Source: an uncultured Chloroflexia bacterium | GTDB lineage: Bacteria; Chloroflexota; Limnocylindria; Limnocylindrales; CSP1-4 | Reading direction: 5' to 3' | Length of the DNA stretch: 64,000 nt | Assembly (NCBI GenBank): GCA_963816905.1 | Contig: CAWFMQ010000009.1 | Coordinates: 20,142-84,141, forward strand | In this document: in pieces, positions 1 to 64,000 of the stretch | How positions within the stretch are numbered: position 1 is the stretch's first letter | Layout: the number at the start of each line of letters is the position of its first letter | Program-made: the position numbers and the translations under genes | Notes under the pieces: generated by a model | Seen by the model: only the letters and a program-made list of their open reading frames with translations | What the model was told of the DNA's origin: nothing | Databases searched by the model: none

Positions 1-118
1 GCGCGGTCCGCGTGGCGGTCGTGGACACGGCAGCGGACGGTACGACCGATCCATCCGCCGCGCCGGCGGCTGCGAACGCGAGCAACGCGAGGAGGCAGGC
101 AGCGACGACGCGCTTCAA
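1..118 (-). CDS. N-terminus of secreted protein, truncated at window edge
   Basis: TTG at 118 after a GAGGGA RBS. Reads LKRVVAACLLALLAFAAAGAADGSVVPSAAVSTT, a signal-peptide pattern. Not in the ORF track. Confidence 0.5.
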   Translation of the reverse strand, partial: MKRVVAACLLALLAFAAAGAADGSVVPSAAVSTTATRTA

Positions 119-474
119 CGATCTTCCCTCGATGCGGGCGTGCGGCCGGTCGAGTACCGGACCAGGTGCCCGACCATCATGCCACCGCGGGCGATCCCAT
201 TGGGTCAGGGTGCCTTCGCGGGGCCGGGGAGGCGGACGATCCCCGGGCCGAGCGAGCCGTACAGGGTGCCGTCCGGAGTCACGGCGACAGTGCGGATTGC
301 CAGCCCTACGCGGTGGCACGCGAGACCCCGGTGACGAATTGTGCGTGCACAGCATGACTGGGAAGGGTTCTGCCGCGTGATGCCCGGCGGATGCGAGTGG
401 GACCTGCGGGTCGCGCCAGATCATGCGCATGGAGCATGAGTTGGACGGGCCTTGGCATGGACAGGCTTCCTCCG

Positions 475-621
475 GGCGGGTCGATCGGGTGCGGCGCCCG
501 AATCCTCGCCGAGTCATCCCCATGGAGCACAAAGCGGCGGGGGCGGTTGGCCCGTGGTGGCCCTTCGGCGGGTCGATCGGGTGCGGCGCCCAAATCCTCG
601 CCGAGTCATCCCCATGGAGCA
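475..621. repeat. 55-bp direct repeat, 2 copies (475-529, 567-621)
   Basis: GGCGGGTCGATCGGGTGCGGCGCCC(G/A)AATCCTCGCCGAGTCATCCCCATGGAGCA, one mismatch, 37-bp spacer. Confidence 0.9.
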
Positions 622-717
622 GGTGCGCCCGCGTGGCTGGTCCATCCGGCGATCTACCCGGTGCCGGCCTGCGCGTTCGCGTTGCAGAATGGGCCGTTCG
701 GCGCGCACCATACCGAC

Positions 718-1785
718 ATGCACCGGATGCGCTCCCGCCTCCCGTCGGCCCGCAGGTCGGCCGCCGCGTTCGCTGCCTTTGCGCTCGTGCTCGGACTCGG
801 ACTCGGCCTGGCGCAGCCTCCCGCCGCGTCGGCCTCCGCACCCTGGAAAGGTGGCGTCGACCTGTTCCGGCCGGGTGTGTTCACGACCCAACAGACCTTG
901 CTGTGGTGTACGGCAGCCAACGTACAGATCAGTCGCAACATCGTGAGCCGAGCGGCCGACCACAGCCGTACGAGCCAGTATCGGTACTTCGCCTGGATGC
1001 GAGCCAAGAACCAGTACGCCATCCCGGTTGCCGACGGCGTCGATCCGACCGGTTGGACGGCCGGCATGCAGCACTTCGTCGACAGCCGGTACGGTCTCGT
1101 CGTCAGTCCCAGCTTCGACGTGATGCTACGTTCGGCCGTCACGAACCTCCGCGCGACGAGCCGGCCGGTTGGGCTGTTCGTCAACCGCGGCGAGCACGCC
1201 TGGCTCCTGACCGGCTTCACCGCGACGGCCGACCCGGCGGTCACGACCCAGTTCACGATCACCAGCGTGCGGGTCGTCGGGCCCCTCTACGGCCTCCAGA
1301 GCAGGAACGGCTATGACATGCGGCCTGACACGAAGCTCACCCCGACCCGGCTGCAGCACTTCGTGACGCCATGGCACTACGCGCGGACCCGGATGACATG
1401 GGAGGGCGAGTTCGTGTCGATCCAGGCGTTCGCGGCGGCGAGCCCGAGGCCGAGCCCCGGCCCGTCGGCCAGCCTGAACCCCGGCTCGACGCCATGGCCG
1501 GCGTTGACGTCCCCGAGCCCGGTCGCCGCCGCATCGCCCACGACCTCGCCGAGCTCGAGTACGGCCCCCTCCCACTCGGCGACGCCGGTCGCGGCGTCCC
1601 CGTCGTCATCGACCGCTTCGTCAGCGCCGTCCCCGGACGTCGCAGGTCCCGAACCGTCAACCGCTCCCTCCGACCTGATCGGCGGTTCCGGAGTGCCGAA
1701 CGGTCCCTCATCCGGCCTGCTTCTCATCGTCGGCCTCGCGTCGTGTGTCGCGGGGGGTGTGTACCTGCTTCTCCGCAGAGGCTGA
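718..1785 (+). CDS. Secreted papain-like (C39-like) Cys-His domain protein with Ser/Pro/Thr linker and C-terminal TM anchor
   Basis: Signal peptide AAAFAAFALVLGLGLGLA, WCTAA (Cys), GEHAWLLTG (His), S/P-rich linker, C-terminal LLLIVGLASCVAGGVYLLLRRG. Start reassigned from 391 to ATG 718 (or 727). Confidence 0.6.
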   Translation: MHRMRSRLPSARRSAAAFAAFALVLGLGLGLAQPPAASASAPWKGGVDLFRPGVFTTQQTLLWCTAANVQISRNIVSRAADHSRTSQYRYFAWMRAKNQYAIPVADGVDPTGWTAGMQHFVDSRYGLVVSPSFDVMLRSAVTNLRATSRPVGLFVNRGEHAWLLTGFTATADPAVTTQFTITSVRVVGPLYGLQSRNGYDMRPDTKLTPTRLQHFVTPWHYARTRMTWEGEFVSIQAFAAASPRPSPGPSASLNPGSTPWPALTSPSPVAAASPTTSPSSSTAPSHSATPVAASPSSSTASSAPSPDVAGPEPSTAPSDLIGGSGVPNGPSSGLLLIVGLASCVAGGVYLLLRRG

Positions 1786-2040
1786 CCTCACGCGGAAAGC
1801 CCAGCAGCGCTCCCCGGACCGTGAGGCTGCTGCGCGTGCCGGCGCAGCAGCACAAAGCTGCCTGCCGTTGCCGCGTGCGGCGCCACCCGGATCGAGTGGC
1901 CGGGGCGCCGGCAGGTGCGACCCGCCCGGGCTTCTGCCGGGCGTTGGCGGGTGACATCCGTCGCCGCCGCGCCATCACGCCGCGCGTCGGAGCAGTGTTC
2001 GGCCACGAATGCTTCCCAAACCAGGCAACGCGGCCGGATC

Positions 2041-2077
2041 GTCCGCGGGCCGCAGTCTGACACGGCGGCCCGCGGAC
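2041..2077. terminator. 13-bp perfect inverted repeat between convergent genes
   Basis: GTCCGCGGGCCGC-N11-GCGGCCCGCGGAC. No U-tract. Confidence 0.45.
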
Positions 2078-2160
2078 CTGGGCGGGGGCGGACGACCGCG
2101 TCGATCGGCCGGGGCCCCGATGTCCTGTCCCTGGTTGCGGCCATACCGTGGCCACCAGGG

Positions 2161-4881
2161 TCAGCCTGCGCAGAACTCCTTCAGGCATCGCCGCAGGGCG
2201 TCCACCTGGATGCCCATCGACTCGAGCCGCTTCTGTGCCTCTGGTCCGATCGCGCTCTCCAGCATGCACGCGATCAATGCGCACAGCTGCTGGTCGCACG
2301 GCCGGGGATTGTCGACCGTCCGCGGGGGCCGATGGTCCCCGCCCTCCCACAGCATTCCCGTGAGGACCTGGTGCCGGGTGAATGGCGCCCCTCTGAGCGT
2401 CGTCCCGACGGCCTGGACATTGAAGGTGTAGATCCCGGCGAGGGACCCGACGAGCGACCGCTCGAAGACGCCGGGGGCGACCTCGGGCAGCGGCAACGAT
2501 GCGGTCGTGCCGTCAGGCCATTCGAGGTTGGCGATGACCGTGGCACGCCCGTCGACCGGGACACCGTACTCGCTCAGGAGCACGCGCAGCGTCAACGTTG
2601 CGCCCGGCAGGTTGCTCGACTGCGAGAGCGATGGCGACATCCGCAGGTTCGAGAACGTGTGGACATTGAGGTTGTACCGCAGCCCGTGCGCCAGCGCCTC
2701 CCGCAGCTCCCGCTGCGCGTTCAACTGGTCCCGGTTGAGCGAAGAGATGTACTTCTTGAAGCCCGCGTTGTCGAGTTCGAGGATGGCCTTCCACGTTCCG
2801 ACAGGCGCAACGCCTCCCGGCAGTGGAGCGGGCAGTGCGACCCGGTAATACGCGTCGTTCTGGGCTGTCGCGAAGAGGCCCCCGGGCAGCCCGCTTGCCA
2901 CCGCCGGATCGATCACCTGTCCGTCGGGCGCCTCCAGCGTGAACCGGACCGCCCACGGCGCGGGTGTCAACAGGATCGTGTTCGCCTCGATGTCGGCCTC
3001 ATTCAGTACGAACGGAATGACATGTCTCTGGCCTGCGGCAAGCCACCCGTCGGGGTCCAGGACGATGTCGTTGTTCGTAACGCTGGCCAAGATCTGCAGG
3101 TAGTACTTGGAGAGCCGGTAGTAGTCGTTGGCATCGAGGGTCCCGGTCATCAGCAGGTACCCGCCGGTGCCGTTCGTGAGCGCAGAGAGGGCGACCGGAT
3201 CGATCTCGCTCGCCGTTCCGAGCCCGATCGCGAACACTCGGTCGTTGATCAGGCCGATGACGTCGGCGATGTACTTGGAGTCCGTCTCCTGGCCGTCGGT
3301 GAGGACGATCATTGCCCTGGCGTCATAACCCGTCACAGGCGCCAGGCGATTGTGTGCCAGTTCGACCCCGTCGCCGATGGCGGTCGAGCCGGCGGGATTC
3401 GGCGTGTGCGCGGAGATCGCCGCCTTGGCGGCGACGCGGCCAGCGCCGAACACCGGGGGCCCCGCGACCGTAACGGGCATGACATCGTGGCCGTCCTGGT
3501 CGAAGCTCACGATGCCGACCGCGTCGTCGTCTGGAAGCAGATCGGCGAACGGCAGGGCTGAATTGTGGAGCACGTCGACCCTTCGACGACCGTCGCCGGC
3601 GTCCCAGTCCATGCTGCCGGATCGGTCGAGCACGAGCTCGACGACGACCTTCGGCCGTTGAACGGTGTTCGCCGTGATCGGAATGACGTAGTCGATGCCC
3701 GTCTCCTCGCACCGGACCGTGACCGTTCCGGTGGCAGAGTCGCCCGGAGCAGTCCCGGTGTAGGAAATCCAGGCGAACGCGTCTCGCACCGGGGGATTCC
3801 CGGGAGAGTTGAAGACTGTGCCCAGGGGCGTACCGAACGACGTCGCCGGAGGGCCCGAGGTCACGGTTGGCCCGCTCACGATCCGGAACGTCATGTCGAC
3901 GCAGGAGCTCACCGCGAACCGCGCGGCGCGGACAGTGGTCGTGCCTTCGGGTACGTCATTGAAGGCGATGGTCGGCGTCGCAAGCGTGACCGTCGTGGGT
4001 TGCGCGTACGGTGCCAGGACCGTTCGGATGCGCGCGCGGCAGACACCGCAGAAGGCCGAGAGGTCCCGCATCATGCAGCGGAATGTCGGTCGCCAGGCGC
4101 CGCAGTGGTTGTACCCGGCGCCTTCCCACGCGCCGATCGTCTCGGCTGTCACTCCGGCCGGCACACCCTGCGTGTCGCAGTCGGAGCAGTTGGCGTTGGT
4201 GGTGGTCGGCATCGGGGTCGCTGCCGCAACCAGGGACGCCCACTTGATGGTGGCCCGATCGCTGGTGGCCGAGATGTTCGCCTGTGCGAACTCGGGTCCC
4301 GTGTAGTGATCGTGGCCGGCTTCGCCGGTTCCACAGCCCTGCCAGTAGTCGTATTCGTCGGCGAGTCCGAACACGGCATGACCCATCTCGTGCATGGCCA
4401 CGCCGAGCCAGTTGCCACCCTTTGACGTCACCGCGACCGCGCCGCCCGAACCCCCGTAGGTCGTGCTGTTGACGATGACGACGATGCGATCGTGATGCGT
4501 GACGTGCGCGTCCACCACGTTGATGACCGACCCGGAGTCGACGGTCAGGAGGCGTTCGATGACTCCGTCGCCGCAGAAGGTGGCATCGAAATAGGTCGCC
4601 CTGCTGACGCCACCACCGCCACACGTCGTGGGGTCGTCTGCGCCGCTGTCGGTGGATGCCACGTCGATCCTGTAGACGTTGAAGGCGCAGCGCAGGTCCA
4701 ACTCATCCAGGGGCGGCGTCGTGAACATGTGGTCGACGAGATCCTGGCAATCCTGGTGAAACTGCGCGAGCTCCGAGTTCTGATAGCCCTCGGCAACCAG
4801 GACGAGGGTGTATCGAGCTGTGTCAGGCCCGTTGTCGACGATCTTGGTGGCGCCGATGACCGATCCGTCGGACGTGCTCAC
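2161..4881 (-). CDS. M64 (IgA peptidase-like) metallopeptidase fused to a beta-rich linker and vWA domain
   Basis: KIVDNGPD..LVLVAEGY, FNVYRIDVAS.DSG, HEMGH..GLADEY, Cys-rich CMM..FCGVC. MIDAS motif DRSGSMD..T..TDG. Confidence 0.85.
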   Translation of the reverse strand: MSTSDGSVIGATKIVDNGPDTARYTLVLVAEGYQNSELAQFHQDCQDLVDHMFTTPPLDELDLRCAFNVYRIDVASTDSGADDPTTCGGGGVSRATYFDATFCGDGVIERLLTVDSGSVINVVDAHVTHHDRIVVIVNSTTYGGSGGAVAVTSKGGNWLGVAMHEMGHAVFGLADEYDYWQGCGTGEAGHDHYTGPEFAQANISATSDRATIKWASLVAAATPMPTTTNANCSDCDTQGVPAGVTAETIGAWEGAGYNHCGAWRPTFRCMMRDLSAFCGVCRARIRTVLAPYAQPTTVTLATPTIAFNDVPEGTTTVRAARFAVSSCVDMTFRIVSGPTVTSGPPATSFGTPLGTVFNSPGNPPVRDAFAWISYTGTAPGDSATGTVTVRCEETGIDYVIPITANTVQRPKVVVELVLDRSGSMDWDAGDGRRRVDVLHNSALPFADLLPDDDAVGIVSFDQDGHDVMPVTVAGPPVFGAGRVAAKAAISAHTPNPAGSTAIGDGVELAHNRLAPVTGYDARAMIVLTDGQETDSKYIADVIGLINDRVFAIGLGTASEIDPVALSALTNGTGGYLLMTGTLDANDYYRLSKYYLQILASVTNNDIVLDPDGWLAAGQRHVIPFVLNEADIEANTILLTPAPWAVRFTLEAPDGQVIDPAVASGLPGGLFATAQNDAYYRVALPAPLPGGVAPVGTWKAILELDNAGFKKYISSLNRDQLNAQRELREALAHGLRYNLNVHTFSNLRMSPSLSQSSNLPGATLTLRVLLSEYGVPVDGRATVIANLEWPDGTTASLPLPEVAPGVFERSLVGSLAGIYTFNVQAVGTTLRGAPFTRHQVLTGMLWEGGDHRPPRTVDNPRPCDQQLCALIACMLESAIGPEAQKRLESMGIQVDALRRCLKEFCAG

Positions 4882-5321
4882 CGATCGGCCCCCCTGCCCT
4901 CTTCCTTCAGACCGAAGCGGGCCAGTTCCTCTGCCGCTGCGAAACCCTCCTGGGCAGGCGGACTGCCGAAGAGGGCCACCGACGTTGCCTCGGGGATGTC
5001 GGGCACCACGACCATGAAGTCGCCCTTTGGTTCAGCGGTGCGCTGCATCGTGAACGGGTGATCCTTGTCACCCGTGTACACGGCGATGCCGGCGGACATC
5101 GGGTTCTCGCCGAAGACCCTGCGGTACACGACCTGCTCTTCGCCGTCGAGCAGGTCGACCCAGAACCCGGCCATGGGTTCCTGCCGTTCATCCCGCTTCG
5201 GGAAGCGGTCGGATGGCGGAGCCACCATGCTCAGCCACTGTTTCCGCAGCAGGCGAACGTCGCGGCCCTCGAAGGCGAACAACAACCTCACGGCGCTGCG
5301 GTGAATACCCTGATCGCTCAT
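4878..5321 (-). CDS. Hypothetical 147-aa protein translationally coupled to the M64-vWA gene
   Basis: 4-bp overlap with the downstream start, normal codon usage, globular beta-rich sequence. Confidence 0.75.
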   Translation of the reverse strand: MSDQGIHRSAVRLLFAFEGRDVRLLRKQWLSMVAPPSDRFPKRDERQEPMAGFWVDLLDGEEQVVYRRVFGENPMSAGIAVYTGDKDHPFTMQRTAEPKGDFMVVVPDIPEATSVALFGSPPAQEGFAAAEELARFGLKEEGRGADR

Positions 5322-5645
5322 GGGTCTTCCCCTTTCTGCGCCGGCGCCCCTGCCCGAACGGCACCGCAGCCGCAGCGAAAGCGTCGGGCCCGCGTCGCCG
5401 CAACTCGATTATCCTCGGGTGCGTCAAGCCGAACCCCCAGGCGCCGGGGGGAATTACCGGCCCCTGTGTTGACACCTCGGGCGGATCACGAAATCCTGCC
5501 GCGGCTGCGACTTGCGGATCGCGATGCGGGGCGCACGCCCCGGGTCAGCGTCGGCCAACCGCCCGGACATCTGCATGCGATCGAGTCGCGCCACGGAATG
5601 CCCGCGCCGCAGACCCTCCGCCAGCGCCGCTTGCCGCGATCCCGG

Positions 5646-6635
5646 TCAGCGGCGGGCGGGATCCGGCAGGGGGTCGTGGCCGCCGGACAACTTCACGATC
5701 AGGTCCCAGAGGCGCCGGCGGTCGCCGGCGGTCACGCGCGTCGACGGGACCCGATCGAACGGCCTGGGCCGGCGGTCGAGGAAGAGCTTTCCGCGCTGCG
5801 TCCCGGCGTCAGGGTGGGCGGCCAGCCAGACGATCGTGTCGATCCCCTGCGCAGGCGATCGCAGGAGCCGGTGCATGAGCCGGTAGAAGCCGGGCAGCAA
5901 ATCGGCGAGGCCCGGCGTGTCGACCCATCCCGGATGCATGGCGTTGACGGTCACGCTGGTCCCGGCAAGGCGGCGTGCCCATTCGCGAGCGAGCGACACC
6001 TGGGTGCGCTTCGCGCGAGCGTAGGCACGCGGCCCGGAAAACGCCGTCGTCTCCCGCTGCAGATCGTCCAGGTCGAGCGACTGGGTGTACATGCCGCCCG
6101 ACGTCACCGCGATGACACGAGCGCCCTCGGACCGGCGCAGCAGCGGCAGGAGGCCGGCGATCAGGGCGAACGGCCCGACGACGAGCACGGCGAGCGTCGC
6201 CTCGATCCCGTCGGGGCTCAGCACCCGCTCCGGGTAGATCGCGCCGGCGTTGTCGACGACGATGTCGAGCCGAGGCTCGGTCTCGATGATCCGCGCAACC
6301 GCGGCGCGGACCGAAGCGAGCGACGCCATGTCTGCCAGGACGATCGGGAAGCGGTCCTCCCCGTACGTTCCGAGGAGTTCGTCGCGAACCCGGGTGACGC
6401 GCTCCTCGCTGCGGCCAACCAGGATGACGCGCGCCCCCAGGTCGGCGAGCGCGCCGGCCGTGGCTCGACCAAGACCGGACGTCGGGCCGGTGACGAGGGC
6501 CGTCCGACCGACGAGCGCACCGGGCGGCGGCGCGGTCCAGCGGAACAGGCGTCGCCGGATCGGCGGTCCGAGCCGGCTGAAGCTGCCGACGATCGACAGC
6601 TCGAGCATCGCGTCGACGATCGAACGGGGTTCCAT
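5646..6635 (-). CDS. Short-chain dehydrogenase/reductase (DHRS12-like)
   Basis: TGPTSGLG, DMASLASV, VDNAG, YARAK, NAMHPGWVDTPG. Start reassigned to ATG 6635. Confidence 0.9.
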   Translation of the reverse strand: MEPRSIVDAMLELSIVGSFSRLGPPIRRRLFRWTAPPPGALVGRTALVTGPTSGLGRATAGALADLGARVILVGRSEERVTRVRDELLGTYGEDRFPIVLADMASLASVRAAVARIIETEPRLDIVVDNAGAIYPERVLSPDGIEATLAVLVVGPFALIAGLLPLLRRSEGARVIAVTSGGMYTQSLDLDDLQRETTAFSGPRAYARAKRTQVSLAREWARRLAGTSVTVNAMHPGWVDTPGLADLLPGFYRLMHRLLRSPAQGIDTIVWLAAHPDAGTQRGKLFLDRRPRPFDRVPSTRVTAGDRRRLWDLIVKLSGGHDPLPDPARR

Positions 6636-6681
6636 GGGCAACTCCTCTGGCGGCGGGGGCGATCGAACGGCCCGCCCAACC

Positions 6682-6750
6682 TTGTACAAACGCTTGACAG
6701 AATGGCCTGCTTGCGCCATCATGCCACAAACACTGAACAAACAGTGGACA
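6682..6750. promoter_or_regulatory. Divergent promoter with sigma70-like TTGACA-17-CATCAT and 11-bp-phased TnnACA repeats
   Basis: TTGACA 6694-6699 and CATCAT 6717-6722. TGTACA 6683 / TTGACA 6694 and TGAACA 6734 / TGGACA 6745 are each 11 bp apart. Confidence 0.55.
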
Positions 6751-6780
6751 CGCACAAAGCGGAACGGAGCAGGCCAAGGG

Positions 6781-7311
6781 ATGCCGACACTCAACGAGCG
6801 GATCGATACTTCTCTCCCGATCGACGACGCCTTCGACTTCGTCGCCGACTTCGCCAACTCCTCGCAGTGGGATCCGGGCGTCGCGACCTCCGAGCGCGTC
6901 GACGGCGATCTCGTCGGTGTCGGTTCCCGGTACCGGCTCGGCGTCCGGATGCGAGGGCGAGTCGCGCCGATGGAGTACCGGACCACCGTCTTCGACCCGC
7001 CCAGCCGCGTGGTGCTCGAGGGCCGGGGCTCCGGCGTCGCGGCAGTGGACGACATCACCTTCGCGTCGACCGAGTCCGGCACCCGGATCGGCTACGTCGC
7101 CCACATCCGCCTCACCGGCGCGATGCGCCTCGTCGCGCCGTTCGCGGGCGGCACCTTCGCCAGGATCGCCCGGGACGCACGCGACGGGATGCAGCGGACG
7201 CTCGACGAGCGAGCCGCTGCCCGGCGGGCCGTGTCGGCCAGCCAGCCCGCCCCGAACGATGAGCCCGCGCCTGCCGTCGAGCCCGTGCTCGCCGAAGGCG
7301 GCGCCAGGTGA
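6781..7311 (+). CDS. SRPBCC/polyketide cyclase family protein
   Basis: DAFDFVADFANSSQWDPGV..GVGSRYRL. Overlaps the next start (GTGA). Confidence 0.85.
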   Translation: MPTLNERIDTSLPIDDAFDFVADFANSSQWDPGVATSERVDGDLVGVGSRYRLGVRMRGRVAPMEYRTTVFDPPSRVVLEGRGSGVAAVDDITFASTESGTRIGYVAHIRLTGAMRLVAPFAGGTFARIARDARDGMQRTLDERAAARRAVSASQPAPNDEPAPAVEPVLAEGGAR

Positions 7312-8601
7312 ACATCGCCGTTATCGGGGCCGGTGTCAGCGGCCTGACCGCCGCATATGCGATGCGCCGGGATCACCGGGTCACGCTGTTCGAGGGGGAC
7401 GCGGCCGCCGGCGGTCACGTCAAGACCGTGGTCGTGGACACGGAGCAGGGGCCGGTCACGGTCGATACCGGTTTCATCGTCTACAACGAGCACACCTATC
7501 CGCGTCTTGTGGCCCTGCTTGCGGAACTCGGCGTCGAGACGCAGCCGAGCGACATGTCGCTCGGCTCGGCCTGCGAGCCTGCGGGATCGCGTTCAGCTCG
7601 CGGGGCACGGGGGGCTACTTCGCGGACCCGTCGGCGCTCGCGCGGCCCGTGCACTGGCGCATGTTCGCCGACATCGCCCGGTTCTACCGCGATGCACGGA
7701 GGGAGCTCGACGCCCCCGAGCCGACACGGGCGACGCTCGGCGAGTGGCTCGACGAACGGGGATACGGGCGCGGGTTTCGGGACCACTTCCTGGTGCCCGT
7801 CGACCTCCGCCGTCTGGTCGACGGCCGCCGATCGGATCCTCGATTTCCCGGTCGACTACCTCCTCCACTTCCTCGACAACCACGGGCTCATCGGCCTCGC
7901 GACGCTCGCTCCAGTGGCGCATCATCCCGGCGGCTCGCACCAGTACGTGAGCGAATCGTAGACGCACTCGGGCCGGGCTCCGTCCGCGCCGGCAGCGCCG
8001 TGTCGGCCGTCCTTCGCGACCCGTTCGGCGTCACCGTCCGCACGGAGGACGGTGACTCGGATCGGTTCGATGCGGTCGTCATGGCAACGCACGCGGACGA
8101 CGCGCTCCGCCTGCTGGGCGATGCGGACGGTCGCGAGCGCGGCGTCCTCGGACGCGTTCGAGTACTCGACGAACCAGGTCGTCCTCCACACGGACGCAGC
8201 GCATCCTGCCGGCCCGCCGTCGCGCCTGGGGCTCGTGGAACATCGCACACGCAGGATTGCAGGCACGCCCGGCGAGGCGCTGACAATGACGTACCACATG
8301 AACCGGCTGCAGTCCCTTCCCGGGCCCGTCCAGTACTGCGTCTCGGTGAACCCAGGGGAACGGATCCGCCCGGAGAAGGTGATCGTGGAGCGCGCCATGA
8401 GCCATCCGATGTACACGTTCAGGACGCTCGACGCGCAGGCGGGGCTGCGGGAGCTCCAGGGCCACCGGCAGACCTGGTACGCCGGAGCCCATCTCGGATA
8501 CGGCTTCCACGAGGACGGCTGTCGTTCGGGCTTCGAGGTCGCCGAGATGCTGGTCGGCCGTGCGAGGCGGAGCGGGACGGCGACGCGAGCGGGCCGCGTG
8601 A
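7308..8601 (+). CDS. FAD-dependent oxidoreductase (amine-oxidase-like, UfaD-type desaturase), frameshifted
   Basis: [66 protein letters not shown] across several frames. Confidence 0.85.
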
Positions 8602-9369
8602 ACTCGCACCTCCTGGAGGGGAAGGTCCGGCATCGCCGCGCCCGGCCGTGCGTCTACGAGCTCGAGCACGACGTGTACTACTTCGCGCTCGATCTCTCCG
8701 AACTCGACGAGGTGGTCGGGCGGCTGCGCCTGCTCGGTCGCAACCGCCGGAGCGTCGTGACGTTCCGCGACGGCGACCACCTGCCCGCAGCCGGCGACCG
8801 ACCTCGATGCCGACGTCCGGACCCACCTTCAGACCGAGGGCGTGGAGCGCCGAGGGCTGGCAGGTCACGCTGATCGACGAACCTGCGGGTCCTCGGCTAT
8901 GTCTTCAATCCGGCGAGCTTCTACCTCTGCCGGGATCGAGGATGGCGTGCTTCGCGTCGTCGTCGTGGAGGTCCACAACACGTTCGGCGAGCGGCACCTC
9001 TACACGCTGCGGCCGGGGGCGGCGGGCGATACGCTTCATGCGCGTCCATGGAGAAGGACTTCTACGTCTCGCCGTTCATCGACATGGAGGGTCGCTACAC
9101 GGTCACCGTCCGCGAAGACGGCGAGCGGCCTGCGGATCGGGATCAACCAGCAGGGGGCCGATGGGCCGCTGCTCGCCACGAGCCTGGTCCTGCGGCGGAG
9201 GCCCCTGGGCGATCGAACCCTGGCGCGGATGCTGCTGCGGCACCCGCTGATCAGCCACAAGACGATCGGGATGATCCACTGGCATGCGCTGCGGCTGTGG
9301 CTGCGCGGCGCGCGGTTCCATCCGCACGGCCAGGCAGGGCGAGCGGCCGCGGGGCAGGCAGCGAGATGA
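8598..9369 (+). CDS. DUF1365 family protein, frameshifted
   Basis: [56 protein letters not shown]. Confidence 0.85.
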
Positions 9370-10649
9370 GCCAAAAGTCGCTCGCGGTCCTGGGACGTGG
9401 CGCGCCGGAATCGGCGCTCGAACAGGTCGCCCGACGGGGTGGCCGTCCTTCGTCGCCGCTCGAGCAGGTTGCCCGCAGGATCACGCTGGCGGCGGCCCGG
9501 CAGATCCGGGTCGGGCGTGTGACGGTTGAGCTGCCGGACGGGTCCCGCCATACGTTTGGCGACGCCGCGTCGCGGCCGGCGGCCGAGATCCGCATCCACG
9601 ACGCGACGGGCGTGCTGCGCATGTTCCTCGGCGGCGCGACGGGTTTCGGCGAGGCCTACGTGGACGGGCACTGGTCGAGCCCGGACCTGCCCGTGCTCCT
9701 GCGCCTGGCAGCCCTGAACCGCGAGTCGCTCGCGCCGTCCGCCGGTTGGTGGCGGATCCCGTTGCAGATCCCCCGGACGATCGCCCATCGGGCGAGACGC
9801 AACACGCTGCGCGGGAGTCGCCGGAACATCGCCGCCCACTACGACCTGGGCAACGACTTCTACCGCCTCTTCCTGGACGAGACGCTGACCTACTCGAGCG
9901 CGGTCTTCGAGTCGGCGAACCAGCCGCTTGCCGACGCCCAGCGGAACAAGTACCGGATCATCGCCGAGCGTGCCGGCCTGGCGCGCGGCATGCACGTCCT
10001 CGAGATCGGCTCGGGCTGGGGCGGCTTCGCGCTGTACGCGGCCGGTGAGCTCGGCTGTCGAGTCACGACGATCACGATCTCGGAAGCGCAGCACCGGCTC
10101 GCAACCGAGCGGGTCCGAGCGGCCGGACTGGAGGATCTCGCGAGGGTCGAACTGCGGGACTACCGGCAGGTCGAGGGCACCTACGACGCGATCGTCTCGA
10201 TCGAGATGCTCGAGGCGGTCGGGGCGGAGTACCTCTCGACCTTCTTCGATGCGTGCGATCGGGCGTTGGTCGACGGCGGGAGGTTGAGCCTCCAGTCGAT
10301 CACCTTCCCGGACAGCGCGTACGAGGAGCAACTCCGCTCCGCCAACTGGATCCAGGCCTACATCTTCCCCGGTGGCGTGCTGCCGTCGCTGGCGGCGATC
10401 GAGCGAGCGACGCGGCGGACGAACCTGCTGATGACACGCGTCGATGACATCGCGTCGCACTACGTGCGGACGCTGGCGACGTGGCGGACGCGCTTCCTGG
10501 AGCAGCTTGACGCGGTGCGGGCGATGGGCTTCGACGATCGGTTCATCCGGACCTGGGAGTACTACCTCGCGCTGTCGGAGGCGGGATTCGCCACCGGGTT
10601 GGTGCAGGATCAGCAGATCGTCTTCGAGAAGCGGCGCGGGATCGGCTGA
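9366..10649 (+). CDS. cfa: Cyclopropane-fatty-acyl-phospholipid synthase family SAM methyltransferase
   Basis: NIAAHYDLGNDFY, LTYSSAVF, VLEIGSGWGG, SIEMLEAVG, YIFPGG, RTWEYYLA. Confidence 0.92.
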   Translation: MSQKSLAVLGRGAPESALEQVARRGGRPSSPLEQVARRITLAAARQIRVGRVTVELPDGSRHTFGDAASRPAAEIRIHDATGVLRMFLGGATGFGEAYVDGHWSSPDLPVLLRLAALNRESLAPSAGWWRIPLQIPRTIAHRARRNTLRGSRRNIAAHYDLGNDFYRLFLDETLTYSSAVFESANQPLADAQRNKYRIIAERAGLARGMHVLEIGSGWGGFALYAAGELGCRVTTITISEAQHRLATERVRAAGLEDLARVELRDYRQVEGTYDAIVSIEMLEAVGAEYLSTFFDACDRALVDGGRLSLQSITFPDSAYEEQLRSANWIQAYIFPGGVLPSLAAIERATRRTNLLMTRVDDIASHYVRTLATWRTRFLEQLDAVRAMGFDDRFIRTWEYYLALSEAGFATGLVQDQQIVFEKRRGIG

Positions 10650-10960
10650 TCCGCGGGCCGGTGGTCACCCCGGAGCGATCCGCGCGCGGAGGATCGGGCC
10701 ATTCAGCCGGCGGTCGTGTCAGAGGGGCGCCAGGGAGCCACGGAATCGCCGGATCCGTTCACCTGTGCGCCGGTGCGCACAGCTGGAACAGCCGGGGCCA
10801 TCTCGGGCGATCGGTGGCTGGGTGACGACCTTTGACAGCAATCGACGAGTCCACATTGCGTCCGCCCCCCGCGCCCGTTCCATCAGCCGTGCGCCGCGAC
10901 GGCGACGCCGCGCTCAGCGAGCCGGCCGTCCGAGGTACGCACACAGCGATACTGGCCGCG

Positions 10961-11284
10961 ATGCCAGACGCAGCTCCGTGCCCGATCTGCTGTACGCCGG
11001 TCGAGAAGTGGGAACGCTACCCGCGAATGCTCTGCGCCGCGTGCGTGGCAAAGGCGCGAGATGAGCGCGATCGGCCCCAGCGGTTCGCCAACGAGACGTT
11101 CCTCGGCACCGGGTTCGTCGCGGAAGTCCTTGACAACGGCACATGGCGGCGACGCGAAGGCGGTGCCAGCTTTGTCGACGGCGTCCGCTGCGTCGCCGGA
11201 GAACACCGGTTCGGCGGAATCGTCGTCCAGGCAGTCGACGAAGGCGACGGTACGCAGCCGCCGGGAGCCGGCCACAAACGATGA
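10961..11284 (+). CDS. Small Cys-rich (putative Zn-binding) protein
   Basis: CPIC..RYPRMLCAAC..F.NE..G.GF..DGVRC.AGEHRFGGIVVQ. Start reassigned to 10961. Confidence 0.65.
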   Translation: MPDAAPCPICCTPVEKWERYPRMLCAACVAKARDERDRPQRFANETFLGTGFVAEVLDNGTWRRREGGASFVDGVRCVAGEHRFGGIVVQAVDEGDGTQPPGAGHKR

Positions 11285-12252
11285 GCGACGCCACACGCAG
11301 CCTTGCCCGCCGGCCGACGAGCAAGCGTGCGAACCAGGTTCTCTGCGTGCTGTTCATCATCGCCGGGCTGGGTCTTGCGTCCTGGGGCGGCTGGTCGCTC
11401 GCGGGCGCGACCGGGCCACGATCGACGACGGCCGCGAAGGTCGTCGACCTCACGTACAGCGCGGGCGGGTACCACACGGGGCCGTCGTGGCTCGTCGAGG
11501 TGGCCTGGGATGGCGGGAGCGGCACGATGGAATCGCACGACCTCTACGACGCGCTCTACCCGCTCGAGGGACAACCCCCGGTCGTCGTGGAACGCAGCGT
11601 CGTCACCGGCGCTGTGCTGCGCGCCGAGCTCGGCGGCCAGTGGTACTCGGCGCCGGAATCGTCGGTCGCGCAGGGCGCAGCGCTCAGCATCCTCGGGCTT
11701 GCATGGGCGGCCTTCTTCATCGTCTACCTCGTCCGAGTCGTGCCCAGGGCACCGGAGATTCGACCGACCGCGCACGCACGGCGCCTGGCACCGTTGGTCC
11801 TGGGGGCCATCTGGGCCGCGTTCGGGTTGTGGCTGTTGGCCTCGGGCGGCCTGGAACTGGCGAGCCTCGCCGCGCCGCGCACGGCGACGAACGCCGTCGT
11901 CGTCGACGCCGCGTACAACTACGTCGACCTCGCCTTGGACCGCGGCACGATGAGGTTGATCAGCAGCGATCTCGCCAGGGACATCGGTATCCGCCAGAGC
12001 ATCGATACCACGTTCGGCCGTGCTGAGGAGCTGACGGTCGTCGTGGAACGCAGCGCCGTCACCGGCTCCGTCCTGCGCGCCAGGTTCGACGACCAGTGGT
12101 ACGACACCGGGCCGAGCCTCCTCGACCCGGTGGCGCAGTGCATCGCGGGACTCATCTTCCTCGGAACCATCGTCCTCGTCGTGCTCGTCGGCAGGCGGCG
12201 GCGTGTTGCCCTCCGGCCGGCACCGGGCGCGTCGGGGCCGGCGACCGGATGA
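11281..12252 (+). CDS. Membrane protein with an internal tandem duplication
   Basis: Four TM segments. VVVERSVVTGAVLRA..QWY and VVVERSAVTGSVLRA..QWY. Confidence 0.7.
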   Translation: MSDATRSLARRPTSKRANQVLCVLFIIAGLGLASWGGWSLAGATGPRSTTAAKVVDLTYSAGGYHTGPSWLVEVAWDGGSGTMESHDLYDALYPLEGQPPVVVERSVVTGAVLRAELGGQWYSAPESSVAQGAALSILGLAWAAFFIVYLVRVVPRAPEIRPTAHARRLAPLVLGAIWAAFGLWLLASGGLELASLAAPRTATNAVVVDAAYNYVDLALDRGTMRLISSDLARDIGIRQSIDTTFGRAEELTVVVERSAVTGSVLRARFDDQWYDTGPSLLDPVAQCIAGLIFLGTIVLVVLVGRRRRVALRPAPGASGPATG

Positions 12253-12339
12253 CTGTGCCGAACGCTGCGCTCGAAGCTCGACACGGGCGTCTCCGGTGAC
12301 ATGCGATGATCCGGCCCCCGCCCCTGGAGGACCGTCCAG

Positions 12340-13692
12340 TTGACCACGGAGATGAGCGGCACTCCCACCACGCCGACGTCCGTTACCGGCGCAGGTGCCG
12401 CCGAGGCGAACGCCGAACCGACAATCACACCAACCCAGCCCGTTCACCCCTACCTCCACGTCGTGGCCGTGGCCATCATCGGCGCTGTCGCCGTGCTGGC
12501 CTGGCTCATGGTGTTCGAGGAGGCGAACAAACTCCTCTGGGAGAACGACTTCGTCACGTCGAACCGGTGGATGTTTCCGGTCATCTGCCTTCCGCTGTCC
12601 CTTCTCGCCGGCCTGCTCGTGAAGCACCGGCACGCGCCCACGACGCTCGACGAATCCATGCTCGACAGCCTCAGCGGCGACGTCACGAAGATCAACTGGC
12701 GGACGCTGCCGGTGACGGTGGTCATGGCCTGGGTGTCGGTACTGTCGGGGGCCGTCATCGGGCCCGAAGGGGGCATCGGCGGGATCGCTTCCAGGCTGGC
12801 CATCCTCTACAGCGAGTGGGTGGGAATCCCCATCGAGCAGCGCTCGCGGCTCGTCTTCTCGACCCTGGCCGCGGGGTACAACGGGCTCATCGCGAACCCC
12901 CTGTTCGCCGGCGTCCTCGGTGCGGAACTCGTCAAGGACCCCGGGGCGAAGAGCCGCAACATGCCTGCCGACCTGATCGGTGGCGCGGTCGGCTTCCTCA
13001 TCTTCTTCGCCGCCGGTACCAGCGGTCTCAACAACTACCTGCACCTCGCGCCGAGTCAGCCGATCAGGCCGGAGGACGTCGTCCTCGTGGTCGTCTTCGG
13101 CCTCCTTGGCCTGGTCCTCGCGCTCATCGCGGGGGCGCTCTTCCGCGTCGCCGGCGCGATCTTCGGCCGGTTCCAGGGTCGAGAGGTGGAACGAGCGCTG
13201 GCGGCGGGCCTGATCTTCAGCGTCGTGGGGATGATCGCGCCGATCCTGCTCTTCAGTGGCGAGACCCAGGTGCAGACCGTCGTGGCCGACCCGGCAGCGT
13301 ACGGCGCGGGTGCCCTGCTCGCGATGGCCATCGTGAAGCTCGTCCTGCTCGCGGTCGCCTTCAAGAGCGGGTTTCTCGGCGGCCCGACCTTCCCGGCGAT
13401 CTTCGCCTCGGTCTGCCTCGCGCTCGCCCTGGGCATCCTGCTACCGGGGATCCCGATCACCGTGGTGATCGGCGGGATCATGGCCGGGTTCCTGACGGTC
13501 CTGTTCAAGGCGCCGTTCATGGTCATCCTGCTGACCGTCGTAATGCTCCAGGCCAACACAGAGCTGACGGCGCTCATCGTCCTCGCCGTGGCCGCGGTGA
13601 TGATCGTCCAGCCGTACCTCGCGGCCGCCATCGCCGGTCGCCAGGCGGCTCGGGCGGCCCCGGCGGCCGGTCCGGCGCGACAGATCACATAG
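12340..13692 (+). CDS. ClC-family chloride channel/antiporter
   Basis: GAVIGPEG, LFSGE, GFLGGPTFP, many TM helices. Confidence 0.85.
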   Translation: MTTEMSGTPTTPTSVTGAGAAEANAEPTITPTQPVHPYLHVVAVAIIGAVAVLAWLMVFEEANKLLWENDFVTSNRWMFPVICLPLSLLAGLLVKHRHAPTTLDESMLDSLSGDVTKINWRTLPVTVVMAWVSVLSGAVIGPEGGIGGIASRLAILYSEWVGIPIEQRSRLVFSTLAAGYNGLIANPLFAGVLGAELVKDPGAKSRNMPADLIGGAVGFLIFFAAGTSGLNNYLHLAPSQPIRPEDVVLVVVFGLLGLVLALIAGALFRVAGAIFGRFQGREVERALAAGLIFSVVGMIAPILLFSGETQVQTVVADPAAYGAGALLAMAIVKLVLLAVAFKSGFLGGPTFPAIFASVCLALALGILLPGIPITVVIGGIMAGFLTVLFKAPFMVILLTVVMLQANTELTALIVLAVAAVMIVQPYLAAAIAGRQAARAAPAAGPARQIT

Positions 13693-13843
13693 CCGCCCTC
13701 ACCTGCACGGCCGGGACACGGCGTCCCTCCGCAGGACCGCTTGGCGACCGATGGCACGGTCGCGGGACGTCGGAATCGCCCTTGGCATCCGGGTCGTGCG
13801 CAGCGAACGTGGCCGCACTGGGAGCGCATCCACGAGGGTGGCA

Positions 13844-15148
13844 ATGGCACACGTCACGTCACGGGGCGCCTACGAACGGTTGGGCGAACGGCTGAACCGG
13901 TTCCCGCAGGGGGCACCGCCGTCCGAGCTCCTGTACCGGATCCTCGAGATGCTCTTCAGCGAGCGCGAGGCGGGCCTGGTGGCTCGATTGCCGATCCGGC
14001 CGTTCACTGCCGAGAAGGCGGCGCAGGTCTGGGGCATGCGGGAGTCGGAGGCCCGGGTCGCCCTCGAGGCGCTGGCATCGCGAGCCGTGCTCCTCGACGT
14101 CGAGGGCCCCGACGGCACGGTCTACGTCCTGCCGCCGCCGATGGCCGGGTTCTTCGAGTTCTCGATGATGCGGGTCCGCGAAGACATCGACCAGAAGCTG
14201 CTGAGCGAGCTGTTCCACCAGTACATCACCGTCGAGGACGAGTTCATCCTGGGCCTGTTCACCAGCGGCGAGACGCAGCTCGGGCGCGCGTTCGTGAACG
14301 AGCCGGCGCTGGCGTCCGCCCGGGAGCGGCACGCGCCAACGGACGCCCGGCCCAGGGTCCTGGACTACGAGCGAGCGAGTGAGGTCATCGGGACGGCAGC
14401 GCACATGGCCGTCGGCCTCTGTTACTGCCGCCACAAGATGGAGCATGTCGGCCGTGCGTGCACGGCCCCCAGGGACATCTGCATGACGTTCGGCGGGACC
14501 GCTGATTCGCTGATCCGCCACGGCTATGCACGTCGCGTGGACGCGGCCGAGGGCATGGACCTGCTCGGTGAGGCGTACGCGCACAACCTCGTCCAGTTCG
14601 GCGAGAACGTCCAGCGTGACGTCGCCTTCATCTGCAACTGCTGCGGGTGCTGCTGCGAGGCGATGGTCGCCGCGCGCCGCTTCGGTCGACTGCACCCGGT
14701 CCACACCACGAACTACCTTCCGCATATCCGGGACGACCTGTGCAACGGGTGCGGGAAGTGCGTCACGGCCTGTCCGGCCGAGGCAATGACGCTGGTCTCT
14801 GCAAACGACCCGCGCCGGCCGAAGCGCCGCCGTGCGGCGCTCAACGCCGACGTGTGCCTGGGCTGCGGCGTCTGCACGCGCGTCTGCCCGACCGACGGCC
14901 TGTGGCTGGAGGCGCGCCCGGAGCGCGTCATCACGCCGGTGGACACGCTCCATCGCACGGTGCTGATGGCGATCGAGCGGGGCCGGCTCCAGGACTGCAT
15001 CTTCGACAACCGGGCCATGTTCAGCCACCGTGCGATGGCGGCGGTGGTCGGGGTGATCCTGCGGCTCCCGCCGACCAAACAGGTGCTGGCGTCTGAGCAG
15101 ATGCGATCCCGGTACCTCGTCACGCTGCTCGAGCGCGTCAGGCGGTAG
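13844..15148 (+). CDS. 4Fe-4S dicluster ferredoxin-domain protein with N-terminal HTH-like region
   Basis: CYCRH..C..C, ICNCCGCCC, CNGCGKCVTACP, CLGCGVCTRVCP. Start ATG 13844. Confidence 0.85.
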   Translation: MAHVTSRGAYERLGERLNRFPQGAPPSELLYRILEMLFSEREAGLVARLPIRPFTAEKAAQVWGMRESEARVALEALASRAVLLDVEGPDGTVYVLPPPMAGFFEFSMMRVREDIDQKLLSELFHQYITVEDEFILGLFTSGETQLGRAFVNEPALASARERHAPTDARPRVLDYERASEVIGTAAHMAVGLCYCRHKMEHVGRACTAPRDICMTFGGTADSLIRHGYARRVDAAEGMDLLGEAYAHNLVQFGENVQRDVAFICNCCGCCCEAMVAARRFGRLHPVHTTNYLPHIRDDLCNGCGKCVTACPAEAMTLVSANDPRRPKRRRAALNADVCLGCGVCTRVCPTDGLWLEARPERVITPVDTLHRTVLMAIERGRLQDCIFDNRAMFSHRAMAAVVGVILRLPPTKQVLASEQMRSRYLVTLLERVRR

Positions 15149-15153
15149 GCCGC

Positions 15154-16281
15154 TCAGCGCCAGGCGCCTCCGCGCATGACCCGTCCGACCCGGATGTCGT
15201 CGTCCAGCTCCACGAGGTCCGCCCGCAGGCCAACCGAGATCCGGCCACGGTCGGCCAGGCCGAGCAGGGCCAACGGATTCCGGCCGGCCGCGGCGGCGGC
15301 GACCGACAACGGCATGCCCGCCAGGACAAGGTTGCGGACTGCGGTGTCGAGACCGATCACCGACCCGGCGAGCGTGTTCGTCCCGGCGAGCGTGGCCCGC
15401 CCGTCGCGGACCTCGACGGCCAGCCCGCCGATGACTCCCTGCGTTCGCCCCGTGCCCGCCAGCGGCGCCGCGTCGCTCACCAGCAGAAGCCGGCCCGCGG
15501 GCTTGGTCCGGGTGATGATCGGCCAGAGCGCCGGGTGCACATGGTGGCCGTCGGCGATCAGTTCGACGAACGCGTCGTCGTCCGTCAGCGCCGCGACCGC
15601 GAGGCCCGGCGAGCGATGGTCGACGCCGGTCATCGCGTTGAAGAGGTGCGTCGTGGTCCTGGCCCCGGCAGCGTAGCCGGCACGCGACTCGTCGAGATCG
15701 GCGGCGGAGTGGCCCAGTGAAACCGCCACGCCGCGGGCGGCCAGTTCATGGATGAGTTCGAGGGCACCGGGGATTTCGGGTGCGATCGTCATGATGCGCA
15801 GGCCATCCACGAGCGGCTCGATGGTGGACCACGGCACATCCACGGGATCGCGCAGCAGGGCTGCGTCGTGGGCACCCTTCCTGGCCGCCGAGAGGAACGG
15901 GCCCTCCAGGTTGAACCCGAGCGCTGCGGCGCCATCATCCGGAGCAGCCGGCATCCAGCCGCGGACAGCCTCGGCGAATTGGCCGAGTGCCGGCAGCGCC
16001 GCACTGACCGCCGTCGGCAGGAACGACGTCACCCCGCGCCTGAGAAGCGCGCGTGCCATTCCATCGAGCGCCGCGGGTCCGCCCATCGCGTCGTGCCCGC
16101 CCCAGCCGTGGACATGGACATCGACGAATCCCGGGGCGATGATCGGGCCGGCGAGGGCGCCAGGGTCCTCCTCGACCGCCGCGATGATGCCGTCCTCGAC
16201 CACGACACGGCCTGGCTCGACCCGGTCGTCGAGCACCAGCCTGCCGCGAAGGTCCTGGGGCCTGCGGGCGTCCGAGTTCAC
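15154..16281 (-). CDS. nagA: N-acetylglucosamine-6-phosphate deacetylase
   Basis: PGFVDVHVHGWGG, LEGPFL..KGAH, HLFNAM, ADGHHV, LAGS. GTG start at 16281. Confidence 0.93.
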   Translation of the reverse strand: MNSDARRPQDLRGRLVLDDRVEPGRVVVEDGIIAAVEEDPGALAGPIIAPGFVDVHVHGWGGHDAMGGPAALDGMARALLRRGVTSFLPTAVSAALPALGQFAEAVRGWMPAAPDDGAAALGFNLEGPFLSAARKGAHDAALLRDPVDVPWSTIEPLVDGLRIMTIAPEIPGALELIHELAARGVAVSLGHSAADLDESRAGYAAGARTTTHLFNAMTGVDHRSPGLAVAALTDDDAFVELIADGHHVHPALWPIITRTKPAGRLLLVSDAAPLAGTGRTQGVIGGLAVEVRDGRATLAGTNTLAGSVIGLDTAVRNLVLAGMPLSVAAAAAGRNPLALLGLADRGRISVGLRADLVELDDDIRVGRVMRGGAWR

Positions 16282-17258
16282 GGCGCTGCCTCCGCCGCGG
16301 TCATGGCCGCCGCCTGCGCCTCGGCGCCGTGGACCGCCGCGCCGATGGACCCCGCCCACGTCCCCAGCGCCGCCGTCACGAGCTCGATCGGTTCGAGTGC
16401 CGTCATGCGCACCCGCCTCCGGAGCTCCGAGCGGATCGCATCGAACAGCACATCGGCTCCCGCAGCGATGCCACCGCCGATGACGACCCGCTCCGGAGTG
16501 ATGAGCGTGATGAGATTGGCGATCCCGATTCCGAGGTAGCGGCCGACGTCCGCAAGACCGGATAGTGCCCGTGCGTCGCCCGAGCGAGCCGCCGCGATGG
16601 CCTCCTCGACCGTCGCCGTCCCACAGGCCGCCGCGATCTGGTCCGCGCGTACGTACGCCTCGAGGCAGCCGCGATTCCCGCAGTTGCACCACGGCCCGTC
16701 CGGGTCGATGGTCTGGTGGCCCACCTCGCCGGCTGTTCCGTCGGTGCCCATATGGACCCGCCCATCGATCGCGATGACCCCGCCCACGCCCGTGCCGAGC
16801 GTGATGCCCACCATCGTCCGAACGCCGCGCCCGGCGCCGAGCCGGAGTTCGGCCAGCCCGAAGGCACGCGCGTCGTTGATCAGGACGACCGGAACGCCGA
16901 GCGCTGCGCTCACCGGTGCGGCGACCGGGCGGTCGGCCCACGCACCCGGCATATTGGTGAGCGATCGCGTGCACCCGGTCCTCGGGTTAAACAGGCCAGG
17001 GACGCCGATGCCGGCCGAGACGATGCCCGGCCACGCCACGCCGACCTCCCTGCCGGTCGACCCGATGCGCTCGACCACCGCGTTCGGCCCTTCATCCGCG
17101 CGCGTCGGGAGTTGGCCCCGGTCGAGCGTCCGCCAGCCGTCGCCGGAATACTCCACGACCGACCACTTGAGGTTCGTCACCCCCAGATCCATGCCCAGGT
17201 GGCGGGTGACGCCCGGGGCGGCCGCCGGCGCCGTCTCGGTCGAGTCGATCTGCGTCAC
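16278..17258 (-). CDS. ROK-family sugar kinase
   Basis: GMDLGVTN, NDARA, TLGTGVGG, GEVGH..C.CGNRGCLE. Confidence 0.92.
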   Translation of the reverse strand: MTQIDSTETAPAAAPGVTRHLGMDLGVTNLKWSVVEYSGDGWRTLDRGQLPTRADEGPNAVVERIGSTGREVGVAWPGIVSAGIGVPGLFNPRTGCTRSLTNMPGAWADRPVAAPVSAALGVPVVLINDARAFGLAELRLGAGRGVRTMVGITLGTGVGGVIAIDGRVHMGTDGTAGEVGHQTIDPDGPWCNCGNRGCLEAYVRADQIAAACGTATVEEAIAAARSGDARALSGLADVGRYLGIGIANLITLITPERVVIGGGIAAGADVLFDAIRSELRRRVRMTALEPIELVTAALGTWAGSIGAAVHGAEAQAAAMTAAEAAP

Positions 17259-17977
17259 GTCACCCTGGTCGCGCCGGCTGCCTCGGACTTGCGCACCCTG
17301 AACTCATCGATGATCGCCGCAGTCGCGGTGGCGCCGATGCGGCTCACGCCGAGGCCCATGACATCGAGCAGGGCGTCGAGCGTCCGGACACCGCCGGCGG
17401 CCTTGATCCGGACGTGCGGCGAGGTCTCCCGACGCATCAGGGCCAAATCCGCGTGTGTCGCTCCGGAAGGCGCAAACCCGGTCGAGGTCTTCACGAAGTC
17501 GGCGCCGGCGGCCTCCGCAAGGTGGCATGCGCGAACCTTCTCGTCGTCCGTCAGGTACGCGTTCTCGAAGATGACCTTCACGATCGCTCCCGCGGCGTGA
17601 CCGACTTCGACCACCGCCGCGATATCGGCCTGCACGTCGGCATCTCGGCCCGACTTCAGTGCGCCGATCCGGAGGACCATGTCCAGTTCGGTGGCGCCGT
17701 CCGCCAGGGCCCGACGCGCCTCGAACACCTTCGTCTCGGTGGCGTGGTTGCCGTGCGGAAATCCGATTGTCGTCCCGACCGCCACGTCCGTTCCACGCAG
17801 GATCGCGACGGCGCGGGCGACGTCCGCCGGCCGCACGCACACGGATGCGACATCGTATTCGGCCGCGAGCCGGCAGCCCGCCTCGACGAAGTCGTCGTCG
17901 AGCTCCGGGCGCAGCAGGGAGTGGTCGATCGCCTTCGCGATGTCGCGCTCGGTCAGGTTCTCGATCGAAGGGCGCAT
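17255..17977 (-). CDS. deoC: Deoxyribose-phosphate aldolase family
   Basis: IDHSLL, IGFPHG, ELDMV, KVIFE, FVKTSTGF, KAAGGVR. Confidence 0.9.
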   Translation of the reverse strand: MRPSIENLTERDIAKAIDHSLLRPELDDDFVEAGCRLAAEYDVASVCVRPADVARAVAILRGTDVAVGTTIGFPHGNHATETKVFEARRALADGATELDMVLRIGALKSGRDADVQADIAAVVEVGHAAGAIVKVIFENAYLTDDEKVRACHLAEAAGADFVKTSTGFAPSGATHADLALMRRETSPHVRIKAAGGVRTLDALLDVMGLGVSRIGATATAAIIDEFRVRKSEAAGATRVT

Positions 17978-17987
17978 GCCGCTCACC

Positions 17988-19184
17988 TCACCTCTCGGCA
18001 TCGGCCTCGATCGGCCGGACCGGCACCGCCGGTCGAACCACGTCGACCCAGCGCCCCTCGCGGGCGCTCACCGCGATGGCGTCACCGACGAGCATCTCGT
18101 CGTGGCCGTCCGCGAACGTGGCGTAGGGCGGGCGCTCGGCGGGCCGACCCGCGGCGACGTCCGCGTAGACCGCTCGGAACAGCGCGGCGAAGGTGTCGCC
18201 GAAGCCCTCGACGTGACCGCCGGGGAGCGCGGCCGCCGCCCGTCCGGCAGGTCCCATCAGCGCCGGGTTGCGCATCAGGATCTCGTTCGGCCGCTCGCGA
18301 TGTCCAAGCCACAAATGGTCCGGGGTCTCGGAATCCCACGCGGCGGCGGCGGTCGACCCGTCGATCTCCCATTGCAGGGAGTTCTTCCGCCCCGGGCTGA
18401 CCTGCGAGACGCTCACCGCACCGCGGGCCCCGTTGGCGAACCGCAGCAGGATGGACGCAACGTCCTCGGTGGTCATGGCGTGTGCCACGACGTCGCTGCT
18501 GCGCTCCGTCGAGAAGGTCTCGACGGGTCCGCGTGGCTCCCAGCGAACCGGGATGAACGTGGCCAGGTCCGCCATGACCTCGACGATCGGCTGTCCGGTC
18601 ATGAAGGCGACGAGGTCGAGCCAATGCGATCCGATGTCGCCGACGGCGCGCAGGGCACCGCCCCTGTCCGGCTCCAGTCGCCAGTTCCAGTCGGTGTCGA
18701 GGAACAGCCAGTCCTGGAGATAGCGACCCGTGACGAAACGCACCTCGCCGAGCGCGCCGGCGGCCACGATCTCGCGAACGTGCTGGTGGAGCGGGTAGAA
18801 GCGGATGTTGAAGTTGACCGCGTTTACTGTTCCGGCCGCGGCGGCCCGGCCGACCAGCTCGGCCGATTCCGCGGCGGTCATCGCGAGCGGCTTCTCGCAG
18901 ACGATGTGCCGGCCGGCGTCGAGGATCGCAGTCGCCTGTGGCACGTGGAGGTTGTTCGGCGACGTGACGTGGACGACCTGGACGCCGTCGTCGGCGAGGA
19001 GTTCGTCGAGCGACGTATAGGCGCGCGGGACGCCGAGGGCTTCCGCCCGCTCGGCACCGCGCTCGGGACTGCTGCCGAGCACGCCGCGGACCTGCACACC
19101 GATCCGGCGCAGCGCTTCGACGTGAACGACACCGATGAATCCGGTGCCGATGACGGCGGCACCGATCCCGGAGAGACGGCTCAT
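17988..19184 (-). CDS. Gfo/Idh/MocA oxidoreductase
   Basis: VIGTGFIG, CEKPLA, GGALRAVGDIGSHWLD. Start ATG 19184. Confidence 0.92.
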   Translation of the reverse strand: MSRLSGIGAAVIGTGFIGVVHVEALRRIGVQVRGVLGSSPERGAERAEALGVPRAYTSLDELLADDGVQVVHVTSPNNLHVPQATAILDAGRHIVCEKPLAMTAAESAELVGRAAAAGTVNAVNFNIRFYPLHQHVREIVAAGALGEVRFVTGRYLQDWLFLDTDWNWRLEPDRGGALRAVGDIGSHWLDLVAFMTGQPIVEVMADLATFIPVRWEPRGPVETFSTERSSDVVAHAMTTEDVASILLRFANGARGAVSVSQVSPGRKNSLQWEIDGSTAAAAWDSETPDHLWLGHRERPNEILMRNPALMGPAGRAAAALPGGHVEGFGDTFAALFRAVYADVAAGRPAERPPYATFADGHDEMLVGDAIAVSAREGRWVDVVRPAVPVRPIEADAER

Positions 19185-19471
19185 TCTCGGGCTCCTGGGC
19201 TGGCGCGGCGCGTGACGAGGCCCGCGACGCACGGTTGACCGGTACGGGCGGTCGAGATGGTCACGATGCTACCGTCCTGGAAGTCGCGCGGTCAACGGCC
19301 GGCTAGGGCGGTGCGAGGGACGCGAACGCCGCGGCCGCATTGTCGACGATCAGCCGCCGCTTCACCCACGGCGTCCCGAGGCACCTTCCGTCGGTTTCGG
19401 GTTCCCGGCCCGATCCGCGCCGCGGCTGCCAACGCCTCCGCTGTCCCGACGGCGAGGCCCACCGCCCGCGT

Positions 19472-20800
19472 CTATTCCACGGGTTCCTGCGGCCGCCAGC
19501 CGGGCGGCCGCTCGGCGGCAGGCTGCGCCGCAGATGGCCCACCGGCAGGAGGCCTCCCGGCGACAACCGGGCGCCCGGATGGTCCCCTCATGTCCGCCTC
19601 TCCCTCGTCGACCTTCGGCGCCCCGGGGATCAACCCCGCCGGCACCTCACCGTCCGGGAGCTCGTCCTCGCCAAGCGCGGAAAGCCAGGCGCGCAGACTG
19701 CCCCGCCAGAGTGCTCGCGCGTGGAACGAGCCACGCTCCGTGATCCCGTCCATGCCCCCGGACATCACCAGTGTCTCGAGCAGCGGCGCCAGCTGGGAAC
19801 CGTAGACGTGCATGCAGGGTTCCGGGCGGACTCCCGGCCACGAGTAGCAGGACACCACCGTCCGGCGACAATCGGTCGGAATTCCCGGCGGAAGGGCATC
19901 CCAGGCCGGGTCGTCGGGCGCGAACTCCCACTGGTTCAGGTCGCCCTGCGGGATCCCCTCGATTCCCCGCACGACCGTGGGCTGCGCGTCGAGGAGGTAC
20001 GGGTCGACGACCAGATCGCACAGCACCGCGTGCTTCGGCATCAGGCCGATCCACTCGTTGCGTACGACCGGGATCGACGCATCGTGGCGCTGCGTCGCGT
20101 CGACGAGGACGTCCGTGATCGCGAGCCGCTCCCGGAGGTAGGTGGTGTCCTGGGTCAGGTTCCGTCCCGTGGTGACGACCTCCACGCCCGGCAGCCCGAA
20201 TCGCATGAATGCCTCGTTCCTGGCGTCGTCGCCGTACTTCGTGGCAAATTCGACGGCGTGCTTCCCGATCGTCCCGGCACCCATGATCGTGACCCGGACT
20301 GGCGGCCGGCCCGATTCGACAAGGGCGGGCCAGGTTCGTTCGAGGGCCGCGAATGCGGCTCCGACGCCATTCCAGGCCACGCTTCGGAGGTTTTCGACGA
20401 GCCGACGCCCATCGTCGTTCGCGATCAGGTCCATGCAGATCGCGTCGATGCCGAGGTCGCGCAGGAGCGCGACACGCGCCGGCCGGGTCGCGAAATGGAG
20501 CATCGAGACGAGCACGGTGCCCCGCCGAAGTTTCTCGTACCGGCCCTCCGGCGCCCGAAGCACCACGACCACGTCCTGGTGGTAGGCGTCGTCCTCGTCG
20601 CTGATGTGGACGTCGGGCGACAGCGCCGTGTAGTCGAGGTCGGAATACCCCATTCCCGACCCGATGCCCTGCTCGACATGGACCTCGGCGCCGAGCGCGG
20701 TCAGCAGCCCGATGAGCGGCGGCAGGAAGTCGCGTCGCTCGTTGCCCTCCTTGTGCATCCGCGGGAAGCCGATCGTCAGGGGGCGCGCGGTGGCTGCCAT
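19472..20800 (-). CDS. Alanine dehydrogenase/PNT-superfamily NAD(P)-dependent enzyme (AlaDH/saccharopine dehydrogenase/CEO-synthase-like)
   Basis: IGFPRMHKEGNERR, VEQGIGSGMGYSD.DY, GAGTIG, DLVVD. GGAGGAG RBS before ATG 20800. Confidence 0.75.
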   Translation of the reverse strand: MAATARPLTIGFPRMHKEGNERRDFLPPLIGLLTALGAEVHVEQGIGSGMGYSDLDYTALSPDVHISDEDDAYHQDVVVVLRAPEGRYEKLRRGTVLVSMLHFATRPARVALLRDLGIDAICMDLIANDDGRRLVENLRSVAWNGVGAAFAALERTWPALVESGRPPVRVTIMGAGTIGKHAVEFATKYGDDARNEAFMRFGLPGVEVVTTGRNLTQDTTYLRERLAITDVLVDATQRHDASIPVVRNEWIGLMPKHAVLCDLVVDPYLLDAQPTVVRGIEGIPQGDLNQWEFAPDDPAWDALPPGIPTDCRRTVVSCYSWPGVRPEPCMHVYGSQLAPLLETLVMSGGMDGITERGSFHARALWRGSLRAWLSALGEDELPDGEVPAGLIPGAPKVDEGEADMRGPSGRPVVAGRPPAGGPSAAQPAAERPPGWRPQEPVE

Positions 20801-21044
20801 GTACTCTCCTCCCCCACCGAATCGCGCCCGGACCGGACCGGCGCGCCGGCGTGGCACGATTCACCGGATGGTGCCCGACCCGTCAGGGGCTTTCATGTGC
20901 CATGCGTCACGAGCGCCCGGGTCGCTGCGCCCGATCGCCGGACCGTTCTGCGCCGGTCGCCGCGGCCGACTGGATCTCGGCCGCGCCGGGAGCGACAATG
21001 TGGGAGCAGCGCCAGCGCCCCAGCTCGCTCAAAGGAGGTCGACT

Positions 21045-21287
21045 GTGATCGCCATGGGCACGCAGAACCGTTCCCGGGCCACGGCCGATCTCGGCCGGGG
21101 TGAAGCGACCTGCGCCACCGCCGTCGCGGATGCCATTGGGACCCGCACCGGGGGGCGGTTGGACCCTAGTCCTCCCGGGGAACCTGCCCGCATGCTCCGG
21201 TGGGAGATGGCTTCCCTCAGTCGCCGCGAGGTGTCGAACGTGCACTCCAGTTCGCCAGTGAATGCTCACCGCGAGGTGGCGCGATGA
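21045..21287 (+). CDS. Hypothetical 80-aa ORF coupled to glpA-like gene
   Basis: AAAGGAGG RBS before GTG 21045. Stop overlaps ATG 21284. No recognisable motif. Confidence 0.35.
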   Translation: MIAMGTQNRSRATADLGRGEATCATAVADAIGTRTGGRLDPSPPGEPARMLRWEMASLSRREVSNVHSSSPVNAHREVAR

Positions 21288-22487
21288 CGGCCTCGGGCAA
21301 CGGGCGATCCGGACGGGGCGGCGCCCCGCGAACGGCCATCGTCATCGGCTCAGGCTCGACCGGTGCGGCAACCGCGCATGACCTGGCGCTGCGCGGCTTT
21401 GCCGTGACGGTTGTCGAGCGCGGCGAGGTCGCCTGCTCGACCACCGGACGCAACCACGGTCTGCTCCATTCCGGTGGCCGGTACGCCGTCAAGGACGCCG
21501 AGGCCGGCGAGGAATGCATCGTCGAGCGGGATATCCTGGCGCGCATCGTGCCGGAGGTCCTCGAGTTGAACGGCGGCCTGTTCGTCGCCGTGGACGAGTC
21601 GGATCTCGCGTACAAGGACACGTTCCTCCAGGCCTGCGCCCAGTGCCACATCCCTACCCGGGACCTGACGGTCGCCGAGGCGCGAGAGCTGGAGCCGGCA
21701 CTCAGCCCGAAGACGCTCGCCGCGGTCGAGGTTCCCGACGGCAGCTTCGACCCACTCCACCTCGTCCTCGCGTTCCTCGCCACCGCGCGCGCGAACGGGG
21801 CGCGGATCCTCCCGTACACGGAGGTGGACGAACTGGTGGTGCGCGGCAGGACGGTGGAGGGCGCCGTCGTGCGGGACCGGCGCAACGGCAACCGGATGAC
21901 GATCGAGGCGGACATCGTGGTCAACGCCACCGGTCCGTGGGCCGGGCGCATCGCGGCGATGGCAGGGGTCGACGTTCCGATCGTGCCGACGGCCGGCGTC
22001 ATGGTCGCGATCGCCGGTCGAATCTCGGACCGCGTCGTGAACCGCCTGAACAAGTCGAGCGACGGCGACATCATCGTCCCGCAGCGGCGCACCGTGGTGA
22101 TCGGCACGTCCTCGTGGCCCGTGGACGACCCGGACCACATCGCGATCCCCGCCGATCACGTCGCGCTCATGCTCGAACGCGGCGCCGAGCTGATGCCGTC
22201 GGTTGCCAACTTCCCCGTCCGGGGGATCAGCGCGGCGGCCCGGCCGCTCATCGGCTCCAGCGCGGATCCGAGCCTGGGGCGCGAGCTGTCCCGCACGTTC
22301 GAGTGCTTCGACCACGCGAGAGGACGGGGTCGAGGGGTTCGTGACGATCAGCGGCGGCAAGACGACGACGATGCGCGGAATGGCGGAGAAGGTGAGCGAC
22401 GTGGTGTGCGAGAAGCTCGGGGTGTCGGCGGCCTGCCGGACCAGGGAGGTCCCGCTCCGTTCGTACCGGGACTACTACGGTGGCTGA
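21284..22487 (+). CDS. glpA: Glycerol-3-phosphate dehydrogenase GlpA-like flavoprotein (short form), frameshift near 22320
   Basis: [57 protein letters not shown]. Confidence 0.8.
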
Positions 22488-23256
22488 CGGCCGTGTCGTA
22501 CTCCGCGTCTGGCGCACCCCTCGACCGGGTCGCGATCGCGCAGGCCTCCAGGACATCGAGGTCCGGGTCGATTCCGAGCGGGACAACGTCCTCGACCTGA
22601 TCGAACGCGCCTGGGCCGAGGGAGACCGGACGCTCGTCTTCCGGCACGCCTGCCACCACGCCTCCTGCGGCACGTGCGCCGTGCGGGTCGACGGTCGCGA
22701 GCACCTGCCGTGCATCACGGCGGTGCGCGACGTCTGGGACGGACACTCGCCGATGACGATCGAGCCGCTGCGCAACGTCGCGCTGGTGGCCGACCTGGCC
22801 ATCGATCCGACGGCGGTCCTCGCAACGATCGGAGCGATCCGCCTTCCCTACATCCGCACCGTTGAGACGATCGTCCGGGCGGCCTCGGGTGTGGCCGACG
22901 ACGCGGACGTCGGCACGGCCGAGCGCTTCGAGGACTGCCTGGAATGCCTCGCCTGCGTCTCGGCCTGCCCGGTCGCCGCGGGTGATCCCGAGTACCTCGG
23001 GCCGGCGGTGCTCGCGGCCGCCGACCGGGTCGCCGAGGAGCCGCGCGGCCAGGATCCGCGACGCGTCCTCGACATGGTGAATACGGCGCACGGTGTGTGG
23101 CAGTGCCGCTCCGTCTGGGCCTGCAGTGCCGTGTGCCCGTCCAACGTGGACCCGGCGGCGCGCATCATGGACCTGCGTCGCCGCCTCATCGGCGGCGAGG
23201 CCAGGGGTTCGCAGGCAGCCGCTCCACTGGTCCAGGGTGAGGCAGGACGGCGATGA
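22480..23256 (+). CDS. sdhB: Succinate dehydrogenase/fumarate reductase-type iron-sulfur subunit
   Basis: [42 protein letters not shown]. Confidence 0.85.
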
Positions 23257-23681
23257 GTGAACGCAGAGTGGCGCCCGTCCAGGTTCCCACGCCCGGGCCG
23301 GCCATTCGCCCGGGGGGCATCCGGCGCCTGACATTCTGGTTGGAACCGCGGTGGTCCGACCCCGGCTGGTGGGCCTTCGCGCTGAACCGGTTCACGGGGA
23401 TCGTCCTCGTCGTCTATCTCATCATCCACCTGTTCCTGCTGAGCAATCTTGCCAACGGGCCGGCCGGCTGGGACGCGCTGCTCGGAACGCTCGGATCGAA
23501 ACCGTTCCTCGTGGGTGACACGCTGCTGATCGCGGCCGTCGCGTACCACGGGCTGAACGGCATCCGCGTGTCGCTCCTGACGTTCGGGATCGGCACACAG
23601 CGCAGCGGTGCGATGTTCGGCGTAGTGTTCGTCGCGGCTGCGTTGATCACCGCGGCAGCCGGACTGGCGATCCTCAAGTGA
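23253..23681 (+). CDS. sdhC: SdhC-like cytochrome b membrane anchor
   Basis: LNRFTG..YLIIH, YHGLNGIR, 3 TM. Confidence 0.85.
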   Translation: MSERRVAPVQVPTPGPAIRPGGIRRLTFWLEPRWSDPGWWAFALNRFTGIVLVVYLIIHLFLLSNLANGPAGWDALLGTLGSKPFLVGDTLLIAAVAYHGLNGIRVSLLTFGIGTQRSGAMFGVVFVAAALITAAAGLAILK

Positions 23682-24130
23682 CCGACCAGACTCGCTCCGA
23701 ACGCCGGTTCCTCGGACGCCCGGAAGGCGCCCGACCCGGGTACGTGCCGCCTGCCGACGAACGTCGCCGGCCGGTCGTCCCCGAGCGCAGCCGAGGCAGC
23801 TCCCTGTGGCTCACCCAGGCGATCACCGGCGGGCTGCTGGTCGTCTTCCTGGGCGTGCACCTGATCGCGCAGCACATCCTGGCGCCGGGTGGCCTTCGGG
23901 ACTTCGCAGACGTCCAGAGCTTTCTGAAGCAGCCGCTCGCGCTGGTCAGCGAGCTCGGCCTCGTGGGTGCGGTGCTCATCCATGTCGTGCTGGGGGTTCG
24001 CGCCTTCCTCGTGGAGGCGGTCAAGAACCAGAAGATGCAGGCGTGGCTGACGTGGATCGTGGCCGGGCTTGCCGTGGTGGCATTCGTCTACGCGATCTGG
24101 CTCACGGCGACGATCATCAACTACAGCTGA
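23678..24130 (+). CDS. sdhD: SdhD-like membrane anchor
   Basis: WLTQAITG..L.VH, H..LGVRAFLVE, 3 TM. Confidence 0.8.
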   Translation: MTDQTRSERRFLGRPEGARPGYVPPADERRRPVVPERSRGSSLWLTQAITGGLLVVFLGVHLIAQHILAPGGLRDFADVQSFLKQPLALVSELGLVGAVLIHVVLGVRAFLVEAVKNQKMQAWLTWIVAGLAVVAFVYAIWLTATIINYS

Positions 24131-24347
24131 TCCGCAGCTGATCCGCGCGCCGCACTCGAGGGGCCGCGCGCCGCATCCGGGGGGCCGCGCGCCGCATCGG
24201 GCGGGCTTTGGTGGCGGCCGCGAGCGACGATCGCCCGGACGGCGGACGACACGGCCCCGGGGTCTGTACGCACCTCCATGCCGGGCATACAATCCGCGCC
24301 CGCGGGCCCGTCAGGCTCGCGGAAGGCGGGGCAGGCGGGTAGTCATC

Positions 24348-24536
24348 ATGTCGCGGCGTGCTGTCGAAGATGCACTGAGGGCCTGGCGGGAGGCCGAGCG
24401 GGCGCTCGAGGAGGTCCAGGCGTCCGATTCCCCAGCCGCGACCGTGACCGCTGCCGAGCAGCGGGTGGCGGATGCTCGCGAGCGCTACCAGCAGGCGATC
24501 GCCGACGCAGAGGAGCGGCTGCGCCCCGACCAGTAG
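24348..24536 (+). CDS. Small helical-hairpin (coiled-coil) protein, 62 aa
   Basis: MSRRAVEDALRAWREAERALEE..ARERYQQAIADAEERLRPDQ. Confidence 0.55.
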   Translation: MSRRAVEDALRAWREAERALEEVQASDSPAATVTAAEQRVADARERYQQAIADAEERLRPDQ

Positions 24537-24645
24537 CACCTCGCGGCCGGGGCGCGCCTGTCGCCTGCATCCCGTCGTCAGAGTCGCGGCCGCCGGCGGC
24601 TCCAGGCCGACGACGAACGCGTGCAGGCCGGTCCCGCGCCGGGGG

Positions 24646-25206
24646 TCAGGGGTACTGGCCGCCGCAGCTGCCGTTGGGACCGCGGGTGCTCGCGAGGGTG
24701 CCGGACTTCCAGCGGTAGTAGTCGACGCGGTGCGTCTGCCTGCCCTCGACCACGCCGTTCCGGTACCACAGCATGGCCACGTACACACGGAACTTGCCCG
24801 CCATCGCCGTGTAGCCGGAGGTCAGGGAGGTCGCGGTGAACGCCGCCGGCGTGTCGTCCCAGGCTGTCGCGGTGTGGATCGTCCCCAGCTCGTACACATC
24901 CCAGTACCCGTTCACGTCCCAGTAGTCGATCCGGTACCGCCAGCCGACCTTCTGGTGGTCTCGTGATCCCGTCGTGTTTCGCGCGTAGACCACGGGCGGC
25001 TTGATCTTGATCTCGCCGAGCAGGTGGGACGGCCCGACGTACACGCAGGTCGCGCCAGGGGCCGCGTGGGTGTCGCGCAGCCGGTGCGACCCGGTGAGTC
25101 CCGAGTGTGAAATCTGCGTGTCGGCACTCACGGGCCCGCCGGCCACCAGCGCGGTCAGAGCCAACAGGAACACGAGTACGACTCGAATGCCACCTGGTCG
25201 ATGCAT
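24646..25206 (-). CDS. Secreted hypothetical protein
   Basis: Signal peptide VVLVFLLALTALVAGGPVSA. Aromatic-rich beta domain with 2 Cys. Confidence 0.7.
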   Translation of the reverse strand: MHRPGGIRVVLVFLLALTALVAGGPVSADTQISHSGLTGSHRLRDTHAAPGATCVYVGPSHLLGEIKIKPPVVYARNTTGSRDHQKVGWRYRIDYWDVNGYWDVYELGTIHTATAWDDTPAAFTATSLTSGYTAMAGKFRVYVAMLWYRNGVVEGRQTHRVDYYRWKSGTLASTRGPNGSCGGQYP

Positions 25207-25602
25207 CACCGCTGCCCTCCCTTTGCGGGCGTCACCATGGGCCCCCCGGTACGCTGCCCGCTCAAGACGAGGGTGCGCGCTGAGCCCCGGGACGGCAAGT
25301 GCCGGACGGCCCGTCACAGGGCCGGCGACAGCGCAGCTCTCGGCCACGCGCCCGCAGATCACCTGCCTGCGACGCAGCGCCTCAGCGACCCAGACACGTC
25401 TCGGCCGGAGAGTCCCCGGCGCCGGCGATCCGCGGAAACGTCGCGCGTCCGCCGGCCGCAGCCGACGCCTCATGGGCGTCGATCACGGGGGACGGCCGGC
25501 AGCCCGTGGAGCATGGCGTCAGGACACTGCTGGAGTGGTCTGGAACGGTCAGGACTATAGAGTCAGTGTGGACCCCCGGCCGGGTGCCGATACTCCGTCC
25601 CG

Positions 25603-26595
25603 ATGAGCAGCCCGCCCGTCTCGGAGCCACAGGTAGGCGCGCACAGGGCCATGGACCGACTGCGAGAGGATCTCCGGACCCTCGGTGCCCGCCTGACATC
25701 AATCGGCGACGGCCGCCCCCGGCCCGGTCACGGCACGGACGCCGTGAGATCGGGCTGGAGACTCGGGCTGTGGCACGGCTCGATCCTCTCGGGTCTGCTT
25801 GTCCTGGCCTACACCTTCCTGGTCGTCGCGCCTCGCGAGGGCATCTTCGGGATGGACGCCTGGGCCTACTGGAGCGTGCACCGACCGGATGTCTACGCCG
25901 TCCCGTTGTCCCATCTGGGCGCCTTCCCCTACTCGCCACCGGCGGCAATGGTGGCGGACCTGTTCGACATCGTGCCGTGGAACACCTTCATCTGCCTGTG
26001 GACCGCGCTGCTCGTGGCGACAGTCATTTTCATCGGCGGCCGCGGCGCCTGGGTGCTCGCCGCCTTCGCCTTCCCGACCCGTCGCCTTCGAGCTCCTCTA
26101 CGGCAACATCCACATCGTGCTGGCCGTCGCCGTGGTGCTGGGGTTCCGCCATCCCTGGACGTGGTCCTTCGTTCTGCTGACCAAGTTCACCTGCGGCATC
26201 GGGCTCCTCTGGTTCCTCGTCCGCCGCGAGTGGCGAAACCTGGCGCTGGCCCTCGTGCCGACTGCCGTGATCTGTGCCGTGACGGTTCTGCTGGCTCCCT
26301 CGCTGTGGGCCGATTGGCTGGCGTTCCTCGGGGCCTCGCCCAGGTCTTCGACGAGGCTGGTTCTCTGCCGATCCCGCTGTGGCCGCGCCTCATCGCGGCC
26401 GCTGCGCTGGTCGTCTGGGGTGCCAGGACCGATCGCCGCTGGACGGTGGTCGCGGCCGCGACCGTGGCACTGCCCGTCCTGTGGATCGCCGGCCTGGCGA
26501 TGCTCATCGGCATCATTCCCGAGGTGCGCGGCCGCTCACTGGCACGGACGGCGCGCCCATCGACGGCGGTAGCGGCGGCGCGGGCCGGAGCGTAG
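25603..26595 (+). CDS. GT87 (GT-C) membrane glycosyltransferase-like, frameshifted
   Basis: MDAWAYW, FPYSPPAA, ELLYGNIH, LLTKF, multi-TM. Confidence 0.75.
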   Translation: MSSPPVSEPQVGAHRAMDRLREDLRTLGARLTSIGDGRPRPGHGTDAVRSGWRLGLWHGSILSGLLVLAYTFLVVAPREGIFGMDAWAYWSVHRPDVYAVPLSHLGAFPYSPPAAMVADLFDIVPWNTFICLWTALLVATVIFIGGRGAWVLAAFAFPTRRLRAPLRQHPHRAGRRRGAGVPPSLDVVLRSADQVHLRHRAPLVPRPPRVAKPGAGPRADCRDLCRDGSAGSLAVGRLAGVPRGLAQVFDEAGSLPIPLWPRLIAAAALVVWGARTDRRWTVVAAATVALPVLWIAGLAMLIGIIPEVRGRSLARTARPSTAVAAARAGA

Positions 26596-26674
26596 CGGTC
26601 GCCGGGTCCCGCCCGTCGCGGGGCAGAGGGCCGTCAGGTCACGTGGCGCAGCGCCCCGACGGCGCCCGTCGCCG

Positions 26675-26887
26675 TCAATCGTGGAGCCTGATCACCACCG
26701 ACTTCGACTCCGTGAAGAACTCCTCGCTCCACTTGCCGCCCTCGCGCCCCGTCCCGCTTTCGCGGAACCCGTCGAATGGCACGCGCAGGTGGCGGATGAA
26801 GAAGCAGTTCACCCACATCGTGCCGGTCCGGACGCCCGCCGCGACTCGGCGCGCGGTGTTCAGGTTCCCCGTCCAGACCAGCGCCGC
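26675..26887 (-). pseudogene. C-terminal fragment of an aldehyde dehydrogenase
   Basis: Hand translation AALVWTGNLNTARRVAAGVRTGTMWVNCFFIRHLRVPFDGFRESGTGREGGKWSEEFFTESKSVVIRLHD*. No upstream ALDH sequence. Confidence 0.85.
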
Positions 26888-27267
26888 CCGGGTGATTCGT
26901 GAACCCTGAACGCCGGGCGTTCAAACCGACAACCGAGACCCCCGCGTTCCGCTCGCGGGCTGTCCGAAACCGGCCGGGGGGTCATCCTGAAGGGCGATTC
27001 GGCGGGTTGGCACCTCGGATGGAACGCCGGGCGTGCAGAACCACCAGCGTGGCCCGGATTCGTCCCTTCGCCGACTGCCCGACGGCCGCCCGGCCATCTG
27101 CACGGTCGTCTCGGCCGGCCGGCGGGTCCGTTTGAACGCCACGCGTTCAATCACCACGCAGCATGCCGATCGAGTGACCCGGCTCGACGCTACCGCTGTG
27201 GTGTGCGGCCGACCGCGTCAAGCTCCGGCGGATTTCGGCGACGCGTGGAATCGGGCGCGTCGGCGGT

Positions 27268-28737
27268 TCACGCTCGCTCGTATCCGGCGTCGTGACTCGA
27301 AATCGCGCGGGCGGCGGCCAGGAGACGCATGTCCGCCCAGCGACGACCGACGATCTGCAGCCCGATCGGTAGACCGTCCGGCCCGCGGCCCGCCGGGATG
27401 ACGACCACCGGGCTGCCGGTCAGGTTGAACGGGCTGGTGAACGCCTCGAGCGCGAGCACAAGAGGGACGCGCATACCGTCCACGTCGAGAGTCGACCGCA
27501 ACTGCGCGAGCACGCCACCCCCGGGTAGGTGCGGAAATGCAGCCGTCGGCGCGACCGGGACGAGCCATGCGTCGCGCGTCGCAAGGAACTCCTCGAGTTG
27601 CCGGATCGCGTGATCTCGCAGCGACATCGCCCGGGCAAAGGAACCGAGCGAACCGCCCATGCCGCGGAAGAAACCGGCGGCCGCCCGGTCCGATGTCGCG
27701 ACCATCCGCGCGGCGCCACGAAGCACGAATCGCGGCAGATGCAGCGGGGTTGCGCTGAACCTCGTCATCGTCGTTTCGATCTCGCTGCTCAGCGCTGCCA
27801 GTTGGACCGGGTCGAAGCCCTCCGGCGCGGCGCGCTCCGTGGACGCACCGCCGGCGTGGAGGAGTGCGACCGTTTCGGCGAGGACACGGCGAGTCTCCGA
27901 CGAGATCGGCACGCCGAAGTCGTCCCACCAGGCAACGCGCAGGGAGCCGATCGGCGGCGGCGCCTCAGGCACCACCCGGATCGGTGGAACGTCCGGCCGC
28001 GCCGGATCGGGTCCAGAGATGAGCTCCAGTGCGAGCGACAGGTCCTCTACCGAGCGCGCCAGGGGGCCGACGCTCAGCAGGGCTCGCAGCAGGCCCCACG
28101 GCGAACCGGGGGGCGGCGGTATGTGCCCGATCGGCGAGACCAGGTTGTCGGTCGGTTTGAGACCGAAGACGCCGCAGAAATGGGCCGGCGCGCGGATGGA
28201 CCCGCCGATATCGCTGCCGATGTCGAGCGGCGAAAAGCCGACCGTGACCGCGGCCGCCGATCCGCCGCTGGATCCGCCGGTGGTCCGTGTGGGATCCCAC
28301 GGGTTGTTCGTCAAGCCGAAGAGCGCGTTCCGGGTCTCGGCGCCGGTCGCGAACTCCGGCGTGTTGGTCTTGCCGAGGACGATCGCTCCTGCTGTACGAA
28401 GCCTGCCCACGGCCGTTGCGTCGCCCGTCGGAATGTAACCGGCGAGCCTCCGTGACCCGCTCGTCGTCCGCAGGCCGGCAGTCTCGAAGGTGTCCTTGAC
28501 CGTGATCGGCACCCCGTGGAGACGACCCAACGGCTCACCCCGCGCCACGGCGGCATCGGCCCGGTCGGCGGCGGCACGCGCGCCGCCCGCATCGAGCGTC
28601 ACGATGGCATTGAGCTCGGAATTGGAGGCCGCGATTCGGCGCAGGTGTGCCTCGACGACGTCGCGCGACGATGTCTCCCCCGCTGCGATTGCAGCCGCCA
28701 GCTGCCCCGCGCCGGGCCCTGGCTCGATGCGCTTCAT
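27268..28737 (-). CDS. Amidase signature family protein
   Basis: GVPITVKD, GKTNTPE, GGSSGGS, GSDIGGSIR.PAHFCG. Confidence 0.95.
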   Translation of the reverse strand: MKRIEPGPGAGQLAAAIAAGETSSRDVVEAHLRRIAASNSELNAIVTLDAGGARAAADRADAAVARGEPLGRLHGVPITVKDTFETAGLRTTSGSRRLAGYIPTGDATAVGRLRTAGAIVLGKTNTPEFATGAETRNALFGLTNNPWDPTRTTGGSSGGSAAAVTVGFSPLDIGSDIGGSIRAPAHFCGVFGLKPTDNLVSPIGHIPPPPGSPWGLLRALLSVGPLARSVEDLSLALELISGPDPARPDVPPIRVVPEAPPPIGSLRVAWWDDFGVPISSETRRVLAETVALLHAGGASTERAAPEGFDPVQLAALSSEIETTMTRFSATPLHLPRFVLRGAARMVATSDRAAAGFFRGMGGSLGSFARAMSLRDHAIRQLEEFLATRDAWLVPVAPTAAFPHLPGGGVLAQLRSTLDVDGMRVPLVLALEAFTSPFNLTGSPVVVIPAGRGPDGLPIGLQIVGRRWADMRLLAAARAISSHDAGYERA

Positions 28738-29119
28738 TGACAACCCCCTCGCAATCCGAGGTGCCGACGCGGGCCGACGCGAGTTCGCCGGCAGGAGCCG
28801 CGGTGGACGCCGCGCGGACTGTGGCGCCTCCGCGCAGCCATCGTGGAGTGCGAAACGACGTGCCCGGACGGGGCCGCTCGTCACGTCATATGTCAGCCGA
28901 AATCCACTGAAGCCTGAGGCAGACGCGGGAGCAGCACGCTCGTTCGATGGGATCTGGGCTCGAGGGCACGAAGCCGGCATCCGGCCCGACTCGTCTCATC
29001 GCGAGTCACGCCGCAACCGTGTCCATCGGCCCTTGCGCGCCGCCACGGACCTCCGGATCATCGCGCGCAACGCTCCATCAGCGAGCAACTGCAGCCATCC
29101 GTGAGGGAGGAAGAGCGTA

Positions 29120-30270
29120 ATGACCGTGACTGGCGCTGCCGGCAGCAAGGTGGCGGACCTGGCAGGTCCCGGAATCGGCGACTACGACCAACTGGCGAAG
29201 GTCCTGCCCGACCGACTACCACTCGCTGCTGACCCCGAAGGAGACGCAGCAGGCAATCTACGCCGTCAAGGACTACATCGAGGAGGGCCTCTGCCGGGAA
29301 CTGAACCTGATCATGGTCCAGGTCCCGCTGATCGTCGATGTCGAGTCGGGCGTCAACGACATGCTCGATCGGGATGGATCCCGAACGCCCATCCAGTTCC
29401 ACATCTCGAACGACTACGACAAGCACCCGATCGACGCGCAGGTCGTGCAGGCGGCAACCAAGTGGAAGCGGGGAGCGCTCAGGCAGTTCGGCATGGAGGT
29501 CGGCGAGGGCCTGTGCACGGACATGCGAGCGGTGCGCAAGGACTACTTCCTCGACCACGACCACAGCTGCTACGTCGACCAGTGGGACTGGGAGCGGGTC
29601 ATCACGGCGGAGGAGCGCAACCTCGACTTCCTGAAGGACGTCGTCCGGAAGATCTGGAAGGTCCTCAAGGGCGCCGAGATGCACGCCCAGGAGTTGTTCC
29701 CGCAACTGCGCACGGACAAGTAGGCCGACCTGCCCGAAGAGATCGACGTTCTTCCATGCCGAGGACATCCTCGCGATGTACCCGGACCTGCCGCGCAAGC
29801 AGCGCGAGACGCAGATCCTCCAGGAGCACCCGGCGATCTTCATCATCGGGATCGGCTGGACGCTCGCGGACGGCTACCCGCACGAGATGCGCGCCGCGGA
29901 TTACGACGACTGGGTCACGCCCACGGTCTCCGAGGACGGGCGCCCGATGCACGGCCTGAACGGCGACATCCTGGTCTGGAACCCGGTGACGAAGCGCCGC
30001 CACGAGCTCACCTCGATGGGGATCCGGGTGAACCCGGAGACCCTGCGGCAGCAGCTCGAGATGACGCACCAACTCGACTGGCTCTCGCTGCCGTATCACG
30101 CCGGGATCGCCAGCGGCGAGCTGCCGCTCTCCATCGGCGGCGGGATCGGGCAGGCGCGCACGCAGATGCTGCTGCTCAAGAAGGCGCATCTCGGTGAGGT
30201 CAGCGTCACGGTCTGGCCGAAGATCCTGAAGGACCTCTGCGCCGAACGGGACATCCACGTCATCGAGTGA
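29120..30270 (+). CDS. asnA: Aspartate-ammonia ligase, with frameshifts and an in-frame TAG at 29721-29723
   Basis: QVVQAATKWKR, GEGLCTDMRAVR, HSCYVDQWDWE, RAADYDDW, LNGDI, ELTSMGIRV, SIGGGIGQAR, HLGEV. Confidence 0.9.
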
Positions 30271-30298
30271 ACATGCTCGTTCCCGGGGGGAGGACGGA

Positions 30299-30421
30299 GG
30301 GGCGGCCGGAGAGCCGCCCCTCCCGATTCAGCGCACGGGGGCGGCCGGAGAGCCGCTCCTCCCGATTCAGCGCGGGGGCGGCCGGAGAGCCGCTCCTCCC
30401 GATTCAGCGCGGGGGCGGCCG
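30299..30421. repeat. Tandem 37-bp hairpin repeat, about 3.3 copies
   Basis: GGGGGCGGCCGGAGAGCCGC(T/C)CCTCCCGATTCAGCGC starting at about 30299, 30337 and 30374, partial copy at 30411. Confidence 0.9.
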
Positions 30422-30444
30422 TCGTGCGCGACCTTGGCCGGGTT

Positions 30445-31119
30445 CTACTCCCGCAGGTACCCGTGCTGGACCGCGTATGACCGCAGGCCGGGAATGCCGC
30501 GGACACCGAGCTTGTCCACGAGGTTGGCCACGTGGCGCCGCACCGTGTGCTCGCTGATTCCGAGGTCCCTGGCGATGTCGGGGGCGTGCTCGCCACGGGC
30601 AAGGCAGGCCAGGATCTCGGCCTCACGGATCGTCACGCCGTGACCGGACTGGTGCCAGCGGATCGAATTGTCGATCAGGCCGGCGCTGACGCTGCTGTGG
30701 ATGGGGCGCTCGCCCCTGGCGACGGCCCGGATGGCCTCGACCAACTCCGTTGCGCGCGCGCCCTTGACGAGGTATCCGGCCGCGCCGGCCATCAGCGCCT
30801 GGCGGACCGTCTCGCGATGACGATGCATGGAGACCACGAGCACACGAGTGGTGGGAAAGCGGTCGCGGATGACGTGCAGCAGCGGGATGCCGTCCGAGTC
30901 ACCGAGTGACAAATCCAGCAGGACCACATCCGGGTGGTGGCGCTCTATGAGGGCAAGCGCGCCCTCCGCGTCCTCGGCGTCACCGACAACGTCGATCCGT
31001 TCGGCATTCTTGAGGACGAGTCGGAGGCCGTCGCGGAACAGGGCGTGATCCTCGACGATCCCGACCGTCAGGCGGGCGGGCGGGGGATTTGTCGTGGCCG
31101 TATTCGCCAGTTCGCGCAT
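30445..31119 (-). CDS. NarL/LuxR-family response regulator
   Basis: IVEDHALFRDG, DVVLLD, GYLVK, TIREAEIL..ISEHTVRRHVAN..KLGV. Confidence 0.95.
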   Translation of the reverse strand: MRELANTATTNPPPARLTVGIVEDHALFRDGLRLVLKNAERIDVVGDAEDAEGALALIERHHPDVVLLDLSLGDSDGIPLLHVIRDRFPTTRVLVVSMHRHRETVRQALMAGAAGYLVKGARATELVEAIRAVARGERPIHSSVSAGLIDNSIRWHQSGHGVTIREAEILACLARGEHAPDIARDLGISEHTVRRHVANLVDKLGVRGIPGLRSYAVQHGYLRE

Positions 31120-32195
31120 CAGCTCGGACCAACCGTTTCCCATGCCAGGTCAGGACGTGCATCAAGAGAGGGTTCGGCCGCGACGGGAAGCTCCAACGTC
31201 ACGATGGTTCCGCGGCCGCGCCGTGATTGCACGGACAGCCGGCCACCTGCGCCGGCTGCACGTTCCTCCATGCCGATCAGCCCGATGCCCGACCCGCGAA
31301 CGGCCCGCGTGTCGAACCCGACGCCGTTGTCGCGGACCTGGATGCGCAGCCTCCCGTCATGCCGTCGCAGTCGGATGAGCGCCTCGGTCGCCCTGCTGTG
31401 GCTGACCACGTTCGCGATCGCCTCCTGCGTGATGCGGAATGCCGCGGTTTCCACGGGCTCCGGGAGGCGCAGGGTGTCGAGCAGCGGCCCCTCGACCGCG
31501 ACGCGGCACGGGATTCCGGCATGCTGGGCAAGGTCGCGCAGCGCTTCAAGGAGGCCGGCCGGGTTCATGCGCGCCGGGCGCAGCTCGAAGGCGATCGACC
31601 GCACCTCCTGGAGGGCCACCTCGGCAAGTTCACCTGCCGAGACCACGAGCGGCGCGGCATCCGAGGATGGCTCCAGCCGAGCCTGGGCCATGTCAAGCGT
31701 CAGCATCATCGCGCCGATCGTCTGCCCGACGCCGTCGTGCAGGTCGAGCGCGAAACGCCGTCGCAGCTCTTCCTCGCCCGCCACCCTCTGTTCGATGGCT
31801 TCCTCGTAGAGCGATGCGAAGCGGCGCGTGGCCTTCTCACGCCGATCGGCGAGGACGGCGACCGTGAACACCAGGGCGATCATGACCGGCCAATCCTCCA
31901 GGCCGAGCGGCAGGGCCCCGTCCTCCGGCACGCTCACGAGCTCGCCGCCGAACACGAGCACGGACGCCAACACCAGTCGGATCAGTGTGCCACGCAACTC
32001 GAACGCGAACGCCCGCAGGACGAGCACAGCCAGGACGGCGTGAAACGCCAGATCCGGCCAGATCAGCCGGAGATAGCTCGCGACGACGAGGATGGCCATG
32101 ATGAGGTCGAGGCCACCGCTGGACCACGTCCGCGCCACGATGGCGGATGCAAGAGATGGCCGCGGCGCCCCCCGCAGGGCGCCCACCCTCACCAC
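31119..32195 (-). CDS. HisKA_3 sensor histidine kinase (start uncertain)
   Basis: ALDLHDGVGQ, QEAIANVVSHS, DNGVGF, GIGLIGM.ERA, GRGT. N-terminal TMs. Confidence 0.92.
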   Translation of the reverse strand: MVRVGALRGAPRPSLASAIVARTWSSGGLDLIMAILVVASYLRLIWPDLAFHAVLAVLVLRAFAFELRGTLIRLVLASVLVFGGELVSVPEDGALPLGLEDWPVMIALVFTVAVLADRREKATRRFASLYEEAIEQRVAGEEELRRRFALDLHDGVGQTIGAMMLTLDMAQARLEPSSDAAPLVVSAGELAEVALQEVRSIAFELRPARMNPAGLLEALRDLAQHAGIPCRVAVEGPLLDTLRLPEPVETAAFRITQEAIANVVSHSRATEALIRLRRHDGRLRIQVRDNGVGFDTRAVRGSGIGLIGMEERAAGAGGRLSVQSRRGRGTIVTLELPVAAEPSLDARPDLAWETVGPS

Positions 32196-32878
32196 ATCGA
32201 ACCCTTCGGTTTACGCGTCTCCCAAGCCCGGGAACGGCCCGGATGGTCGATCGGCGCCGCCGCTTCGTCAAGTGCCCAACGGTTTCAACTACATTGCAGA
32301 TTCATTGCAGGCGTGGAACGCCGTGGTCCCGCGCCTTCCCCGTTCGGGGTCGTGCAAACGCGAGCACGGGACGGGCGTTCGGCCGCCGATCGTGCTCAGC
32401 TGCCCGATTTCGGGCCCTCGCAATCGAGCGAACCGGGGAAACCGGCGAGCCGGTCCAGCGCGCGGGGGCCCTTCGGGGAACGTGCCGTCGCCGGTGGTCA
32501 CTCTTGACCATGCGACCGGCCTGTGGACCAACTGCGAGTGGTCAATTGTGTCGGCCGCCCGTCGTGCTCCTTCGCTTGCTCAGGCCGGACCTGACGACGA
32601 CCGCCTGGGCACTTTCCTGCGGGCGCACTCGTGAGTGTCGCCGCCAGAAATGGAAGAAACCCGGAATGGCCCCCTCGGTCGTGCACCCGGATGCTCACCC
32701 GTGGTGGTCGGACGCAGGGAGGCCGACCACCACGGGAGGAAGACCGCATGCGACATCTCGCACCTGTCGGGGCACAGTGCTGCAACGCGTCGGGCCGGCA
32801 ACAGCTTGACCTGCGGCGGGCCGGTCCGCCTCCTCCGGCCGGTCCGCCGCGCTCTCCCTGCCGGGAAGGGATCTCAAC

Positions 32879-33337
32879 ATGACGCGCACACACGACGGGG
32901 GCCATCGCCAGGCGTTACCGGCCCTGCTCATCCTCGCGATCGCCGGCTGCACGTCGACGACGAATGCCGGTGCAAACCCGACGCCCGGCCATGCCGTCAA
33001 CGCCACCGAGTCGGAATTCAAGATCGAAACCGACACCACGTCGATCGGGAGCGGGAGCGAGACGTTCACCGTCACGAACCACGGCACGGTCGCACATGAG
33101 TTCGTGATCGTCCGCACGGACCTCGCTCCGGACGCGCTGCCCAGGGACGGCTCGGGCGGCGTCGACGAGGAGGCCGAAGGCACGACACACATCACCGAGG
33201 TCGAGGACGTCGCGCCCGGCTCGAGCACGTCGCTCACCGCGAACCTCGCCCCCGGCAGGTACGTCGTCTTCTGCAACGTGCCCGGCCACTATGCGGGTGG
33301 GATGCACGCCTCGCTGACCGTCGTGGCGAACGGCTGA
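32879..33337 (+). CDS. Cupredoxin (type-1 copper) lipoprotein
   Basis: Lipobox IAGC, HEFVI, FCNVPGHYAGGM. Confidence 0.88.
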   Translation: MTRTHDGGHRQALPALLILAIAGCTSTTNAGANPTPGHAVNATESEFKIETDTTSIGSGSETFTVTNHGTVAHEFVIVRTDLAPDALPRDGSGGVDEEAEGTTHITEVEDVAPGSSTSLTANLAPGRYVVFCNVPGHYAGGMHASLTVVANG

Positions 33338-33352
33338 CGGCTTCAGGTGGGT

Positions 33353-34370
33353 TCAGGGAACGGCGACTGTGGCGCGTACCACGCAATGGTCGCTGCCGCG
33401 CGGCGTGCAGTCCGGGGAGATTGCGATCGGCGCGACGCCGTTTGCCGCGAACACCATGTCGATGCGGAGCAAGCCGAACGGCAGCCACTTCACCGGGTCC
33501 GGGCGCCACGTCGCGCCGGGACCGAAGCCGACCGCGTGCTGGAGGTCGATCATCCCGCGCGAGATCTCGGCGTAGGCGGGTTCGCGGTCGGTCGTGTTGA
33601 AATCCCCCACCAGCACGAGCGGGTCGCCGGCGGCCAGTAGCGGATCGACCACGGCACGCATCGCGGCGATCTCCGCGTCACGTTTGGAGGGATCGAACCC
33701 GGTCGGGATCGGCAACGGACCCAGGACCGGGATGACGCCTGCAACGGGGTGCGCGACCACGACCTGGAACGAGCGACCGCCTCCGGCATCCAGCCGCGCC
33801 CTGATCAGCGGCGGATCGTTGGCGATCGTGGTGACGTCGAGGATGGGGAAGCTGCTGAGGAGCCCGATACCCAGCGAGCCGTCACGGGGCAGGATCTGCT
33901 GGTACGGGAAGCGTGCCCGGATGGCGGCGTCGGCGGCGATCGCGCTCGCGTGGTGCGGCGTCAATTCCTTCGAGCCCGACGATTCCCGCGGGGGCTGCCC
34001 GAAGCGTGGCCAGCACGGTGTCGGTCTCGGGATCGCCCGCGTCGAGGTTCCAGCCCGTGATGCCGATCGCATGCCCGCCGACTGAGGCCGCGGCACCGCG
34101 CGGAAGCCACCCGGGGGCGAACCCTGCGGCCGCGACGAGCAGGCATGCGACGAGCGCGACCAGCAGCGCGCGCCTGGTGCCCCTCGCGGCGCCGCGCGGC
34201 GGCAGCAGCGCCACCGGAATGAACAGGAGCAGCGGCAGGAACAGGAGCGGTGCAAGGACCTCGCCGAGGGCGAGCAGACCGTCACGCTGTGGCGCGAGTA
34301 CACCCACCGCCATCAGCGCGAGGAGACCAACGGCGTAGGAGATACCGATGAAGGTGAGCAAACGGCGCAC
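33353..34370 (-). CDS. Membrane-anchored endonuclease/exonuclease/phosphatase family protein, frameshifted
   Basis: N-terminal TMs, GWNL, LVGDFN, RIDMVF, GSDH. Confidence 0.85.
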
Positions 34371-34480
34371 AGCGCTCCTCGAGAGACCTCTGCCAGGGAG
34401 TGACGACCGACGCCTGCCGGTCCCCCCGGCACGCGGAAGTTCGCGATGACCGTCCGGCGTCGGACGTATGCTACCGGTTG

Positions 34481-35510
34481 ATGGCCAGCCCTCCCAAAAC
34501 CCGCCGTGACGAGCCCTTCATCCCGGCACCGGGTACACGTCTCGAGGGCATGGCGCTCGGCATCGACGTGGGCGGGACCGGCGTCAAGGCGGCGCTGGTC
34601 GACCTTGCGACCGCCGAACTGGTCAGCGACAGGGTCCGCGAGAAGACGCCCCAACCACCAAAACCGGGAGCGGTCGCCGAAACGATCCGCTCGGTCGTGG
34701 GTCGCGTCCTGGCCGATCGTCAAGTCCCGGACGACCTGGCCGTCGGCTGCGGGCTGCCGGGCGTCGTAAAGGACGGCCGCCTGACGACGGCAGCCAACAT
34801 CGGCCGCGAGTGGATCGGATGGCCCGCCGAGGAACGCATCGGTGCGGCGATCGGCCGCCGGGTCATGATCATCAACGACGCGGATGCCGCCGGGCTCGCC
34901 GAGGTGGCCTACGGCGCCGGCGAGGGCGTCGAGGGAACCGTGCTGCTGCTCACCATCGGGACCGGCATCGGCAGCGGCCTGTTCATCGACGGGGCGCTCG
35001 TGCCGAACACCGAGCTGGGGCACATCGAGGTCCACGGCAAGGACGCCGAGACGCGGCTGAGCGGCGCGGCACGCGAGCGGCGCAAGCTCGGCTGGAGGCC
35101 GTGGGCAAACGAGTTCAATTTCTACCTTTCGCACCTCGAGTGGTACCTCCAGCCTGACCTGATCATCCTCGGCGGCGGCGTCTCCAAGGAGATGTCGTCG
35201 TTCGGCGAAGTACCTCAGGGCGCAGGCGCCGATCGTGACCGCGACGTACCTGAACACGTCCGGCATCATCGGTGCTGCCTACGCGGCGGCTGCGGCAGAG
35301 CGGATGCAGCGAGCCCGCGCCGCGACCGCGACGAGGCGCCGCCGCGTCGCCAGGGGCGATCCCGGCACCGTGGGCGGGGCGCCACGCGTGGTCGGTGCAT
35401 CGACGGATGATGGCGTGACCCACCCGGCCGAGGCGACCACGGCGAACGATCCTCCGGGAGGCGCCGCGCCCGACTCCGGAGACGGGATCACCGTTCGATG
35501 CTGCGCCTGA
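34481..35510 (+). CDS. ppgK: Polyphosphate glucokinase (ROK), frameshift near 35210
   Basis: GIDVGGTGVK, INDADAAGLAE, TIGTGIGS, PNTELGH, GGGVSK, NTSGIIGAA. Confidence 0.85.
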
Positions 35511-35589
35511 CGTCTCGGGAGCGACGGGCGCCTGACCGCGGGCCGAGCCTCCGCGGTCCAGGTCGGATCGGGGTCGGGGCCGCGTCCTG

Positions 35590-36471
35590 ATGCAGTTGCA
35601 CCTGCTGGACGCGACATACGAGTTGTTCCGCGCCCATTTCGGCCGGCCGCCGCACCAGGACGCAGGCGGCCGCCCGGTCGGCGCCACCGTCGGCGTCGTC
35701 GAGAGCGTGCTCTCGCTCTTTCGCGACGACGGCGTCACGCACCTCGGGTGCGCGACGGACCACGTCGTACGCTCCTGGCGCAACGAGCGGTTCGCGGGCT
35801 ACAAGACCGAGGCGGGCATGCCGCCCGAATTGCTCGCCCAGTTCCCGCTCCTGGAGGATGCCCTGCGGGCCACCGGTTGCGTGGTGTGGCCGATGGTCGA
35901 ATTCGAGGCGGACGATGCACTCGGCGCCGCCGCGGCACGCTGGATGGACGACCCCGACGTCGAACGGATCGTGATCCTGTCGCCGGACAAGGACATGGCG
36001 CAATGCGTCCGTGAGGACGGCCGCGTGGTCACCTACGACCGCCGCCAGCGCCGGTTCATGGATGCGGACGCAGTGGCCGCCAAGTTCGGGGTCCGGCCGT
36101 CCAGCATCGCGGACTTCCTCGCGCTGGTCGGCGATTCCTCGGATGGGTACCCCGGCCTCCCCGGCTGGGGCGCCGTCTCGACCGCCGCCGTCCTGCGCCG
36201 CTATCCGCATCTCGAGGACATTCCCGACTCGATCGCCCGGTGGGATCTCGCCGTCCGCGGGGGGGCGGCACTGGCAGCGTCGCTCCGGCAGCATCGGGAT
36301 CAGGCGATGCTCTTCCGAGAGTTGGCCACGTTGCGGCTCGATGCGCCGATTCCGCAGCGCTCGGTCGACGAGTTGCGATGGCGCGGCGTCCCGCGCGCTC
36401 CGTTCGAGGCGCTCATCGAGCGACTGGACGAACCGCGCCTGCGGCAGCGCGTTCCGCACTGGGTGCCCTGA
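35590..36471 (+). CDS. Stand-alone 5'-3' exonuclease (FEN/PolI N-terminal type)
   Basis: LLDATYELFRA, EFEADD, SPDKDMAQ, LVGDSSDGYPGLPGWG. Confidence 0.93.
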   Translation: MQLHLLDATYELFRAHFGRPPHQDAGGRPVGATVGVVESVLSLFRDDGVTHLGCATDHVVRSWRNERFAGYKTEAGMPPELLAQFPLLEDALRATGCVVWPMVEFEADDALGAAAARWMDDPDVERIVILSPDKDMAQCVREDGRVVTYDRRQRRFMDADAVAAKFGVRPSSIADFLALVGDSSDGYPGLPGWGAVSTAAVLRRYPHLEDIPDSIARWDLAVRGGAALAASLRQHRDQAMLFRELATLRLDAPIPQRSVDELRWRGVPRAPFEALIERLDEPRLRQRVPHWVP

Positions 36472-36735
36472 GCCGGGGGCCGGGACGGATGCCGTCACGT
36501 GGCCCGATCGTACGAGCGGAGTGGTCGAGTGGGTCATAGCCCGGAGCGGTCCGGGCGTCGCAGAGTGGGTGAGTCGGGTCTCCATGCCCGATCGCCGAAC
36601 CACAGGAGAGCCGACAGCGCCGATGCCCACCGGTGCCCGATCGTGTCCAATGGAAGACGCGAGCGCCGCGGGGTCATGCCACTGCGCGCATGACGCGCCA
36701 CGTGCCATCCGACCGGCGTGGCACGTGGACGTCGC

Positions 36736-39558
36736 ATGACGCCGCTGGAAACCCTGCGAACCGCCCCCGATTGGGCGGCCCTGCGCTCGCGCATGGGTCG
36801 TTCGATGGGCCTCGGTGGGCCACGGGCGATCTGGATCTTCAGCCTGGTGCTGCTGCTGTCCGCCGTCCTGATCGATGTGCGACTGGTCATCCCGATGGGT
36901 CCGCTGCGCGCGACCGACGTGCCCTGGCCGCTGGTCGCCGTCGCGTTCGGGGTCGCCGAGATCTTCGTCATCGAGTTCACGCTCCGGAACAGCACCCACT
37001 CGTTCACCTTCAGCGAACTGCCGCTCGTGGTGGGACTGTTCCTGCTCGCGCCGCAGGACCTGATCCTCGCCCAGCTCGTCGGAGCAGGCGCCGCGCTCCT
37101 GATCCAGGGACCGCGGACGCCGGTGAAGCTGACGTTCAACGTCGCCAACTTCATGTTCGGCACCAGCCTGGCCTGCGTGGTCTTCCGGCTCATCGTCTCG
37201 CCGACGGAACTGGCGCCGACGGCCGCACAACCCGGGCAGCTCGAGTTCACGGGTTGGCTGGCCGGCTTTGCAGCGGCGTTCGTCTCCGACACGTCGGCGA
37301 CCCTGCTGGTACTGACCGCGATCGCGCTCAGCGAGGGCCGCCCGGCCCGAATCCCGCGCCTCATCGGCCTCGGGACGCTGTATACGCTCGCAGACACGAG
37401 CCTCGCCCTCGTGAGCGTGATGGTCCTGGTGCAGAACAAGCTCTCGTCGTGGCTGCTGCTCGTCCTGGCCGGCGTGTTCTTCTTCGGGTACCGCGCCTAC
37501 GGGTCCCTCCGCCAGCGCAATGAGAGTCTCGACACGCTCCAGCGGTCAACGCGCTCCATCCAGCTGGTGCTCCAGCTCGAGCGCGTCACCGAGAGCCTGC
37601 TCGAGAACGCCCGTGACCTGTTCGGCGCCGAACTCGTCGAGCTGTGGCTCTTTCCAACCGAGGACGAGCCTGGCCGGGGCGGGCGGCTGACCGACGAGGG
37701 ACTCACCTGGTACGAGTTGCCGGTGACCCCCGGTGCGCCCGCGTGGCGTCGCGTGATCGAGCAGCCCGGGTGCATCCGGCTGTCCCCGGACGACGCCGAT
37801 GTGCAGCTGGGGCCGACCTCCGGTGCCGGGAACCGCGAAACGATGCTCGCGCCCATCCGCAACGAAGCCGCAACCGCCGGCATCCTGGTGATCGCCGGCC
37901 GGGCCGTCGGCTCCGGTACGTGGAAACAGGACCAGCTGACGCTCCTCGAGACGCTCGCCAACCACGCGGGCGTCTCGATCCAGAACGGCCGCCTCGTCGA
38001 GCAGCTCCGGCGCCAGGCCCAGCGCCACGAGCACGAGGCCACCCACGATCCGCTCACCGGCCTCGCGAACCGGGCGCTGTTCCGCCGTCGGCTTTCCGAG
38101 GCCGTCCAGGAAGCCGCCCGAACCGGGGACAGTCTTGCGGTGATGATCATGGATCTCGACCGTTTCAAGGAGGTCAACGACACCCTCGGCCATCACAGCG
38201 GGGACGAGCTGCTGCAGCACATCGCCGGCCGGCTCCGCCGCACGGTGGGCGAACGCGGCCTCATCTCCCGCCTGTCCGGCGACGAGTTCGCGGTGCTGCT
38301 GGAGCACGTGCGAGGACCGCAGGCCCCGACAGCACTTGCCACGGCGATGGCCGTCGGGCTGCAGGCACCGTTCGCGATCCAGGAGATGCACGTGGACGTG
38401 GAGGCAAGCATCGGGATCGCGCTGTTCCCGGAACATGGCGGCGACGCGGATACGCTGCTCCAGCGTGCCGACGTCGCGATGTACATCGCCAAGACGTCGC
38501 ATACGGGGTACGAGGTGTACCGGCCGGACCGTGACCAGTACAGTCCGGCCCGCCTTGCCCTGACGGGCGAGCTTCGCTCGGCAATCGACTCGGGCAGTCT
38601 GACCGTGCTCTACCAGCCCCAGCTCGATGCTCGCACCGGGACCATCCGGGGTGCCGAGGCCCTCGTTCGGTGGGTGCATCCGCGCCACGGGTTGATCGCA
38701 GCCGGCGACTTCGTGCCGCTGGCCGAGCACACGGGCCTCATCCGCCCGCTGACGCTCTTTGTCCTCGGTGAGTCCCTCGCCCGATGCCGGGCCTGGCGCG
38801 ATGCGGGCCACGACATCGTCATGTCGGTCAACCTGTCGGCGCGCAACCTGCTGGATGTCACGCTCGCCGACGAGATTTCCCGCCAGCTGGCCGAGCACCA
38901 GCTTCCCGCCTCGGCACTGACGCTCGAGATCACGGAGACCTCCCTCATGTCCGATCCGCACCGGTCGGAGGCCATCCTGGACCGGTTGCGGTCACTCGGC
39001 GTGGGCATCTCGATCGACGACTTCGGGACGGGCTACGCCTCGCTGTCCTACCTGAAGCGCTTCCCGGTCACCGAGCTCAAGATCGACCAGGCCTTCGTCC
39101 GCGGCATCGACGACGACCCCGACGACCTGCGGATCGTCCGCTCGACGATCGAGCTGGCGCACGGGCTTCGCCTGCGGGTGGTGGCCGAAGGCTCCGAAAC
39201 GGCGCGGGTCACGGCCCGCCTGACGCAACTGGGCTGCGACGTGATCCAGGGCTATGCCGTCGGGCGGCCGATGCCGGCGGAGCTGTTCAACGAGCGCCTG
39301 GCGCGCGAGCCGCGCGGCGGGCCGGCTGCCGAGACGCTGTCGAGGCTGGTGCTTCCGGATCGCCGTCGGAGGGTCCGCCGACGGCAGGGCGTACGGCACC
39401 CCGGATCGGGCCGCCGAAGCACCGACCACCTCCCGTCGCCGGTCGCGGGGGTCGCGCCGGCGACCGACGGCCTGCCGTATCCGACCGCGGAGCTGTCGCT
39501 CCTCGCCGCCGAGCTGGCGCCGAAACGGCAACCGGTGCCGCCGCGCATTCTCAGCTGA
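36736..39558 (+). CDS. Multi-TM sensor-GAF-GGDEF-EAL c-di-GMP enzyme
   Basis: About 7 N-terminal TMs, GAF-like region, HDPLTGLANR, DLDRFKEVNDTLGH, SGDEF, EAL, DDFGTGY, ELKID, AEG, QGY. Confidence 0.95.
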   Translation: MTPLETLRTAPDWAALRSRMGRSMGLGGPRAIWIFSLVLLLSAVLIDVRLVIPMGPLRATDVPWPLVAVAFGVAEIFVIEFTLRNSTHSFTFSELPLVVGLFLLAPQDLILAQLVGAGAALLIQGPRTPVKLTFNVANFMFGTSLACVVFRLIVSPTELAPTAAQPGQLEFTGWLAGFAAAFVSDTSATLLVLTAIALSEGRPARIPRLIGLGTLYTLADTSLALVSVMVLVQNKLSSWLLLVLAGVFFFGYRAYGSLRQRNESLDTLQRSTRSIQLVLQLERVTESLLENARDLFGAELVELWLFPTEDEPGRGGRLTDEGLTWYELPVTPGAPAWRRVIEQPGCIRLSPDDADVQLGPTSGAGNRETMLAPIRNEAATAGILVIAGRAVGSGTWKQDQLTLLETLANHAGVSIQNGRLVEQLRRQAQRHEHEATHDPLTGLANRALFRRRLSEAVQEAARTGDSLAVMIMDLDRFKEVNDTLGHHSGDELLQHIAGRLRRTVGERGLISRLSGDEFAVLLEHVRGPQAPTALATAMAVGLQAPFAIQEMHVDVEASIGIALFPEHGGDADTLLQRADVAMYIAKTSHTGYEVYRPDRDQYSPARLALTGELRSAIDSGSLTVLYQPQLDARTGTIRGAEALVRWVHPRHGLIAAGDFVPLAEHTGLIRPLTLFVLGESLARCRAWRDAGHDIVMSVNLSARNLLDVTLADEISRQLAEHQLPASALTLEITETSLMSDPHRSEAILDRLRSLGVGISIDDFGTGYASLSYLKRFPVTELKIDQAFVRGIDDDPDDLRIVRSTIELAHGLRLRVVAEGSETARVTARLTQLGCDVIQGYAVGRPMPAELFNERLAREPRGGPAAETLSRLVLPDRRRRVRRRQGVRHPGSGRRSTDHLPSPVAGVAPATDGLPYPTAELSLLAAELAPKRQPVPPRILS

Positions 39559-39644
39559 GGGAAACGAGGGGGGGTCGCCAGAGGGGCCTGCCGCCGAATC
39601 CACGATCGGGCGGAAACCATCGGACGTTTGAGGGCCACGAACAA

Positions 39645-39722
39645 GGCCGCCGTCACCGGCGGCCGCGACAGCCGAATTCACATGTGGGCGAACGGTGATC
39701 GGGCCGCCGTCACCGGCGGCCC
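39645..39722. terminator. Two identical 20-bp GC hairpins between convergent units
   Basis: GGCCGCCGTCACCGGCGGCC at 39645-39664 and 39702-39721. Confidence 0.6.
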
Positions 39723-39744
39723 TCACTCTTCATGCCGCTGTCGC

Positions 39745-39849
39745 TCACCACTGCCAGCGGCGGCCAGCTTCCAGCACGTACGTCGAGCCTGCCAGGGCGG
39801 CAAGCGTGAGCAGTATGCGCAGGAGCTGCGCCCTGATTACCGGGCGCAT
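39745..39849 (-). CDS. Small peptide 2 (34 aa) MRPVIRAQLLRILLTLAALAGSTYVLEAGRRWQW
   Basis: Hand translation. ATG lies 4 nt after the peptide 1 stop. Basic-hydrophobic signal-like pattern ending AG-x-RW. Confidence 0.75.
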   Translation of the reverse strand: MRPVIRAQLLRILLTLAALAGSTYVLEAGRRWQW

Positions 39850-39853
39850 GGCT

Positions 39854-39943
39854 TCAGTACCAGCGCATGCCGGCGGCAAGCGCCAGCGCCATTGTGAGAA
39901 GGGCCACGACGGGAGGAAGCAGGCGCCTCAGGTTCGCCTTCAT
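39854..39943 (-). CDS. Small peptide 1 (29 aa) MKANLRRLLPPVVALLTMALALAAGMRWY
   Basis: GAGG RBS and ATG directly downstream of the riboswitch. Signal-like pattern ending AG-x-RW. Confidence 0.8.
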   Translation of the reverse strand: MKANLRRLLPPVVALLTMALALAAGMRWY

Positions 39944-39979
39944 TACCGAAGTACCTCGTGCAGAGGACGTGCGACGTCG

Positions 39980-40055
39980 TTCCCGGCAGCCGGGCGGTCT
40001 CGTGGAGATCCCTGGCTTTGCGTCCCCGTCTCGCGGCGGGTTTGCCCTGAGCAGG
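39980..40055 (-). ncRNA. c-di-GMP-I (GEMM) riboswitch
   Basis: Minus strand reads CAGGGCAAACCCGCC-GCGA-GACGGGGACGCAAAGCC...GGCTGCCGG. This matches the GGCAAACC / GNRA / GGACGCAAAGC class I signature. Confidence 0.9.
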
Positions 40056-40218
40056 AGGTCGGTCGGACGGTGGACATCACCGTCACGCAGGAACGTAGCC
40101 GGACGGTCACCCGGCCTTCCTTGGGCCCGTGGTACCGAGGCCCCGACCCGATGGTGCGGTGCGATCCCGCACCGCAACCCCGCCTGTTGCCGGCGGCCGG
40201 TCGATCGCTCGAGGGCGC

Positions 40219-40764
40219 TCAGGCGGGGGCGCCCTCGGGACCGGGATCCGAGCGCATGGCGATCACCACCGCCACGAATGCGCCGACACCGATCAGGACA
40301 TCGCCGACGCTGAAGACATTGGCGAACGGCAGCCCCGCCGGCAGGGCAAAGATGTCGGTCAACGGCGCCAGGACGGGGTTGGCGACCGAGACACTGTTCG
40401 AGTACGTGCCCTTGATCGCCAGTCCCGCCGCGACGAGCGCCTCGTGGTTGGCCGGCATGTATCCGCCGTTCGCGACGATGGCGGCAAGGTTGAGCAGACC
40501 ACCCAGGAGCACCACCGGGAACCCGGCCACGCGGACGTTCCGGAGGACGAACAGGGCCACCGCGATCGTCGAGATCACGTAGACAGGTGGTCCCGCCGTG
40601 CCCACCTGGTCGCCGAGCGGCGTCGAGAACAGGAGGAACTGGACAAGGAAGCCGGTCGCCGCCAACCACACCCACGCGAGGTGCAGATCGGCCAGCCGCT
40701 CGAGGCGTCCCGACGTCGCCAGCCCTCCGACGATACCGGCGAGCACGGCATACAGGATGAACAT
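40219..40764 (-). CDS. DUF5317-like integral membrane protein (putative LspA-like aspartyl peptidase)
   Basis: LNLAAIVANGGYMP, LTDIF, VFSVGDVLI. Family assignment is from memory, not a database search. Confidence 0.8.
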   Translation of the reverse strand: MFILYAVLAGIVGGLATSGRLERLADLHLAWVWLAATGFLVQFLLFSTPLGDQVGTAGPPVYVISTIAVALFVLRNVRVAGFPVVLLGGLLNLAAIVANGGYMPANHEALVAAGLAIKGTYSNSVSVANPVLAPLTDIFALPAGLPFANVFSVGDVLIGVGAFVAVVIAMRSDPGPEGAPA

Positions 40765-40962
40765 GTGGACTCCACAGCAGTTCGGTTACCGCACCCACAG
40801 ATGAGACACCGGCGAAGCCCGAGGTCCCACTGGCCCGAGGGGTCATCCGGTGCTGGTACGGATGGCGGCACCATGCCATCAGCACCGGTCGACGGTGCGC
40901 GCGGCCGACTGCCGATGATCGGTGGAGACGGCGGCCGGCGAACCGATCGTGCCGTCACCGGC

Positions 40963-41877
40963 TCAGCGGAGCATCTCCAGGAGCGTCGCGTGGTGGTCCG
41001 GTGCCGCAGCGACGATGCCGATCGACCGCGGCTTTCGGGCGATCTCGAACCACGGGCCTCCCGCGGCGTCCGTGACCGTCGCACCGGCTTCGGCGGCGAT
41101 CAGCCCCGCTGCGGCGACATCCCACAGGGAGAGACCTCCGGGCTGGAGCATTGCGTCGAAGCGCCCGTTCGCGACGTACGTCAGGCTGAGCGAGGCACTC
41201 CCCATGTTGCGAGCCACGCGAATTGCCCGGCGGATGCGGGCCTCGCGGCGGGCATAGCGGGTCGCCGGCAGCGCCATGTGCACGACCGCATCCGACAGCT
41301 TCGGCTTTCCCGGGTGGCGGATCGGGGCGCCGTCCAGCAGGGAACCGGCACCGGCCCGAGCGGTGAACATCTCGTCGCGGGCCGGGTCGTGGACCACGCC
41401 CAGCACCGGGCGGCCGTCGATTGCCAGCGCGATGCTCACGCAGAACACAGGGATTCCGTTGGCGTAGTTCACGGTGCCGTCGAGCGGGTCGATGATCCAC
41501 AGTCGATGCGGGGCCGGTTGGGACGATGCGGCCCCAGGGGATGAGGGGTCGTGCGTCGCGGGCCGGGCCTGCGAGCCCGGCGGAGTCGGTGGTGCCGCTG
41601 CCTGCTGGTCGCTGGAGTCGCGCGACTCGGCCGTCGGCCGCGCCGTCCCGCCGGAGTGCCCTGATTCCTCGGCCAGGAATGCATCCGACGGGAAGACGCG
41701 GTGAATCGCGTCGATGATCAACTCCTCGGAGAGGTGGTCGACCTCCGTCACCACGTCGTGCTCGCTCTTGTGGACGATACGTTCGAGGCGCTCGTACCGC
41801 TCCATCTGGATGCGTCCGGCGCGCCGCGCCGCGTCGACGGCGACATCGAACGCGGCATCGAGATCGTGGGCGGTCAT
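40963..41877 (-). CDS. Inositol monophosphatase family protein
   Basis: DVVTEVD, EESG, WIIDPLDGTVNY, WDVAAA. Confidence 0.93.
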   Translation of the reverse strand: MTAHDLDAAFDVAVDAARRAGRIQMERYERLERIVHKSEHDVVTEVDHLSEELIIDAIHRVFPSDAFLAEESGHSGGTARPTAESRDSSDQQAAAPPTPPGSQARPATHDPSSPGAASSQPAPHRLWIIDPLDGTVNYANGIPVFCVSIALAIDGRPVLGVVHDPARDEMFTARAGAGSLLDGAPIRHPGKPKLSDAVVHMALPATRYARREARIRRAIRVARNMGSASLSLTYVANGRFDAMLQPGGLSLWDVAAAGLIAAEAGATVTDAAGGPWFEIARKPRSIGIVAAAPDHHATLLEMLR

Positions 41878-42049
41878 CGGTGCGATCGTAGCGGACCGCG
41901 GGGATCATCCGGGACGACGGCCCGGCGCAGCCACTTGTGCGCCGGGATGAGAGCCACCAAGATGGTCGGCCACCGGCCACCGGCACCCGTCCGGTCGAAA
42001 GGGCGAGTCCGCCGGCCCGAGACATCTCACGCAACGCGGGAGTGGAGAT

Positions 42050-43694
42050 TTGACGGCAGTGCCGGACCGAAACGTGGGCCGAAGCCAGAGCCGCTGGATC
42101 ATGACGGCGGTCATCCTCGGCTCGGGGATCGTGTTCCTCGACGGCACGATCGTGAACGTGGCGCTGCCCCGGATGGGGCGCGAGTTGCCGGCGACGCTCG
42201 TGGGTGTGCTCGAGGGCCAGGCCTACATCACGAGCGGCTACCTCGCCGTCCTGGCAGCGCTCCTGATCATCTCCGGCGCGCTCGCCGATCGCTACGGCCG
42301 GCGCCGGATCTTTGCAATCGGGCTCGCCAGCTTCGGGATCGTCTCGGCACTCTGCGGTCTCGCACCGACCATGGAGACCGAGATCTTCTTCCGCCTGCTC
42401 CAGGGCGCCGCCGGTGCGCTCCTCGTCCCGGGATCGCTGTCCCTGATCACGGCCAATTTCGAAGGGGCAGCGCGCGGCCGAGCGTTCGGTGTCTGGGCGG
42501 CGTCCACGTCCGCGCTGACGGTGCTCGGCCCGCTCGTCGGGGGCGCGCTCGTCGACCTGCTCTCCTGGCGCGTCGCGTTCCTGCTGAACGTGCCGCTCGT
42601 GCTCGTGGCGCTGTACGCGACGCTGCGCCACGTGCCGGAGAGCCGCGACGAGGAGGCGGCGGCGCGGCTCGACTGGCTCGGCTCGATCGTGATCGCGGTC
42701 GCGGTCGGAGGCATCGCCTTCGGGTTGATCCGTGGCCAGGAACAGCAGTGGAACGACCCGCTGGCCTTCGCCGCGCTGGGCATCGGCCTCGTCGCTGCCG
42801 TGATCTTCCCGATCCTCATGGTCAAGAGCCCGAACCCGCTGATCCCGCCCAACCTGTTCCGCAGCCGCAACTTCACGGTGATCAACATCTCGACGTTCCT
42901 GATCTACGGCGCCCTGTACGTCACGCAGAGCTTCCAGAGCCTCTTCCTGCAGGGCGTGCTCGGGTACACGGCGATTGCGGCATCGGCCGTCGGATTGCCC
43001 ACGGGAATCATGCTCAGCCTGGGATCCACGCGCGTCGGCACCATCGCCGGCCGTCTCGGGCCGCGGCGATTTCTCATCATCGGCCCCGTCTTCATGGCGC
43101 TCGGGCTGCTCTGGTATGTCCACGTCCCCGCGACGAGCTACCCATGGGTGATCCAGCCCGGCGTTGCCTCGAGCTGGGTTCCGCCGGTGTCCACGCTCGT
43201 GGACATCCTTCCCGGGATCGCTGCTGTTCGGCATCGGGATCACCCTGGTGGTCGCCCCGCTGACGACGGCCCTCATGAACTCCGTGCCGATGCGGCACGC
43301 GGGCCTGGGCTCGGCCATCAACAACTCGGTGTCCCGGGTCGGGCAGCCGCTGCTGATGGCCGTGCTGTTCATCGCCATTTCCGCAAGCTTCTACAGCGCG
43401 ATCGACGCCGTTCCCGGGCTGGACGCCTCCTCTGCCGACGTGCGGCAGCAGGTCCAGCCGCTCAACCCGCCACCGGCCGCGCTTCCGCCCCGCCAGCGCG
43501 CCGCGATCGACAACGCCTCCACGGACGCGTTCCACCTGGCGATGCTGGTCAACGCGGGCCTGTTGCTGGCCGGCGCCGCCGTCAACGGGTTCGGACTGCG
43601 CCGTGCGAGGGCGGACGTGCCGGCGCCGGACACCGGCCGGCTGGGGCAGGAGCCGGTGGCGCAGGAGTCACACGTCGGGGGTACGCCCGGCTGA
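42050..43694 (+). CDS. MFS drug:H+ antiporter (DHA2-like), frameshift near 43220
   Basis: LDGTIVNVALP, ADRYGRRR, RLLQGAAGALLVPGSL. The C-terminus continues in another frame. Confidence 0.9.
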
Positions 43695-43747
43695 GGACGG
43701 CGAACCGCAGGGGTTCGATGCGAGCCCCGGATCGAACCCCACCTCCG

Positions 43748-44326
43748 TCAGGTGCAGGACACCGTCATGGCACCGACTGTGTACGGCGGAACGGTCGTGT
43801 CCTGCGACACGGGAAGGGTCATATCGACGTCTGCCGAACCGCCCGCCGGGATACGGTCGGTCCGGAACACCAGGTCGTCGGAGCGTGGGCTGCCGTCGCG
43901 CGTCACGCGGCAGGTCGAGTAGGCCGCCTGACCGCCCTGGTTCGCGACGTGGATGACCGCCTGGACGCTGGTGTCCGCGGCCACGGTCGCCCCCGTGACC
44001 TGTGCAGGAAACGGGCCGGTATGGCCGACGGACAGCCGTGCGAGCAGGAGGAACCCGACGATGCCCACGGCCACGCCGAGCAGCATGGTGCCGTGCACCT
44101 GCGTGGTGCTGGGTGACTTGATCCGCCCGGGGTTGTCGATGTCGCAGAGCGAGACGCCGGCGGGCGTCGGCTTGCCGCAGCGAATGCAGTGACTGATCGG
44201 CTCGTCGTTGTCCCGCGGGGCGAGCAGGCCCCCGGGATCGTGGACGGCCGGCGTGGACCCCCGTGAGCCAGGTGACGTGGATGGGGAAACGTTAAGCGGT
44301 CCCGACATAGATTCGGGAGGGTACAT
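43748..44326 (-). CDS. Single-TM protein with N-terminal Cys cluster (start uncertain)
   Basis: CIRCGKPTPAGVSLC, TM LLGVAVGIVGFLLLA, extracellular beta domain with 2 Cys. Confidence 0.65.
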   Translation of the reverse strand: MYPPESMSGPLNVSPSTSPGSRGSTPAVHDPGGLLAPRDNDEPISHCIRCGKPTPAGVSLCDIDNPGRIKSPSTTQVHGTMLLGVAVGIVGFLLLARLSVGHTGPFPAQVTGATVAADTSVQAVIHVANQGGQAAYSTCRVTRDGSPRSDDLVFRTDRIPAGGSADVDMTLPVSQDTTVPPYTVGAMTVSCT

Positions 44327-44595
44327 CGCGCGCGATTTCGTCGCCGGTGCACGACCATGCGACGTGGAATCGCACCCGGACCCGACGCGGGCCGGCGCCG
44401 ATCGGCGTGATGGTCGGTGATTTGAACGGCGGCGTGTGCAACGTGCGGGCATCGTCCCGCACCACCGGCGCCCGGCACATCCCTGTGTCGCCGGCCGACG
44501 AATTGCGAACCGCGCGTCACGCACTCGGGAAGCCCGCGGGCCCGCCCGACCGCCGGATCCGACGAGCCGCCCACTTCGACGAGCCCCATCGGCGC

Positions 44596-45477
44596 CTACC
44601 CCGCCAGTGACGCCCGCTCGCCCGCCGCAAGGACCGCGGGCAGCTCGACGGGGCGGATCCAGTGGAGGATCAACTCGTCGGCGCCGCGAGCCTGCCATTC
44701 CGCGGCCGTGGCGGCCAGGTCGGCGAGGATCGGCTGGTCCTCCGGCGCCACGCCCTCGACCATGTCCAACCCGACGATCACCGACACGTCCGAGCGGCTC
44801 CGGCCGGCCGCCGCGAGCGCATCCCGGAAGACCGGCCACAGCTGGTCCCAGGCAGGGTCGAACATCGTCCAGGCGTCCGCGATCCGGGCGGCGAGCCGCG
44901 CTCCCGCCGGTCGCTCGCCACCCACGATGATCCGCGGCGGTGGCTGCGGCGCCGGGAACGCATGCGCCTCGTGCAACTGGTAGAAGCGCCCCTCGTAGTC
45001 GACCGGGCCGCCGCCGAGGAGCAGCCGCAGCACCGCGATCGCCTCCTCCAGCCGCGCGGCACGTTCGGGCGGGGCCGGGAACGGGATTCCGTACGCCTCG
45101 TGCTCGGCCTGGTGGCCGCCGATGCCGATCCCCAGCTCCAGCCGGCCGCCGGACAGTTCCGCGACGGTGGCCGCCTGGCGGGCGAGGACGGCGGGGTGGC
45201 AATTCATCACGTTGGTGACGAAGCTCCCGAGTCGGACGTGCTCGGTCGACATGGCGCCCGCGGCGAGCATGGACCAGCACTCGAGCACCGGGTCGGTGAG
45301 CCTGCCGCGGCTCACGAAATGGTCCCAGGCCCAGACGCCGTGGAAGCCTGCGGCCTCCAGTCGACGCGCGGACTGCAGCCACCACGACGCGCTGACGCCG
45401 ATGGTCGTGAGGTCGACGCCGATGGGGATCGGTGCGCCGCTGCTCATCGGGCGGCCGGACTCCAGCGGCCCGCTCAC
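44596..45477 (-). CDS. LLM-class (luciferase-like) flavin/F420 oxidoreductase
   Basis: GFHGVWAWDHF, LARQAATV..LSGGRLELGIG.G, IIVGG. Start 45477 (GTG overlapping deoD stop) or 45447. Confidence 0.9.
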   Translation of the reverse strand: MSGPLESGRPMSSGAPIPIGVDLTTIGVSASWWLQSARRLEAAGFHGVWAWDHFVSRGRLTDPVLECWSMLAAGAMSTEHVRLGSFVTNVMNCHPAVLARQAATVAELSGGRLELGIGIGGHQAEHEAYGIPFPAPPERAARLEEAIAVLRLLLGGGPVDYEGRFYQLHEAHAFPAPQPPPRIIVGGERPAGARLAARIADAWTMFDPAWDQLWPVFRDALAAAGRSRSDVSVIVGLDMVEGVAPEDQPILADLAATAAEWQARGADELILHWIRPVELPAVLAAGERASLAG

Positions 45478-46220
45478 AGCGACGTCCCCGCCTCGAGCGC
45501 AACCTCGATCATCCGGTCGGTCGCGCGCTCGAGATCGTCGAGCGAGAGGTACGTGCCCTCGGACGTCTCCTCTTCCGAGAGCGTGTCGCTGACCGTCAGG
45601 ACGCATGCCGCGCGGACGTCAGCCCCCGTCGCCCACGCTCGCGATGCCAGGTAGAACAGGCCGGCGGCCTCCATCTCGAACGCCAGCACCCCCCGGCTGC
45701 GCCAGCGCGTGACGTAGTCCTCGTCGGGGTTGTAGAAGACGTCCACGGTCGCCACCATGCCGGTGAAGGGCGTGACGCCCTTCGCGACGGCCGCGTCCAC
45801 GAGTGCGCGGGTGAGGCCGAAATCGGCAGCGGGGGCGAACGGGTCGCCGTGCAGGTAGGTCCGGGTCGCCCCGTCCACGGGTGCGGCGGCGGTCGCGATC
45901 ACGAGGTCCCCGGTGTGGATTTCGCGCCCGATCCCGCCACACGTGCCGACGCGGATGAGGCGCGTGGCACCGAGCCGCAGCAACTCCTCCACGATGATCG
46001 ACATCGACGGCGTGCCCATCCCGGTCGTCTGCACGCTGACCGGATGGCCGTGGTACATGCCCGTGTAGCCGTACATGGCGCGGTGATCGTTGACCCGATG
46101 CGCACCTGCCAGCCCGCCGTCGAACATGGCGGCAATTCGGGTGGCGCGATTGGGATCGCCGGGCAACAGCACGAGCGGCGCGTACTCGCCCGGCTCGGCG
46201 CGCAGGTGGATCTGCGGCAT
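45474..46220 (-). CDS. deoD: Purine nucleoside phosphorylase (DeoD type)
   Basis: LLPGDPNRA, GMGTPS, RVGTCG, TVDVFY, EMEAA. Confidence 0.9.
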   Translation of the reverse strand: MPQIHLRAEPGEYAPLVLLPGDPNRATRIAAMFDGGLAGAHRVNDHRAMYGYTGMYHGHPVSVQTTGMGTPSMSIIVEELLRLGATRLIRVGTCGGIGREIHTGDLVIATAAAPVDGATRTYLHGDPFAPAADFGLTRALVDAAVAKGVTPFTGMVATVDVFYNPDEDYVTRWRSRGVLAFEMEAAGLFYLASRAWATGADVRAACVLTVSDTLSEEETSEGTYLSLDDLERATDRMIEVALEAGTSL

Positions 46221-46345
46221 GGAGGGCTCCTTGTTCGATCGGGAGGGCTGGTTCCGTCGCGATGCTGGCGACCGCGAGCAGTCTACCGGCCGGGCCGAGC
46301 ACGGCAGTGCCCGGGACGGACCGAAGTCCGGCCGAATGGCCCCCC

Positions 46346-47322
46346 ATGTCCGGTCCAGTGGCACCGTTCCCGGCAATCGGCGGCACTGAAGATTCGGCCG
46401 ATTTAGGGAGATTCGAGCGACTTCTGCACGAGCAACCTACAGTGGAGCGACATCCGGCGGTGGATCCCCAGGCCCCGCGGTCACGAACGCGAGCCAAGAC
46501 CGGGCGTGAATGGTTGAGCATCCAGGAGGCCAGCGCGCTCATCGGAGTGTCGGCTGCGACACTGCGGCGGTGGAGCGATGCCGGCGAGATCCGTGCGTTC
46601 ACGACCCCGGGCGGACACCGCCGGTTCGCGCGCGCCGCCGTGCTCGCCCTCCTGCCTGCCGCCCGGCGCCAGCGCCCCAGTCTCGAACGACTCGGCGAGA
46701 CGCCGGAGCACATGGTGCGGGTCTACCATCGCCAACTCGGCAAGACCGTCGCCGGGACGCCGTGGATCGGCGAGATCGATGACGCGGCGCGTGGACCGTA
46801 TCGCGACCACGGGCGACAAATCACGTCCTCGCTCCTCGGCTTCATCGACGCCGAGGATCCGGAAGTCCGGTCGGCAGCGCTCGCCGCGGGCTGCGCCGCG
46901 GCTGCCGAGTACGGGCGCATCGCCGCATCCCGGGGGATCGGCATGGCGGAGACGGTGGAGGTGTTCCTGCGCTTCCGGCTGCCGCTGCTTCACGAACTTG
47001 CCTCGGTCGCGCAGCACCGGGGACTCGAGACTGGCGAGGCGGTCGACGTGCTCGTCGAGGCATCCGAGGCCATCGACAGGCTCCTGAGCGCGCTCATGGA
47101 GGGCCACGAAACGGTGAGGGTGAAGGCGCCCTCGACTTCAGCCGACCCCCGGAAGCCGCACCGTCGGCGGCCGATGCGGCGGCGGCGGTCGTTGCCGATA
47201 TGGCCGATGCGGCGGATGTGGCCGAGACAGGCGAGGCGGCCGAGGCAGCCGCAGGGACGCCCTCGACCTCCGGCGCCGACGACGAGGCTTCGCAGTTGCC
47301 CGCCGAGGCGACCATCCGGTGA
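46346..47322 (+). CDS. MerR/BldC-like HTH protein with helical C-terminal domain, frameshift near 47120
   Basis: WLSIQEASALIGVSAATLRRWSDAG..TPGGHRRF. The shifted-frame stop overlaps the hemA start. Start uncertain. Confidence 0.8.
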
Positions 47323-48489
47323 GCGCCTTCGTCATGGCGCGTTCGGCCTCCGTCATCGCGTTCGTGGCGCACGCTCGCCGGGTGCCGAGCGAGCGGCGCG
47401 AGGCGTTCGCCGCCGCGCTCGCCGCCCTGGAGCCGAGCCCGGGGATGATCGTGGTCCGTACCTGCCACCGCGTCGAGGCGTACGTCGCGCCCGGCACGTA
47501 CGGCGACGGGCCGATCCCCCCGCTGCCGCCGGGCGGGCGCGTACTCGAGGACGCCGATGCGGTGCGCCACCTCATCACGGTCGCGTGCGGCCTCGACAGC
47601 GCTGTCATCGGCGAGGACCAGATCCTGCACCAGCTCCGCGAGACCCTGTCCGAACGGCGTGGCGGGGCGCCGCTGGACCCGCTCCTCGATCGGCTCTTCC
47701 AGGTCGCCCTTGGTGCCGGCCGCCGGGCGCGCGCATGGTTCTCCGGGCCACCTCGTTCGCTGGCGGACACTGCGCTCGATCTGATCTCGGCCGGCGAGGC
47801 ACGATTCGACGGCCGAACCGTCCTGGTGGTCGGCGTCGGCAGGATGGGGCGCCTCGCCGCGTTCGCCGCAGCGCGCCGCGGGGCAGCCGTCCTCGTCACG
47901 AACCGGACCATGGACCGTGCCGGGGTGCTTGCCCGCGAGGTCGGAGGCTCCTCCGTGTCGCTCGACGAGGACGGCGGCCTGCCCCGAATCGATCGGGGTC
48001 ATCGTCGCCATCGGCGGATCGTGGCGGATCGGGCCCGACGACCAGGCGCGGCTGGGCGGGAGCGGCGCGATCGTCGTCGACCTCTCCTCTCCCCCGGCCG
48101 TCCCCGCGAGTCTCCGGCTCCTGCTCGGCGACCGGTTCACGTCCGTCGACGATCTGGCCGGAGGCACGGCCAACCCGGCGGAGGATCGGCTCCGGCGCAG
48201 GCTGGAAGCGCTGGTCTCGGAGGCCGGGGCCGACTACTGCCGCTGGCTTCGCGGGCGCGACGCCGTGCCCGCGATCCAGGCCATGGCGGCGACCGCGGAG
48301 CGGAACCGTCGGACCGAGGTCGACTGGCTGGTTCGACGGCTCCCCGGGCTCTCCGAAGACGAACGCTCGGCCGTCGAGCAGATGAGCCATCGGCTGGTCG
48401 CGGGACTCCTCCACGGGCCGCTGACGGCGCTTACGGCCGACCCGAACGGCGACCTGGAACGAGCCGCCAGGGAGTTGTTCGGGCTGTGA
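47319..48489 (+). CDS. hemA: Glutamyl-tRNA reductase (short, divergent), frameshift near 47990
   Basis: RTCHRVEAY, GLDSAVIGEDQILHQ, GVGRMG, NRT, C-terminal dimerisation region. Confidence 0.85.
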
Positions 48490-49532
48490 GCGACGCGACG
48501 CCGACCATCGCTCCGGGGCAGTCCGCCCGCCCGCTCCGCCTCGGCACGCGTGCCAGCACCCTTGCACTGGCGCAGTCGGAATCGATGGCGAGCGACCTCC
48601 GTGCACTCGGTGTCGAGGTGGAGATCGTCAGGATCCGGACGCTCGGCGATGTGCGGCCGCCCGACACGACGTGGGGCGAGGGCGCGTTCGTGGGCGCTCT
48701 GGAAACGGCGCTGCTCGACGGCGAGGTCGAACTCGCCGTGCACAGCGCAAAGGACGTCCCGACGGCGATGGATCCGCGGCTGGTCATCGCGGCGTTCCCG
48801 CGGCGCGAGGATCCCCGCGACGCGCTCGTCTGCCGCGACCCGAAACTCCGGCTGGAGACGCTGCCCCGCGGCGCACGTGTCGGAACCGACAGCCCGCGCC
48901 GGGGCGCCTTCCTGCGGGCCCGCCGGCCCGACCTCCGGGTCCACCCGCTGCACGGCAATGTCGACACGCGACTCCGGCGCCTCGACGAGGGGGAGACGGA
49001 CGCGCTGGTCCTGGCCGTCGCCGGCCTCGCGAGGCTGGGTCGCGCCGGCCGGATCAACCAGGTCCTTCCCGCCGACCTCGTGCCGCCGGCGCCCGGGCAG
49101 GGCTCGCTTGCGATCCAGTGCCGCGCGGACGACAGCCGCACGCGCGTGCTGCTCGCGCGCCTCGACGATCCTCCGACTCGCGCCGCCGTGGAAACCGAAC
49201 GCGCCTTTCTGGTGGCCAGCGGCGGCGGTTGCCGAGCGCCGATCGGCGCCCTGGCGCTCGTCGACGGCGAAGCAATCCGCCTTCTTGCGGGCAGGTCCGG
49301 CGAAGCGGTGGTCCCCGGGGAGGCGGAGGACAGTGAGCCGCCGCTTGTCGTCTGGGGCAAGGCGCGCGGATCGCTCGGCGCCCGATTCGACATGGCCGCG
49401 GAACTGGCGGCCCGGCTTTCCGACCAACTCCAATCTGCCGGCGCCCTCACGGCGCTCGGAGCAACCAGCATTTCCCGGGGACGTGCGCCGGCAACGGCGG
49501 TCGACGCGACCGGTCCGGAGGGATCAGCATGA
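48486..49532 (+). CDS. hemC: Hydroxymethylbilane synthase
   Basis: [47 protein letters not shown]. Confidence 0.93.
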
Positions 49533-50584
49533 CCATCCATGTCGATCTCGGCCGGACCTGGGAGGGGGTGGACGTCTCCACCGCCGACCGTGCGCACGTC
49601 CCCAACCCGGCGCATCGAGGCCGGCGCCTGCGGCGCACGAGCGCCCTGCGCGATCTCGTCCGCGAGATCCGCGTGCACCCCCGCCAATTGGTGGCCCCGA
49701 TCTTCGTCCAGCCGGGCCGCGAGCTTCGGACGCCGATCACGTCGCTTCCCGGCGTGGCGCGCCTTTCCGTGGACGAGACGGTGCTGGAGGCCCGCCGGCT
49801 CGCCGCGCTCGGTGTCGGGGGCGTCATCCTGTTCGGGCTGCCGGCGCACAAGGACGCGATCGGGACCGGCGCGTGGGTCGACGACGGCATCGTCCAGGCG
49901 ACGTTGCGGCAGCTCCGGGACGCCGACCTCGACCTCGTGCTGATCGCCGACACCTGCCTCTGCGAGTACACCGACCACGGCCACTGCGGCCCCGTCGACG
50001 CGGGCGGCGGCGTGATCAACGACGCCGCGATCGCCTGCCTTGCCGAGACGGCCATCTCGCAGGCCCGGGCCGGTGCCGACATCGTCGCGCCGAGCGCGAT
50101 GATGGACGGCCAGGTGGCCGCGATCCGGGCTGGGCTCGACGCGGAGGGCTTCGCGGGCACGCCGATCCTCTCGTACGCGGCCAAGACGGCGTCGGCCTAC
50201 TACGGCCCGTTCCGCGAGGCCGCCGATTCGGCGCCGGCGTTCGGCGACCGGCGCGGCTACCAGATGGATCCCGCGAACGGACGGGAAGCCCTTCGCGAGA
50301 TGGCGATCGACGTCGACGAGGGCGCAGATGCGCTTCTCGTCAAGCCGGCGATGCCCTCGCTCGACATCCTCTCGAAGGCGCGAGAGCGGTTCGACCTCCC
50401 GATCGCCGCCTACCAGGTCAGCGGCGAGTACGCCCAGATCGAGGCCGCCGCGCGCCTCGGCTGGATCGACCGGCGGCGCACGCACCTGGAGGCCTTGACC
50501 ACGATCATCCGCGCCGGCGCGGGGTTCGTGATCACCTACGCGGCCGCGGACCTTGCCGCCTGGCTCCGCGAGGATCGAAGCTGA
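49529..50584 (+). CDS. hemB: Porphobilinogen synthase (Zn type)
   Basis: [42 protein letters not shown]. Confidence 0.96.
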
Positions 50585-50588
50585 CGCC

Positions 50589-51626
50589 GTGACGAACGAC
50601 AGGTACATTCGGGCGGCTCGCCGCGAGCCGGTGGACGTCACCCCGGTCTGGTTCATGCGCCAGGCCGGGCGCTCGCTGCCCGAGTTCCGTGCCGTCCGGG
50701 CGAAGGCGTCGCTCCTCGAGATCACGCGCGATCCGGCACTCTGCGCCGAGGTGACGCTGCAGCCGGTTGGCCGGCTCGATGTCGACGCAGCGATCCTGTT
50801 CGCCGACATCACCACGCCGTTCGCCGGGCTCGGGGTGGCGTTCGACATCAAGCCTGGCGTCGGCCCGGTGATCGAGCAGCCGATCACCTCGGCGGCTGAC
50901 GTCGGACGGCTGCTGCCGTTCGATCCGGAGGCGGCGGTCGGCCCGTTGCTCGACGCGATCCGGCTGATCCGGGGTACGTCGCCGGTCCCACTGATCGGCT
51001 TTGCCGGCGCGCCGTTCACGCTCGCGTGCTACCTGGTCGAGGGCGGCCCGTCGCGCGACTTCCTGAAGACGCGGACGTTCATGCACGCCGAACCGGACGG
51101 CTGGTCGGCCCTGATGGACGCGCTGGTCGACATGACGATCCTGTACCTGCGAGCGCAGGTCGCGGCCGGTGTCCAGGCTGTCCAGGTCTTTAATTCGTGG
51201 GTCGGCGGGCTCGGCCCACGCGACTACGAACGGAGCGTGGGGCCCTGGATGCGGCGGCTGTTCGAGGCGCTGGCACCACTCGGGGTACCGGTGACCCACT
51301 TCGGGGTCGGCACGGCAGGCCTGCTGCGCCTCCAGGCGGCAGCCGGCGGCGACGTCATCGGGCTCGACTGGCGGATCGCGCTCGACGAGGGCTGGGCGCT
51401 GGTCGGGGAACGGGCGGTCCAGGGGAACCTGGACCCGGCGCTGCTCCTGGGTCCGTTCGAGACGGTCGCGGAGGCGGCGCGCTGGATCCTGGACCTCGCG
51501 GGCGGACGGCCGGGCCACATCTTCAACCTTGGCCACGGCGTGCTGCCGCAGACGGACGCCGACGACCTGCGACGGCTGGTCGACCTGGTCCACGAGCACG
51601 CTCTCGTGCCCGAAGGCGCGTCATGA
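50589..51626 (+). CDS. hemE: Uroporphyrinogen decarboxylase
   Basis: PVWFMRQAGRSLPE, AILFADI, GAPFTLA.Y, QGNLDP, FNLGHG. Confidence 0.96.
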   Translation: MTNDRYIRAARREPVDVTPVWFMRQAGRSLPEFRAVRAKASLLEITRDPALCAEVTLQPVGRLDVDAAILFADITTPFAGLGVAFDIKPGVGPVIEQPITSAADVGRLLPFDPEAAVGPLLDAIRLIRGTSPVPLIGFAGAPFTLACYLVEGGPSRDFLKTRTFMHAEPDGWSALMDALVDMTILYLRAQVAAGVQAVQVFNSWVGGLGPRDYERSVGPWMRRLFEALAPLGVPVTHFGVGTAGLLRLQAAAGGDVIGLDWRIALDEGWALVGERAVQGNLDPALLLGPFETVAEAARWILDLAGGRPGHIFNLGHGVLPQTDADDLRRLVDLVHEHALVPEGAS

Positions 51627-52584
51627 CCGCCGGGCAATCCCCCGCGCCCCGCGACGCGGTCCTCCTGATGGCCTACGGTGGGCCGGGGACGCTCGACCAG
51701 GTCGAGGCGTACTACACCGATATTCGTCGCGGCAATCCGCCGCCGGCGGCGCTCCTCGAGGAGTTGCTCGGCCGGTACCGGGCGATCGGCGGAAGTTCAC
51801 CGCTGTCCGGGATCGTCGAGCGGCAGCGGGCCGCGCTCGCGAGCGGAACTGGCGACGCGGAGCCGGCCGCTGCCCGTCTATGCCGGGATGCGCCACATCG
51901 ATCCACGGATCGGCGCGATCGTCGAGGGCATGGCGGCGGACGGCGTCGATCAATTCGTGGCGATCGCGCTCGCTCCGCAGCGCTCGTCCAACGCAGCGGG
52001 CTACCGGCGGGCAGTCGAGGCCGGCCTCGCGAAGCTCGGAGCGGGTGCGCCCGTGTGCGTCCATGTCGACTCGTGGCACGACGAGCCGCGCTTCATCGAG
52101 GCGCTCGCCACGGCGACCCTCGAGGCGATCGGCCGGTTCGAGGCCCCGGAACGGGTTCGCGTCGTGTTCACGGCCCACAGCCTGCCGGCTCGCGTGCTCA
52201 CCGAGGGCGACCAGTATCCGCACGAGGTCGCCCGAACGGCCGCATTGGTCGCCGAACGGATCGGCGGTCGCGCCTTCGACGTCGCGTTCCAGAGCGCCGG
52301 GCGCACGGACGAGCCCTGGCTGGGCCCGGACCTTCGCGACGAGATCGATCGACTTGCCCGGCTCGGGGCCCGCGACCTGGTGGTCTGCCCGGTCGGTTTC
52401 GTCGCCGACCACCTCGAGATCCTCTACGACATCGACATCGAGGCGCAGACCGTCGCTCGAAGAGGCCGGCGTTCGACTCGAACGGGCTCGTTCCATGAAC
52501 GACGACCCGACCTTCATCGCGGGGCTGGCTGACGTCGCGCTGTCGGCGCTCGACCCGGCCCGGCCAATCGACAGCAGCAAATAA
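51623..52584 (+). CDS. hemH: Ferrochelatase (coproporphyrin type likely), frameshifts near 51860 and 52460
   Basis: LLMAYGGP, GMRH, FTAHSLP, FQSAG, WLGP, GFVADHLEILYDIDIE. Confidence 0.93.
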
Positions 52585-52595
52585 GGGGCGAAATC

Positions 52596-53825
52596 ATGGA
52601 CAGGGTCATCGACCGACCGGCGACCGCCGGGGCCGGCGCGCGCCCGGGCAGCCATGCCGGACATCCCGGTGGCCATCCGGCGGGGATCGGCGCCGTCGGC
52701 TCGGTCAAGCCGGAGGGCTACGTCTACACCCGCGCCCCGATGCTCGTCTACTGGGAGACGACGCTGTCCTGCGGCCTGACCTGCCGCCATTGCCGCGCCG
52801 AGGCGATGCCCGAGCGCGCTCCCGACGAACTGACGACCGACGAGGGTTTCGCGCTCCTCGATCAGATCCTCGAATTCGGGAAGCCGTACCCGCACATCGT
52901 GTTCACCGGCGGCGACCCGCTCCGGCGGCCGGACCTGGAGACCCTCGTCGAGGCTGCCACCGCGCGCGGGATCGGCGCGTCGCTGGCGCCGGCGGCCACG
53001 ACCGACATGACGCTGGAGCGGCTGCGGGCGCTGAAGGCTGCCGGGATCCAGACGACGTCGCTCTCCATCGACGGCTCGGACGCCGAGCGCCACGACGCCT
53101 TCCGCGGCGTGCCCGGCACGTTCGAGGCGACGATTCGCGCGGCCGGCTGGATGCACGAGGTCGGCCTGCCGCTGCAGGTGAACACGCTGGTGACGGACGA
53201 GACGCTCCCCGACCTGCCGGCGATCCACGAGCTGATGGGAACCCTGGGGATCATCCGCTGGAGCCTCTTCTTCCTGATCTCCGTGGGACGCGGCACCGAC
53301 CTGCGTGAGATCTCCCCGGTCGACTCGGAGCGGCTCAACCACTGGCTCTACGACCTGTCGAAGACGTCGCCCTTCGCGATCAAGACGACGGAGGCCACGC
53401 ACTACCGGCGAGTGGCGATCCGGCGGATGGAGGCGGAAGGCATGGACGAGGCGGCGATCGCCGCCACTTCGGTCGGGCGCGGGTTCGGGGTCCGGGACGG
53501 CAACGGCATCATGTTCATCGCCAACAACGGCTACGTCTTCCCGTCCGGCTTCCTGCCGCTGCCGACGGGCAACGTCCGGACCGACGACATCGTCCGGCTG
53601 TACCGCCGACACCCGGTCTTCACCGCGCTCCGCGACACGACCCAGTACCGCGGCCGCTGCGGGGAGTGCCAGTACCTGCAGGTGTGCGGCGGGTCGCGTG
53701 CCCGCGCCTACGCCTGGACCGGCGACTACCTGGAGACGGACCCGCTCTGCCCGTTCGTGCCGGCGACCGGCGGACACGGAGCGACGCTGAGTGCCGGTCC
53801 GGCGCCGGTCGCCCCGGTGCCGTGA
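52596..53825 (+). CDS. Radical SAM/SPASM protein (AhbD/NirJ-like)
   Basis: YWETTLSCGLTCRHCRA, TGGDPL, SIDG, C-terminal CGECQYLQVCGGSRARAY..DPLC. Confidence 0.9.
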   Translation: MDRVIDRPATAGAGARPGSHAGHPGGHPAGIGAVGSVKPEGYVYTRAPMLVYWETTLSCGLTCRHCRAEAMPERAPDELTTDEGFALLDQILEFGKPYPHIVFTGGDPLRRPDLETLVEAATARGIGASLAPAATTDMTLERLRALKAAGIQTTSLSIDGSDAERHDAFRGVPGTFEATIRAAGWMHEVGLPLQVNTLVTDETLPDLPAIHELMGTLGIIRWSLFFLISVGRGTDLREISPVDSERLNHWLYDLSKTSPFAIKTTEATHYRRVAIRRMEAEGMDEAAIAATSVGRGFGVRDGNGIMFIANNGYVFPSGFLPLPTGNVRTDDIVRLYRRHPVFTALRDTTQYRGRCGECQYLQVCGGSRARAYAWTGDYLETDPLCPFVPATGGHGATLSAGPAPVAPVP

Positions 53826-55334
53826 CCGTCCTCGTCGTCGGCGGCGGGATCACGGGCCTGACCGCGGCGTACGAATTGGCAAAGGCCGGCGTTCCTGTGA
53901 CGCTGGTCGAGGCGGCCGACAGCCTCGGCGGCAAGGTGCAGACAGAGCGCGTCGACGGGTTCGTGGTCGAGGCGGGCCCGGACTCCTTCGTCGGCTACCG
54001 GCCGGCGGCGCTGGAGCTGTGCCGGGAACTCGGGCTCGCCGACTCGATCATCCGGCCGACCGAGCCGCGCGTCGTCACCGTGCTGGTCGGCGGGCGGTTT
54101 GTGAAGCTGCCCGACGGGATGGGCCTCGTCCTGCCGACGCGGATGTGGCCGTTCATCACGACGCGCATGTTCTCCTGGCCGGAGAAGCTGTCCATGGGCC
54201 GAGACCTCCTGCTGCCGCGCGGACGGAGCGACACAGACGTGGCCATCGGGCCGTACCTCCGGCATCGACTCGGGGGCGCGCTCGTGGAACGGTTGGCCGG
54301 CCCGCTCATCGGCGGCGTCTACGGCACGCCGATCGACGAGTTGAGCCTGGACGCCGTCGTGCCGCAGCTCCGCCAGGCGGTTCGCGACCATCGCTCGCTG
54401 CTGTTGGCGAGCCTCGCGTCGGGCCGGGCGCGGAAGCGGGCAGGCGGCGGGGGCGGTTCGCCGTTCGTCACGCTGGCCGGCGGCACGGGCCAGATCATCG
54501 AAGGGCTGGTGGCTGCGCTCGAGGCGCTGCCGGCGGCCGGTATTCGAACTGGCCACCGCGTGCGGGAGCTGGGCCGGCGAAACAGCGGGGGATTCGACGT
54601 CCGGCTCGACCGTGGTGAGGTGCTGCAGGCCGAAGCGGTCGTGGTGGCGTCGCCCGCGCCGGTGGCCGCCGCCCTGCTCGATGCGCTGGCTCCGGCGGCG
54701 TCCGCTTCCATCCGCGCCATCCCGCACGGCTCGACCGGGGTCGTCTCGCTCGGCTATCGCGAGGACCAGTTCCCGGCGCCGGTGGTGGGCCACGGGTTCC
54801 TGGTCGCCGAAGGTGAGCCGCTCACGATCAGCGCCTGTACGGTGAGCTCGCGCAAGTGGACCGGGCGCGCACCGGACGGGACGGTGCTGCTGCGGGCGTT
54901 CATCGGCTCGCATGGGGCGGGGGTTCTCGCCGGCTCCGACGACGAGATTGCGGCGGCGGCGCGCCACGACATCGAGGCCACGATGGGCGCGCGGGGCGAA
55001 CCGATCATGACGCGGGTCTCGCGCTGGGTCGACGCGATGCCGAAGTACACGGTCGGGCACCTCGAGCGCGTCGGTGCGGCGTTCGACGGGGTCGCGGAGT
55101 TGCCGAACCTCGCCCTGGCAGGGGGCGCCTACCGGGGCGTCGGCCTGCCCGACTGCATTGCGCAGGGTCGCTCGGCGGCGGCTCGAATTCCTGGATGCAC
55201 TCGGCGGAGCGGACCCGGAGCCTGCGGCGGACGAGGCCGAGGCGGCGTCGGAGGCCGGAGCGGAACGGCGCGCCGCCCTGCCGCCCGTGCCCGGCCCGGC
55301 TCGGCAACCGCGGACTGTCGTCGCGGGATCGTAG
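53822..55334 (+). CDS. hemY: Protoporphyrinogen/coproporphyrinogen oxidase (HemY/CgoX type), frameshift near 55190
   Basis: VVGGGITGL, LGGKVQT, EAGPDSF, GVY, MPKYTVGH, GVGLPDCI.QG. Confidence 0.93.
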
Positions 55335-55381
55335 GGCCCCGGACCGGCGGCGCGGCCCAGGTCGGTCGCCCCCGTTCAGCC

Positions 55382-55954
55382 TCACTCCCGGGCGGGAATC
55401 ACTCCGCTCGGGGCACTCTCACCGAGGCCCAGCTCCGTCCTCGTGAACAGCGCATCCAGCCGCGTTCCCGACTCCGCGAGTCGCTCGGCCCCGCCGTCCT
55501 CACGATCGACGACGGCGAGCACCGTGTCCACGACCGCGCCGGCGGCCCGGAGCGCCGCAAGCGCCTCGATCGCGGCCCCGGCCGTCGTGACCACGTCCTC
55601 GACGAGGAGGACTCGTTCGCCGGCGACCAGTTCGCCCTCGATCGACCTGGCCGTCCCGTGCTCCTTGGCGTCGACCCGGACGAGCACGGCCGGCAGGCCG
55701 GTCGCGAGCGACAGCGAAATGGCGAGCGGCACCGCTCCCAGCACCGTGCCGGCGATTCGCTGGGTGCCCGCCGGGACGCGGGGCACCAGTGCCTCCGTCA
55801 GCCGCGCGAGCAGCGCCGGGCGCGTGGTGAGGCGGTACTTGTCGATGTAGTAGTCGCTGACGGCGCCGGACCGGAGCACGAACCGGCCGCGCAGCACGGC
55901 CGCCTCGACGACATCCCGGCCGAGCGATTCCAGGTCGAGCCGCGCGTCAGCCAT
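55382..55954 (-). CDS. pyrE: Orotate phosphoribosyltransferase
   Basis: GRFVLRSG..SDYYIDK, KEHG, LLVEDVVTT.G. Confidence 0.93.
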   Translation of the reverse strand: MADARLDLESLGRDVVEAAVLRGRFVLRSGAVSDYYIDKYRLTTRPALLARLTEALVPRVPAGTQRIAGTVLGAVPLAISLSLATGLPAVLVRVDAKEHGTARSIEGELVAGERVLLVEDVVTTAGAAIEALAALRAAGAVVDTVLAVVDREDGGAERLAESGTRLDALFTRTELGLGESAPSGVIPARE

Positions 55955-57038
55955 CAAGTGCCGCGCCGACGCCGACCGGCCCAGCGTTGGGCGGCGCGGC
56001 CGCATCGCCGACCGTGTCCACGATTGCGGCCGGAGGGACATCCCCGGCCTCCGAGCGCAGGTACTGCAGGCCGCGACGCTCGGGCACGCGGTACCGCTCG
56101 ACCTGCCCGATCAGTCGCCGGATCCGCAGGCCCTCCAGCGGGCCCATGGCGTAGAGCGGCATCGGACGGAGCCACACCGCGCTCCCGAGGCTGACGGCGT
56201 CCGCGCCTGCCCAGAAGAACTCTCGGCAGTCGTCGAAGTCGCGGATCCCCGCCGAAGCGATGATCGGCAGTTGGATGCCGGCCTCGCGCAGCTCGGAAAC
56301 CACCCGCAACCCGATCGGCTTGATCGCCCGCCCCGACAGCCCGCCGTAACCGTTCTTGAGCCAGGGATGACCGGTCTGTGGGTCAAGGCGCAGCGCCTTG
56401 ACCGTGTTGATGGCCATGATCGCCGCGACACCGTACCGTTCGCCGAGGCGGGCGTGCTCGATGTAGTCGTAGTCGGGCGAGAGCTTCAGGATCACCGGAT
56501 GCCGGCTGGCCGGCACGGCGCGCGCCAGCACGTCCTCCACGATCGTCTCGAACGGGAAGTTGACGTTGTGGCAGGAGACGTTGAACTCGACCGCCGCGAT
56601 CTTCCCGGGCGCGGCGCGTTCGTTGACGATCTCCACGAGTTCGACGAACTCGTCGCCGGAGAACCCCCCGAGGCTGATGATCCGGTTCAGGCCGGCCGTC
56701 CGAGGAAAGTAGTCCTCGAAGTAGGCGTCGATGCCGATGTTCGACCAGCCGAACGCATTGATCCAACCGGCGTCCACGCGCCGGACGGCGCGCCCGTACA
56801 TGCCCAGGAGCTGGCGGAACTCGGTCGGCTTCCAGTCCTCGCGCAGCGTGAAGTTGCCGGCTCGCGGCTCGCGCGTCAGGGTCCGCGTCACGACGGCGCC
56901 GAATCGATCCAGCGGCACCCACTGCGCGATCGGACTGAGGCCGTAGAGGATCAGGCGGCCCTTCGGCGCGCCGTACCCCAGCAGGCTGGCAGAGGTGAGC
57001 AGGCGGTTCCGGAGCGGGATCCCGTTGAGGTCAATCAT
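55947..57038 (-). CDS. pyrD: Dihydroorotate dehydrogenase class 1-like (divergent)
   Basis: EFNVSCHN, KLSPD, INT, GGLSGRAIKP, adjacent to pyrE. Confidence 0.8.
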   Translation of the reverse strand: MIDLNGIPLRNRLLTSASLLGYGAPKGRLILYGLSPIAQWVPLDRFGAVVTRTLTREPRAGNFTLREDWKPTEFRQLLGMYGRAVRRVDAGWINAFGWSNIGIDAYFEDYFPRTAGLNRIISLGGFSGDEFVELVEIVNERAAPGKIAAVEFNVSCHNVNFPFETIVEDVLARAVPASRHPVILKLSPDYDYIEHARLGERYGVAAIMAINTVKALRLDPQTGHPWLKNGYGGLSGRAIKPIGLRVVSELREAGIQLPIIASAGIRDFDDCREFFWAGADAVSLGSAVWLRPMPLYAMGPLEGLRIRRLIGQVERYRVPERRGLQYLRSEAGDVPPAAIVDTVGDAAAPPNAGPVGVGAALDG

Positions 57039-57123
57039 CTCGCGCAGCGTACAGGACGGCGGCGGGGGCATGCGCCTCGATACTTCGATACTTCGCCACG
57101 CCAGGCTGTGCGACCATCCGGCG

Positions 57124-58047
57124 ATGACCGGTCGCGTCGAACCGCACCCCGTCCTCGGCTTCTACGGGCCCGGCACGGCCATGTGGCACATCAACCGAGA
57201 GGCTGTACTGCTCGCCGCCGGGCCTGCCGCACTGCTCATGCAGATCGCCCACCCACTCGTTGCGGAGGGAGTCGCGCAGCACAGCGGGTTCGAGGCGGAT
57301 CCGTTCGGGCGACTGCGGCGCACGCTGCACACGACAATGGACCTCACGTTCGGCGGCGGAGCGACCGCGGAGCGCGCCGTCGCCCGGCTGAACGGCGTGC
57401 ATGCGGCGGTCCGTGGCACCGTGGGTGACGCCGAGGCGCGTCGGGCGACAGGGGCGGCCGCCTATCGCGCGCTCGACCCGGAACTGCTGCTCTGGGTGCA
57501 GGCCACGCTGATCGTGACCGGAGCGCAAGCGTACGAGCGCTGGGTCGGTCCGCTCCGCGATGGCGATCGCGAGGCCCTCTGGCAGGAGGCGCGGGCAGTC
57601 GGAATGCGCCTCGGCATCCCGCTCGATCGATCGCCCGTCGACTGGCCGGCCCTGGCCGACTACTGGGACGCCATGCTCGCCCCCGGCGGCCCCGTCCGGG
57701 TGACCCCGACTGCGCGCCTTCTTGCGCCGTCGATCCTGCGCCCGCCGATTCCGTTCGTGCCCGGCAGCCTGGTGGAACTGGCGAACCTGCCCGGCCTGTC
57801 GCTGCTCCCGGAGCGCATTCGCGACGAGTTTGGAATCCGCTGGACGCCGGCCCACGAGGCCGCCGCGCGATCGATGAGCCGCGGCATGCGCCTGTGGGTC
57901 AGGCTGATGCCGCGGTCGTGGCGGTCGATGCCGCAGGCCCGCGCCGCCGATCGCAGGACGTGGCCGGTCACCCGGGCGGCCCCGGCCGGAGCGGGCTCGA
58001 CCGGTACAATCGACCGCGAACCACCCGAGGAGCCCGCCCGTGCCTGA
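57124..58047 (+). CDS. MpaB/DUF2236 oxygenase-like protein
   Basis: AGPAALLMQIAHPLVAEGV.QHS.F..DPFGRL..T, YRALDPELLLWV.ATL. Confidence 0.88.
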   Translation: MTGRVEPHPVLGFYGPGTAMWHINREAVLLAAGPAALLMQIAHPLVAEGVAQHSGFEADPFGRLRRTLHTTMDLTFGGGATAERAVARLNGVHAAVRGTVGDAEARRATGAAAYRALDPELLLWVQATLIVTGAQAYERWVGPLRDGDREALWQEARAVGMRLGIPLDRSPVDWPALADYWDAMLAPGGPVRVTPTARLLAPSILRPPIPFVPGSLVELANLPGLSLLPERIRDEFGIRWTPAHEAAARSMSRGMRLWVRLMPRSWRSMPQARAADRRTWPVTRAAPAGAGSTGTIDREPPEEPARA

Positions 58048-59308
58048 ACAGGATCTTGCTCGCCGTGCCGTCGTGACCGGCGTCGGCGCCGTTACGCCGA
58101 TCGGCAACGACCACGCCACCTTCTGGAAGAACCTCGTCGCCGGCGTCAGCGGCGGCGGACCGATCACGTCCTTCGATCCGTCGGCCTATGACGTGCGCAT
58201 CGCCGCCGAGGTCAAGGGGTTCGACCCGACGATCGCGATGGATCGCAAGATGGCCCGCCGAATGAGCCGGTTCATCCACCTGGCCATGGCGTCCGGCAAG
58301 GAGGCCGTCGCCGATGCCGGCCTCGGGTTCGCGGACTGGAGCCCCGAACGGCGCGACCGGGTCGCGGTGTGCGTCAACACCAGCGGTGGCGGGCAGGAGC
58401 AGGTCCTCGACGGGACCGTGACGCTCAACACCAAGGGCCCACGACAGGTCAGCCCGTTTGCGATCCCGGCGCTGTCGGGTTCGATGGCGGCCTGCCTGTT
58501 GTCGATGGAATACGGGCTCACCGGCCCCGTCATCACCCAGGTTGCCGCGTGTGCAAGCTCGGTGATCGCGTTCCTGGACGGCCTGCGGTTGATCCAGCGC
58601 GGCGAGGTCGACGTCGTCATCGCCGGCGGCACGGAGGCGCCCCTGCTGCCGATCGCGTTCGCGGCGCTCTCGAACATGGGCGCCCTGTCCAAGCGCAACG
58701 ACGATCCCGAGCATGCGTCCCGGCCGTTCGACCGCGACCGCGATGGCTTCGTCTTCGGCGAGGGTGCCGGCGTGGTGATCCTGGAGAGCGCGCAGCACGC
58801 GCTGGAACGCGGTGCGACGATCCACTGCGAGGTCATCGGAGCCGGCATGACGGCCGACGCCTTCCACATCTCGGCGCCGGAACCGACGGGCCGCGGTGCC
58901 TGCATGGCGATGACGAAGGCGATGAAGGACGCGGGCGTCGCACCCGACGAGATCGACTACGTGGTGGCCCACGGAACGTCGACACCCCTCAACGACGTAA
59001 CGGAGACGCGGTCGATCAAGGCGGCATTCGGAGCCCATGCCCACAGGCTGGCGATCAGTTCGCCGAAGTCGATGGTCGGGCACATGCTCGGGGCGGCCGG
59101 CGTGGTCAGCGCGCTCACGGCGATCGGCGCCATCCGCGAAAACGTCGTCCCGCCGACAATCAATCTGCAGAACCCGGACCTGCCGGAGTGCGACCTGGAC
59201 TACGTGCCGAACGTGGCCCGGCAGATGCGCGTCGACACGGCGATGATCAACGGGTTCGGCTTCGGCGGCCAGAACGCGGTGGCGGTCTTCCGGCGCTTCG
59301 AGGTGTAG
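58040..59308 (+). CDS. fabF: 3-oxoacyl-ACP synthase II
   Basis: VVTGVG, AACASS, PFDRDRDGFV.GEG, AHGTSTP, GHMLGAAG, NGFGFGG. Confidence 0.95.
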   Translation: MPEQDLARRAVVTGVGAVTPIGNDHATFWKNLVAGVSGGGPITSFDPSAYDVRIAAEVKGFDPTIAMDRKMARRMSRFIHLAMASGKEAVADAGLGFADWSPERRDRVAVCVNTSGGGQEQVLDGTVTLNTKGPRQVSPFAIPALSGSMAACLLSMEYGLTGPVITQVAACASSVIAFLDGLRLIQRGEVDVVIAGGTEAPLLPIAFAALSNMGALSKRNDDPEHASRPFDRDRDGFVFGEGAGVVILESAQHALERGATIHCEVIGAGMTADAFHISAPEPTGRGACMAMTKAMKDAGVAPDEIDYVVAHGTSTPLNDVTETRSIKAAFGAHAHRLAISSPKSMVGHMLGAAGVVSALTAIGAIRENVVPPTINLQNPDLPECDLDYVPNVARQMRVDTAMINGFGFGGQNAVAVFRRFEV

Positions 59309-59665
59309 CTCGGGCAGGCACCGCGTCGCTCCTCCCTGGTTCCAATCAGATTCCCACACAGTGCGCGTTACGCAGAATGCGACGCTCTTCCATCGGCTCG
59401 GACGCGTTCGGCCGCGCGTTTGTGAGCGTGGATTCGCGTGGCGAGGGCGAGCCGGCAGGTCGATCGGCAGACTTCGTCCGCCGATGCTCCTCTTTATGCG
59501 CACCCTACGGGAATCCGATCGAAGAATCGGGCCGTGGGCGTCCCCAATGTGCACGTGCCGGGAATCTGACGGAACATCCGCCAGAATCTTCGACTTGGTG
59601 CACCAGGCGGGAATCCCCGGGGCGTGGCCTGCCGGTCCGCGGTCGCGGCCGCACGCGCAACCTGA

Positions 59666-61732
59666 TCAGCGCACGCTGCTATTCAGGAAGTCGCCCCCGC
59701 CGATCAGCGCGGGCCAGTACTCGAACGAGCCCGTGCGGCCGACATGGAGCGGGCTCAGCCCGTCCCACTGCGCTGCGAAGGACAGGATCACGTCGTCCGG
59801 TCCCAGTGCAGCGCCGTTCGAGAACTTCACGTTCTTCCGCAGCGCGCAGGTCCACACCGTGAAATCCGCGTTCGGCGTGCAGCTCGTCGCCAGCGCCGGC
59901 TCAGGGGTAAGCCCGTCCGCCCCGAAGTTGAAGAGCGGCTCCTGGATCTGCTCGCATGCCCGGAACGACTCGGCATCAGTCTCGTCGGCGCAGTAGAGGC
60001 TGAGCGGTTCGGCCATCTGCACGAACCTGAGGGTGGCGCGGTTGCCCGGCTCCATGAGGGCGAAGCGCTCGTCGGTGACGCTCGACGAGTAGGCGCCCTC
60101 GACATCTGCCCGCCACGCCGTGCCGGTGCCGCCGTGCGCGACGATGACCAGCGGCACGTGCTTCCTGACGAGGTTGTTGACCTTCGCGTAGCCGGCCGCG
60201 CGGCCCGCGTCCGAGGTGGCCTGGTCGCCCTCGTTGACTGCTGCCCAGAGATCCGGGTAGAGGTTCCCGAACTTTCTGCCGGCGCCAGTGCCGAAGAAAT
60301 AGTCGACGAAGCCGCTGGTGTCCGGATAGTCGGCGACCCAGCCGAGCATGAAGAGACCGTCGAGCTTGCCTGCGGCGTTGTTGTCGAGGAAGGTGTTCGA
60401 CTCCTGCAGGTCAAGCGAAACCTTGATGCCGAGGTTGATCCGGAGCTGGACCTGGATGTCGTGCGCGATCGTCGGTGCGTCCGGCATGTACGGGCGCACC
60501 GAGCTGCGGAACTGGAGCCTGGGTTTGCTCACCCCGGGAACTCGCCCGGCGTTCCAGTCCGCGAGCGTCATGCCGTCCTCGGCCAGCCCTTCCGCGAGCA
60601 GTCGCCTGGCCTCGGTCGGGTTGAAGCTCCAGGTCTTCTCTCCGCCGCAGGCGTAGGGGATCGGGCACGGCGTGAAGTAGTTGGCCACCTCCGACCCGGC
60701 CCCGTAGAAGTTCCTGACGATGCGCGACCGGTTGATGCCCATGGCGATGGCCCTGCGAACCTTCACGTTGTCCCACGGCTTGTACGTGTTGTTCATGCCG
60801 AGGTAGAACGTGTTCAGGCCCGGCCGCCGGATATACGCCAGCGTCGGATCGTCCGCGATGAAGGACATATCGTCCGTCGTCGGGTTGTCCATCCCGTCGA
60901 CCGTTCCCGCCTGGAGCATGACCAATCGAGCCGCCGACTGGTCGTTCCACAGCAATTGCGCCTTCGGGGCGAGTGGAGCCACGCCCCAGTAGTCGGGATT
61001 GGCGACCAGGTTGACGCTGTTGCCAGGGTCCCATGTCTTGAGCCTGTACGGCCCCGTCCCGACAGCGTTCGTCAGCAGCCGGCCGTCGGCAGCGTGAGCG
61101 ATGAGATAGCCGGCATCCTGGATGGCCAGCGGGGCCGACGCGATCTGGCCGAGAAATGCGGGGTCGGGATTGCAGAAGTCGAATTCGACGCCTTTGCCAT
61201 CCGCCGTCGCCTTGATGCGCTTGAGGTTGCCCCAGTATGGCTGCTCGTTGAACCGGCTCGAAAGGCAGTCGACGCTGCCGTACGAGGGAGCCGGATAAAC
61301 GGTCACGCCCACGGCCGGCACGGGCGGCAATCGCACAACTTCGGCTGCGCTCCTCGCCGATGCGGAATGCCCGTTCCTGGTGCACGTCGGCTTGACCGGC
61401 CAGAGGCCCGCCGTGGTGTTCGCCGGGACGACCCACGTCCAGGCCGCGTTCCCGGCCGCGTTGGCGATCTTCCTGCCCAGCCCCGTGCCGTGCCACGGCC
61501 CGTCCTGGTAGGTGACCACGATGGTGCACGAGGCGCCGGCCGTCGTGTGGACCTTCGCGGTCGAGCTGTGGCCGGGAGCGACGGGGCTCGACAGCGAGGT
61601 AAAGGAGACGGTGATGGCGAGCGCCGGGACCGCCTCGCTCGCAGGCGGGGCCGCGGACGACGAATGCGCGAGCCCATTTCCCGGCACGACAAGGACGGCC
61701 ACCACGATCATGGGCAGCACGAACCGCTTCAC
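59666..61732 (-). CDS. ABC transporter solute-binding protein (family 5) with an extra N-terminal beta domain
   Basis: Signal peptide, GTGPY, NPDYWG, YLGMN, VRRAIA.GINR, GWVADYPD. GTG start after GGAGG. Confidence 0.88.
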   Translation of the reverse strand: MKRFVLPMIVVAVLVVPGNGLAHSSSAAPPASEAVPALAITVSFTSLSSPVAPGHSSTAKVHTTAGASCTIVVTYQDGPWHGTGLGRKIANAAGNAAWTWVVPANTTAGLWPVKPTCTRNGHSASARSAAEVVRLPPVPAVGVTVYPAPSYGSVDCLSSRFNEQPYWGNLKRIKATADGKGVEFDFCNPDPAFLGQIASAPLAIQDAGYLIAHAADGRLLTNAVGTGPYRLKTWDPGNSVNLVANPDYWGVAPLAPKAQLLWNDQSAARLVMLQAGTVDGMDNPTTDDMSFIADDPTLAYIRRPGLNTFYLGMNNTYKPWDNVKVRRAIAMGINRSRIVRNFYGAGSEVANYFTPCPIPYACGGEKTWSFNPTEARRLLAEGLAEDGMTLADWNAGRVPGVSKPRLQFRSSVRPYMPDAPTIAHDIQVQLRINLGIKVSLDLQESNTFLDNNAAGKLDGLFMLGWVADYPDTSGFVDYFFGTGAGRKFGNLYPDLWAAVNEGDQATSDAGRAAGYAKVNNLVRKHVPLVIVAHGGTGTAWRADVEGAYSSSVTDERFALMEPGNRATLRFVQMAEPLSLYCADETDAESFRACEQIQEPLFNFGADGLTPEPALATSCTPNADFTVWTCALRKNVKFSNGAALGPDDVILSFAAQWDGLSPLHVGRTGSFEYWPALIGGGDFLNSSVR

Positions 61733-61966
61733 TGTCCCCTCCTCCCACGGTTGCCGCGACGGACCGCATCCCATGCCAGCCGCCGTTTCCGGCGAGCTAC
61801 TGCAAGGGTACTGCCGGGTCAACGCCGCTGTGACCAAACTGCGCGGGCCGGCGATCGAGGCCGTGGCCTTCTCAGTCTCTCCCCGCCATGTTCACAACCT
61901 GCTCACACCCTTGCCCGAGTCTCCACGTCATCGCAACCGATGGACACATCGAAAGGAGACTTCGAC

Positions 61967-62407
61967 TTGCAACGATCACGTTTCGGACTCGGGCTCATCT
62001 GGGCCCTGTCCACCGTGATCATCGCCGGCATCGCCGGCGTGATCGGCTACAGCATCGGCCTCGGCGCCACGGTGACGGCCGGCGGTGTTGTCGCCCCCCA
62101 TTTCGTCTACGGCCCGATGGGCTGGGGGTGGGGTTTCTTCCCGTTCTTCGGCCTGCTGTTCGGTGCCGTGTTCTTCGTCCTGATCTTCGGCCTCATCCGG
62201 CGCGCGGCCTGGGGCGGCTATCGCGGCTACGGACCGGGCGGGCCCGGCGCCGGATCCTGGAGCCGGTCAGGCTGGGACCGCGGCGACCCTCCACCGGCCG
62301 GCGACGGCTCGTTTGAAGACCTGCACCGCAGGGCACACGGCGACACCGGCACGACGACGAGTGCGCCGGCCGGCCCCGTACCAGAGACGGGAACCTGGCC
62401 GCGATAG
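61967..62407 (+). CDS. Small 2-TM Gly-rich membrane protein
   Basis: AAAGGAG RBS before TTG 61967 (ATG 61940 possible). GWGWGFFPFFGLLF..LHRRAH. Confidence 0.75.
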   Translation: MQRSRFGLGLIWALSTVIIAGIAGVIGYSIGLGATVTAGGVVAPHFVYGPMGWGWGFFPFFGLLFGAVFFVLIFGLIRRAAWGGYRGYGPGGPGAGSWSRSGWDRGDPPPAGDGSFEDLHRRAHGDTGTTTSAPAGPVPETGTWPR

Positions 62408-62482
62408 CAGCCCGGACGACGGGCGGCCGACCGCAGACCGTCGTCAATCAACCACAACACAGGTACACATGAGGTGAACACC

Positions 62483-62785
62483 ATGTCCAGGAACAGCTCC
62501 GGCGTCGATCTTGCCCACCTGGTCCTTTTCGGGATCGCGGTGGCCGCGATCAGCCACGCCGTCCAGCACAGGCACCACGCGTACGGCGGCCCCGGAGATG
62601 GTCCCGGCGGGCCCGGCACCTTCGGAGGCGGGCCCCGTGGCCGCGGCTTCGGCCGGCACATGCGCGGGCGGCGCGGCCTTCCGCCGATGATGGAGGCGAG
62701 GCTCCGCGACTGGCACCGCGCGGAGCACGAGCACGACGAGTCGACGGACGCCCCGAGTACTCCGAGCGCTCCCGCGGACGCGTAG
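62483..62785 (+). CDS. Small Gly/His-rich protein
   Basis: GAGGTG RBS, short hydrophobic N-terminus, ..RLRDWHRAEH. Confidence 0.7.
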   Translation: MSRNSSGVDLAHLVLFGIAVAAISHAVQHRHHAYGGPGDGPGGPGTFGGGPRGRGFGRHMRGRRGLPPMMEARLRDWHRAEHEHDESTDAPSTPSAPADA

Positions 62786-62868
62786 CCCGCACCGACGGGC
62801 TTCTCACAACCCCAGAGGGCGGGCAATCCCCGCCCTCTTCCCGTCTGTCCACGCCCGAGAGGCTTAGC

Positions 62869-63581
<713 letters not shown>

Positions 63582-63585
<4 letters not shown>

Positions 63586-64000
63586 CGCCGCCCGAGGAGA
63601 CGCTCGGCACTGTGCCGCCGACCGGGGAGGCAGACGGCGCCGACCGGCCTCCGATCGACCGATGGGAACGGCACCGGGCTCGCCGCCATTTCGGTCCGCG
63701 ACCTCGACGCCGTCCCAACTGGTGGCCGGAAACCGAGCCCTGGCCCCCGCAGGGCCCGCCGGCCTGGGTCCGGAATGGCGAAGTCCCGCCGTGGGCGGCG
63801 GCGTTGCGGGAGCACCGGCGGGCGCGCCATGGATTCGCCCGGCGGTTCGGGTGCCTGCTGCTGCTCTTGGCGCTCTTCGTCAGCGGCCTGCTGCTGCTGG
63901 CGGTCGGGGCGTTCGTTTCGTTCGTCGCGGGCACGGCCACCCATCCCGCGCTGGTCGTTCTCGGCCTGATGGTGTTCCTGGCCATCTCGGCGGGCGTGTT
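63582..64000 (+). CDS. Sensor histidine kinase N-terminus (truncated at window edge)
   Basis: GTG overlaps the regulator stop. Arg/Pro-rich N-terminus then 2 TMs. The kinase domain lies outside the window. Confidence 0.6.

Follow-up and report, generated by a model that had tools for sequence, protein, structure and literature searches.

What enzyme is encoded where the gene for a GlpA-like flavoprotein runs straight into genes for the iron-sulfur and membrane-anchor subunits of a complex II? The question is raised by a soil Chloroflexota bacterium, in which positions 21284-24130 (+) of the 64,000-nucleotide stretch of DNA that we analysed (the window) hold four same-strand genes that overlap at each junction (Table 1). 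The sdhB-like gene begins with a GTG at 22480, in an 8-nt overlap with the TGA of glpA; the sdhB/sdhC junction at 23253 is an ATGA overlap and the sdhC/sdhD junction at 23678 a GTGA overlap. Neither the cluster nor its flanks contain sdhA, glpB or glpC. An earlier note on this DNA had described these overlaps, these absences and a complex II-type Fe-S protein with two anchor subunits, and all of them are borne out by our analysis. We consider it likely, judging from the sequences, that the four genes specify one membrane-bound respiratory sn-glycerol-3-phosphate (G3P):menaquinone oxidoreductase.

Table 1. Features of the glpA-sdhBCD cluster, in window coordinates.
Feature	Position	Strand	Basis or description
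short glpA-like	21284..22487	+	predicted DAO-fold FAD-dependent G3P dehydrogenase head, ~400 aa, no BFD [2Fe-2S] tail
glpA frame pieces in assembly	21284..~22318 and 22320..22487	+	frame translations
one-base insertion (extra G) in glpA	22316..22322	+	frame shift near 22319
sdhB-like iron-sulfur subunit, 258 aa	22480..23256	+	Pfam, NCBIfam
sdhC-like membrane anchor, 142 aa	23253..23681	+	Pfam Sdh_cyt, TIGR02970
sdhD-like membrane anchor, 150 aa	23678..24130	+	Pfam Sdh_cyt

The neighbours of the cluster in the window are an AlaDH/PNT-like gene, a Gfo/Idh/MocA oxidoreductase gene and deoC. Scans of 20700-24600 for sigma-70 promoters and intrinsic terminators, and against Rfam, returned nothing, a result that carries low weight in a Chloroflexota genome of 70% GC.

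The flavoprotein matches Pfam DAO (1.9e-53) and the GlpA equivalog TIGR03377, the latter at 432 bits, under the cut-off of 552.8. This second match is confined to positions 2-378 of the 530-position profile, so the BFD-like tail is missing: 3 residues lie past the GlpA core, versus 122-180 in long GlpAs. The earlier note's GlpA-like flavoprotein of about 400 aa without a BFD tail therefore stands, although not as one open frame, since the frame shifts near 22319 (see below). The glpA product is 97% identical to an intact 400-aa relative (P0001), whose AF2 model (pLDDT 85, pTM 0.86) finds its top PDB folds in GlpO (2rgo) and GlpD (2qcu, 3da1, 9a53), with TMq values of 0.73-0.82. GlpD thus has the same fold as the window head, and presumably carries out the same reaction from G3P to quinone, but it has a C-terminal DAO_C domain and no Fe-S or haem partners; the window flavoprotein gives no Pfam match to DAO_C and has no close GlpD match (88 bits against the GlpD profile NF008899; cut-off, 360).

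To judge the substrate site we compared conserved alignment columns with those of bona fide GlpAs, rather than named residues. Of 90 columns with at least 90% conservation among 98 other GlpAs, the window flavoprotein retains 88, and its two deviations, G52S and A75G, are both conservative. Bona fide GlpAs have 80 invariant columns, and 57 of these are retained by at least 90% of the short GlpAs. Phylogenetic analysis places 87 SdhBCD-linked short GlpAs in one clade (SH-aLRT 100, branch length 0.51), separate from 12 GlpABC-type GlpAs; the window protein falls within this clade.

These data bear upon a suggestion that the complex is real, but that its head oxidises another 2-hydroxy or phospho-alcohol substrate in this lineage. 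That idea arises because the cluster lies outside the glycerol operon in this genome: no glycerol gene occurs within ~20 kb of it in the window, and the specificities of DAO-fold enzymes are varied. We nevertheless think it very unlikely. Just two of the 90 columns shared by short and long GlpAs deviate, in the closest class-level relatives (L010-L012, L022, G160 and G293) the cluster lies 1.5-6 kb from glpF, dhaK, dhaL and dhaM, and the window flavoprotein is the only G3P-dehydrogenase-like gene in an assembly that bears both glpF and glpK. A different 2-hydroxy substrate, which the earlier note had allowed for, thus gains no support from the retained columns, and G3P is the substrate that we favour.

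The second gene product has the features of a complex II iron-sulfur subunit: it matches Pfam Fer2_3 (2e-19) and Fer4_8, and scores 156 bits against TIGR00384 (cut-off, 88). Its cluster ligands are C58, C63, C66 and C78 for [2Fe-2S], C153, C156, C159 and C163 for [4Fe-4S], and C209, C215 and C219 for [3Fe-4S]; all 11 are 96-100% conserved across 81 cluster homologues. The nearest PDB relatives are E. coli FrdB and, second-best, the SdhB of Mycobacterium smegmatis Sdh2 (6LUM). Identity to the canonical SdhB of the same genome is only 30.5%, and the third [2Fe-2S] ligand is Cys in the cluster protein and Asp in the local canonical one. This Cys/Asp exchange is a clearer difference than a signature motif that we tried for the cluster SdhB, which fits only part of the family. 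We also discarded flags for an internal TGA (selenocysteine?) in the canonical SdhBs of relatives: the alignments had overrun the stop codon.

Both remaining products match Pfam Sdh_cyt (SdhC, 5.7e-13; SdhD, 4.9e-11), and SdhC also passes TIGR02970 (54.8 bits; cut-off, 52.3). For each of them 6LUM is the top PDB match. Candidate haem-ligand histidines in SdhC are H59 and H99, conserved in 100% and 97% of 71 homologues, which align with His C47 (haem bD) and His C87 (haem bP) of 6LUM chain C, the ligand identities being those of PMC7447783. In SdhD, H61, H66 and H102 are 100% conserved across 69 homologues, and H61 and H102 align with both haem-ligand histidines of that same chain. The pattern suggests a type-A-like anchor: two subunits, four His ligands and two predicted haems b. 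The cluster therefore resembles the type A Sdh2 of M. smegmatis in the cluster ligands of its SdhB and in having two small anchors with bis-His ligation for haems bP and bD. It differs in that there is no SdhA, hence no covalent-FAD fumarate/succinate site, the head being of the unrelated DAO fold; nor do we see an SdhF.

Is the adjacency of these genes meaningful? Across 80 species-level genome loci with a short glpA, sdhB lies directly 3' of it in 77, at spacings from a few-base overlap to ~300 nt, and sdhB, sdhC and sdhD all lie 3' in 69; glpK is found at most 3.5 kb upstream in 54. The typical order in relatives is glpF-dhaK-dhaL-glpK-glpA-sdhBCD-dhaM-HPr-ptsI. Such a survey of operon conservation had been proposed in the earlier note, which also named the one observation that would speak against its reading, an sdhA between glpA and sdhB; no relative has one there. 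We give next to no credence to an artefact in which such an sdhA was lost by misassembly or deletion from what is an ordinary second complex II: the 77 species come from independent assemblies in which glpA is followed directly by sdhB, and a 98%-identical metagenome contig has the identical junction.

Short-type GlpA occurs in 21 of 401 sampled Chloroflexota species. Setting the window genome aside, sdhB is adjacent in 18 of the other 20, and 19 of these 20 possess a second, canonical SdhB (28-34% identity). The wider distribution is bacterial: nested among the Chloroflexota are Actinomycetota, Dormibacterota and a single Planctomycetota MAG. Other Chloroflexota carry long glpA with glpB and glpC in the same operon skeleton and in the same slot, and all three of these pass their NCBIfam cut-offs.

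Gene fusions bring further evidence. Natural fusions of GlpA to SdhB, 664-752 aa long, number at least 27 and come from Cellulomonas, Actinotalea, Isoptericola, Pengzhenrongella and one Bacillota MAG; in Cellulomonas sp. SG140 the fusion gene is followed by sdhC and sdhD. SdhB is fused to SdhC at one locus. A 944-aa 'GlpA' in the relative L010 is an over-extended ORF and not a fusion. The fusions suggest that GlpA and SdhB contact each other; an AF2 model of one of them (P0127), built on a shallow alignment, is uninformative on the interface (pLDDT 57.6, pTM 0.51).

The rest of the genome is instructive. A canonical sdhCDAB operon, the presence of which the earlier note had wished to see checked, is on contig C4 (~76.4-79.7 kb) and holds the genome's only SdhA; a second match to Succ_DH_flav_C is NadB, adjoining nadC. 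These facts weigh against a reading in which the genes are neighbours without their products assembling: GlpA would act alone, monotopic or soluble like GlpD, and SdhBCD would serve an SdhA/FrdA-type flavoprotein encoded elsewhere. In its favour, three relatives have an orphaned short glpA with no sdhBCD beside it. We regard it as highly improbable, given that the sole SdhA already belongs to a complete operon, that each of the three junctions of the cluster has overlapping stop and start codons, that GlpA and SdhB are covalently fused in at least 27 protein clusters, and that sdhB is so consistently adjacent in the surveyed loci. The earlier proposal, in which a complex II scaffold carries a non-canonical G3P dehydrogenase linked to quinone, is instead strengthened, by a conserved gene order found mostly in glycerol operons, by the operon slot shared with canonical glpABC and by the natural fusions.

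The glycerol genes of this organism, glpF-dhaKL-glpK-dhaM-HPr-ptsI, are on contig C18, separate from the window cluster. Nowhere in the assembly did we find GlpD, GlpB or a BFD-type GlpA, and with respect to GlpC the genome holds only CCG proteins of 28% identity; the assembly being 58.9% complete, the missing GlpD and GlpABC are no proof of absence.

The deposited glpA requires separate comment. It spans 1204 nt (21284..22487), and its frame breaks near 22319 by one extra G: the window reads GCGAGAGGAC where the 98%-identical metagenome contig (L003) has GCGA-AGGAC, and without the extra G at 22319 it would read GCGAAGGAC. With one G fewer at the break, L003 encodes an intact 400-aa GlpA. It could be argued that the design is as we describe but that the operon is dead here, the extra G being a real mutation and glpA a pseudogene: the frame is truly broken in the deposited sequence, the insertion site is outside any homopolymer run, and the cluster is separated from the glycerol operon. 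We hold this to be unlikely, in view of the condition of the assembly (4.0 Mb in 22 contigs, rated 58.9% complete). A codon-bias scan gave ~968 candidate frame breaks among ~4950 coding segments of the genome, 11 of them in the window; the scan, a heuristic of our own, was run without a control genome, and its counts are of order-of-magnitude value only. In the assembly ptsI and the genes for a ROK protein, an Exo_endo_phos protein and a membrane protein are interrupted much as glpA is, and related long-read MAGs have breaks elsewhere in the same operon (e.g., L011, L015 and L086). Conservation at the protein level also persists past the break, where the codon differences from L003 are 7 synonymous and 2 non-synonymous, and 88 of the 90 conserved columns described above are intact. 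Over the whole of glpA there are 64 synonymous and 12 non-synonymous codon differences from that contig, and over sdhB 37 and 9, a pattern of purifying selection on both genes. We conclude that the extra G is probably an assembly error, in which case the organism itself would have an undamaged operon.

We hypothesize the following sequence of events for the G3P:menaquinone oxidoreductase. Downstream of GlpK (the operon of which is on another contig), a GlpA-clade flavoprotein that has lost the BFD domain, GlpB and GlpC would oxidise G3P to DHAP on non-covalent FAD. Electrons would pass from FAD into an SdhB-type subunit docked to the head, first to its [2Fe-2S] cluster, then through [4Fe-4S] and [3Fe-4S], and finally by way of the two-haem-b, type-A-like SdhC and SdhD anchor to menaquinone. 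The enzyme would thereby replace GlpD or GlpABC, both missing from the assembly. The redox potentials are ~-190 mV for G3P/DHAP, ~+30 mV for succinate/fumarate and ~-74 mV for menaquinone. G3P/DHAP being far more reducing than succinate/fumarate, reduction of menaquinone should need no help from the membrane potential.

Canonical GlpABC (E. coli, Haloferax; TIGR03377, TIGR03378 and TIGR03379) has a homologous head, 40-46% identity being found to the long GlpAs of Chloroflexota, and it shares with the short-GlpA design the conserved active-site columns and an operon position after glpK. Unlike GlpABC, the window head is without the ~150-aa BFD [2Fe-2S] tail, and GlpB and GlpC are lacking. The predicted electron exit also differs: an SdhB-type three-cluster subunit and haem-b anchor in the window, versus GlpB and a CCG-domain GlpC in GlpABC.

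Textbooks generally present complex II as an invariable assembly of SdhA, SdhB and anchor. If its Fe-S wire and haem anchor serve an unrelated flavoprotein, this would be a clear natural case of modular rewiring of respiratory chains. We raise more tentatively the possibility, which we ourselves doubt in its full extent, that the SdhB and di-haem SdhC/SdhD of a type-A complex II act as a portable 'wire and anchor'. A DAO-fold GlpA head would have captured it on a single occasion, then lost BFD, GlpB and GlpC, founded a large and mainly bacterial class of respiratory G3P dehydrogenases, and been re-plugged onto other exit modules. Re-plugging would here refer to an SdhB::CCG fusion and to the fused GlpA::SdhB and SdhB::SdhC forms. 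On this reading, and given that G3P far exceeds succinate in reducing power, a di-haem anchor leading across the membrane to a distal menaquinone site would couple G3P oxidation to membrane potential, unlike GlpD or GlpABC.

The GlpA-SdhBCD design is not new: it had already been predicted from archaeal gene order, in the sole printed mention that we found. On the strength of synteny, Schmerling et al. 2025 (Commun Biol) depicted a 'GlpA-SdhBCD' enzyme in Thermofilum pendens and its relatives among the Thermofilales (PMC11962113, Fig. 9b). The earlier note overlooked both this drawing and the glpA frameshift. Like the window cluster, that of T. pendens has a GlpA-clade head without GlpB or GlpC, followed by counterparts of SDH b, c and d for which membrane anchoring and electron transfer are proposed; like ours, it is a predicted enzyme. 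We liken the two by their described gene content and order. The T. pendens case is archaeal and is based on synteny in a few species, whereas the design followed here is bacterial, common and usually within a glpF-dhaKL-glpK operon. According to the same paper, glpA in bacteria 'consistently' co-occurs with the genes for GlpB and GlpC (PMC11962113), a claim that does not hold. In the searchable literature, no GlpA-SdhBCD enzyme has been examined by biochemistry or by structure determination.

From the window alone the gain is small, one further and slightly damaged example. The class to which it belongs has practical consequences. Annotation pipelines name these proteins 'FAD-dependent oxidoreductase' and 'succinate dehydrogenase iron-sulfur/cytochrome b subunit', with the result that metabolic reconstructions of soil Actinomycetota, of Dormibacterota and of Chloroflexota will overlook the step from G3P in glycerol respiration and over-count succinate dehydrogenases. 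Cultured carriers exist, namely Thermanaerothrix solaris 4228-RoL and, for the fused form, Cellulomonas spp. such as strains SG140 and P24, so the enzyme is directly testable.

The window (GC ~70%; placed by its relatives in Chloroflexota, near ‘Candidatus Limnocylindrales’) carries four genes on the + strand whose ends all overlap, at 21284-24130. Pfam and NCBIfam assignments agree, so the earlier note was correct in reading them as a GlpA-like flavoprotein with SdhB, SdhC and SdhD. The flavoprotein falls under the cut-off of its best NCBIfam model, TIGR03377 (432 bits, cut-off 552.8), since the match spans just positions 2-378 of the 530 in the profile; as the note described, there is no BFD-like [2Fe-2S] tail. 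We name this form short GlpA, to distinguish it from the long GlpA of canonical GlpABC type. SdhB passes its SdhB/FrdB family cut-off (156 bits vs 88), and SdhC lies barely above that of the cytochrome b556 model.

Genes of the glpA-sdhB-sdhC-sdhD cluster, in window coordinates
Gene	Position	Strand	Start or overlap	Profile matches
glpA-like	21284..22487	+		Pfam DAO 1.9e-53; NCBIfam best match GlpA equivalog TIGR03377
sdhB-like	22480..23256	+	GTG start, 8 nt overlap with glpA stop	Pfam Fer2_3 + Fer4_8
sdhC-like	23253..23681	+	ATGA overlap	Pfam Sdh_cyt
sdhD-like	23678..24130	+	GTGA overlap	Pfam Sdh_cyt

The overlaps that the note reported are real, but it missed a frameshift: glpA is not a single open frame as deposited, the frame changing near 22319. 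In a metagenome contig of 98% identical DNA (L003), an intact 400-aa protein is followed by the same sdhB, and the window differs by one extra G (GCGAGAGGAC vs GCGA-AGGAC). Were this G real, glpA would be a pseudogene in the organism, which we consider improbable; it is probably an assembly error, because such breaks appear to abound in the assembly and glpA otherwise looks intact. A codon-bias frame scan, a heuristic with no control genome that gives rough counts, flagged ~968 jumps of coding frame without a stop in the whole 4.0-Mb genome, 11 of them in the window. Among other genes, ptsI on contig C18 is visibly split, as are a membrane-protein gene (25603-26595) and ROK and Exo_endo_phos genes whose Pfam matches end or begin at the break; genome completeness is rated at only 58.9%, despite 22 large contigs; and related long-read MAGs (L011, L015, L086) have the same operon broken at other positions. 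Codon differences between the two glpA genes are mostly silent (64 synonymous, 12 non-synonymous), also downstream of the break (7 and 2, respectively), and of the 90 columns with ≥90% conservation among 98 other GlpAs, 88 are intact in the window GlpA. Claims of a ‘pseudogene’ or ‘truncated protein’ in this genome should be weighed against its many apparent single-base breaks, examples of which also include 34508-35492, 42071-43667 and 33389-34358 (-). We also observed, right after sdhD (24124-24206), an 11-bp unit x2.1 (CAGCTGATCCG) across the stop codon and then a 21-bp unit x3 (CCGCGCGCCGCATCCGGGGGG), which could be assembly stutter.

A survey of operon conservation, of the kind envisaged in the note, covered 80 species-level genome loci: short glpA is followed directly by sdhB in 77 and by sdhB, sdhC and sdhD in 69. 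Loss of an sdhA from between glpA and sdhB, which the note saw as fatal to its reading, is ruled out: in those 77 loci, as in L003, there is neither an sdhA nor room for one. A complete, canonical sdhC-sdhD-sdhA-sdhB operon does exist elsewhere in the genome, on contig C4 (~76.4-79.7 kb), whose SdhA reaches 865 bits with the sdhA_forward equivalog; the sole other Succ_DH_flav_C match is an L-aspartate oxidase adjoining nadC. The window SdhB shares only 30.5% identity with the canonical SdhB of this genome.

In 54 of the 80 loci glpK lies ≤3.5 kb upstream, and 62 hold at least one glycerol gene; the usual layout is glpF-dhaK-dhaL-glpK-glpA-sdhB-sdhC-sdhD-(unknown 210-aa gene)-dhaM-HPr-ptsI. Carriers in Chloroflexota belong to Limnocylindria, Anaerolineae, Thermoflexales, Ktedonobacteria, Caldilineales and Ardenticatenaceae, and include the one cultured carrier among these loci, Thermanaerothrix solaris 4228-RoL; others are one Dormibacterota MAG, soil Actinomycetota and one Planctomycetaceae MAG. 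Of 401 evenly sampled Chloroflexota species, 90 encode a GlpA homologue, of the short type (≥52% identity) in about 21 and of the long type (40-46% identity, reading frames of 520-610 aa) in about 65-70. With the window's genome left out, sdhB adjoins short glpA in 18 of the 20 sampled genomes that have this type, and 19 of the 20 also encode a second, canonical SdhB (28-34% identity). Long glpA occupies the same operon skeleton, followed by genes above the GlpB and GlpC equivalog cut-offs; the slot after glpK therefore holds either GlpA(BFD)-GlpB-GlpC or GlpA(short)-SdhB-SdhC-SdhD. Two class-level relatives (L095 in G293, L096 in G160) have a glpF-dhaKL-glpK-dhaM-glpA(long) unit and, ~11 kb away, a distinct short glpA-sdhBCD cluster, so both types of G3P dehydrogenase coexist in some Limnocylindria-like genomes. 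A maximum-likelihood tree separates all 87 SdhBCD-linked short GlpAs, as one clade, from 12 GlpABC-type sequences (SH-aLRT 100, branch length 0.51), with those of Actinomycetota and Planctomycetota nested within Chloroflexota; this fits one origin and then some horizontal transfer.

Natural fusions provide what we regard as the best in-silico evidence for a predicted GlpA-SdhB contact. A concatenated GlpA-SdhB query retrieved at least 27 protein clusters (P0121-P0147; 664-752 aa; DAO + Fer2_3 + Fer4_8) that cover 92-97% of both parts, from Cellulomonas, Actinotalea, Isoptericola, Pengzhenrongella and a Bacillota MAG; in Cellulomonas sp. SG140 (L104 7001-9885) overlapping sdhC and sdhD genes come after the fused gene. 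The AF2 model of a fusion was too poor in quality for the interface to be read. The cultured Actinomycetota among these sources (the four named genera) are tractable organisms for enzyme testing.

As to cofactors, the window SdhB has all 11 Cys for its [2Fe-2S], [4Fe-4S] and [3Fe-4S] clusters, 96-100% conserved in 81 homologues. Among solved structures, M. smegmatis Sdh2 (6LUM) is the closest to each of the two anchors; its His C47 and His C87 are ligands of haems bD and bP, respectively (PMC7447783). Of the conserved histidines (H59 and H99 in SdhC; H61, H66 and H102 in SdhD), SdhC H59 aligns to His C47 and H99 to His C87, and SdhD H61 and H102 to the same two positions, which points to a predicted type-A-like two-haem anchor. 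Such anchors are usual in menaquinone-using organisms. In the head, of 80 columns that do not vary among bona fide GlpAs, 57 are retained in at least 90% of short GlpAs, including positions with conserved Arg, His, Lys and Tyr. The AF2 model of an intact short GlpA 97% identical to the window's (P0001; pLDDT 85, pTM 0.86) best matches GlpO and GlpD (TMq 0.73-0.82). We also noted a simple marker that separates the SdhB paralogues: the third [2Fe-2S] ligand is Cys (C-x4-C-G-x-C) in GlpA-linked SdhB vs Asp (C-x4-C-G-S-D) in the canonical SdhB of these Chloroflexota (relatives' loci L105-L121; G000:C4:79031-79729), as in E. coli SdhB.

Synteny, module swap, fusions and cofactor ligands thus support the note's proposal of a non-canonical, quinone-linked dehydrogenase on a complex II scaffold: the cluster is likely a G3P:menaquinone oxidoreductase, for which we infer substrate, quinone and subunit assembly. 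G3P would donate electrons to the FAD of GlpA, from which they would pass through the [2Fe-2S], [4Fe-4S] and [3Fe-4S] clusters of SdhB to haem b in SdhC and SdhD, and on to menaquinone; the di-haem wire is possibly transmembrane. With a potential of about -190 mV, the G3P/DHAP couple is well below menaquinone (about -74 mV), and the reaction would therefore not depend on the membrane potential for help, unlike succinate oxidation. Most relatives have glycerol genes beside the cluster; the window has none there, and upstream are a divergent AlaDH/PNT-like gene, a Gfo/Idh/MocA oxidoreductase and deoC. Contig C18 groups glpF, dhaK, dhaL, glpK, dhaM, HPr and ptsI. GlpD, GlpB and BFD-bearing GlpA were found nowhere in the assembly, which may be incomplete, which leaves the window cluster as sole candidate for G3P oxidation after GlpK; of two weak DAO matches, one resembles the L-2-hydroxyglutarate oxidase type and the other a DAO enzyme of generic kind.

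The design is already described, as a prediction: a ‘GlpA-SdhBCD (T. pendens)’ type was drawn from synteny in a survey of archaeal G3P dehydrogenases (Schmerling et al., Commun Biol 2025; PMC11962113), with genes for presumed counterparts of succinate dehydrogenase b, c and d after glpA. The window cluster is a predicted bacterial member of this type. The same paper says that canonical glpA in Bacteria consistently co-occurs with glpB and glpC, a sentence that the wide bacterial spread of GlpA-SdhBCD contradicts. Full-text search of the literature returned no other paper on the design, and none on bacteria. The enzyme class merits a bench test; the window alone adds little beyond another example.

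Other arrangements also came to light. An Anaerolineaceae MAG operon (L071 8159-9295) encodes an SdhB::SdhC fusion (378 aa; Fer2_3 + Fer4_8 + Sdh_cyt). Three Thermoflexales / Chloroflexota MAGs (L035, L037, L040; ~7000-9400) have short glpA without sdhBCD, followed by a convergent LacI-family regulator. At L005 10622-11254, and at the same position in ~25 other loci, often after sdhD, lies a conserved gene of ~180-210 aa, inside glycerol operons in Anaerolineae and Thermoflexales; it was not found in the window's genome, has no Pfam match and matches only, weakly, an NCBIfam corrinoid-protein-associated methyltransferase, and its product may act in assembly or as an accessory factor. In Solirubrobacterales / Actinomycetota MAGs (L073, L075, L076, L081; ~8100-9800), loci with no sdhC or sdhD, short GlpA is wired in a third way, to one 557-636-aa protein (Fer2_3 + Fer4_8 + C-terminal, TfrB/GlpC-like CCG): by its domains, a predicted fusion of an SdhB-type wire with a GlpC-like exit that is membrane-associated and haem-free.

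Follow-up and report, generated by a model that had tools for sequence, protein, structure and literature searches.

What do two very short open reading frames encode when they lie almost end to end and both finish on an A-G-x-R-W motif? The pair studied here is on the minus strand of a 64-kb window, the whole stretch of DNA that was analysed, from a metagenome-assembled genome (59% complete, 4.0 Mb, about 70% G+C). An earlier note on this DNA had taken both frames for signal-peptide-like precursors from which C-terminal peptides are cut and released; neither the riboswitch in front of the pair nor the hairpins behind it were part of its description. Our analysis shifts the question from secretion to signalling. 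Conserved membrane micro-proteins encoded directly behind a c-di-GMP riboswitch point to a small-protein output of second-messenger signalling, and that, rather than a source of secreted peptides, is how we read them. On balance, the best reading of the locus is a pair of paralogous single-pass membrane micro-proteins gated by a c-di-GMP riboswitch.

The micro-ORF pair and its relatives

Table 1. Features of the micro-ORF locus and its neighbours, in window coordinates.
Feature	Position	Strand	Basis or remark
c-di-GMP-I (GEMM-I clan) riboswitch aptamer	39981..40055	-	Rfam RF03167 and RF01051
Linker/expression platform	39944..39980	-	Sequence and MFE fold; holds the Shine-Dalgarno sequence GAGG (39957-39954)
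Micro-ORF 1 (ORF1), 29 aa, predicted single-helix membrane micro-protein; translation MKANLRRLLPPVVALLTMALALAAGMRWY, then stop	39854..39943	-	Divergent KANLARFTWA...GAGxRW type; pN/pS 0.37 over codons 10-28
Micro-ORF 2 (ORF2), 34 aa, predicted single-helix membrane micro-protein; translation MRPVIRAQLLRILLTLAALAGSTYVLEAGRRWQW, then stop	39745..39849	-	...SSALVLEAGxRW type; pN/pS 0.37; AF2 helix
GC-rich hairpin GGGCCGCCGGUGACGGCGGCCC, first copy, 22 nt past the ORF2 stop	39701..39722	-	Sequence
Second hairpin copy (39645-39664) and tail UUGUUCGU, intrinsic-terminator-like	39635..39664	-	Terminator scan
DUF5317 integral membrane protein	40219..40764	-	Pfam PF17248, 92 bits
Membrane GAF-GGDEF-EAL c-di-GMP enzyme, convergent with the micro-ORFs	36718..39558	+	Pfam and synteny

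Both micro-ORFs are exactly where the earlier note had placed them, 4 nt apart (Table 1). The pattern AG.RW followed by at most three residues and a stop occurs twice in the six-frame translation of the window, as ORF1 and as ORF2; windows simulated with a first-order Markov model average 0.24 occurrences and reach 2 at most. Behind ORF2 the hairpin GCCGCCGGTGACGGCGGCC is duplicated, with the copies 57 nt apart and a U-rich tail on the second only; in relatives, too, ORF2 is followed by a GC hairpin and a run of U. As the aptamer lies 37 nt upstream of ORF1 and the terminator-like hairpins follow ORF2, the unit appears to comprise riboswitch, ORF1, ORF2 and terminator. We think it fairly probable that the locus is a small stand-alone transcription unit of this kind, in which a c-di-GMP-I riboswitch and a terminator flank two micro-genes coupled in translation, and that their products have a partner in the membrane. 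The other neighbours in the window are an inositol monophosphatase gene, on the same strand and upstream of the DUF5317 gene, and an MFS transporter gene.

Three other genomes of the genus have the same aptamer, Shine-Dalgarno sequence, ORF1, gap of a few nucleotides, ORF2 and GC hairpin, one of the contigs ending after ORF1. The nucleotides of these copies have diverged while the peptides are conserved. Within the same family (Ca. Limnocylindrales, Chloroflexota) a profile built on ORF2 has matches in 188 of 401 genomes, spread over 35 of 49 genera, often with 2-5 copies per genome. Among GTDB species representatives tblastn confirmed 93 ORF2 loci, mostly in soil MAGs labelled 'Candidatus Limnocylindrales', Chloroflexota or Chloroflexia, and among 1.84 billion representative proteins the matches fall into 134 clusters (50% identity), nearly always with the match at the extreme C-terminus. 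In a phylum-wide sample of 401 genomes, matches were found only in this family and in one sister-family genome of the same class. The micro-proteins are confined to the class Limnocylindria (Chloroflexota) and occur in about half of the family's genomes.

Database proteins of 85-203 aa with the ORF2 motif at their end were considered as domain fusions and rejected: they are upstream read-through artefacts, several of them including translated riboswitch. In P0018, P0088, P0125, P0022 and P0055 the micro-genes have been extended upstream through the riboswitch, giving spurious 'proteins' of 100-200 aa that contain, for example, QGKPVVRRGRKARDL, which is translated aptamer. A different irregularity is seen in P0075, a close relative of the window's ORF2 (MRPVVRAQLLRMLFVLAAIGSTSYVLEAGRRWM...) that continues for 44 residues past the motif, through stop-codon loss or a sequencing error.

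The substitution patterns are those of coding sequence. The 27-codon core of ORF2 has a pN/pS of 0.37, with 53% of differences at third positions (86 unique nucleotide versions), against 1.4 and 2.3 in the alternative frames, and codons 10-28 of ORF1 give the same 0.37, with 55% third-position differences (43 unique sequences), values to be read with the bias towards motif conservation that comes from gathering the sequences by protein similarity. The stop of ORF1 is coupled to the start of ORF2, mostly across gaps of -16 to +11 nt. Shine-Dalgarno sites precede both ORFs, which evolve as coding sequence under purifying selection, and the conservation in relatives that the earlier note had proposed to look for is there, in the spread of ORF2 and in the low ratios of both frames.

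These patterns bear on the idea that the stretch is untranslated and serves as the riboswitch's expression platform or as a c-di-GMP-controlled small RNA. Such a role would fit a riboswitch with no long gene behind it, and also the RNA-level constraint on the first 26 nt of the first cistron, where there is a hairpin, compensatory change and lowered synonymous divergence. However, the codon-position pattern and the low pN/pS appear only in the proposed frames, the Shine-Dalgarno sites and the stop-start coupling are conserved, and the amino-acid motifs survive many synonymous changes across the 86 unique sequences. We regard an untranslated stretch as extremely improbable. Very probably, then, the micro-ORFs are real genes and the cargo of the riboswitch. 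Scans of the peptides against NCBIfam gave zero matches at E up to 10, and against Pfam only a chance-level match to SoxE_N (E 0.16).

Peptide anatomy and the case for cleavage

The ORF2 consensus is MKxxxKAQAFRVLLALxALASSALVLEAGxRWx, in which R11, V25, A28, G29, R31 and W32 are invariant, and E27 invariant or nearly so, across the 28-33 aligned sequences. That of ORF1 is VKANLARFTWALxLLASMALT[ILV]GAG[MIL]RW, and 41 of 42 unique ORF1 sequences have GAG-x-R-W; the window's own ORF1 diverges from it, with LAAG in place of GAG and RRLLPP in place of ARFTWA. The earlier note's suggestion of selection on A-G-x-R-W agrees well with these invariant positions. Its companion statement, that the sequences differ except at this motif, is correct for the two paralogues set against each other and wrong for the orthologues of either, each of which is conserved along its whole length. 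Conservation spans the entire helix rather than the motif alone and is strongest in the hydrophobic segment. Between Gly and Arg the residue varies (Q/R/H/K/L in ORF2, M/I/L/V/Y in ORF1), as does the sequence of the tail past Trp, which has 0-2 residues in ORF2 and 0-10 in ORF1. Eight of 84 ORF2 and five of 42 ORF1 sequences stop at the Trp itself, and one ORF1 (genome G016) stops earlier, at GAGTR.

The peptides share a layout: behind a basic N-terminus come 15-19 uncharged residues with many small-xxx-small spacings, then one residue that is acidic or small, and then Arg-Trp. Given the alignment, AF2 models ORF2 as one helix (residues 2-32, pLDDT 85). A basic N-terminus, a helix and interfacial anchoring by Arg and Trp are expected of a bitopic micro-protein, not of a cleavable signal peptide. 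We infer that ORF1 and ORF2 are single-pass membrane helices of about 30 residues; for insertion and topology this draws on composition and a single AF2 helix, and the charge-free stretch of ORF2 has only about 15 residues. The basic N-terminus would be inside the cell and the invariant (E/G)-A-G-x-R-W at the outer membrane interface, while faces of small residues (GAxxSS, SxxxTxGxG) would allow the helices to pack.

The two-gene arrangement has variants. In some loci (L065, L098 and P0012, for example) a soluble linker joins the N-terminal motif of ORF1 in frame to the ORF2 helix, giving about 63-66 aa; at L086 and L112 ORF1 is a soluble peptide of 20-30 aa; and at L074 the motif MKTNLA directly heads ORF2. 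The database protein P0028 is also an in-frame ORF1-ORF2 fusion, which could be an assembly error.

The earlier note had likened L-x-A-G to a lipobox and supposed that cleavage after the Gly releases MRWY and RRWQW. Peptides of the form x-R-W-x released in this way would act as extracellular signals, and the basic N-region followed by a hydrophobic region, the small residues at -3 and -1 of ORF1 (GAG) and the invariance of x-R-W are all in keeping with such a precursor. The likeness to a lipobox breaks down at the +1 Cys, which is absent from that position in all 42 ORF1 and 84 ORF2 unique sequences, the window's two ORFs having no Cys at all, so the peptides cannot be substrates of Lgt and LspA. 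A Sec-type cut fares little better. Position -3 is Glu in 83 of 84 ORF2 sequences, a residue disfavoured there by signal peptidase I, and what follows the Gly is typically 3-5 residues, up to 13 in a few ORF1 sequences, with nothing conserved beyond x-R-W and in some cases nothing beyond the Trp. A hydrophobic segment this highly conserved runs counter to expectation for a signal peptide. Taken against Sec, lipoprotein and Tat signal peptides together, the micro-proteins have the basic N-region and the hydrophobic stretch, but they differ in that conserved hydrophobic region and the Glu of ORF2, and have no mature domain, lipobox Cys or twin-arginine consensus. A peptidase, an exporter and a receptor kinase were not found in the conserved neighbourhood, and its DUF5317 protein is unlike any solved peptidase. 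Release of signalling peptides by cleavage therefore seems very unlikely.

Short peptides with an invariant C-terminal Arg-Trp motif might also be RiPP precursors whose x-R-W core is modified by a tailoring enzyme, and some radical-SAM RiPP classes do have an Arg-Trp motif at the C-terminus. We give this hardly any credence. The 'leader' would be a membrane-like helix, and the conserved neighbourhoods showed no radical SAM enzyme, cyclase, protease or ABC exporter: at the DUF5317 loci the genes are GGDEF-EAL and DUF5317, to which the window adds the inositol monophosphatase and the MFS transporter, and a second recurrent site has DinB-like and proline dehydrogenase-like genes.

The riboswitch and the initiation region

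In an Rfam scan the predicted aptamer scores 63.4 bits against RF03167 (gathering threshold 59, E 1.5e-13) and 56 bits against the canonical RF01051 (gathering threshold 35), passing both thresholds for the c-di-GMP-I riboswitches of clan CL00126. The main text of the presumed source paper of the RF03167 motif is silent on cargo. The aptamer thus fits the c-di-GMP-I (GEMM-I) class defined by RF01051 and RF03167; the cargo here is two micro-ORFs, and in most relatives the coding start itself lies within a conserved hairpin.

The Shine-Dalgarno sequence GAGG in the linker is 10 nt 5' of the ORF1 ATG and can pair with CCUC (39966-39963). No terminator was found between the aptamer and ORF1 in the window locus, which suggests that control is probably translational. 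Every relative inspected has GGAG or GAGG 6-10 nt 5' of the ORF1 start. In many of them, judged by eye, a short hairpin encloses this site, and the 5' arm of the hairpin varies in step with the site (GACUC...GAGUC, CCUUUC...GAAGG, CCUC...GAGG).

In most relatives the first cistron opens with a hairpin of 26 nt (GUGAAGGCGAACCUGGCGCGCUUCAC) in which the start codon is buried. Of its pair cells 85-88% hold a standard pair (85% over 26 unique versions), and sliding the partners lowers this to 30-58%. There is covariation in the closing pair, GUG starts going with ...CAC (Thr9) and AUG starts with ...CAU (Met/Ile9): 20 versions have GC, five AU and one neither, a modest covariation among sequences that are related to each other. 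Four of the AU cases are genuine; the fifth is the ORF1 of the window, whose hairpin is otherwise unpaired. Synonymous divergence is 0.22 over codons 2-9 and 0.51 over the rest of ORF1, and it is because of the hairpin that KANLARFT stays constant even where the remainder of the first cistron differs. The window's ORF1 has, instead of the canonical hairpin, an AGGCG/CGCCU stem directly after the ATG.

Partition-function folding leaves the start codon unpaired with a median probability of 0.26 in the free ensemble, and of 0.06 when the aptamer folds by itself. Folding therefore leans towards repression of micro-ORF translation by bound c-di-GMP, as a weak hint. In the mechanism that we propose, c-di-GMP would control translation of the micro-ORFs through a structured initiation region made up of the Shine-Dalgarno hairpin and, in most relatives, the start-codon hairpin. 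Minimum-free-energy folds had suggested a long-range 'anti-P1' helix, joining the 5' strand of the aptamer (GUCCAGG) to ORF1 codons 9-11 (CCUGGGC), which was dropped: it is paired in 72% of cases, with zero compensatory changes. The linkers of the relatives align too poorly to give a consensus structure of the expression platform.

The source genome has two further c-di-GMP-I aptamers (L001, G000:C17; L003, G000:C14), each 5' of a gene for an S8 subtilisin-like secreted protease. Secreted proteases are a typical kind of c-di-GMP-I riboswitch cargo. The same pairing of aptamer and S8 protease is seen in sister families of the class. A second, different family of micro-ORFs, of 34-35 aa, begins about 5-15 nt past 75-nt c-di-GMP-I aptamers in related genera of the same bacterial family (L042-L049; for example MEVQGSTRVRVAVRAVLNLGLVVALVLATAANFHG). 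Units in which a riboswitch precedes a micro-protein gene thus recur, with more than one family of peptides.

Candidate partners and known analogues

A riboswitch lies 100-220 nt upstream of ORF2 in 74 of 106 loci (by regular expression and Rfam). In 54 of the 106 a DUF5317 gene is directly upstream on the same strand, and it is usually preceded by a full-length homologue of the membrane GGDEF-EAL protein of the window. The convergent position of that gene downstream of the micro-ORFs in the window is a local rearrangement. About a third of the family members have no riboswitch and are located elsewhere, flanked by a DinB-like and a proline dehydrogenase-like gene. This second recurrent site, with ORF2-type genes that do or do not have a riboswitch, is found after a DinB-like gene (about 167 aa), convergent with a proline dehydrogenase-like gene and near a YetF/DUF421-like membrane gene (L132, L142, L096, L100 and L161; gene identities assigned by eye).

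No paper mentioning DUF5317 was found in the literature, and Pfam found nothing in the N-terminal membrane domain of the GGDEF-EAL protein. The AF2 model of the window's DUF5317 protein is confident (pLDDT 88, pTM 0.83), and the invariant residues include N123-S124, D137, P142, P146, N149 and G154-D155, in a non-helical stretch. Foldseek matched the model to no PDB fold (best E 6.5), nor did a profile search find a match among PDB sequences. A DUF5317 peptidase, perhaps LspA-like, that processes the peptides was accordingly rejected: without a PDB neighbour by fold or by sequence, such a role is unsupported.

Within the genus all 49 genomes have DUF5317 and only about four have the cassette, so the peptides are accessory, and not obligate partners of DUF5317. 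The second DUF5317 copy of the source genome (L191, G000:C6:96000-99800) directly follows an HD_5 (HD-GYP-type) gene, which strengthens the link between DUF5317 and c-di-GMP turnover. This second copy is part of a single open frame of 720 aa with an MFS-like region, and a comparable long-frame copy (about 640-840 aa) is present in most members of the genus. At L120 and L122 an additional DUF5317 gene is found directly downstream of the micro-ORF pair, besides the one upstream.

In the reading that we favour, both paralogues would act together in the membrane on the syntenic DUF5317 protein, the membrane GGDEF-EAL enzyme or both, whether as partners or as modulators, and c-di-GMP would thereby acquire an arm of feedback or feed-forward control. 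That the peptides act on one or both of these proteins is a tentative proposal from synteny only, and we would put its probability somewhat below even. It is also conceivable, if rather doubtful, that the multi-pass GAF-GGDEF-EAL enzyme, DUF5317 (which is also found beside EAL and HD-GYP phosphodiesterases) or both have the AG-x-RW micro-proteins as their dedicated membrane subunits or ligands. c-di-GMP would then set the amount of peptide through the riboswitch, and the peptides would switch the enzyme that makes and breaks c-di-GMP. If true, this would be a feedback loop from riboswitch to micro-protein to enzyme, of a kind not known for any second messenger.

Peptides of about 30 aa, hydrophobic with charged ends, could also act on the membrane by themselves, in the manner of type I toxins, holins or pore formers, with c-di-GMP gating a tightly repressed translation and the peptides depolarising or remodelling the membrane, for instance to bring about dormancy or lysis in biofilms. 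In favour of this, the initiation region is heavily structured, with Shine-Dalgarno sequence and start codon in hairpins; the family is multi-copy and includes riboswitch-independent paralogues, and no enzymatic partner is required. The conserved neighbourhood of c-di-GMP enzymes and DUF5317 nevertheless suggests a specific partner, and the strictly invariant E-A-G-x-R-W, together with the faces of small residues, is more in line with specific contacts to protein than with generic membrane damage. No antitoxin partner or antisense RNA came to light in passing. We consider autonomous membrane activity unlikely, and return to gated membrane micro-proteins with a partner.

The closest published analogue is the CD1980.2/CD2309 family of C. 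difficile, which, going by its published description, is unrelated in sequence. Its members are membrane-associated proteins of 58 aa behind class I c-di-GMP riboswitches, multi-copy and in some paralogues without a riboswitch; c-di-GMP represses them by premature transcription termination, and they have a role in sporulation (PMC13724677). They are predicted to have a four-helix arrangement with a C-terminal hydrophobic helix, and the paper states that homologues are lacking outside C. difficile (PMC13724677). These were the first riboswitch-controlled small membrane proteins to be shown experimentally, in 2026 and in one Firmicute species.

Common to the C. difficile family and the Limnocylindria micro-proteins is that both are lineage-restricted, multi-copy, unannotated small proteins of the membrane (predicted, in our case), that both are the sole cargo of c-di-GMP-I riboswitches, and that both have some riboswitch-free paralogues. 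The likeness does not extend to size and architecture, as the Limnocylindria peptides have 29-34 aa and one predicted helix against 58 aa and four helices. Regulation differs as well, being by premature transcription termination in C. difficile and probably translational here. Unlike in C. difficile, two coupled paralogues are found together, in a conserved GGDEF-EAL/DUF5317 neighbourhood, and a counterpart of the sporulation role cannot be inferred for the Limnocylindria locus.

Small membrane proteins that modulate membrane sensors or enzymes are familiar from MgrB and SafA, which act on PhoQ, and from AcrZ, which acts on AcrB. The micro-proteins are like these in size, in the single helix and in regulated synthesis; feedback on a membrane signalling protein is, here, a proposal. 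They are unlike them in their unrelated sequence, in a partner suggested by synteny, in two paralogous peptides being made together and in the riboswitch input.

Of practical note, many predicted members in the searched protein catalogue bear spurious N-terminal extensions, some of which read through the riboswitch. For the biology of the group, the linkage to GGDEF-EAL and DUF5317 genes provides a testable hypothesis for the function of DUF5317 and for the input of the enzyme's membrane domain. The micro-protein family is widespread, in 35 of the 49 genera sampled, and has no Pfam or NCBIfam match. With it, the design seen in C. difficile, a small membrane protein controlled by a riboswitch, appears in an unrelated, uncultured soil phylum and with an unrelated protein family, which suggests that micro-proteins may be a general, overlooked output of c-di-GMP signalling.
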